Assembly (NCBI GenBank): GCA_040755315.1
Contig: JBFMBF010000003.1
Location: forward strand, 1-35,643
Length of the DNA stretch: 35,643 nucleotides
Direction: 5' to 3'
Source of the DNA: Candidatus Hadarchaeota archaeon
GTDB lineage: Archaea; Hadarchaeota; Hadarchaeia; Hadarchaeales; Hadarchaeaceae
Below, one piece after another: positions 1-35,643 of this stretch (position 1 is the stretch's first letter; the number at the start of each line of letters is the position of its first letter). The notes beneath the pieces are model-generated. The model saw only the letters and a list, made by a program, of their open reading frames with translations. It did not search any database and was not told the origin of the DNA. Position numbers and translations under genes: made by a program.

Positions 1-2
1 AT

Positions 3-512
3 CCGGGGACGATGGTGCCGACTTTGGCAAGATGCATGGTCAACCTGGCCAGGACCCCGAGAAAAGGAATCTTCCTTGACCCCTTCTGCGGCGTCGGAGG
101 CATCCTGCTGGAAGCCGGACTTATCGGGGCGAAGCTCATAGGGGTTGACATCGAGAGGGAGCTTGTGGAAGGCGCGAGAAAGAACCTGGCTGAGAGCGGG
201 CTGTCGGACTTCCAGCTTATGGTAGGTGACGCCAGGAAGCTGCCTCCTCTGGAAGCCGACGCCATAGCGACCGACCCTCCCTACGGAAGGCAGACCACCA
301 CAGGTGGCACTGAACTCGAAGAACTTTACAAAGAAGCATTGCCGTCGATGGCTGGGGTGCTGAAGAAAAAAGCGTATGTCTGCATCACGTCGCCGGCCGA
401 GCTTGAGCTGGAGGACATAGCTTCCGGCGCCGGACTGCGGATGATTGAAAAACATGACCAACGGGTGCACAGAAGCCTGACCAGACGCATTTATGTTTTT
501 AGGAGGAAGTGA
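3..512 (+). CDS. tRNA (guanine-10-N2)-methyltransferase, Trm11/TrmG10-like (5'-partial)
   Basis: SAM motif LDPFCGVGG, catalytic TDPPYGR and C-terminal RVHRSLTR. The frame is open to the window edge, so the N-terminal THUMP domain presumably lies upstream. Confidence 0.85.
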   Translation, partial: PGTMVPTLARCMVNLARTPRKGIFLDPFCGVGGILLEAGLIGAKLIGVDIERELVEGARKNLAESGLSDFQLMVGDARKLPPLEADAIATDPPYGRQTTTGGTELEELYKEALPSMAGVLKKKAYVCITSPAELELEDIASGAGLRMIEKHDQRVHRSLTRRIYVFRRK

Positions 513-1424
513 ATGAAGCTCATTTTCTTGGGGACCACAGGCAGCATCCCCACGGCGGAGCGGGGGCTTCCAGCAATCGCCGTCCAGCTGGATAAAGAGC
601 TGCTACTGTTTGATTGTGGCGAAGGAACCCAAAGACAGATGGCCGTCGCACACGTCAGCCCACAAAAGCTCGATTCAATATTCATAACCCACATGCACGG
701 GGACCACTTCCTAGGCCTTGCCGGGCTGGTCCAGACTCTGTCGCTTCTTGACCGGACGCGGCCGCTGGAGGTCTACTGCCCGGCCGGTGAAAAGGAGCGG
801 CTTGAGAGGTACCTACAAGTTCCACGCTACACCCTTACTTTTGAAGTCAAAATCCGCGAACTCGAGCCTGGCGATGAACTGAGAAGAAATGGATACAGGA
901 TACTGACTTGCGAAACCGACCACCCAGTGCCGGAGCTTGCATATGCTGTGGTTGAGGACGAAAGGCCAGGAAAACTGGACGCCGAAAAGGCTGCCAGGCT
1001 GGGCGTGAAGCCGGGCCCGCTCTTGTCAAACCTCAAGGGAGGGAATCCAGTCAAGCTACCGAACGGAAGGATTGTGAAGCCTGAAGAAGTCGTCGGCCCG
1101 CCACGGCCCGGTAGGAAAATCGTTTACAGTGGGGACACCCGGCCGAGCGAGATAATAGTTGAGTTTGCGAAAGGCGCAGATGTTTTGATTCATGAAGCTA
1201 CCTTGGCGGACGACCTCGCGGAGAAGGCCGCCGAAAACTCCCACTCCACTCCAAGCGGAGCGGCGGAGATTGCGAGGCGTGCCGGGGTCAAGCAGCTTGT
1301 CCTGTTACACGTGAGTCCCCGCTACAGGGATGACTCGGTTCTTCTGGAACAGGCAAAAAGAATTTTTCCTAACACAATTGTGGCCAAAGACTTTATGGAA
1401 GTGGAAGTCCAGTTCTCGGAATAG
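513..1424 (+). CDS. rnz: ribonuclease Z
   Basis: LGT..P.ER start, DCGEGTQ, HMHGDH metallo-beta-lactamase motif, GP-rich flexible arm, YSGDT, HEAT, HSTP and HVSPRY. Confidence 0.96.
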   Translation: MKLIFLGTTGSIPTAERGLPAIAVQLDKELLLFDCGEGTQRQMAVAHVSPQKLDSIFITHMHGDHFLGLAGLVQTLSLLDRTRPLEVYCPAGEKERLERYLQVPRYTLTFEVKIRELEPGDELRRNGYRILTCETDHPVPELAYAVVEDERPGKLDAEKAARLGVKPGPLLSNLKGGNPVKLPNGRIVKPEEVVGPPRPGRKIVYSGDTRPSEIIVEFAKGADVLIHEATLADDLAEKAAENSHSTPSGAAEIARRAGVKQLVLLHVSPRYRDDSVLLEQAKRIFPNTIVAKDFMEVEVQFSE

Positions 1425-1425
1425 G

Positions 1426-1487
1426 GGGGCTCAGGCTGGAGGTTCCGTTCATCTAAACTCACGTAACCCTCTTCTCGTCATTGCCCC
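1426..1487 (-). ncRNA. box C/D methylation guide sRNA
   Basis: Minus strand reads GGGGC-A-ATGACGA(C)-GAAGAGGGTTAC-GTGA(D')-GTT-TAGATGA(C')-ACGGAACCTCCAGC-CTGA(D)-GCCCC. It has a 5-bp terminal stem, 12- and 14-nt guides, and an upstream CAAAG-TTTTTATT BRE/TATA-like element at about 1508-1520. Confidence 0.85.
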
Positions 1488-1528
1488 AATAAAGATGTTA
1501 TTACCTGAATAAAAACTTTGATTAACGC

Positions 1529-2911
1529 TCAATCACGAACTGCGAAGCCAACTGGTCTCCGGCTCCTGCTGGACTCGATGACCCGGATGGTATCGCTCCC
1601 TTCAAACTTCAGCGCGCCAACTTTGCCTGTCACAGCCAACTTTACATCTCCAGGTTTGAGCATCGCCTGTACCGCCGCGCGGTCGAACTTCACCATAAGA
1701 TCCGTCACGCCATCTCCATCTCGGTCGCCTATCTTGGTGGGCCGCGATTCCGCCCACACTGTATCGTTCAAAAGAATGCTGTCTACATCGATGTCGCGGA
1801 TGTTGTATCCCTCCGGCAACTCTATGTACACTGTAATCCACTTGCCCTTGCTTTTCAGGTTCAAAGTGTCAGGGTCGATGTCCACATTGGCCTGAAGCAC
1901 TTGCTCGGAAGGCGCGGAGTACCACAAGTCGTTCTTCAGAGAACAGCTGTTATACTCAAAGCCCCCGATTATCCACATCCTGTTGTCAAATATCACCGCG
2001 CTGTGGCCTTTCCTCAGCCCCCAACCGGCTTCCTCAGTCGCTTGAGTCCAGCCAACACCATCGGTAGAATACCAGACGTCCCTTCCCCCGTAAGCCCAGC
2101 TGCCTATCACCCACATCTTCCCGTCGAAGACAAGCGAGGGCTCGCCATATCTTATGCTCCAGGCCGCTTCTGCAGTGGCCTGGGTCCAGTTCACGCCATC
2201 GGCTGAATACCAAACATCGTTCTTCCACGCTCCAGCCCACCCGCCGAACATCCACATCTTCCCGTCGAAGGCCACCAGTCCAAAGCCTGACCTTTGGCCC
2301 CAGCCTGCGTTAGCCGTGGCCTGGGTCCAGTTCACGCCATCGGTAGAATACCAAACATCCCCGAGGGTGTATCCGTATGAGCCGTACTCTCCGCCAATCA
2401 CCCAGATTTTATCGTCAAAAACAACGGCACCAAAACCTACTCTCGGGCGCCACCCTGCATCCGCAACTTTGCTCCAGCTGGCTCCGTCTTCAGAATTCCA
2501 AACATCGTTGACCTCTCCCCCCGCAACATCGCCGGGTAGCCCACCCATCACCCAGATTTTGTTTTTGAAAACCAGCGCAGCGTGGCCCTGCCTTGCGCTC
2601 CACCCCGTAGCGGTCGTCGCCTGGGTCCAGTTGACTCCGTCGGCAGAGTGCCAGACATCGTTCCTGACTGGCATTGATCCATCATAGCCTCCAAGGATCC
2701 AGATTTTGTCTTTGAAGACTACCGAAGCGTGGCCACTCCTCCCTGTCCAACCCGCGTTCGCCGTCGCCCGAGTCCAATCCTTGCCTACCTCGCCTGCTGA
2801 AGGAGCCGCAGCCGTTGAAAAAAGCAAGATTGCAACAACAAATGAAACTAAACCTGCCTTGCCCAGCTCAACGCCGCGTGCCGTCACTCGCGGCTTTGTA
2901 AAGCACCTCAT
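1529..2911 (-). CDS. secreted six-bladed beta-propeller (Kelch-like repeats with Asp-box) plus C-terminal beta-rich domain
   Basis: N-terminal hydrophobic signal and six ~50-aa repeats (WTQAT..AGW..R.GH..VF..K.W..GG...NDVW.S.DG). The C-terminal domain has DIDPDTLNLKSKGKW and DRDGDG. ATG 2911 was chosen from the TATA at about 2935-2942. Confidence 0.8.
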   Translation of the reverse strand: MRCFTKPRVTARGVELGKAGLVSFVVAILLFSTAAAPSAGEVGKDWTRATANAGWTGRSGHASVVFKDKIWILGGYDGSMPVRNDVWHSADGVNWTQATTATGWSARQGHAALVFKNKIWVMGGLPGDVAGGEVNDVWNSEDGASWSKVADAGWRPRVGFGAVVFDDKIWVIGGEYGSYGYTLGDVWYSTDGVNWTQATANAGWGQRSGFGLVAFDGKMWMFGGWAGAWKNDVWYSADGVNWTQATAEAAWSIRYGEPSLVFDGKMWVIGSWAYGGRDVWYSTDGVGWTQATEEAGWGLRKGHSAVIFDNRMWIIGGFEYNSCSLKNDLWYSAPSEQVLQANVDIDPDTLNLKSKGKWITVYIELPEGYNIRDIDVDSILLNDTVWAESRPTKIGDRDGDGVTDLMVKFDRAAVQAMLKPGDVKLAVTGKVGALKFEGSDTIRVIESSRSRRPVGFAVRD

Positions 2912-2986
2912 ACAAATCAAATCATGGCGTCAAGATATTTAACTTTGGCGTCTCAGATTCCCCCAAACCTGACGCTGACACAGTGG

Positions 2987-5256
<2,270 letters not shown>

Positions 5257-5305
5257 TTTCTCGCCACTCGTTCGGTATAATTAATCTCCAGCACAGCTTT
5301 TAATT

Positions 5306-5695
5306 ATGAGGAAAAGTCTACTCCTGTGGCTCCTGCCTGTGGTGGATGTTTTCGCCATCGGCAGGATTCTGGCGGAATACCGGTCGCTTGGAGTGGAAGT
5401 GCCGTGGGAGCACGCGAAGGCTGGCCTAGTGGAGAGGTGGGCAGGATATCTGCCTTCTGGATTAATTATCGGGTGGTTTGCCGGGTTCTGGCAGTCTTTT
5501 CTGATCGTGCTTGGGCTCTTCGCCGTAGTCGGCCCAATTGAGTTTTACCTGATGTGCAGAGGAGTAAAACCATGGCGCTTTTTCCGTGGAAAAAACCGGA
5601 AATCAATTGCCAAAATATTTCTGTTGGAGGGCTACAACACTATTTCATACTACTTGCTCGGTGCAGCTCTGGCGGCGCTCGTTTTAAGTTTTTGA
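5306..5695 (+). CDS. hypothetical membrane protein
   Basis: 129 aa with 3-4 hydrophobic segments, filling the gap between flanking genes. Confidence 0.7.
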   Translation: MRKSLLLWLLPVVDVFAIGRILAEYRSLGVEVPWEHAKAGLVERWAGYLPSGLIIGWFAGFWQSFLIVLGLFAVVGPIEFYLMCRGVKPWRFFRGKNRKSIAKIFLLEGYNTISYYLLGAALAALVLSF

Positions 5696-5699
5696 CATT

Positions 5700-6119
5700 T
5701 TAACGTGCAAGAGAACCTAAAGTTATTTCTTGGATTGGTTTTCCTTCACGCGTGCGCGGCGCGAGGTAATCGATCAAGCGCTCGACGTCCTCCGCCTCCA
5801 GTGTGACGTCTATCGGGCCCAACGGCGACTCCCCCTCCGTGAAGCTGACCCTCCCAACGAATGCGGCTTGCTTGTTCAGCATGAACTTTACGGCGTTCCC
5901 ATCTTTCCCTTTAAGCATCATCGAGCGGGCCGTGTCAAGAATCGCCTGAAGCCTCAAGAGCTGATGAATTCGGGAAATGGCGGAAACATCCGTGGCTTCA
6001 CCGACTAGAAGTTTTTCTTCCTGCCGAAGTTCAAGAGTTGGAAAAATCCTTTTCACTGCCGCCTCAACTTTCTCTTTAACTTCTGTGGACCTTACCTCTG
6101 CCTCGACCCTTACTCTCAC
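5700..6119 (-). CDS. UPF0201/DUF54 RNA-binding protein
   Basis: V..EV..TE..EKV..AV..IFP, Q.ILDTAR, F.LNKQAAFVG and PLGPI motifs. GTG start after GAGGTGA. Conserved position after the UPF0200 kinase. Confidence 0.88.
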   Translation of the reverse strand: MRVRVEAEVRSTEVKEKVEAAVKRIFPTLELRQEEKLLVGEATDVSAISRIHQLLRLQAILDTARSMMLKGKDGNAVKFMLNKQAAFVGRVSFTEGESPLGPIDVTLEAEDVERLIDYLAPRTREGKPIQEITLGSLAR

Positions 6120-6675
6120 CCAACTCACCTCTGAAAAACTTGATAGCGCTCTTCCTGAGTTCCGCAAGAGTCCCCTCGTTTACAATCAAATAGTCGGCGA
6201 GCGCCATGGCCTCCCCGAGTCCCCAGCTTAGCTCCCGCCTGTCCTTTGCCCTGAAACTCTCAATTCCTCGAGCGTCGTCCTCCCTGACTCTAGAAGATAT
6301 TCTGGAATGCCTAGTGGTCTCCGTCGCCCAAACGGAAATCAAGCTGAAATCTTCTCCAAAAACCTTGCGGAATTCATCGACCTCGGCAATTCCCCGGATA
6401 CCGTCGACTAGAACGGCGCGCTTGCCTTTCCCTTTTTCATTGATCAGCGGGATGCAGCGCTTGGCTATAGCCCCCATTCCGTCCTGCGCCCTGAATTCAT
6501 TCGCGACTTCCGCCACGTTCTTTTCATTTATCTTCAAGCCGCGGCGTCTGATCTCTTGCCAAACCACATCTCCCATTCTGACACTAGGGGCATCGAACTC
6601 CGCCATGGCCTTGACCACTTCTGTCTTCCCAGAGCCCTGCAGCCCAACGAGGCCTACAACTTTCAGACTAATCAC
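6076..6675 (-). CDS. UPF0200 P-loop kinase (archaeal dephospho-CoA kinase-like)
   Basis: GLQGSGKT, MGDVV, DGIR...EV, D.REL.WG.G and ADY.IVNEGT motifs. Confidence 0.85.
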   Translation of the reverse strand: MISLKVVGLVGLQGSGKTEVVKAMAEFDAPSVRMGDVVWQEIRRRGLKINEKNVAEVANEFRAQDGMGAIAKRCIPLINEKGKGKRAVLVDGIRGIAEVDEFRKVFGEDFSLISVWATETTRHSRISSRVREDDARGIESFRAKDRRELSWGLGEAMALADYLIVNEGTLAELRKSAIKFFRGELGESKGRGRGKVHRS

Positions 6676-6905
6676 AATTCAACCACAATCAATGTGGTGG
6701 TGTTCGTGACCCCTGGGATTCCGCGGATGTCCCCAAAGACCGCCTTCGTCAGCTTCTCCAGAGAGTCCACTTCAATCCGCGCCACAATGTCGTATGGCCC
6801 CGCCACGGCCTCTGCAGATCTCACGCCTTCCAACGCCCTGAGCCTCTTGAAAACCTCCGTGGTCTTCCCGGGCTCTGCAGAAATCAGGCTGTATGCTTTC
6901 ACCAT
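6672..6905 (-). CDS. stand-alone Lrp/AsnC ligand-binding (RAM) domain protein
   Basis: 77 aa: KAYSLI..EPG, V.GPYDIVA, IR.IPGV..T.T. No HTH. Confidence 0.9.
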   Translation of the reverse strand: MVKAYSLISAEPGKTTEVFKRLRALEGVRSAEAVAGPYDIVARIEVDSLEKLTKAVFGDIRGIPGVTNTTTLIVVEL

Positions 6906-6977
6906 ATGTTCACCTGATGAAATCTTGGCGTCTGCATTTATAAAACCGTCGCAGGCGGCGAATGTTCGCCGTGAAAG

Positions 6978-8333
6978 CTATTTCAAGAACCTGCGGACGC
7001 CTTCAAGGGCCACACTTTTCAGCTGCTCCAGCTGCTCCACGCTCCTAGCCTCGACCACGACTCTGGCCTTCGGCTCAGTCCCAGAAACCCTAGCTAGAAC
7101 CCAGCTCCCGTCGTTTCTGTTGATTCTAATGCCGTCAACTTCCAAAACGTCTCTTACATCTCTAACTTTTTCCATTATGTGCTGCCGCATGCCCTGCATG
7201 AACCCCACCTTCTTATCATCCGGGCAAGAGAAGTCCTGGTGGAACATGGGGTAGTCGGGCACCTTTTCTACTAACACCTCCGAGAACTTCCTACCATCCG
7301 AAGAAAGCATTTCGACCAGCTTTGCCGCAGCCAAGACTCCGTCCGCCCACGGCCCAAACTCCAAAAACACCAGCTTCCCCGGCTCCCCGGCAAAACATGC
7401 CTTGTGCTCAAGCATCACCTCCGTGAAGCGCCCGAGCCCGGTCCTGACCGTCCGCCCACCAGCCCTCGCCACGACCTCCTCTATCGCCACTGAAGTGTTA
7501 ACGCTGGTGACCACGGTGCCTCCGCGATTCTTCCTGACCGCGAGTTCCGCAAAAAGCGCTATCAAGGCGTCGTGCTTCACGAACTTCCCACGCTCATCCA
7601 CAGCCGCCGCCCTGTCGGCGTCGCCGTCGTGAGCCAGCCCAAGGTCGGCACCTACTTCCTTTACCACGCTCATGAGATCCCCTAGGTTCCATGGCTGCGG
7701 CTCGGAGGGGCGCCCCGGGAAGTGGCCGTCAAAGTGAGAGTTCAATGTCACGACCTTGCAACCAAGCTCCCGAAGAATCATCGGAGTGATAGGAGATGCG
7801 GCGCCGTTCGAGCAGTCCACCACCACTTTCAGCTGGCGGCCCACCTTAACCTGATTTTTTATCGCTTTCATGTAAGAAGCTCTCGCATCATGCTGGATGC
7901 ACTCCCCAAGCGAATCCCAAGCGGCCTTTTTGGGCTCTCTGTCCAGCACAACCTCCTCGAGCGCCAGCTCATCCTCTGGAAGGAACTCCGTCCCGTCCCC
8001 GTGGTAGAAAACAATGCCGTTGTCCTGGGGGGGGTTGTGGGAAGCTGTAATCATGGCCCCAGCCGATGCACCGAGTGCTCTTGTCGTGAAGGCAACACAA
8101 GGTGAAGGTACTATCCCTGCCTCAACAACATCTGAACCGCCTGAGAGCAGCCCCGAAACAAGGGCCTTTAAAAGCATCTCTCCGGAAGTCCTAGCGTCCC
8201 TCCCCACAACCACCTTCCCGCCCTCGACATGCTCGGCGCATGCCATGCCAAGCTTCAACATGAACTCCGGAGTCACCTTTGTCGCTATCGGGCCACGGAC
8301 TCCGCGGGTGCCGAAGAGCCTCTTCTTCATCAT
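6978..8333 (-). CDS. alpha-D-phosphohexomutase family enzyme, probably phosphopentomutase-like
   Basis: FGT.G.RG, TASHNP (phosphoserine), DGDADR and SGTEP motifs. The sugar-binding loop FAGEPGKLVFLEFGPW is atypical for GlmM/PMM. Confidence 0.85.
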   Translation of the reverse strand: MMKKRLFGTRGVRGPIATKVTPEFMLKLGMACAEHVEGGKVVVGRDARTSGEMLLKALVSGLLSGGSDVVEAGIVPSPCVAFTTRALGASAGAMITASHNPPQDNGIVFYHGDGTEFLPEDELALEEVVLDREPKKAAWDSLGECIQHDARASYMKAIKNQVKVGRQLKVVVDCSNGAASPITPMILRELGCKVVTLNSHFDGHFPGRPSEPQPWNLGDLMSVVKEVGADLGLAHDGDADRAAAVDERGKFVKHDALIALFAELAVRKNRGGTVVTSVNTSVAIEEVVARAGGRTVRTGLGRFTEVMLEHKACFAGEPGKLVFLEFGPWADGVLAAAKLVEMLSSDGRKFSEVLVEKVPDYPMFHQDFSCPDDKKVGFMQGMRQHIMEKVRDVRDVLEVDGIRINRNDGSWVLARVSGTEPKARVVVEARSVEQLEQLKSVALEGVRRFLK

Positions 8334-10171
8334 CTTCCTCCTAAGAACCCATTTATCCCCAGCTCTTTCAGCTTTTCTGGCTTTGGTCTGCCGTTCTCAT
8401 CCCATCCTCTTATCTTGTAATACTCGCCGAGCATTTTTCCCAGCTCTTCTTTCGGGAGTCTTTTATCAAGCCCCGGCAACCTCTCCTCAAAAATCCGCTG
8501 TGGGAGCGTGTCGTCCTTTCTGGAAATGCCGTCCCGAACCGCGAGTATCCTCTCCAGGCTGTATATCCTTTCTCCGACCATCTTCAACTCCTCAGTTGTG
8601 AAGCTCCAGCCAACCACGTACTGCAGTATTCTTCTCATCTCCTCAATCCCAATCGCCCTGCTGCCGAAGACGCAGACGCCGGTAGAGTCTATCAGCGCGC
8701 GAGTGTTCTGGAGATCAAATACCAGCTGGGCCTTCCCTTCCGTCGAAAACCTGTCATACTTAGGCGAGAAGACCTCGGAAGCCATGGTCCAAGCCTTCAG
8801 GTGGCATCCACCGCGACAGGAGGTGGCGTAAGCCAGACCCATGCCCCAAGCTCCTCTAGGGTCGTAAGCCGGGAGCTCCATCCCTTTCACATGCATGGCA
8901 AAACTTTCGGAGCCGCGGCCGATTTTTTTGGCTACAGCCCTTACGCCTTCCGCCAGCATGCCGCCTACCCCCTCTCTGAAAGCTATTTTCCGCAATACGG
9001 GCAACAGCACCTCGTGGTTTCCAAACTTTAGGTCCAAACCATCGACATCACCATCTTTCAGCAGCCCCCGCTCGCGACATTCCATGGCGAAGCCTATGAC
9101 GTTGCCGGCTGAAATGGTGTCCATCCCGTAGAGGTCACACAAAAGATTCGCGGCGGCTATGGCATCGAGCCTGTCCACGCCACACTGGGGGCCAAAAGAC
9201 CATATTGTCTCGTACTCTGGGCCGTCCACCACCGTCCCAGCGTGTGGCCCATCTGCAACCATGCTGTACTTGCCGCATGCAATCGTGCAGGCGTGGCACG
9301 CTGTATCTCGTTTGACCAAGTTCTTTCTTATCTTCTCCGCCTCCAGCTTTGGCGCACCTTCGAAAGCGCCCTCCCTGAAATTTCTGGTTGGCCACATTCC
9401 GGACTCATTTACTGGCGCAACGAACTGAGGAGTGCCCCATTTGGAAAAATTTTGGACCTGCACATTCGTCTTCATTTGCTCGCGCAGCGCTTTCAACAGG
9501 CTGTGGAACCCTTCCTCATCTGCAACTTCAATTTTTTCATGACCCCTCGCGGAGATCACCTTAAGATTCTTTGACCCCATGACGGCTCCTGTTCCGCCCC
9601 TGCCAAATGAACTTCCACGCGCCCCGTAAGTGACGTCAATCTGGACTGACGCGAATTTTACCAGGTTTTCTCCCGCCTGCCCTATAGAGGCCATGCAAAC
9701 GAGGCGGTCGCCAAGCTCCTTCCTGATCTCAGCTTCCGTTTCGTTGACGTCCTTGCCCCAGATGCCTTCCGCCTCTAGAATTTCAGCGCCTCCGTCAGAA
9801 ATGTGCAGCCAACTGGGCTTTTCGGCTTTTCCACGGATGATGAGCGCGTCGAAGCCAGCGAACTTGATCTCAGAACCAAGATGGCTGCTGCCGCAAGAGC
9901 AGAGGTACGTCCCGGTGAGCGGAGACTTTGTCACCAACTCCCAGCGGGCGCAGGCCGGGAGAAGGGTGCCCGTGGCTGGCCCGGCACAGAACACAAGCAC
10001 ATTTTCGGGCGACAGAGGAGAAACACCTGCTGGCAGTGTTTGGCATAGTAGGGCTGCCCCCAGCCCCCTGCCGCCCAGAAAGGCGTGGGCCAGCTTCTCT
10101 GGGGTTTCCTCAATCTTGACCGACCCTTTTGAAAGGTCAACATCTAATATTTTTCCTGCGTACCCGAACAT
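8330..10171 (-). CDS. aor: tungsten-dependent aldehyde:ferredoxin oxidoreductase family protein
   Basis: GYAGKIL.VDL, KSPLTG, GRGG.GAVMGSKNLK, C..C...C, GPEYET, G.DTIS.G, VKG.E...YDPR, RGGCH and YY..RGW motifs. Confidence 0.95.
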   Translation of the reverse strand: MFGYAGKILDVDLSKGSVKIEETPEKLAHAFLGGRGLGAALLCQTLPAGVSPLSPENVLVFCAGPATGTLLPACARWELVTKSPLTGTYLCSCGSSHLGSEIKFAGFDALIIRGKAEKPSWLHISDGGAEILEAEGIWGKDVNETEAEIRKELGDRLVCMASIGQAGENLVKFASVQIDVTYGARGSSFGRGGTGAVMGSKNLKVISARGHEKIEVADEEGFHSLLKALREQMKTNVQVQNFSKWGTPQFVAPVNESGMWPTRNFREGAFEGAPKLEAEKIRKNLVKRDTACHACTIACGKYSMVADGPHAGTVVDGPEYETIWSFGPQCGVDRLDAIAAANLLCDLYGMDTISAGNVIGFAMECRERGLLKDGDVDGLDLKFGNHEVLLPVLRKIAFREGVGGMLAEGVRAVAKKIGRGSESFAMHVKGMELPAYDPRGAWGMGLAYATSCRGGCHLKAWTMASEVFSPKYDRFSTEGKAQLVFDLQNTRALIDSTGVCVFGSRAIGIEEMRRILQYVVGWSFTTEELKMVGERIYSLERILAVRDGISRKDDTLPQRIFEERLPGLDKRLPKEELGKMLGEYYKIRGWDENGRPKPEKLKELGINGFLGGR

Positions 10172-10196
10172 GAGCTTCGCTAAAAGTGCTGTGGGG

Positions 10197-10304
10197 ATGT
10201 TTAAAAACCCGGCGCAGGTGCTGGTGCCGTTCGTCCTCTTCGGGGCTCTGACGGTCGTGTTCGTGGCTCTTGCCGTGAAAGCAACGAAGTGGAAAGAATT
10301 GTGA
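10197..10304 (+). other. 35-aa single-TM ORF, possible gene remnant
   Basis: MFKNPAQVLVPFVLFGALTVVFVALAVKATKWKEL lies between the aor promoter and the tRNA 3' end. Confidence 0.35.
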
Positions 10305-10306
10305 GG

Positions 10307-10423
10307 TGGGCCCGGAGGGATTCGAACCCTCGACCGCCCGGTTATGAGCTTCGTCCAGTTTCAGCTGTCGGACGCTCTAACCTAGCTGAGCTTCCCGGCA
10401 AGCAATGGCCTGCATACGGGCCC
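10307..10423 (-). tRNA. tRNA-Ile(CAU) with two introns (9/10: 10392-10414; 30/31: 10350-10368)
   Basis: The spliced sequence GGGCCCG TA GCTC AGCTAGGTTA GAGC G TCCGG CT CAT AA CCGGG CGGTC GAGGG TTCGAAT CCCTC CGGGCCC A forms a full cloverleaf. Both introns lie in BHB motifs. The GGGCCCG acceptor and A73 favour Ile2 over Met. Confidence 0.9.
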
Positions 10424-10451
10424 TCGGGCCCGCTTGTTCATGTACTGCCGC

Positions 10452-10467
10452 AGTTAAAACATTTTTC
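10452..10467 (-). promoter_or_regulatory. BRE/TATA promoter of tRNA-Ile
   Basis: Minus strand GAAAAATG-TTTTAACT about 30 nt upstream of G1. Confidence 0.6.
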
Positions 10468-10526
10468 AAACTTCAAGAGTTCATGAACTTGAATGTAAAA
10501 TGCGGTGCATGGCCTACTTTTCATTG

Positions 10527-11102
10527 TCATCTGTACGCCCCGCCCGCCCCCCAACCATGAGGGCCGTAAAAGACAGAAACACCGTCGGTGCTGCCGTTCG
10601 GCACCAGCTCCGGCGCTATGTTGGTCCACTCTTTAATTATCATGCCGATAATGGCGATATTTTCGGTCGCTCTAGTCGTGCCAGCCACCTTAACCCTAGC
10701 GACCCAATGCCCTGAAGGTATCCCACTTATCGTGTATTCTCCAAATGAACCTACGGTGGTGGAGTAAGTATTGTTTTCTGTATCAATTTCTATAACTGCT
10801 CCTGACACCCGGTAGTTTGAAGCGGCATCTGCAAAAACATAACCTGCAAGTCCTCCAGGGCCCGGCGGAATCTGGATGGAAGTGGTTTTTGGTATCAGCT
10901 GCCAAGCGGCTATCGCGGTCACGACAATGATTATTATTGCCACGTCCCAGTAGCGACGCTTGGACTTTTGGGCGGGGGCTGGAGGCGCGGGCTTGCCGCT
11001 CGGCGGCGCGGGTCGGGGCGCGGCTGGCTGGGGAGGTGATGGCCCACCCTGCATGACTGCGGACGACGCGGCTTTCCCCGACAAAACTTGGGCGGGATTC
11101 AT
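10527..11102 (-). CDS. membrane-anchored protein: Pro-rich N-terminus, one TM helix, carboxypeptidase-regulatory-like beta-sandwich
   Basis: PSPPQPAAPRPAPP, TM VAIIIIVVTAIAAW, then G.V.D...VSGA.I.I....T...G.Y.ISGIPSG.W pattern. Confidence 0.65.
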   Translation of the reverse strand: MNPAQVLSGKAASSAVMQGGPSPPQPAAPRPAPPSGKPAPPAPAQKSKRRYWDVAIIIIVVTAIAAWQLIPKTTSIQIPPGPGGLAGYVFADAASNYRVSGAVIEIDTENNTYSTTVGSFGEYTISGIPSGHWVARVKVAGTTRATENIAIIGMIIKEWTNIAPELVPNGSTDGVSVFYGPHGWGAGGAYR

Positions 11103-11131
11103 AAAACCAACTTGGCTTTTGAATATTTAAC

Positions 11132-11419
11132 TTATATGCGCCCACCCGACACCGGCGGGAATATCGCGACAACATCCCCGTCCTTGACCGGCGTTGTGAG
11201 CCCGCCGATAATGCCCATCACCTTGCCGTTGACCAAAATGTGAACGGTCTCCAGCAGTTTCTTCCCACCCGGATGATAGAGCTCACGCGCCAGCTTTTCC
11301 CCACATGTCTCGACGAGCCTATCCACAAGGGAAGCCACATCTTTCGCGCCCTCCACTTCTACAATGTCCTTCCCGGCCGCCTCCCTGAAGTTCGCGTACA
11401 GCTTCACAACAACCGCCAT
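11132..11419 (-). CDS. MoaD/ThiS-family ubiquitin-like protein (SAMP)
   Basis: V.LYANFREAAG, ILVNG and DGD.VAIFPPVSGG motifs, followed by RI-stop. Confidence 0.92.
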   Translation of the reverse strand: MAVVVKLYANFREAAGKDIVEVEGAKDVASLVDRLVETCGEKLARELYHPGGKKLLETVHILVNGKVMGIIGGLTTPVKDGDVVAIFPPVSGGRI

Positions 11420-11515
11420 TGTTATCATGAAAATGTGGGTGCCTGGCAATAAATCCCTAATCCCCGCTGGTTTTGAAAAAGTTTAATTGCCCAAGCAGCA
11501 CCTCTTCTCGGTAGG

Positions 11516-12634
11516 ATGAATCAACTTCAGCTGGACCGGCTACACCGCTCGCTCGGGGCAGAGATGGTGGAATTCGCCGGGTGGGGAATGCCGTTGAAAT
11601 ACGGCGCAATTGCCGAAGAACACATGGCTGTGAGAAAAACAGCCGGACTTTTTGACGTCAGCCACATGGGTGAATTCAGGGTGGCTGGGCCGAAAGCTCT
11701 GGAGTTTCTGCAGCTCGTCACTTCAAACGATGTTTCAAGACTGGTGGTCGGCGCAGCACAGTACTCGACGGTCTTGAACGAGAATGGCGGAACCAAGGAC
11801 GACATAGTAGTGTACAGGCTCGGGGAGCAGGAATTCATGGTAGTCTGCAACGCTTCAAATGTTGCGAAAATCTGGGGCTGGTTCTCCGGACGTTCCGGAA
11901 GCGGGGTGGAGCTTGAAGACACCACGATGTCGACCTTGTTAATCTCAATCCAGGGCCCAAGGGCCGAGTCAATCCTACAGTCCCTGACGAAGTTCGACCT
12001 ATCTCAAATAAAGCGGTTCAAGTCTGCCTGGGTGGATGTTGTGGGCTTGAAGGCTCTCGCGAGCAGGAGCGGCTACACGGGGGAAAACGGGTTCGAAATA
12101 TTCCTGACGGGTGAGACAAAATCAAACCCATCGCGGGCAGAAAAGCTGTGGACAGAGATAATGGATGCTGGAAAAGAAAGCGGGCTCAAGCCATGCGGGC
12201 TCGGGGCCAGAGACACCACGCGGCTGGAAGCCGGGCTCTGCCTTTACGGCAACGACCTGACGGAGGAGATAACTCCCCTCGAAGCCAGGCTAGACTTCGT
12301 GGTGAAGCTTGAGAAGGAGAAATTCATCGGGAAGGAAGCTCTGCTCCTACAGAAGTCGTCCGGACTGAAAAAGGCGAGGATTGGCCTCCACATGCTGGAG
12401 CCTGGGATACCTAGGCAGGGTTACAGGATTCTCGCTGATGGGAAAGAAATCGGCTATGTGACATCGGGGACTTTTTCGCCTCTTCTCAACGCTGGGATAG
12501 CGATGGGTTACGCTTCTCCGGGGTTAAAGGTTGGTGACGGAGTTTTTGTTGAGATTCACGACAAACCAAGGCGGGCGGAAGTTGTCGAGCCGCCTTTTTA
12601 CGACGCTGAGAAGTACGGCTACAAGAGGCGCTGA
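11516..12634 (+). CDS. gcvT: glycine cleavage system aminomethyltransferase T
   Basis: FAGW.MP, FDVSHMGE, R.GYTGE.GFE, GLGARDT.RLEAG.LYG and VTSG..SP motifs. Confidence 0.96.
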   Translation: MNQLQLDRLHRSLGAEMVEFAGWGMPLKYGAIAEEHMAVRKTAGLFDVSHMGEFRVAGPKALEFLQLVTSNDVSRLVVGAAQYSTVLNENGGTKDDIVVYRLGEQEFMVVCNASNVAKIWGWFSGRSGSGVELEDTTMSTLLISIQGPRAESILQSLTKFDLSQIKRFKSAWVDVVGLKALASRSGYTGENGFEIFLTGETKSNPSRAEKLWTEIMDAGKESGLKPCGLGARDTTRLEAGLCLYGNDLTEEITPLEARLDFVVKLEKEKFIGKEALLLQKSSGLKKARIGLHMLEPGIPRQGYRILADGKEIGYVTSGTFSPLLNAGIAMGYASPGLKVGDGVFVEIHDKPRRAEVVEPPFYDAEKYGYKRR

Positions 12635-12676
12635 GAATTATACCGGGCTCCAATTCATTATATTGCTGGTGAAAAA

Positions 12677-13252
12677 GTGGCGAGAAAAACTGTCCTAGCG
12701 CTTGCCGGGAGCCCAGTGAAGGGCGGCAGTACCGACACGCTGCTGGATCAGGTGCTCAGGGGCGCAATGGAGAAGGGCGCAAGCGTGGAGAAAATCTACG
12801 TCTGCGACCTCAAGATAAAACCCTGCGACGCCTGCGGGGATTGCGACGAAACTGGCGTTTGCACCATAGAAGACGACATGAAAGTGCTTTACAAAAAACT
12901 GTTAAAGTCGGATGTGGTCATCCTTGCTTCCCCAATCTACTTCATGGGGCTGACCGCGCAGATGAAATCCGTGATTGACCGCTGCCAGTCGCTCTGGGTC
13001 GGGAGGTTCAAGCTGAAAAGGAAATTGGGGAAAGGAGGCCGCAGGGGATTTTTCATATCCGTAGGTGGAAAACCGCATCCGCAGCTGTTCCAGGGGGCGG
13101 TTGCCACTGTGAAATCTTTCTTCAAAGCTATCGGGGTGAATTACACCGACGACCTGCTGTTCTCAAAAATAGACAAGAAGCAGGACCTCTTGGCGCATCC
13201 CACAGCGATGAAGGCCGCCTTTAAAGCTGGTGGGAAGCTCGCCAACGAATAG
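12677..13252 (+). CDS. iron-sulfur flavoprotein / NADPH-dependent FMN reductase family
   Basis: GSP..G.T, C..C..C.....C, DDM and ASPIYF...AQMK..IDR motifs. Confidence 0.9.
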   Translation: MARKTVLALAGSPVKGGSTDTLLDQVLRGAMEKGASVEKIYVCDLKIKPCDACGDCDETGVCTIEDDMKVLYKKLLKSDVVILASPIYFMGLTAQMKSVIDRCQSLWVGRFKLKRKLGKGGRRGFFISVGGKPHPQLFQGAVATVKSFFKAIGVNYTDDLLFSKIDKKQDLLAHPTAMKAAFKAGGKLANE

Positions 13253-13261
13253 ATGGACATT

Positions 13262-13894
13262 TCAAAATAACGACAAAAACACCCGCGAAATGAAAAGCGC
13301 TCCAAACGCGAAAAGAATCAACCCACAGATCGCCAGTAGCGCACGGTGGCCCCTCAAGCCCAGAAAACGCTTGCCCTTGTGCACAGAGTACGAGACAAAC
13401 GAGAACCAGCTGATGTCAGCCAGAAAGTGGCCCATCAACCAGGCCACAACCCCTGCGGCGGATGCTGCCACCCAGGCTTCCGCGAGCATGACCGTGCCGA
13501 CCGTGGCCCACCACAAGAACACAGTTGGGTTGAACACTGTGCTGAAGAGAACCCCGCCCACAAGCGGGCGATAATTTGCCGGGGCCCTTGACTGCACGCT
13601 CACCGTCTTCAACTTTAAAAATGTTAACAATGAAATTACGACCAATGAAACTCCACCGACTGCAAAGACCCCTGCCTGGAACGACTGGTTCCCAAGCGCC
13701 ACGCCGAGCCCCAAAGCTATCAGCGTCAGCAGCACGAACTCAACCAGAATATGGCCAACTGCCGCAAACAACCCGGTCCTTGAGCCTGAAGACGGCGTCT
13801 TTGATACAATAAATGCAAACATTGGGCCAGGGATTAGCGCCCCCGAAAGCGCCACTGCGAACCCTATCGGCAGCTGCAAAAGGATCTCTAGCAT
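13262..13894 (-). CDS. LysE/RhtB-family amino-acid exporter
   Basis: ALSGALIPGP, GH..VE and NP..FLWW..VG motifs with six TM segments. Start placed at MLEILLQL, because the longer ORF overlaps trpB2. Confidence 0.88.
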   Translation of the reverse strand: MLEILLQLPIGFAVALSGALIPGPMFAFIVSKTPSSGSRTGLFAAVGHILVEFVLLTLIALGLGVALGNQSFQAGVFAVGGVSLVVISLLTFLKLKTVSVQSRAPANYRPLVGGVLFSTVFNPTVFLWWATVGTVMLAEAWVAASAAGVVAWLMGHFLADISWFSFVSYSVHKGKRFLGLRGHRALLAICGLILFAFGALFISRVFLSLF

Positions 13895-13955
13895 GCGCTG
13901 ACATTTTTGTGAGTAAAGCTTTAAATTAGTGTATTCAGAAGCAGAGCTGGAGAAA

Positions 13956-15317
13956 ATGGTGCAGACAAAATTCATCCTTGACGAAAATGAGATTCCGAAG
14001 TCCTGGTACAACATCCAGGCCGATTTGCCTACACCTCTTGAACCTCCGCTTAACCCAGCTACCAAGGAGCCAATAGGTCCGGAGGCCCTGTCGCGAGTTT
14101 TCCCGATGGAGCTGATCAAGCAGGAGGTCAGCCGCGAGCGCTGGATCACCATCCCTGAGGAAGTCCGGGAGATTTACAGGATATGGCGGCCCAGCCCGCT
14201 TTACCGGGCCGTGAAACTTGAGAAAGCCCTGAAGACCCCTGCCAAGATTTACTACAAGTGGGAGGGTGTGAGCCCGCCCGGAAGCCACAAGCCGAACACG
14301 GCGGTGGCGCAGGCCTACTACAATATGAAGGAAGGGGTGCAAAGGCTTGCCACGGAGACCGGCGCGGGGCAGTGGGGGAGTTCCCTTGCCTTCGCCACCA
14401 TGCTGTTCGACCTAAAGTGTACGGTTTACATGGTAAGGGTCAGTTATGATCAGAAGCCTTACAGGAGAATCCTCATGGAGACCTGGGGTGCGGAGTGCGT
14501 CCCCAGCCCCAGCACTCGGACAAACTTCGGGAAGAAGGTGCTGCAGGACGACCCGAACTGCTCTGGCAGCCTCGGGATAGCCATCTCGGAAGCTCTGGAG
14601 GACGCGGTGACTCACGATGACACGAAATATTCGCTAGGTAGCGTGCTCAACCATGTGCTGCTCCATCAGACGGTGGTTGGGCTTGAGGCGAAAAAGCAGA
14701 TGGAGATTGCCGGAGACTACCCAAACGTAATTCTGGGGTGCGTAGGAGGCGGGAGCAACTACTCCGGCCTGCTCTTCCCCTTCATGGCGGACAAGCTCAC
14801 CGGAAAGAAAAAGGAGCTAGAGGCTGTCTCATGCGAGCCCATGTCATGCCCGACGCTGACGAAGGGATTGTACACTTACGACTTCGGGGACACGGCCGCC
14901 ATGACCCCGCTGCTCAAGATGTACACGCTTGGCCACACTTATGTGCCGCCGCCAATTCACGCGGGAGGTCTGAGGTACCACGGAGACGCCCCGCTGCTTT
15001 GCAAGCTGACCCACGATGGGTTCATGAATGCGATCGCCTATCACCAAACAAAAGTCTTCGAGGCAGCCAAGCTCTTCGCCCAGACGGAGGGTTTCATAAT
15101 CGCGCCGGAGACGGCCCACGCCGTGACCGCGGTCGTGGACGAGGCGCTGAGGTGCAAGAAGACGGGGGAGAAAAAGGTGATCCTGTTCAACAACAGCGGC
15201 CACGGGCACTTCGACCTGTCGGCCTACGACTCTTTCCAGCAGGGCAAGCTCATAGATTATGAATACCCGGCAGAGCTCGTCAAGGAAGCTTTGGCAAAAG
15301 TTCCAAAGGTCGGGTAA
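13956..15317 (+). CDS. trpB2: TrpB2-type tryptophan synthase beta chain
   Basis: [14 protein letters not shown] (PLP Lys), [34 protein letters not shown] and HAGGLRYHG motifs. GGAG precedes ATG 13956. Confidence 0.96.
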
Positions 15318-15322
15318 TCTGG

Positions 15323-15553
15323 ATGCCGCTGGCGTTTGTCCTCATCAGCGCCGACGCAAAAAAGATAAAGCAGATTCTAGCTGCGATTCAGAAAACAAAT
15401 GGGGTTATCGAGGCCTACTCCGTCGCCGGCCCGCACGATATAGTCGCGAAGTTGCAGGCTGAAAAGTTTGGAGAAATTGCTGACATAGTTACACAAAAGT
15501 TGCAAGGAATTAGCGGCGTCAGGAACACCCTGACACTGTTCGCTTTTGAGTAA
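15323..15553 (+). CDS. stand-alone Lrp/AsnC ligand-binding domain protein
   Basis: 76 aa: AFVLI, V.EAYSVAGPHDIVAK, GV.NTLTL. Confidence 0.9.
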   Translation: MPLAFVLISADAKKIKQILAAIQKTNGVIEAYSVAGPHDIVAKLQAEKFGEIADIVTQKLQGISGVRNTLTLFAFE

Positions 15554-15580
15554 GATGCTCTGGAATCGTCGATGATTGAC

Positions 15581-15643
15581 GCCCTCAGTCCGCCCATCAT
15601 TCAAATCATCGCTTCCTCAGACGATGTCGTGACATCATTGGGC
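15581..15643 (-). ncRNA. box C/D methylation guide sRNA
   Basis: Minus strand reads GCCC-A-ATGATGT(C)-CACGACATCGT-CTGA(D')-GGAAGCG-ATGATTT(C')-GAATGATGGGCGGA-CTGA(D)-GGGC. The terminal stem is extendable (ATTGGT/GTCAAT), and CAAAAG-TTTATT lies at about 15666-15677. Confidence 0.8.
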
Positions 15644-15689
15644 AACCAATGTCGTTCTCCAGGCAAATAAACTTTTGTCTCGGATTTTT

Positions 15690-16874
15690 TCAAAGGCTTT
15701 TGCCGCGAGCAATCACCGCCGTCCCGACCGCGGCGTAGATTGTAGTGGAAAGTATCACAACAAATGCAATGTTCTGAATCAGTTCTGCTCCAGGAACCCC
15801 GTAAGTGACCGGAATCTGAGTCAGGGCCGCGGCCACCAGCCCCTTTGTGCCCATGACTCTAATGAGATTCAGCTCCGGCTTGCTGATGAATGTTCCAACC
15901 ATGGCAAGCTGGACGGCGACCAATCTGGAAATCATCAAAGCCGCAGAGAGGACCACGCCGTAGAATAGGTATTCCATCCTTATCGTGGCGACCAGCCCCA
16001 AGTAGACGAAGAAAAACGACCTCATGGCAAATGTAATCCCTGAGTGGAACTCCAAGATGTTTGGTGGGAAGGAGTACCTTCGCTTGGTGACCTTGGAAAA
16101 GCTTCCCGCGTTTCCCAGCATGAGCCCGAAAAAAAGAATTGCAATCGCTCCGGTGCCCATCCCGAACACAAACTCGCTTCCGGAGTAAACGAGCATGGCG
16201 GCCGCGAGCGTCAAAATGAAATCAAACTTTACTCCTTTGTACTTGTTTAGAACCATCAGCCAAATCAAGCCATAAAGAGCTCCTATTGCTATCCCGACTC
16301 CAAATTCAAAAACAATCATCAGCGGGGAGGAACCCGCCCCCAAGCCAGGGATGATTGTGCCCAAGACCGCGATTGAAACTAAAATACACAAGGCGTCGTT
16401 GAACACTGACTCAAGCGACAGCAGGGAATACACCGTTTTGCCAACGCTTATCCCCCTCAGGATAGCCAGCACCGTCACGGAGCTTGTGCCGCCGAAAATC
16501 GCCCCAACCAGCAGGGCCATCTTCAGATCCAGCCCCATGGCAAGGACTCCAACAATAGCGGAAGCAACCATCGAAAAAATCAACCCCCCAACTGCTAGCA
16601 GGATGCTCCTAGAAAATGATCTAATTACTTGGGCCAGCTCCATGTTCAACCCAGAATCTAAAAGCACGATAATTAGCGTCAAAGGTGTGAGTATGGGTGC
16701 GATTGCTCTAAAGAGATCCATCCTCACAAAGCCCAGATATCCTATCAGAAGCCCGAACAGCAGGAGGATTATCACGTCTGGTACCTTCGTCTTCCTGAAA
16801 ACGAAAGCGCTTGCGTGGCCTACCAAGATGGTAAACGCCAGCAAAGCTATTGCGTTAAGGATCGGGTCAGGCAT
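15690..16874 (-). CDS. cation:proton antiporter (NhaP/CPA1-like)
   Basis: About 12-13 TM segments with KVPDVI.L...G...G, LESVFND, F..RSFFFVYLG and KGLVAAAL motifs. Confidence 0.9.
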   Translation of the reverse strand: MPDPILNAIALLAFTILVGHASAFVFRKTKVPDVIILLLFGLLIGYLGFVRMDLFRAIAPILTPLTLIIVLLDSGLNMELAQVIRSFSRSILLAVGGLIFSMVASAIVGVLAMGLDLKMALLVGAIFGGTSSVTVLAILRGISVGKTVYSLLSLESVFNDALCILVSIAVLGTIIPGLGAGSSPLMIVFEFGVGIAIGALYGLIWLMVLNKYKGVKFDFILTLAAAMLVYSGSEFVFGMGTGAIAILFFGLMLGNAGSFSKVTKRRYSFPPNILEFHSGITFAMRSFFFVYLGLVATIRMEYLFYGVVLSAALMISRLVAVQLAMVGTFISKPELNLIRVMGTKGLVAAALTQIPVTYGVPGAELIQNIAFVVILSTTIYAAVGTAVIARGKSL

Positions 16875-16915
16875 CGCTTAAGGTTGGGTCCGAAACCGTA
16901 AAAGCTTGGGTAAAG

Positions 16916-18256
16916 TCAATCGCCAAAAAGGGCGTTCAGGATGATTTCTGGCTTGAACTCCACCAGGTCCCCGTAACTCTGACCCGTGCCAATGAAGATG
17001 ATAGGCTTCCCCGTTACGTAGGATATCGAGAGGGCTGCGCCGCCCCTGGCGTCGGCGTCCATCTTGCAGAGGATAGAACCGTTTATTCCTACTGCTTCGT
17101 CGAAGGTCTTTGCCTGCTCGACGGCGTCGTTGCCCGTCAGCGCGTCACCTATGAAGATTACGAGATCGGGCTTGGCCACCCGGATAATCTTTTTCATTTC
17201 GTCCATCAGGTTGGCGTCCGTCTGCATTCTTCCGGCCGTGTCCACCAAGACCACATCCATGCCCCTGGCCTTCGCGTGCGCTATCGCATCATAGGCAACG
17301 GCCGCAGCGTCCGACCCCCTTTTCTGCTTGACCACCTCCATCCCAAGGCGCTGCGCGTGTATCTCCAGCTGCTCTATCCCTGCCGCCCTGAAGGTGTCTG
17401 CCGCGGCTAGCACGGGCTTTAGACCGTTGGCGCTCAGGTGCCTGGCCACCTTGGCGATTGTCGTGGTTTTTCCTGTGCCATTTATGCCTACAAACACGAT
17501 GACGGCTGGCTCACCTTTCGCCTTCTTGGCCTTCACGACCGCTAAAAGGTCGACCCTGCTCTTGGGCTCGAGAACCTCAGTTATGGCCTGCCTCAACACA
17601 CTTTCCGCCAATTCCTTCGGGTCGTCCCTTATCCCGATCTTCCTCCCTACCAGCCCTGTCTTCACGCGCTCGATGATGTGGTCTGCCACCGGGACCGCGA
17701 CATCGCTCTCGAGAAGTATTACCTGAAGGTCCCATACGATATCCTCCACGTCTGATGCCGAAAGCTCCCTCCCCAAAATGCGCTTGACGGCCCTCTTGAT
17801 TCCTATCTTGGGCTTCTCGGGTGCCAGGACTTTGGGAGCTTTGGGCTTTGCAACTTTCGGGGCTTCAGGCGGAGCCACGTGAACGTGAGTGAATTGTGTC
17901 GCGGGAGCTTTCTTCGGCGCGGGGGGGGGAGGCGCGGCTGGTTTTTCTGCAACCTTTGGCGCTGGCAGAACAGCTGATCCCCGCAACATTGAAATTTCTT
18001 CTTTGGGTTTTTCTGCAACTTTTGGCTTGACGATTTCTGGCGCAGGCATCTCAACTTTCTCGGCCTTAATGGGCTCCGGAACTTCAACTTTTACCTCAAC
18101 TTCCGAGAGCCTTTCTTCCGGAGCAGCGGCTTCCAAAAGCTTCTCCTCATACGCCCCGACCTTCGCCTCAGGGAGCCCCTCTTCAGGCTTTGAAACGATC
18201 TTCCCGACTATTTTTTCCTTGACCTGGCCAAGCTTCTTTTTTAGCCTGTCGAACAT
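16916..18256 (-). CDS. ftsY: signal recognition particle receptor FtsY
   Basis: GINGTGKTT, DTFRAAGIEQL, DTAGRM, KMDAD.RGG and GTGQ.Y motifs, plus a long Lys/Glu/Pro-rich N-terminal region. Confidence 0.97.
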   Translation of the reverse strand: MFDRLKKKLGQVKEKIVGKIVSKPEEGLPEAKVGAYEEKLLEAAAPEERLSEVEVKVEVPEPIKAEKVEMPAPEIVKPKVAEKPKEEISMLRGSAVLPAPKVAEKPAAPPPPAPKKAPATQFTHVHVAPPEAPKVAKPKAPKVLAPEKPKIGIKRAVKRILGRELSASDVEDIVWDLQVILLESDVAVPVADHIIERVKTGLVGRKIGIRDDPKELAESVLRQAITEVLEPKSRVDLLAVVKAKKAKGEPAVIVFVGINGTGKTTTIAKVARHLSANGLKPVLAAADTFRAAGIEQLEIHAQRLGMEVVKQKRGSDAAAVAYDAIAHAKARGMDVVLVDTAGRMQTDANLMDEMKKIIRVAKPDLVIFIGDALTGNDAVEQAKTFDEAVGINGSILCKMDADARGGAALSISYVTGKPIIFIGTGQSYGDLVEFKPEIILNALFGD

Positions 18257-18257
18257 C

Positions 18258-18701
18258 CTAACCGGTTCCCGGCTTCTGCGCCTTCTTCATCTTCTCAAGG
18301 AGCTCCTCGGCCTCCGGCCTGAGGGCTTCCGCCTTTTTCTCAAGCTGCTCGATCTCTGCAACCGTTTCTTTCAGGGCCTTCTCCAGGTCGGCTGCCTTTG
18401 CCTTCAACGCCACGATGGCTTCCTCCGCCGTCCGTTCGACTACGACTTCTGCCCCGATGCCTGTCACCAGCTTCGCCGACGGGGCCAGTTTAGCTTGGAC
18501 AAAAGAGTCTGAACCCAATGGGACCATTATATCCACATCTTTTTTCATGTCCTTCATGGCCTCGATTGTTGAGATGGTCATGACAATCTCATTCATTGCA
18601 GCGGACATTCCAGAAATCTGCTCCCTGAGAATCCCGGTAAGCCCCCGGTAGCTGTCAAGCTGCGCGAGTACTTGCTGAAGCCTCTGCCTTTCATTTTCCA
18701 T
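18258..18701 (-). CDS. pfdA: prefoldin subunit alpha
   Basis: Coiled coil, VPLG..SFV.A..V.GIGA.V.VER hairpins, coiled coil. Conserved synteny before ftsY. Confidence 0.92.
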   Translation of the reverse strand: MENERQRLQQVLAQLDSYRGLTGILREQISGMSAAMNEIVMTISTIEAMKDMKKDVDIMVPLGSDSFVQAKLAPSAKLVTGIGAEVVVERTAEEAIVALKAKAADLEKALKETVAEIEQLEKKAEALRPEAEELLEKMKKAQKPGTG

Positions 18702-18705
18702 CCCA

Positions 18706-18927
18706 TCACTCCAACATGGCCAAAACCGCCGGATCTGTGGCCGCCTCCGGCTTGATCTCAGCCACTTCATCTATGTGAATCTGGCTCCTTTTGAGCTTGT
18801 GTTTGCTCCCGAACTCCGAGTAAATTTTTTCAATTGCATGCTCCTTCGACGCAGAAACAAGCTCCCGGGTGAACTTCTGGTTGAACAGCCCCTGTGGGAA
18901 CCGTCCCTTCACTCGATAGACTTTCAC
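18706..18927 (-). CDS. rpl18a: 50S ribosomal protein L18Ae (LX/eL20)
   Basis: YRVKG, F..E, A.EK.YS..GSKH..KR..I.I motifs; synteny. Confidence 0.93.
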   Translation of the reverse strand: MKVYRVKGRFPQGLFNQKFTRELVSASKEHAIEKIYSEFGSKHKLKRSQIHIDEVAEIKPEAATDPAVLAMLE

Positions 18928-18936
18928 TACATCACC

Positions 18937-19596
18937 TCAGATGAACCCCAGCGAGCTCTCTATTCTCCCCAGCTCCGGCCCTGTCGTGGTCGAGCCAGCC
19001 AGCGCGCCTTTTGAGTTGGCGACGACGCAGAGCCCGACGAACTTCAGTCCAGCGCAGGCGGTCCCAACGCTGGCCGGGACATGCAACGCCCCCTCGACGT
19101 CTTTGAGTTCTTCCTCCGTCGCGTCCGGGTGAACCATGACACCCTTGTTTGTCGCCACCCCCACCGCCCCGACGTTTTTTATTCTGGCTAGTGTCCCCCT
19201 CCGCACCTCCACCCCGAGCGCCCTCTCGATGGAGTTCATGACATCTTCAGGGAGGTCAGGGTTTACAAGGGCTCCAAAGTCATTTGCCAAGACAAGATTG
19301 CCAAAAGCCGTGTAATTGCCTCTCAAATATTCAACTTTCGCCCCCGCCCCGACCAACTCCCCATCGCTCACCTCAAAAATATCAGAACACACCACTCCAT
19401 TCGAGTTCCCGGCGGCGAGCAGCCCCAGAATCGGGCTTTGGGAGATGCTGCCTTTCACAACATGGACTCCGAGCGCTTTTTCCGCTTCTTCCTTCTTGAA
19501 AGGAATCCCTGATGGAAAAAAGGCAAACTTCTCGGTGCAGAGGGCAAAGGCGCCCAAGTATGGAATCTTTCCTATGCTCATCTTTCTCACCGGCAT
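18937..19596 (-). CDS. eif6: translation initiation factor 6
   Basis: GNSNG, A.GNLVLAND.GA, ATNKG..HP and NSKGA..G..TTGPELGRIE motifs. Confidence 0.95.
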   Translation of the reverse strand: MPVRKMSIGKIPYLGAFALCTEKFAFFPSGIPFKKEEAEKALGVHVVKGSISQSPILGLLAAGNSNGVVCSDIFEVSDGELVGAGAKVEYLRGNYTAFGNLVLANDFGALVNPDLPEDVMNSIERALGVEVRRGTLARIKNVGAVGVATNKGVMVHPDATEEELKDVEGALHVPASVGTACAGLKFVGLCVVANSKGALAGSTTTGPELGRIESSLGFI

Positions 19597-19605
19597 CCCT
19601 CCACC

Positions 19606-19857
19606 TCACTCAGCGAGGGCGGCCTTCACCGAGCCGTCTTCCAGCTTCTCGGCGCGCACGCGGACTTTGGTCGGCGGCTTCTTTATCCCCCTCTCCCAGA
19701 GCTTGTTGTTCAGGGCAATGTCCAGCTTTATTTCATCAGACTTCATGTGCCTCTCTAGGAACTCGCGGACTATTTTCGCTGCCCTCCCCGCACGCTTGTA
19801 CCTCACGGTTTTCTTGGCTTCTCGAAGCGGAATCACAAAGATTTTCTCCTCCGGCAT
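19606..19857 (-). CDS. rpl31e: 50S ribosomal protein L31e
   Basis: IPLR, KRA..A...R.F..RHMK and LN..LW.RGI.KPP.K.RV motifs. Confidence 0.95.
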   Translation of the reverse strand: MPEEKIFVIPLREAKKTVRYKRAGRAAKIVREFLERHMKSDEIKLDIALNNKLWERGIKKPPTKVRVRAEKLEDGSVKAALAE

Positions 19858-19865
19858 GACATCAC

Positions 19866-20021
19866 CTACGGCTTGGCCCTCTGCCGCCTCCAGCTGCGCT
19901 GTTTTACGTGGGTTCTTATCCTGCCCTTGGTCTTGGCCATAACCCAGACCGGAGCCCTTCTGGTGTGCCTCCCGGCCTTAGCGAGCCTCTGCTTCAGCGG
20001 TGCGGGCTTGTTTCTCGACAT
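19866..20021 (-). CDS. rpl39e: 50S ribosomal protein L39e (51 aa; absent from the ORF track)
   Basis: Manual translation MSRNKPAPLKQRLAKAGRHTRRAPVWVMAKTKGRIRTHVKQRSWRRQRAKP has the L39e P.WV..KT and R.WRR motifs and the canonical position. Confidence 0.95.
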   Translation of the reverse strand: MSRNKPAPLKQRLAKAGRHTRRAPVWVMAKTKGRIRTHVKQRSWRRQRAKP

Positions 20022-20351
20022 CTAAATTCTCCTGATTTTCGTCTCCCTTTTCTGCGAAACGACTTTGTCAAGGATGGCCTTCAGCTGGGCGTCCGTTATC
20101 TGAGAAGAAATCCTGCCAGCCTGCGCCAGTTGAATCAGTTGGAGTTCGACCTGCTCCGCGAACTCCGGCTTGGCCGCCCTTATGTTGGCGAGCCTGCCCC
20201 TAGCCTCCGGCGTAAGTATCTGCTGCATGATGGCCTTCTTCTGAGCCTCAAACTGCCGCCTGAGCTCGGCCTGCCTCCTCTGCTCCTGGGCCTGCGCCTG
20301 GAGCTCCAGCATCTTCCGCCTTCTGAGCTCCTCAATGTTTGGGTCTTCCAA
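20022..20351 (-). CDS. PDCD5-like DNA-binding protein
   Basis: EELRRRKM.ELQ, ILTPEAR.RL.NI...KPE.A..VE.QLI.LAQ.G and ITD..LK motifs. TTG start after GGAG. Confidence 0.92.
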   Translation of the reverse strand: MEDPNIEELRRRKMLELQAQAQEQRRQAELRRQFEAQKKAIMQQILTPEARGRLANIRAAKPEFAEQVELQLIQLAQAGRISSQITDAQLKAILDKVVSQKRETKIRRI

Positions 20352-20352
20352 G

Positions 20353-20772
20353 CTACTCCACCCCCTTGACGTCGCCTGCCAGCTCCTCAAGCAACTTCAC
20401 CCCCTGTGGGCTCAACTTGCGGCCAGCCCTGCCAATTTTTGTCGTGAGCCCGGCCTTCTCAAGTTGCTGGAAAATGACCCGGATGATCTTTCCCCCGGCC
20501 TTCCTGAAGTGCTCGGGCGCCTGGCCCCTGTTCTGCCTCCCGCCGTAGTACGTGCGGAGCCTTGAGACGCCTACTGGCCCCTCCAAGTAAAGCCTCCTCA
20601 TTATGGAAGCGGCCCTGCTGTACCACCAGTCCAGCTTGTCCGGAGGGCGCTCCTTGTGGGCGCCAGTCTTGGCGAAGCGGGCCCAGATAGGGGGCTCGAG
20701 CTCCTTAAGCTTTTTCAGCTCCTCGCTCAGCCGCTTTATCAACGCACCCGGCGGTACCTCTCTCACCGACAT
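20353..20772 (-). CDS. rps19e: 30S ribosomal protein S19e
   Basis: P.WA.F.KTG.HKERPP, WWY.RAAS..R..Y, GV..L...YGG and G.IIR...QQLE.AG motifs. Confidence 0.97.
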   Translation of the reverse strand: MSVREVPPGALIKRLSEELKKLKELEPPIWARFAKTGAHKERPPDKLDWWYSRAASIMRRLYLEGPVGVSRLRTYYGGRQNRGQAPEHFRKAGGKIIRVIFQQLEKAGLTTKIGRAGRKLSPQGVKLLEELAGDVKGVE

Positions 20773-20863
20773 TTTTTCACTCCTCTAAACCTCTGGAAGC
20801 GGCAATATTAACGCTTTCCCCGGCCAGAATGAACTAATATTCGTCCACCTTAAAACAGCCGAG

Positions 20864-21154
20864 TTAAACTGCCAGGCGAACTATTCGACCACACTTCAGG
20901 CAGGTTATGACCACTCGACCCGAGCGCACCCTGACGCGGCAACTGACGCCCGGTCTCCAGAAGGAAAAACACTTCCTGCAAAACTTCCGCTTCAAGTGAG
21001 CCGGCAGCCTTAGGTTGTAGCGGGTCTTGATGTTCCACGCCAGCCTAACATAACGGTCGGATAACTCGGGCCGCATTTTGAACTCTCCCTCAGCCAGCTC
21101 GAAAAGGCGCTCCACCCGTTCCATGGCTATTTTTTTGTTTGTCTCACGCACCAC
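20864..21154 (-). CDS. rnp4: ribonuclease P protein component 4 (Rpp21)
   Basis: IA.ER...LF.LA, RYV.LA, KR..C.KC....PG and C..CG zinc ribbon. Confidence 0.92.
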   Translation of the reverse strand: MVRETNKKIAMERVERLFELAEGEFKMRPELSDRYVRLAWNIKTRYNLRLPAHLKRKFCRKCFSFWRPGVSCRVRVRSGRVVITCLKCGRIVRLAV

Positions 21155-21158
21155 CTGC

Positions 21159-21851
21159 TCACCTCTGGAGGCGCCTCCCCTGGACGCCGAACCTCTCCTC
21201 GTAAGCTTGGACCAGGCGAGAAACAACAGTGGGCACCGTCAGTGCTTCTGGGTCTATGCTCACGAATTCGTCTGACAGTTTTCTGACATCTGAGAGGTAA
21301 TCGCCGTGTGGAAACCCGCCGACGACCACACAAACATCCTCATCGGCCGCAACCCCATCAAATATGTCCTCCGTCCTTTTCCGCTCGCCCTTCTCGGACA
21401 ACACCATCACCTTCTTTGGATTTATTTTTTGAATCGCCTCCGAAAGTGTCCCATTTTCCAAGTGCAGAAGCGGGGCTTCTGGCGGGACGGCACCTGTCAA
21501 GAATAACTGCTCAAACAGCCCCTCGAAGCGGCCGTACATCTTTGGAAGGTCGGCGGACGGGTTCACAGTTATGAGTTTGTTCTGCCTGGTGTGAACGTAG
21601 ACTTTCAGCAGCCCCTCTCTGTTCAACGGTGTATCTAGCGCCATCAGCAGGGAAAAGTGTATGATGTCCGGCCTGCCGCGCCTTTCTTGGTCTTTGAGCT
21701 TTTTCATGGCGGGGTAATGAAGCGAGGAGTTCAGGATCAGTTCAGTCGGCTTCCGGCCTCTCCTTCTGGCCGACCTCTGGATGGCGGGGTGGCCAGCAAT
21801 CTCCCTCGGCACCTGCTCAAGTTCGGCGTCGGCTATCACAAGATGCAGCAT
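21159..21851 (-). CDS. nep1: 16S rRNA pseudouridine N1-methyltransferase Nep1
   Basis: L.IADAELE.VP, RGRPDI.H..LL...D.PLN..G.L.VYVHT and GGFPHG.. SPOUT motifs. Confidence 0.93.
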   Translation of the reverse strand: MLHLVIADAELEQVPREIAGHPAIQRSARRRGRKPTELILNSSLHYPAMKKLKDQERRGRPDIIHFSLLMALDTPLNREGLLKVYVHTRQNKLITVNPSADLPKMYGRFEGLFEQLFLTGAVPPEAPLLHLENGTLSEAIQKINPKKVMVLSEKGERKRTEDIFDGVAADEDVCVVVGGFPHGDYLSDVRKLSDEFVSIDPEALTVPTVVSRLVQAYEERFGVQGRRLQR

Positions 21852-21907
21852 TTCACCATTTCTTCTACGGCAAGAGATATTATATGGAAGCTGTTTTAGT
21901 AAATCCG

Positions 21908-22384
21908 ATGGCAGAAAGTCCTCTCGGAGCCACCATACTTGCCATTGCGGCAATTTTCATATTCAGGGCAATAGTTGGAAAAGTTCTCCAGAGAAAACTC
22001 AATCGAATGGTGGGGCACCAGCTGCTGGCAAACGCCCTGACGACCATCTTTTCCATAACTATGATAATAGCCATACTCTATGCCTGGGGTGTCATCCAGC
22101 CCATAGTGGAGTTTCTTATTGCCTTCAGTGCTATTACTGCCGTCATTCTGTTTACCGTCAAGGACATCTGGGTGGAGAACCTTTTCGCCGGAATCTCGAT
22201 GATTGGCGACAAAACAATCAAGGTCGGGACAGAAGTGGAAATCAAGGGGAAAACCGGTAAGATAGTCGAGATGACCCTGACGGTGACAAAAATCAAAGAC
22301 ACTGGCGGGAACACTGTGATAGTCCCAAACAGGCTTTTCAGGCAAGAAGCTTTTGTTGTAAAATCTGCTGAAAAGACCACGTAA
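21908..22384 (+). CDS. small-conductance mechanosensitive channel (MscS-like, short)
   Basis: Three TM segments, then N.FAG, K.G..VEI.G..G...E..L..T......G..V.VPN. TATA at about 21878-21885. Confidence 0.85.
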   Translation: MAESPLGATILAIAAIFIFRAIVGKVLQRKLNRMVGHQLLANALTTIFSITMIIAILYAWGVIQPIVEFLIAFSAITAVILFTVKDIWVENLFAGISMIGDKTIKVGTEVEIKGKTGKIVEMTLTVTKIKDTGGNTVIVPNRLFRQEAFVVKSAEKTT

Positions 22385-22405
22385 ACACGCCCGAAGGGAG
22401 ATAAA

Positions 22406-24046
22406 ATGGAGCTCCGGCTTTATGAAAAGGGCGGCCCTCTGAAGCCAAGGCGCTACTCCAGCGGCAAGACCCAGACCGACCTCATCGGTGAGATAGTGGA
22501 CGCCTTCGACGAAAGCGACGTGGTTTTCCTGAAGGCGACCGTCGGGAGCGGCAAATCTGTTGTGGGCGTCAGGACGGCTCTTGAACTCGGCCGGGGAATC
22601 GTCTCCGTGCCCACCAAGGTGCTCTCGGACCAGTACGCCGCGAGCTACGAGGGCGAGAAGTATTTCATGAAGAAAAAGGGCGGGAAAGCAAAGATAGGGA
22701 TACTGAAGGGTAGGCGGAACTTTTCCTGCTTTTATGCCAAAGACAAGAAGAAACGGGCTACCTGCGCGGCTGTCGGACTCCCCTGCACTAGGCCGCTGAA
22801 CAAGGAGGAAGGCGAGCACAGGGCGGACGCAGTCAGGGAGTGCCCACACTGGGGATTCATCTTCCACAAAGCACTGGCCCAGTCTATCAAGGGCGCCAAG
22901 AAGTCGCCTTACGAGGGGGTGGCCGAGGAGTGGGTCTGGTGCATGAAGGGGGAGTGCCCCTACTGGAAACAGTTCGAGGCCTATCTGAAGTCCGATGTCA
23001 TCGTGATGAACTCAATGAAGTGGGCGGCTGAAGTTGCAGTAGGCAGGCTGCCCAAGGTCCCCCTGACTGTGGTTGACGAGGCCGACGATTGGCTCGACTC
23101 CCTTGCACTGAAGGTCCAAGTTACCGAAAAGAGGATTGCGGAAATAAGGCGGAAGCTGGACGACGAGGAACTCTCTGATGAGCTCGACAAGGTATGGGCG
23201 GGGACGCTGGTCGGCCGGAAGGACCCGCTCGACCTCGCGCTCTACCTCTCGGCCCTCTTGGAAGACATTGAGGAGGCAGGTGGAGATATCCTCTGGAAGC
23301 TCAAATCTGTACTGGATCACTGGGACAGCGCCGAATGCGAGGTGCGGGAAAACAGCGTCCTTTACCTGGTCCCGGATCCGCGCACTGTGCTTCAGAAGTT
23401 CATGGAGAAAGTCGGGGGGAAGTGGCTCCTGATGAGCGCTACCGTCCAGAGCAGGGAAATCCTGAAGGGAGTCTTTGGGATAGAGCCTGTTTTTCTGGAG
23501 GGCGAAACAAAGTTCCCCGGCACCCTGATACATCGCGCGACCGGGAGGGAGGAGGCAGTCAACTACCGGCGGTGGATGAACGACAGCTTCAGAGAGGGTT
23601 ACTGGAACCTTCTGTCGGAAATCATGAAAAAAGCCAAAAGACCCGGCTTCATCCCCATCCACGCCTTCAAGTACTTGCCGCCGGAGCTTTCAAAGATGGC
23701 CGCCTCAAGCGAGGCCGAAGTCTTCGAGCACGACGGGATAATGATGACTACAAAGATGGACCGCGGGGCCGACCTGAAGGGGATGGGCAGCATCATCATC
23801 ACCAAGTTTCCCTACCCCGAAAGGGAGGACCCGCTGCTGAAAGGGATGGAGAAGCGGCTCGGGGGGGAAGCATTCTGGTCTTACTACCGTGACATTGCCG
23901 AGAGGTGCTTCATCCAGCAGCTGGGTCGAGTCGTGAGGTCCGAGAAGGACAGGGCGGAGTTCTGGAGCCCTGACAGGATATGCCACGAGATGCTGATGAA
24001 GGTTTGGAAGGGCAAGGTTCAGAGGGATAACGCATGTTTCCAATAA
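22406..24046 (+). CDS. DinG/Rad3-family SF2 helicase with Cys-rich insert
   Basis: ATVGSGKS, VP.K.L..QY, KGR.NF.C, CPYW, VVDEADD, MSAT, TKFPYP and QQLGRVVR motifs. Confidence 0.85.
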   Translation: MELRLYEKGGPLKPRRYSSGKTQTDLIGEIVDAFDESDVVFLKATVGSGKSVVGVRTALELGRGIVSVPTKVLSDQYAASYEGEKYFMKKKGGKAKIGILKGRRNFSCFYAKDKKKRATCAAVGLPCTRPLNKEEGEHRADAVRECPHWGFIFHKALAQSIKGAKKSPYEGVAEEWVWCMKGECPYWKQFEAYLKSDVIVMNSMKWAAEVAVGRLPKVPLTVVDEADDWLDSLALKVQVTEKRIAEIRRKLDDEELSDELDKVWAGTLVGRKDPLDLALYLSALLEDIEEAGGDILWKLKSVLDHWDSAECEVRENSVLYLVPDPRTVLQKFMEKVGGKWLLMSATVQSREILKGVFGIEPVFLEGETKFPGTLIHRATGREEAVNYRRWMNDSFREGYWNLLSEIMKKAKRPGFIPIHAFKYLPPELSKMAASSEAEVFEHDGIMMTTKMDRGADLKGMGSIIITKFPYPEREDPLLKGMEKRLGGEAFWSYYRDIAERCFIQQLGRVVRSEKDRAEFWSPDRICHEMLMKVWKGKVQRDNACFQ

Positions 24047-24717
24047 AAGACGACAACCCGACTAGGAAGCGGCCCGTCGTGACATGGGCGCTAATCGCCA
24101 TCAATGTGGGGGTATTTGTGGGGACTTTGCTCTCGGGAACGTTCGACCAGACGATAAACGACTACGGGGTGAGGCCAGCCAGAGTTCTACAAGGGCGAGA
24201 ACTTCACGCCCTGCTCACTTCCATGTTTCTCCACGGGGGGATTTTGCACATCTTAGGCAACATGATTTACCTGTGGATATTTGGGAACAATGTTGAGGAT
24301 GTTCTTGGAAGATGCAAGTTCATCATCTTTTACCTAGCGACCGGACTTGTCGCAACATTCTCGTTCGTAGCCGTCAACCCAACTTCTGACATTCCGCTGA
24401 TCGGGGCCTCCGGGGCCATTTCGGGAATTCTCGGCGCATACATCCTGCTCTGGCCCAGGGCGCGTGTTCACACGGCGGTTGGATTCTTCTATTTCTGGAC
24501 TCTGGTTGCCATCCCGGCTGCGGCAGTGATAGGGTTCTGGTTCGTGCTGCAGCTGCTAAACATGTCCATAGTCTGGCTTGTTGGCGCTGGGGCGGAGATT
24601 GCTTACATGGCGCACATAGGCGGCTTCGTGGCTGGCATGATGCTGATACTGCCGCTGAGGGCAAAACTTGGAAAAACGAGGCCGCGGGTCACTTACACGA
24701 TAAGGTACCACTACTAA
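24034..24717 (+). CDS. rhomboid-family intramembrane serine protease
   Basis: TSMFLHGG..H..GNM..LWIFG.NVED, GASGAISG and AH.GGF motifs. Confidence 0.95.
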   Translation: MFPIKDDNPTRKRPVVTWALIAINVGVFVGTLLSGTFDQTINDYGVRPARVLQGRELHALLTSMFLHGGILHILGNMIYLWIFGNNVEDVLGRCKFIIFYLATGLVATFSFVAVNPTSDIPLIGASGAISGILGAYILLWPRARVHTAVGFFYFWTLVAIPAAAVIGFWFVLQLLNMSIVWLVGAGAEIAYMAHIGGFVAGMMLILPLRAKLGKTRPRVTYTIRYHY

Positions 24718-24762
24718 TAGCTGACGCTGAAAGATGGAAAAATTAAAAAAGTGATTTTTTGT

Positions 24763-25146
24763 TTATCTGATTTTCTTTATGTGGAAGTGTGTGAGAGTCC
24801 TTATCGCCAGGATGATGATTGCTGCGGCGGAGAACACTGCGATGTACCCGACTACCGTATTGATTACCGTCCCAATCTGGCCAGTACCAAACACATTCAT
24901 GTTGCTTGCTACCAGAAACGCCAGCGAAATCATCACCATGACATAAACTTCTTCCTCTAGCTTCTTTGAAGTTGACATGAAAAGCCCAATCAGCACTCCA
25001 AGTCCTGCGAATCCGAGCGAAACCCAAGCTGCAACGTTTGAACCGACACCGTAGTATCCTCCAACGGCTATGCCACCAACTACAGCAGCAATCAAACCTA
25101 TTACAAATAGATACCCTGCGATATGAGACAAGTCAGTTTTTGCCAC
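24763..25146 (-). CDS. hypothetical 4-TM membrane protein
   Basis: Four hydrophobic helices; GTG start after GAGGTGA. Confidence 0.75.
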   Translation of the reverse strand: MAKTDLSHIAGYLFVIGLIAAVVGGIAVGGYYGVGSNVAAWVSLGFAGLGVLIGLFMSTSKKLEEEVYVMVMISLAFLVASNMNVFGTGQIGTVINTVVGYIAVFSAAAIIILAIRTLTHFHIKKIR

Positions 25147-25191
25147 TTTTTCACCTCTTTTTGTTTTTACTACATCGGGAATTATTTAAAA

Positions 25192-26898
25192 TTATGTCTT
25201 GGAGGCTTTCCGGGTCTTCTTCCGCCTTTTGCCCTTTGGGCGCGCGGCCTTCTTCCGGGCTTTCACGCCTTTTCCAAGCAGCTCCCTGTAAGTTTCAACT
25301 ATCGCCGATGGTCTTGCGGTGGCCATGTGTCTTTTGATAATATCTATTGATTCCGCCTGTATGCGCTGGAGTTTCTCTGGAACCATCCCCCGCCGCTCCA
25401 CCTTCCCAGCTAGCTGAAGTCTTTTCAGAGCATCCAACAGCCCGCGGCGCTCTATCTCATCCAGCCGCTTCCTGTCCGTGATGTCTACGAAAACACCTCT
25501 CATGCCAACAGTCTGGCCTGCGTGGACTATTGGGGTGAGCCGCATAAGCGCTGCAAACTTTCCGCCGTCCTTTTTGACCGCTGTGTACTCTCCGCTGACC
25601 ACGCTCTTTTCAATTCGGGCTTTCTCCATGTCCTTTCTAGCCCTTTCCCTATCACTTGGAGCCAAAAGCTGAGTCAGCTCCAAGCCTTCCTCCAAATCCT
25701 TCGGGAAATAGCCGAAAGTGTTGTACCCAGCAAGGTTGAAGAAAGCGAGCCTTCCGGTCTCGTCTGTTTCAAACACGGGCTCGGGCAGCAGGCCCATAAG
25801 GCCTTTGAACCTCCTCTCGCTATCGTGCAGTCCGGCCTCAGCCCGCTCCAGCTCAGCGACAGTTTTCTCAAGTTGGGCTGTTCTTTCACGAACCATTCTT
25901 TCGAGCTCTTCCCTGCGCGCGAACGCAATTTTCTCGTCCTCCAAAACGCCAGTTGGCAGCCCCCTCACGACTTCTGGAAAATCTTTCACTGACTTGTAAC
26001 CATCTTTCACTTCCCGATAGATGTTGCTGAACACCCTCTTCGCGAACTCTGACGAAGTTATTGCGCCGTAGAGTTCTATCAGGCGGGAATTTAGTCCTGA
26101 AAATGCGGGAGGAATTGAGCTTAGGGACCTTTTTTCATTCATTTCTGCCAAGGCCTTCAATGCCTTTTCTGTTTTCAAAAAACCTCTCTCCGTGAACTCG
26201 CAGCCTCTGAGTATCTCGTGCTCTCCAGCCGCCTGCGCCAGAGCATCTCTCATTAACCCCACGCCAGTCACAGTGGCTGCCGTGGCCGAAAACCTGCTTG
26301 TCAGGTCAGAGTAAGCGCGCAATAGCCGGAGGTCGGCCCTGAGAAGTTCCTCATCTGCCGCGCCGGCGGAAACGGCCGATGGTCGTGTGGAACGGTACAA
26401 CATCATCTCGCTTGTGATAAATGCGATAAAAAACGCGGCAAATGAAAGCTGGACAATGACGACAAAAATTTCCGGCTGGATTTCAAACCAAAAAGACAAG
26501 GCCCAGAGGGGCAACACGACGGCCAATACAATAGAGATTCCGGCCAAGCGTAGAACCCCGTAACGGAACTTTCTCAGCAATTCGGGCCAAGGCAGGCCCC
26601 CGGTAGCCTTTCTGACTGTCATCCCTGAGTGGGCCATGCCGATGAAGACGCTTGCCGCACCCAAAAGAAAAACTGAAAATGGAAGAAGCCTCGCGCCGAC
26701 AATTTGGTTTGAGAGATAGTGCTGGACGGGGAAATAAATGCTCACAACAACGAAAAGTATGACCCCGACCGCGATGGGGTATTGGGCATGAGCACCCCTC
26801 AACACGTGAACATTTCTCAACGTGTAATAAACAAGTATAATTGCCAAAATCACGTTCACAACACCGAAGAGGTTGATGGCAAGTGTATTTACATCCAT
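25192..26898 (-). CDS. membrane PAS-domain sensor protein without kinase output (paralog B)
   Basis: About 5 TM segments, helical domain, coiled coil, PAS (SERRF...LP..FETD..G...N...FGY...KKDG..F...GVFVDITDRK) and basic tail. Confidence 0.85.
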   Translation of the reverse strand: MDVNTLAINLFGVVNVILAIILVYYTLRNVHVLRGAHAQYPIAVGVILFVVVSIYFPVQHYLSNQIVGARLLPFSVFLLGAASVFIGMAHSGMTVRKATGGLPWPELLRKFRYGVLRLAGISIVLAVVLPLWALSFWFEIQPEIFVVIVQLSFAAFFIAFITSEMMLYRSTRPSAVSAGAADEELLRADLRLLRAYSDLTSRFSATAATVTGVGLMRDALAQAAGEHEILRGCEFTERGFLKTEKALKALAEMNEKRSLSSIPPAFSGLNSRLIELYGAITSSEFAKRVFSNIYREVKDGYKSVKDFPEVVRGLPTGVLEDEKIAFARREELERMVRERTAQLEKTVAELERAEAGLHDSERRFKGLMGLLPEPVFETDETGRLAFFNLAGYNTFGYFPKDLEEGLELTQLLAPSDRERARKDMEKARIEKSVVSGEYTAVKKDGGKFAALMRLTPIVHAGQTVGMRGVFVDITDRKRLDEIERRGLLDALKRLQLAGKVERRGMVPEKLQRIQAESIDIIKRHMATARPSAIVETYRELLGKGVKARKKAARPKGKRRKKTRKASKT

Positions 26899-26909
26899 CT
26901 TCCCACCTG

Positions 26910-28589
26910 TTAAAAGCGCCGCTTAGCCGCTCTTTTGCCCGCGGTCTTTTTTTGTTTCTTCATGGGTTTCACGATGTACTCCTTGTACGCCTCCACAACC
27001 GGGGCTGGCCTTTCCATTATATGTTTTTTGATGATGTCTATTGACTCGGCCTGCAGACGCTGCAGTCTTTCAGGGACTCTCCCGACCTTTTCAACTTTCT
27101 GGGCCTGCTGCAGCTTTTGCAGAACATCCACCATGCCCTGACGCTGTATCTCTTCCACTTGCTTGCGGTGTGTGATGTCAACAATTACTCCCTTTAAACT
27201 TACTGGTTCCACCTTTTTAACAAAATTCATGTAAACCAATGCAGGGAATGTGCTGCCGTCTTTCCTCATTGCCGCGCATTCCTCGCCGAGCGGTTTTTTC
27301 CCCTCGAAGAGTTTTTCAATGAACTGTTTGCACCTCTTGCATTCATTGGGAGACAAAAGCTGGAACACACTCAAACCTTTGCTCAAGTCTTCCTGAGTGT
27401 ATCCAAAAGTTTCAAACCCCGAAGGATTAACAAACGTAAGTTTTCCTGATTTGTCCATTTCAATTATTGCTACTGGCAGCAAGTTAACAAGCTCCCTGAA
27501 CCTATTTTCGCTTTCACGCAACTCTTGTTCGGCCTGCTCGAGTTCGGTAGATGTCTTTTTCAGCTCGGTTATTTTCTCAATGACTTTTTGCTCTAACTCC
27601 ACCTTGGGAGCCAGTTTTAGCTTTTCACCCTCCAGAACACCGGCCGGCATCCCATTTGCTATTACAGGAAATGTTTTCAGCGAGATGTAGCGTCCGTTCG
27701 TGTAGTTGTAAATGTTTTCAAAAGCTCGCTTAGCGACCTCGGGAGATGTGGCTCCGCTGTAAACTTCCATTAAACGTGTATTGAACGCGGCAAAAGCTGC
27801 GGATATTTTTTTAATATTTCTCTTTTCGTCAGTATTGTCCAAGGTTTTCATAGCATTGTCCACCCTCAAAAATCCATTTTCACCCAACTCACAATCGCCA
27901 AGGATCTCGTGATTTATCGAACACTGGAGAAATGCGTCTTTCAGCGGCCCGAAGCCTGTTACTAACGCCGTGGTTGCAATGAACCTGTTTGTCAGGTCTG
28001 AGTAAGCCCTGAGCAACCCGATGTCTTCCCTGAGCAGCTCTTCAGGCACAGATTCCGAAACTGTGGCTGGCGATTGCAGGGCTTTCCAATATTTGCGCTC
28101 ACCTAAGGCCAAACTCACAAACGCTAGCGCCCAAACACTAGCGTTGGCGACGCTGAGCCACGATTGGGTGCCGAGCGGCGTGAATAACGTGTCTAATAAA
28201 AATACTGGCACGCCTGCCAACACGAGAATTGTGGCGCCAAACAAAAAGAATTTGCCGTGCGGCATTTCAAGTGCCAACTTTAACCACGAATTTGAGTATA
28301 CCTTTTTGACGTCCTTTCCCCTCAGCAGCCCACCTGCCACTACCAAAGAAAGCGCAACCACCCAAGAAATGTACTGCGCGCCGATTATCCATGGACCGAA
28401 TAAGAAGTAAAATTCCGCCAGACTTATTAGCGTTGCAATTAAAAATCCAATCGCTCCGGCAGCCATTACTCGATGTCCCAACGGACCACGCATCATGCGT
28501 GCATTTTTTAAAACATAAAACGTGAACACTACCGTTGAAAGGAAAAATATGGTTCCAAAAATGTATATTGGAATTGTTATTGCGTCCAT
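26910..28589 (-). CDS. membrane PAS-domain sensor protein without kinase output (paralog A)
   Basis: Same architecture as 25192-26898. Shared motifs LLRAYSDLT.RF, HEIL..C, P.GVLE.EK and VPE.LQR.QAESIDIIK.H. Confidence 0.85.
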   Translation of the reverse strand: MDAITIPIYIFGTIFFLSTVVFTFYVLKNARMMRGPLGHRVMAAGAIGFLIATLISLAEFYFLFGPWIIGAQYISWVVALSLVVAGGLLRGKDVKKVYSNSWLKLALEMPHGKFFLFGATILVLAGVPVFLLDTLFTPLGTQSWLSVANASVWALAFVSLALGERKYWKALQSPATVSESVPEELLREDIGLLRAYSDLTNRFIATTALVTGFGPLKDAFLQCSINHEILGDCELGENGFLRVDNAMKTLDNTDEKRNIKKISAAFAAFNTRLMEVYSGATSPEVAKRAFENIYNYTNGRYISLKTFPVIANGMPAGVLEGEKLKLAPKVELEQKVIEKITELKKTSTELEQAEQELRESENRFRELVNLLPVAIIEMDKSGKLTFVNPSGFETFGYTQEDLSKGLSVFQLLSPNECKRCKQFIEKLFEGKKPLGEECAAMRKDGSTFPALVYMNFVKKVEPVSLKGVIVDITHRKQVEEIQRQGMVDVLQKLQQAQKVEKVGRVPERLQRLQAESIDIIKKHIMERPAPVVEAYKEYIVKPMKKQKKTAGKRAAKRRF

Positions 28590-28689
28590 GCCTTTGACAC
28601 CCCATATTCTTTACAGTTGCTCGCCATCTTCCCCCATTAAATGTCATACCACTGGCATTTGTGTTTTTCGGTAAAGTGGGTTTGGTAAG

Positions 28690-28766
28690 TGGTGCGGCAG
28701 GCGGGATTTGAACCCGCGTTGCAGCCTTGGCAAGGCTGTGTCTTAGCCAAGCTGGACCACTGCCGC
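28690..28766 (-). tRNA. tRNA-Gly(GCC), intronless, CCA encoded
   Basis: GCGGCAG TG GTC CAGCTTGGCTAA GAC A CAGCC TT GCC AA GGCTG CAAC GCGGG TTCAAAT CCCGC CTGCCGC A CCA. Confidence 0.95.
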
Positions 28767-28802
28767 CCGAAAAAAGTCCGCTGTATCACAATTAAGCGTT
28801 TT

Positions 28803-30293
28803 CTAACCGACAAGAGATGAAAGCGCCTGGCCCCCGAGAATGGATCCTGCCGTGAATACTCCGAGAGCAACAGGAATGGCGCTCGCCACCGCCACCCGCC
28901 TAGCAACCCTGTCCTCACCGAACTCCAGCTGCACCGAGAAGTCTGTGAGTAGCGCCGCCAATATCACCGTGTATACAGCGAGAACAAGAAAAAATGCCGT
29001 GGGAGGCATGCCCGACCCAAGGAAAGTTGCAGAAGCAGCCTTTGAGGAAAGCACCCCCTGCATCCTCGCCGTCACGGACGCCACAAGAGGCCCAAAAAAC
29101 AGGGCTACAGATCTCATGGAACCAACAACTTCCTCCATCATCCGCCTCATCTCCGCCCTGACCTCCCCAAGCTTCCGCAGGTGCTCGGCGGCCTGCAGCA
29201 TGGCTTCCCCGGCCGCCCTAGTGCTCTTTTCCATGAAGTCTACAAGCATCCCAAGTACCCCTCTGACGACCTCAGAGTGCACTTCCCTCAGCGCCCCTCT
29301 GCTCTCGTCGAAGAGGGAGGCCCGCAACCCCATGCCACCCACCCTAACGCTGGCGGCGGCCCTGCCCAAGACCCTCCCTAGCCCCTTCCCGCCGCTTGAC
29401 CTTGAGTGCTGCTCGAATGCCTCCTCCGCCGGGCGACCTTCCGCCACCCTGTTTCCGACATGAATTAAGGCGTCAGGCAACTGCTCCTCCATCTCTAAGG
29501 CCTCCTTCCATCTCCTGAAGGCGGGGGCGGAAGTCAGGAAAAAGTAAACTGAAACCGCCAGGACGACGCCCCAAAGCGCTGCAAGCCCAGAAACATCTGG
29601 TGTGTCCCTGATGAAGAAAGCCGGCACCAGGAAGGGGATAGCCACTGAAGCCGACGCCAGGAGGGGGCGAGGCGAGAAGCCTTCGACGCTCAGGATCGGA
29701 GGTTCCATGCCTGAAGGCCTTTTTGAGAGGATCTGGCGGCTCAGAACATACACCAGCAGCGGCAGGATAAAGCAGTAAAGGGCGACGATTTGCACAAGGC
29801 CTAAGCCTCCTCCCATCACGGACAGGACCGGCAGGATGCCAACAAGAATGAGAGGTACCAGAACTCCCATGCAGTAAAGGAGCAAAACCGGCAGGTGAAT
29901 CGACGAGGAGAACTTCCTCATCCTGTCCCGGGCCCCTTCCAGAGCCAGGTTCATCGCCCGGTCGAGGGTTCTTGCGCGGCTTGATTGCACCCGTTCGTTA
30001 GTCGAGCTCTGGATCAGGTCAAGGGCACGCCCCAGCTCTGGGCAGGCGCCGTCCCATTTTTTAGCAAAGTTGGAGATCACATCACTGATGCCGGAGTAGA
30101 GGCGCAGGTTGCCCTCAGAAATCTTCCTTCTGAGTTCCCTGCCCATTTTCCCGCTCAATATGCCCGCCGCGAAACCACATGCCCGCTCAAGATTTGGGTT
30201 AAGCTTCATCGCCATCGTGATGTAACCTACTAGGGCTGGAGTCTCTCCCGCGGCCTTCAGGTTCTCCTCCTGCTTACTCTGCAGCGCCGACAT
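28803..30293 (-). CDS. type IV pilus/T2SS membrane platform protein (TadB/TadC/ArlJ-like, two T2SSF-like repeats)
   Basis: Two alternating cytoplasmic-helix/TM blocks (PNLERA..FAA; LPDAL...GNR..EG.PAE.A). Overlaps the 3' end of the secretion ATPase. Confidence 0.75.
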   Translation of the reverse strand: MSALQSKQEENLKAAGETPALVGYITMAMKLNPNLERACGFAAGILSGKMGRELRRKISEGNLRLYSGISDVISNFAKKWDGACPELGRALDLIQSSTNERVQSSRARTLDRAMNLALEGARDRMRKFSSSIHLPVLLLYCMGVLVPLILVGILPVLSVMGGGLGLVQIVALYCFILPLLVYVLSRQILSKRPSGMEPPILSVEGFSPRPLLASASVAIPFLVPAFFIRDTPDVSGLAALWGVVLAVSVYFFLTSAPAFRRWKEALEMEEQLPDALIHVGNRVAEGRPAEEAFEQHSRSSGGKGLGRVLGRAAASVRVGGMGLRASLFDESRGALREVHSEVVRGVLGMLVDFMEKSTRAAGEAMLQAAEHLRKLGEVRAEMRRMMEEVVGSMRSVALFFGPLVASVTARMQGVLSSKAASATFLGSGMPPTAFFLVLAVYTVILAALLTDFSVQLEFGEDRVARRVAVASAIPVALGVFTAGSILGGQALSSLVG

Positions 30294-32490
30294 TTCCCCC
30301 CTCCCTGACGGCCTGCTTCAGCCACTTCCGCCAATCGCCATAAACACTCTTGTAATCCAATCCATTGTTCTCAATCTTCACCTCAAGTAACCCATGCCAG
30401 GCTATGTTTGACATGACTGTGAACCCGGCCTCGAGCAAGTCTGGCCTTTTGAGCCTATTTGCCGCCTCCACCAGAGTCCCGCACAGTTTTGCCCTGAAGG
30501 ATATGTTGCTCAGGATGTCCCAAGTTGATGTCCCCCACTTCCTGGCGATATTTTTGATCAGTTCTGAAGACCCACCCCTCAGAGTCCGGCCGGATGCCAG
30601 TTCCCCCAAACGGTAGTTGTAATACATCAGATCCGTGAAGCCGTCTTCCGCGGTTGGGTCGGCGCGCCAGTTTTTCTTTGTTTCAGTTATCTGTAACAAT
30701 CTCCTGACCCTGCCCACTCCTCCTTTGATGCGTACGGGGGCTGCCACGACTATGACATCTGTGGCCTTGAACGAACTGGGGTGGACGCCGAGGTCGTGGA
30801 CGACTCGCTCGAAGACGTCGCGGGCGGTGGCGCCATGGATCGTCCCCATGACTGAGTTGCCGGCGGCTCCTACTCTCATGGCCTCGTACAGTGTTTTTGC
30901 CTCTTCCCCCCTTACCTCACCTATGACAAGGACCGACTCGCCGAGACGCAGGGCCGCCCTCAAGGCGTCCGCAGCACCGAGTTCCGGGCTGCCCGTGGAT
31001 GTCGCCGACTGGACTCTGAGGGCCTGGATTTTGAACCCAAGCTTTCTAAGCTGGTCCACAGGGAGTTCCAAAGTGTCCTCAACTGTGATTATCCTGAACT
31101 TCGGCAGCAGCTCCAGCATGAGGGCGCCCAAAAGTGAAGATTTCCCGGCGCCCCTGCTCCCCGTGACGAGAATGGAGGATTGAGCATCGACAAGCAGGCT
31201 TAGAAGGCCGGCCGCAGACGAGTTCAGGAAACCTGCCTTGACGAACTGGGGCAATGTCCAAGGGGTCGGCTTGTGCCTTCGGATGGCTAGGGCCGGGCCG
31301 GACGGGCTGAGGGGCTGGCCGACCACCGCCACCCTCGCGCCCCCCAGATTCAGATCCAAGACGGGGTCCGCCTCCGAGAAAGACCTGCCACTTATCGCGC
31401 GGAACTTTGAAATCAGGGACTCCGAGTCGTCCGGAGTAAGGTAAATGTTGGTGACGCACTCCTCATGGTCTCTGTGGTAAATGTGGATGGGTGTCCTTCC
31501 GATTGGGGCATCCGCATAAACATCTTGGACCTTGGGGTCGGCGAGCAGGATTTCAAGAAGCCCCAGGCCTGCCGTAAACCTCGCCAGATACTTTGCGAGC
31601 CACCCGACATCATCACGTGATATTTTCGCCCTGCCATCGACGGCAAGCCTGCCCATGATGTCCTGCAGGCGGCGCTCCACCTGCTCCCTGGCTCGAAGGG
31701 GGTCAGGGTCAAAGTCGGGCAAATCGTCCAACATCCGCTCCCTGGCCTTCTGCATCAGCTCCACCTTATCGTGGGGGAGGTGGTACTCGGGCGGAATCAG
31801 GAAGTAGAGGTTCTCCAGGCGGCCGGAAACCCTGTGAATCTTTACCTCTGAGCCATCGACCTCGTAGGAGTCCATTATCTCGCAGCCGTCCGGAACATCC
31901 AGCTGGAGCCGGGAGGAGAGGAAGCATGGCCTGACGAGTGGCTGCAGGAGGTTTTGGCCGTCCTTTTGGACGAGGGGCGAAGAATCGAGTTTTGAGATGA
32001 GCGGGACCAAATTCAATTTCAAGAATTCGGACCTACACTTGGCGCACTTTTTGGCACCTCGCCTGCCCCTAACCAGAATCTCGTAGCGGAACTCCTTAAG
32101 CTTCCTGACCGCGGACCAGGGGTTTCCGCCAAGCTCCATCAGGATTTTACTTAGCCTCGTCTTGCGCGGCAACTCGCACCTGATGCAGTCCTTAGGAGTT
32201 AGGTTCGCCAGGCCCCAGTTACTGCTTTCTCTTTCAACTCTAGCGAGCTCCTTGAGGGCTTCAAGCCCGGCGCCGCGGTACTCCCTCTCGTAAAGGTCAG
32301 AAAGCACCACAGCGTTGACATCCGGCTCGTCCGCCAGCGCTTTCAGGACCCCCCTCATGCATTTTTCAGACTTTTCGATAGATGCGCCGCTCTGGCAGCC
32401 ACCGCAACTGAACTTTAGCACCCGCTGGCCACCCAGGAGAACCAGCTTCCGCTCGCAGTTTGGGGGCTCCTTTTTATCATTTTTCTTCAT
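30274..32490 (-). CDS. type II/IV secretion system ATPase (VirB11/TadA/ArlI superfamily) with Cys-rich N-terminal extension
   Basis: G.G.LE.LL.D..VQD, Walker A GSRGAGKS, Asp box VEDT.EL, ALRLG...IGEVRG.EA and His box GTIHG. Confidence 0.92.
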   Translation of the reverse strand: MKKNDKKEPPNCERKLVLLGGQRVLKFSCGGCQSGASIEKSEKCMRGVLKALADEPDVNAVVLSDLYEREYRGAGLEALKELARVERESSNWGLANLTPKDCIRCELPRKTRLSKILMELGGNPWSAVRKLKEFRYEILVRGRRGAKKCAKCRSEFLKLNLVPLISKLDSSPLVQKDGQNLLQPLVRPCFLSSRLQLDVPDGCEIMDSYEVDGSEVKIHRVSGRLENLYFLIPPEYHLPHDKVELMQKARERMLDDLPDFDPDPLRAREQVERRLQDIMGRLAVDGRAKISRDDVGWLAKYLARFTAGLGLLEILLADPKVQDVYADAPIGRTPIHIYHRDHEECVTNIYLTPDDSESLISKFRAISGRSFSEADPVLDLNLGGARVAVVGQPLSPSGPALAIRRHKPTPWTLPQFVKAGFLNSSAAGLLSLLVDAQSSILVTGSRGAGKSSLLGALMLELLPKFRIITVEDTLELPVDQLRKLGFKIQALRVQSATSTGSPELGAADALRAALRLGESVLVIGEVRGEEAKTLYEAMRVGAAGNSVMGTIHGATARDVFERVVHDLGVHPSSFKATDVIVVAAPVRIKGGVGRVRRLLQITETKKNWRADPTAEDGFTDLMYYNYRLGELASGRTLRGGSSELIKNIARKWGTSTWDILSNISFRAKLCGTLVEAANRLKRPDLLEAGFTVMSNIAWHGLLEVKIENNGLDYKSVYGDWRKWLKQAVREGGNVGAAE

Positions 32491-32657
32491 CTTGACAGTC
32501 CCTCCGCCGATTCTGCAGCTCCGGCCTCGAGACGGGAGAGCCTTCTCTCAAGTGAACGCAACCTCTGATCCAAAAGCGCGAAGTCGTCCCTTAACTGGGC
32601 TATCCACCTGCCGTGCTCCGCAAGCAACCATTCCCTGTCAAGGTGTCGTGACGCCAT
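32487..32657 (-). CDS. 56-aa coiled-coil protein (absent from the ORF track)
   Basis: MASRHLDREWLLAEHGRWIAQLRDDFALLDQRLRSLERRLSRLEAGAAESAEGLSR. Its stop overlaps the ATPase start (ATGA) and its start overlaps the upstream gene. Confidence 0.7.
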   Translation of the reverse strand: MASRHLDREWLLAEHGRWIAQLRDDFALLDQRLRSLERRLSRLEAGAAESAEGLSR

Positions 32658-33234
32658 TTTGACCAGCCCTAACTTCCTGTAGGTCGAGGAACCAGCGCGA
32701 GATCTGCCGGAGCTGGGCTGAGACCTCGCGGCTTTTGACGGTTTTTCTCCATGAATCTGGATACGCCATGAGGAGCGCCCAAGTGCGTTCGCTTATTGCC
32801 CCGGCGGCGTGTAGCTCCCTGAACAGCGCTTCTGGGTCACAGGCGTCTGACAGCAAAAGCTGGGCCCTCGCGAGAGCAAACCTGATGAACTCCGCCTCCT
32901 CAGAGAGGAACTCCTTGAGAGCGAGCAGCTCGTCCTTCAGCTCCGTCAGGTCACATGCGGCGAGCCTTTCCCAATCGCTGCGCAGCCTGCCCCCACCCCT
33001 GCTGCAGGAGATTGACCTCGCGAGTTTCGAAGCTGACAGCCTCAGAGAGGTCGCTACTGACATCAGTCTAGCATGTCTAGGGCCGTCCGCTCTGAGCGCT
33101 GCTTCTATCAGTTCAAGCTGGCCATCGAGCTTTTTCCAAAGTTCTCCAGCTTTCCTGACGTCGCTTTGAGGCAGTCCCAGGATTTTCTCTGCTGTAGACA
33201 GAACGGAATTAAGCGTCTGCCCATCCTTTTTCAA
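32638..33234 (-). CDS. hypothetical alpha-helical protein
   Basis: 198 aa, overlapping its neighbours in the same orientation. Confidence 0.7.
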   Translation of the reverse strand: MKKDGQTLNSVLSTAEKILGLPQSDVRKAGELWKKLDGQLELIEAALRADGPRHARLMSVATSLRLSASKLARSISCSRGGGRLRSDWERLAACDLTELKDELLALKEFLSEEAEFIRFALARAQLLLSDACDPEALFRELHAAGAISERTWALLMAYPDSWRKTVKSREVSAQLRQISRWFLDLQEVRAGQNGVTTP

Positions 33235-33454
33235 TGTCCTTCAACCTCCCTTCGGCTTTCTCCAGCTTTTGTTCGAGGTGCTTCTCGCGCCTTTTCACCA
33301 AGCGCCGCTTTGTCTCGGATACAAGAGCTTTAACAACATCGACCTCGGCCATAAGCAGCAGCCTGCCCACCGGGACCCGGCTTCCATCCTTTGCCCTCGT
33401 CCTTTCCAGGGCCGCCAGCCCGATATGCCACGCAAGGGCAAGCCCGACCACCAA
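33209..33454 (-). CDS. hypothetical protein with basic coiled-coil C-terminus (start uncertain)
   Basis: Overlaps the next gene by 26 nt; TTTTAAA TATA-like element at about 33501-33507. Confidence 0.5.
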   Translation of the reverse strand: MVVGLALAWHIGLAALERTRAKDGSRVPVGRLLLMAEVDVVKALVSETKRRLVKRREKHLEQKLEKAEGRLKDIEKGWADA

Positions 33455-33554
33455 CGGCAGAGCGCTCAGTTTACCCCGCCGGAGCTTTAGGTGGAGGTGG
33501 TTTAAAAGGGAGAAAAATCCAGACGGCTGCCACGTTACCTGTATGCTGCGTTAG

Positions 33555-34127
33555 TTACTGCTTCGTCAAAATTAGAGTGTTTACCAATGTGTGGATATTT
33601 TCAGTATACAATCCAGAATAACTATCGTCGCTCCAGGTGCCAGCAATGTTACTACTCGTGAAAGTGAAGTATCCCACATTTGCGTTCCCCAACTTAACTG
33701 TCAGGCTTGAAGAGCTGATATGTCCCGTAAGGTTTAGATCCTGTGGAATTTCAGGAGTCCAAAGGCCACCGGCGATAAGCGTCTGGCTGTTTGAAGATGT
33801 ATAGCTCTGCACTATGTTAACGGTGTTGGCGTCTGCTCCCTGCGTGATTGTCCAAGTCACTATTCGATCCTCAGATGCGACATCCTCGAGATTGTTGGGG
33901 TCGAAGGTGCGAGAATCAGTCGCGTAGTAGTAAGTCACGGCGAAAGGCGTCCTCCATGTCCCGACCAGATTCGCTGCCGACCCGAGAGGCGCCCCCCCCT
34001 GCCCTGGATTGCTTTGGCTGAACCAACTACCTTTCAAGATTAAGTATCCTGCTACCCCAACCACCGATAAGCCGACAATCAACGCCACAAGAACCGTCAA
34101 CGATATTCCTTTTTGATCTTTCATCAT
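33555..34127 (-). CDS. exported protein with class III (prepilin-like) signal peptide
   Basis: MMKDQKG|ISLTVLVALIVGLSVVGVAGYLIL followed by a Ser/Thr-rich beta domain. Confidence 0.7.
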   Translation of the reverse strand: MMKDQKGISLTVLVALIVGLSVVGVAGYLILKGSWFSQSNPGQGGAPLGSAANLVGTWRTPFAVTYYYATDSRTFDPNNLEDVASEDRIVTWTITQGADANTVNIVQSYTSSNSQTLIAGGLWTPEIPQDLNLTGHISSSSLTVKLGNANVGYFTFTSSNIAGTWSDDSYSGLYTENIHTLVNTLILTKQ

Positions 34128-34191
34128 GATTCTCTGCAAAGCTTTTGTTATAAACCTTTTTAATAGCGCTGGCGAAGAGGAGGGAGTGGAG

Positions 34192-34419
34192 ATGATGAAA
34201 AGAACACACATCCTTTACATCTTAACAGGGCTGTTTTTTGCAATTCCGAGGACGGCCCAGTACATTTTAGTGGACCAATTTGGATACGCCGCCAAATATC
34301 CAGAAACAATACCAGGATATTTTTTCGGAAACTTTCTGTTGGGCGCAGTGGTTGGGATTATCGCCGTGCAGATTTATGAAGGCATTTTGCGGCGCCTGCC
34401 AAAAAAACGGAGCAAGTAA
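34192..34419 (+). CDS. small 2-TM hypothetical protein
   Basis: GGAG-rich RBS, two hydrophobic segments and a basic tail. Confidence 0.6.
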   Translation: MMKRTHILYILTGLFFAIPRTAQYILVDQFGYAAKYPETIPGYFFGNFLLGAVVGIIAVQIYEGILRRLPKKRSK

Positions 34420-34449
34420 AAATCCATTTTTGCAGCGACAATCGGCGCT

Positions 34450-34911
34450 TTAACGTCCATATTTTCCCATCAAAGTGGTTTTTGCTAGGATGTGCCCTTC
34501 CATCGCACCTTCTAGCTCCTCCTTCGATGCCCCAGCACCCAGCTCAAGCTTGGCGTCCAGCGCGTAGAGTTTGAAGTAGTACCTGTGGGGCGGACCTCTG
34601 GGCGGGCACGGGCCACCGTAACCTATTTTTCCAAAGTCGGTGACACCCTGAGCTGCCCCGCCAAGCGACTTCACAACCCCCGTCATGGGCACTTTCTCTG
34701 GAATCGCTGTAACGTTTGGTGGGATGTTCCAAACAACCCAGTGGACAAAAACACCCATGGGGGCGTCTGGGTCGTCGCAAATCAAGGCCAGGCTTTTCGC
34801 TGCGGCCGGCACATCCTCTATTGAAATTGGCGGAGAAACATTGCTGCCGTCACATGTGTACCTTGTCGGAATATTTCCCCCATTTGAGAACGCACCGCTG
34901 GATATTTTCAT
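34450..34911 (-). CDS. YbhB/YbcL (PEBP/Raf kinase inhibitor-like) protein
   Basis: YTCDG.NVSPP, DDPDAP.G.F.HW.VWNIP and GY.GPCPP....HRY.F.LYALD motifs. Confidence 0.95.
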   Translation of the reverse strand: MKISSGAFSNGGNIPTRYTCDGSNVSPPISIEDVPAAAKSLALICDDPDAPMGVFVHWVVWNIPPNVTAIPEKVPMTGVVKSLGGAAQGVTDFGKIGYGGPCPPRGPPHRYYFKLYALDAKLELGAGASKEELEGAMEGHILAKTTLMGKYGR

Positions 34912-34985
34912 GCAACCTCTCCTTGCCAAATATGTTTTGTTCCTGAGTGATTTATAACTTCCCGGAAAGTGTTTTTGGTGACGAG

Positions 34986-35612
34986 ATGGTGCCATTGTAC
35001 ATATTCATGCTTGGCAGGCCAGGTTCCGGCAAGTCGGCAATTTACAAGATTCTTTCCAAACGCCTTGCAGAAAGGGGGCTGGCAAGAGAAGTCAAGCGCA
35101 TCGACGACTTTCCGATCTTGCTGGAGCTGCTTGACCGCGACAAGGAGTTCAAACGCCACTATCGGAAGGAGGGTGGTTTTGTGGTCACCGATTTCACAAT
35201 ATTGGACGACGTGCTCAAGGAAATCAACTCAAAACTCAAGCAGGAGGCGGCCGCAGGAAAGATTATTTTTGTTGAGTTCGCCCGCGACAGGTACACCAAA
35301 GCCATGAAGAACTTCGACCGCGAGGTGCTCGGCCGCTCACTCATCCTTTACATCTACTGCCCCTTCAACATCTGCGTGGAGAGGAACGTCCAGAGATTCA
35401 AAGAGATCAAAAGCATCGACGACCACATCGCCCCGTCTGACATCATGGAAAAATATTACAAGTATGACGATTACGAGGAGCTTTTCCGCAAGTCTGAAGA
35501 GGAACTGAAAAGGCTGGCGCCAGCCGCGCTCGTTGTGGTGCGAAATGATGTGGGCGGGCTGGAGCGCCTAGAGCGCGAGCTTGAGAAGGTCCTGAACGCG
35601 ATTGAAAAATGA
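34986..35612 (+). CDS. P-loop kinase (adenylate/gluconate-kinase-like), substrate unknown
   Basis: GRPGSGKS, IDDFP.L, VEFAR and LY..CP..C.ERN lid motifs. Confidence 0.8.
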   Translation: MVPLYIFMLGRPGSGKSAIYKILSKRLAERGLAREVKRIDDFPILLELLDRDKEFKRHYRKEGGFVVTDFTILDDVLKEINSKLKQEAAAGKIIFVEFARDRYTKAMKNFDREVLGRSLILYIYCPFNICVERNVQRFKEIKSIDDHIAPSDIMEKYYKYDDYEELFRKSEEELKRLAPAALVVVRNDVGGLERLERELEKVLNAIEK

Positions 35613-35643
35613 GCTTTTTGATTTAGACCAAAAGGTTTATAAG

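What the first reader, a model, noticed from the sequence alone, without database searches (positions are those of the whole stretch)
10307..10423. tRNA-Ile(CAU) with two non-canonical BHB introns, one at position 9/10
Seen: removing 23 nt (10392-10414) and 19 nt (10350-10368) gives a complete cloverleaf. Intron 1 folds as GGG-CCCG-[UA^U]-GCAGGC(CAUU)GCUUGC-CGGG-[AA^G]-CUC. Intron 2 folds as GAG-CGUC-[CG^A]-CAG(CUGAAA)CUG-GACG-[AA^G]-CUC. Both are strict helix-bulge-helix-bulge-helix motifs whose predicted cuts fall exactly at 9/10 and 30/31. Established: multi-intron tRNAs are mainly known from Thermoproteales and a few other lineages, while euryarchaeal-type genomes mostly have single 37/38 introns. 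I do not recall 9/10 among described sites. Inference: the precursor cannot fold its acceptor or D stem, and C34 (the TiaS agmatidine target) is sequestered until splicing. Standard tRNA finders may miss this gene or call it a pseudogene.
Basis: partly seen in the sequence, partly recalled or inferred. Interest (0 to 1): 0.85.

Follow-up and report, generated by a model that had tools for sequence, protein, structure and literature searches.

The report
Twice-split tRNA with spare acceptor strand
This archaeon's only AUA-reading isoleucine tRNA gene found is cut by two small introns, one right after base 9, and a spare copy of the tRNA's first seven bases just upstream probably holds the tRNA's tail so that this intron can fold into its cutting signal.

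Summary
Confirmed. The minus-strand gene is a Hadarchaeota tRNA-Ile2(CAU) with strict BHB introns at 9/10 (23 nt) and 30/31 (19 nt). It is the only Ile(CAU) gene found in an 87%-complete genome that also encodes TiaS, RtcB, RNase P RNA and a single-subunit EndA. Without it the acceptor stem out-competes the 9/10 BHB (predicted central-helix probability 0.002); with it, 0.93. Among Hadarchaeota Ile(CAU) genes the copy is in 10 of 10 with the 9/10 intron and 0 of 25 without. 9/10 introns are not unique: 67 of 104 hits of a GTDB-wide pattern are such tRNAs in uncultured archaea. Most have this surrogate leader; some have a leader that extends the BHB helix. The copy stands where G1 stands relative to the TATA box in intron-free genes, which hints that exon 1 was duplicated on intron gain. 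I found neither the position nor the leader device in papers, but could not open the main catalogues. This scan noted the same device on other genomes. No RNA evidence.

The parts
10452..10467 (-). BRE/TATA-like promoter region (TTTTAA at 10459-10454); inferred transcription start at or just before the leader copy
   Evidence: sequence; spacing to the copy (27 nt by my count) lies within the TATA-to-G1 range of intron-free controls; start site not shown
10425..10431 (-). Leader copy of the acceptor 5' strand (GGGCCCG), 1 nt before G1: proposed surrogate partner for positions 66-72
10415..10423 (-). Exon 1 (positions 1-9); G1-G3 form the outer helix and C4-G7 the central helix of BHB 1
10392..10414 (-). 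Intron 1, 23 nt, position 9/10, strict hBHBh'
10369..10391 (-). Exon 2 (positions 10-30, D arm)
10350..10368 (-). Intron 2, 19 nt, position 30/31, strict hBHBh'
10307..10349 (-). Exon 3 (positions 31-73): anticodon CAT at 10346-10344, T arm, acceptor 3' strand 10314-10308, discriminator A73 at 10307; CCA not fully encoded

Best explanation
A functional tRNA-Ile2(CAU) gene with two EndA-spliced BHB introns, whose 9/10 intron is made spliceable by its own leader. Shown in sequence: BHB 1 needs all seven bases of the acceptor 5' strand (G1-G3 with C11-C13, C4-G7 with the intron), so it excludes the acceptor stem. Inferred: transcription starts at about the leader copy; the copy pairs with positions 66-72 as a surrogate acceptor strand, leaving G1-G7 free, so both BHBs can form at once. 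The homotetramer-type EndA cuts and RtcB joins. The true strand then displaces the copy, RNase P cuts at G1, and TiaS modifies C34 so the tRNA reads AUA. The copy probably arose as a duplication of exon 1 and is kept by selection for this folding role.
For: Folding: central BHB helix P=0.002 without leader, 0.94/0.93/0.63 with 12/20/30-nt native leader; the fold with both BHBs is 0.3 kcal/mol above the minimum. Across 18 Hadarchaeota 9/10 genes the median P is 0.00 without leader, 0.74 with 15 nt, 0.44 with 30 nt and 0.01 with shuffled leaders. Co-occurrence: Ile(CAU) 10 of 10 against 0 of 25, with both states inside genera g1, g7 and g8. At least 6 contiguous pairs with 66-72 in 18 of 18 against 3 of 79 controls. 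8/9-intron genes: 19 of 19 carry a copy of their own, different acceptor strand, 0 of 9 controls do. Bathyarchaeia: leader-to-3'-end duplex at or below -14 kcal/mol in 37 of 39 against 8 of 27 resolved controls. Many Bathyarchaeia Arg(UCU) leaders also pair with the T-stem 3' strand and sit about 10 nt upstream, which no simple duplication gives. Variant copies seen are largely C-to-T changes that keep G-U pairs. Metagenome hits: 76 of 101 distinct genes at or below -14; 17 of the other 25 have a leader that extends the BHB outer helix. EndA, RNase P RNA, TiaS and RtcB present. No UAU anticodon arm found, while ATA is 5469 of 15745 Ile codons in long ORFs.
Against: No RNA or biochemical data. 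The complete strict motif with open bulges reaches only P=0.07 at 37 C and 0.013-0.005 at 60-75 C, and the best of 100 shuffled leaders did better than the native one. After in-silico splicing the model still prefers leader pairing (true acceptor P about 0.001), and true and surrogate cloverleaves are within 0.5 kcal/mol, so the hand-back is unexplained by secondary structure. The model does not fold even the mature tRNA into a full cloverleaf. Folding support is weak elsewhere: P above 0.5 in 16 of 39 Bathyarchaeia and 0 of 3 Thermofilaceae with 30-nt leaders. Micrarchaeota genes have the intron with no such helper, and 8 of 101 metagenome genes have neither helper by my thresholds, which were set after seeing the data. 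Relatives are not independent.
Confidence: 0.72

Rival explanations
1. The leader copy is a neutral scar of the event that brought in the intron (exon 1 duplicated). Splicing works by co-transcriptional folding, because the 5'-local BHB forms before the acceptor 3' strand is made.
For: The TATA-to-copy distance (median 28 for 9/10, 29 for 8/9) equals the TATA-to-G1 distance of controls (median 29.5), while true G1 is shifted to 35 and 38. One 8/9 gene has an exact 8-nt tandem repeat of exon 1 (L210). Lys(CUU) orthologues share the flank right up to the copy. Micrarchaeota genes lack a helper.
Against: The copy is conserved while its flanks and the intron loops diverge. Bathyarchaeia Arg leaders mimic acceptor plus T stem, and a second class of leaders pairs with the D arm; neither is a duplication of exon 1.
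Confidence: 0.17
2. The leader pairing matters mainly for the order of processing: it gives RNase P, RNase Z and the CCA enzyme a harmless stand-in stem, or masks the 3' end, so that the unspliced precursor is not trimmed at G1 and locked; it is not needed for BHB folding as such.
For: In Methanopyrus kandleri end trimming precedes intron removal (PMC3695527, abstract and passages). Many leaders also pair with the discriminator and CCA. RNase P RNA is present.
Against: Complementarity to NCCA also occurs just upstream of G1 in some intron-free genes of this genome, and this gene's copy stops at position 72. The folding shift appears without any enzyme. Not exclusive with the best explanation.
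Confidence: 0.08
3. The gene is a decayed or unspliced copy, and another tRNA reads AUA.
For: The genome is 87% complete, so another gene may be unassembled.
Against: Intact exons, compensated intron helix in 19 of 19 relatives, no second Ile(CAU) or UAU arm found, TiaS present.
Confidence: 0.03

Closest known systems
Non-canonical and multiple BHB introns of archaeal tRNA genes (Thermoproteales, Caldiarchaeum, ARMAN-2, Asgard; PMC4090602, PMC3239211, PMC3293823, PMC11291895, bioRxiv 10.64898/2026.10.13.758758; passages read, plus abstract and introduction of the preprint)
   Same: Short protein-spliced introns with a 3-4-3 BHB at the exon-intron junctions; two introns in one gene; 30/31 is among the listed positions; annotators miss such genes.
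   Different: Position 9/10 (and 8/9) is not in the position list I read (20/21, 22/23, 25/26, 29/30, 30/31, 45/46, 53/54, 56/57, 59/60 'etc.', and 3/4). Its BHB uses the whole acceptor 5' strand and goes with a leader copy; none of the passages describes that.
3/4 acceptor-stem intron of certain Thermoproteales (cited in PMC4090602; Sugahara 2008 not read)
   Same: An intron whose splice motif must compete with the acceptor stem.
   Different: At 3/4 the motif has to borrow leader bases for its own helix (my inference from geometry). Here the motif is all exon plus intron, and the leader pairs with the far 3' strand.
Leader and trailer pairing in split and permuted tRNAs (PMC3218864, PMC4033280, passages read)
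   Same: Flanking sequence outside the mature tRNA pairs to set up a BHB.
   Different: There the flanks pair with each other and are part of the BHB that is cut. Here the leader is outside the BHB and acts in cis as a stand-in strand.
Hadesarchaea alpha4 EndA with disrupted tRNA genes (PMC5829648, section 16 read)
   Same: Single-subunit EndA and many non-canonical or multiple introns in the same lineage.
   Different: No positions or leader features are given in the text or in the supplement passages I saw. I could not confirm the L3 insert it reports.

Membership tests
Archaeal BHB tRNA introns | 4-bp central helix with two 3-nt bulges holding the cuts, flanked by outer and inner helices | tested here: met
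   strict hBHBh' at both junctions, only in the stated register
Archaeal BHB tRNA introns | Removal restores a standard tRNA matching intron-free orthologues | tested here: met
Archaeal BHB tRNA introns | Host encodes EndA and RtcB | tested here: met
Archaeal BHB tRNA introns | Cleavage and ligation shown in vivo or in vitro | not testable with these tools
   no reads to lay; no bench test
tRNA-Ile2(CAU), TiaS-modified | CAU anticodon in a body distinct from iMet and eMet, Ile-like acceptor and A73 | tested here: met
   iMet-like (C9) and eMet-like (C12) genes are separate; acceptor, T arm and A73 equal those of Ile(GAU) on C22. Identity elements C4-G69, U12-A23, C29-G41 are recalled, not from a call; ARAGORN labels any CAT as Met
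tRNA-Ile2(CAU), TiaS-modified | TiaS in the genome and no tRNA-Ile(UAU) | tested here: met
   genome 87% complete
tRNA-Ile2(CAU), TiaS-modified | Agmatidine at C34 and charging with Ile | not testable with these tools
   needs biochemistry
alpha4-type EndA | One gene, single unit of about 175 aa, no beta subunit | tested here: met
   177 aa, end-to-end with M. jannaschii 1A79; one PF01974 match in 56 of the 59 Hadarchaeota genomes with any match, of 66 searched; no second homologue in G000 with a profile that included beta subunits (next E=0.54). Oligomer state not tested
Broad-specificity EndA (L1/CSL, L2/ASL or L3 loop) | Specific loop insert | tested here: inconclusive
   No N-terminal L1/L2-type insert in the alignment. 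The insert before the catalytic His seen in an Aenigmarchaeota and a Micrarchaeota enzyme is absent, yet PMC5829648 reports L3 in Hadesarchaea; their alignment was not seen
Split or permuted tRNA | Exons on separate transcripts or in reversed order | tested here: not met
   exons are collinear in one 117-nt gene

The most novel reading that the evidence does not exclude
Introns at 8/9 and 9/10 arrive as an exon-1-plus-intron unit inserted behind the resident exon 1. The old 5' strand stays at its place under the promoter and at once becomes the surrogate that makes the new intron spliceable. The leader copy would then be a footprint of the unknown route of archaeal tRNA intron gain (a G1-started cleavage intermediate, or gene conversion anchored on the copy), and a self-enabling cassette that can move between tRNA genes with the same acceptor strand (Ile, Lys, Arg).
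Probability: 0.25. Interest if true: 0.85.

Novelty: new variant of a known kind. Interest (0 to 1): 0.66.

Why it matters
If right, a pre-tRNA leader acts as a built-in folding chaperone that lets an intron sit where its splice signal and the acceptor stem exclude each other. That widens the rule for where archaeal introns can persist, and sets a different processing order (splice before the final RNase P cut) from the one reported for M. kandleri. It also explains 'missing' essential tRNAs, here the AUA decoder, in several uncultured phyla. The spacing to the promoter offers a testable trace of how tRNA introns are gained, which a 2026 preprint still calls open. A short transcript and a homotetrameric EndA make the test cheap.

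Tried and rejected
RNA evidence: no RNA holder was listed for 10000-10800, so no reads were laid; this is no evidence either way. Viral contigs: 0 matches to the 9/10 pattern. Reading the leader copy as the true exon 1 with an earlier or nested intron: rejected, because the first copy is not followed by U8 and a 6-8 nt spacer is too short for a BHB (sequence). 'Strict BHB is required because EndA is alpha4': not kept, since several G000 introns seem to lack the outer helix (15/16, 20a/21, 20b/21, 22/23, low-confidence parses). HARP: no match in G000. C34 sequestration as TiaS control: rejected for lack of conservation. Dropped rows: of 104 GTDB hits, 37 were set aside as chance matches or ordinary tRNAs (35 bacterial titles, two archaeal; rows L084-L086 were cut from view); 4 of 24 places are not tRNAs; 3 of 30 Bathyarchaeia control loci were unresolved; of 120 metagenome loci, 7 had too short a flank and duplicates were merged to 101; TATA-like boxes were scored in 54 of 82, 13 of 19 and 12 of 19 genes. 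Literature: seven full-text searches gave no paper on 9/10 introns or a surrogate leader. The tool cannot search the string '9/10'. Twelve intron-span strings starting at 9 or 10 were absent from the cut tRNAscan-SE 2.0 supplement, which in the part seen lists version differences. Not seen, and may bear on novelty: GtRNAdb, SPLITSdb, Marck and Grosjean 2003, Sugahara 2008, figures of the reviews, Supplementary Data 4 of PMC11291895 (archive cut) and the preprint's supplements (closed).

Full report
Observation. The gene lies on the minus strand, 10423 to 10307. Removing 10414-10392 and 10368-10350 in a script leaves a 75-nt cloverleaf with anticodon CAT. A BHB solver placed the cuts at 9/10 and 30/31, both strict hBHBh'. 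No other register within three bases gives the motif, and shuffled introns give it in 289 and 80 of 100,000 trials. The exons differ at 2-5 of 75 bases from four equal-length intron-free orthologues. The inner helix of 19 distinct relatives' 9/10 introns keeps its first four pairs in 19 of 19, three of them with two-sided swaps. ARAGORN misses the gene; Rfam gave only a sub-threshold tmRNA match. tRNAscan-SE and SPLITS were not available.

Host and identity. The genome (87% complete) has separate iMet-like and eMet-like CAU genes, TiaS, RtcB, RNase P RNA and no UAU anticodon arm that I could find. ATA makes up 5469 of 15745 Ile codons in long six-frame ORFs. The gene shares acceptor, T arm and A73 with Ile(GAU). 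So it is most likely the only AUA decoder and must be spliced (inference). EndA is a single 177-aa unit that aligns end to end with the M. jannaschii homotetramer 1A79. There is one PF01974 match in 56 of the 59 phylum genomes with any match (66 searched), and no beta-like second gene in G000. PMC5829648 (section 16 read) already links Hadesarchaea alpha4 EndA to increased tRNA disruption, so intron richness here is known; I could not confirm its L3 loop.

BHB 1 uses G1-G3 (with C11-C13) and C4-G7 (with the intron), so it cannot coexist with the acceptor stem. Without a leader the all-GC acceptor stem wins: P=0.99, central BHB helix 0.002. One base upstream of G1 stands a second GGGCCCG (10431-10425). 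With 12, 20 or 30 nt of native leader the central helix rises to 0.94, 0.93 and 0.63, and a fold with both BHBs, the T arm and a leader-built acceptor stem is 0.3 kcal/mol above the minimum. Against this: the complete motif with open bulges reaches only 0.07 at 37 C and 0.013-0.005 at 60-75 C; the best of 100 shuffled leaders beat the native one (median cost 4.25 against 1.65 kcal/mol); and after splicing the model still pairs the leader, with true and surrogate cloverleaves within 0.5 kcal/mol. The hand-back therefore rests on tertiary folding and RNase P cleavage, which I infer and did not show.

Comparative test. Among Hadarchaeota Ile(CAU) genes in my loci, 10 of 10 with the 9/10 intron carry the copy and 0 of 25 without it do. 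Both states occur within genera g1, g7 and g8. A phylum-wide pattern found 24 places in 20 of 66 genomes; 20 are tRNA genes (10 Ile, 10 Lys, 16 genomes), all with the copy. At least six contiguous pairs between leader and positions 66-72 occur in 18 of 18 intron genes and 3 of 79 controls. An 8/9 intron in genes with a different acceptor (mostly Asn) occurs in 19 of 66 genomes; all 19 carry a copy of that acceptor strand and 0 of 9 controls do. Over 18 Hadarchaeota genes the median central-helix probability is 0.00 without leader, 0.74 and 0.44 with 15 and 30 nt, and 0.01 with shuffled leaders. Relatives are not independent, so I give counts, not significance.

Distribution. One exact pattern over 185,579 GTDB genomes, limited to one acceptor type, gave 104 hits. 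64 parse as 9/10-intron tRNAs by script and 3 more by eye with T-loop inserts: Bathyarchaeia 39, Hadarchaeota 11, Micrarchaeota 4, Thermofilaceae 3, Aenigmarchaeota 3, Methanomethylicia 2, unclassified 2, and one each of Nitrosothermus, Altiarchaeota and Woesearchaeota. In Bathyarchaeia the leader-to-3'-end duplex is at or below -14 kcal/mol in 37 of 39 against 8 of 27 resolved controls, though folding gives P above 0.5 in only 16 of 39. Many of their Arg(UCU) leaders pair with the T-stem 3' strand as well and sit about 10 nt upstream. In 101 distinct metagenome genes (scan truncated at 120 loci), 76 pass -14, 17 more have a leader that extends the outer BHB helix into the D arm, and 8 have neither (thresholds chosen after the fact). 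Micrarchaeota genes show no clear helper. Different leader designs with the same folding effect argue for function over scar.

Origin. In controls a TATA-like box lies a median 29.5 nt before G1 (54 of 82 scored). In 9/10 genes it is 35 nt before G1 and 28 before the copy (13 of 19); in 8/9 genes, 38 and 29 (12 of 19). The copy thus stands where the ancestral G1 stood and should be transcribed. One 8/9 gene has an exact 8-nt tandem repeat of exon 1 (L210), and one 9/10 gene keeps a 9-nt offset. This fits insertion of exon 1 plus intron as one unit, followed by drift of the spacer. It is an inference, and compatible with later selection on the copy.

Known and new. BHB introns at non-canonical positions, multiple introns and position 30/31 are known (PMC4090602 passages; PMC3239211; PMC3293823; PMC11291895). 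The position list I read names 3/4 and sites from 20/21 onward, not 8/9 or 9/10. The 2026 Asgard preprint (abstract, introduction and passages) has no occurrence of 'leader' and calls the route of intron arrival open. Seven searches found no paper on a surrogate leader, but the main catalogues and several supplements were out of reach. In M. kandleri end trimming precedes splicing (PMC3695527); that order would trap a 9/10 precursor lacking the copy (inference). I noted the leader idea. A later look-up showed that this scan had recorded the same device at 7/8, 8/9 and 10/11 introns on other genomes, and a 9/10 Ile2 intron in a relic gene. These are unchecked notes and add no evidence.

Verdict. 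A real, probably essential tRNA-Ile2 gene: a new variant of archaeal BHB introns, at a position and with a cis-acting leader device that I could not find in print. Confidence in the surrogate-strand mechanism 0.72; interest 0.66.

Noticed in passing
G000:C21:12430-12548 (+) and G000:C5:3011-3158 (+): Two more genes of the same design in this genome: tRNA-Lys(CUU) with a 9/10 intron and a 6-nt leader copy, and tRNA-Asn(GUU) with an 8/9 intron whose leader pairs with the acceptor strand, discriminator and CCA.
   Followed up: yes
L045, L053, L064, L065, L046, L068; 17 metagenome loci such as L304, L382: A second leader solution: the leader pairs with the D stem and loop and so extends the outer BHB helix instead of binding the 3' acceptor strand.
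   Followed up: partly
L070, L094, L102, L115: Micrarchaeota-type Arg(CCU) genes have a 9/10 intron with no clear leader helper; one such genome checked has a 385-aa multi-unit EndA.
   Followed up: partly
G000:C30:4392-4649; tRNA genes on C1, C4, C13, C19, C22: Single-subunit EndA without an evident specificity loop, yet several introns appear to lack the outer helix (15/16, 20a/21, 20b/21, 22/23), motifs usually credited to loop-bearing enzymes.
   Followed up: partly
G000:C13:~6350-6465, C24:~10772-10900, C5:~40230-40345, C25:~16560-16668: tRNA-like elements with a T arm but no acceptor partner, resembling the gene at C17:13263-13349; probably tRNA-derived repeats or pseudogenes.
   Followed up: no
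G000:C8:3377-3474 (-): Odd tRNA-like gene whose anticodon-arm region is repeated about 75 nt upstream; not parsed.
   Followed up: no
G000:C12:13004-13123 (+); C9:30725 (-); C17:24581-24665 and C25:1-85: The eMet-like gene has an imperfect 3' acceptor strand; the iMet-like gene has a T-loop insert; Val(CAC) occurs twice with the same upstream flank.
   Followed up: no
Hadarchaeota control tRNA genes: TATA-like boxes lie mostly 27-31 nt before G1, which suggests very short leaders in this phylum despite an RNase P RNA.
   Followed up: no
window 25192-28589 (-): Two tandem ORFs of 568 and 559 aa, each with a PAS domain, next to tRNA-Gly(GCC) at 28690-28766.
   Followed up: no
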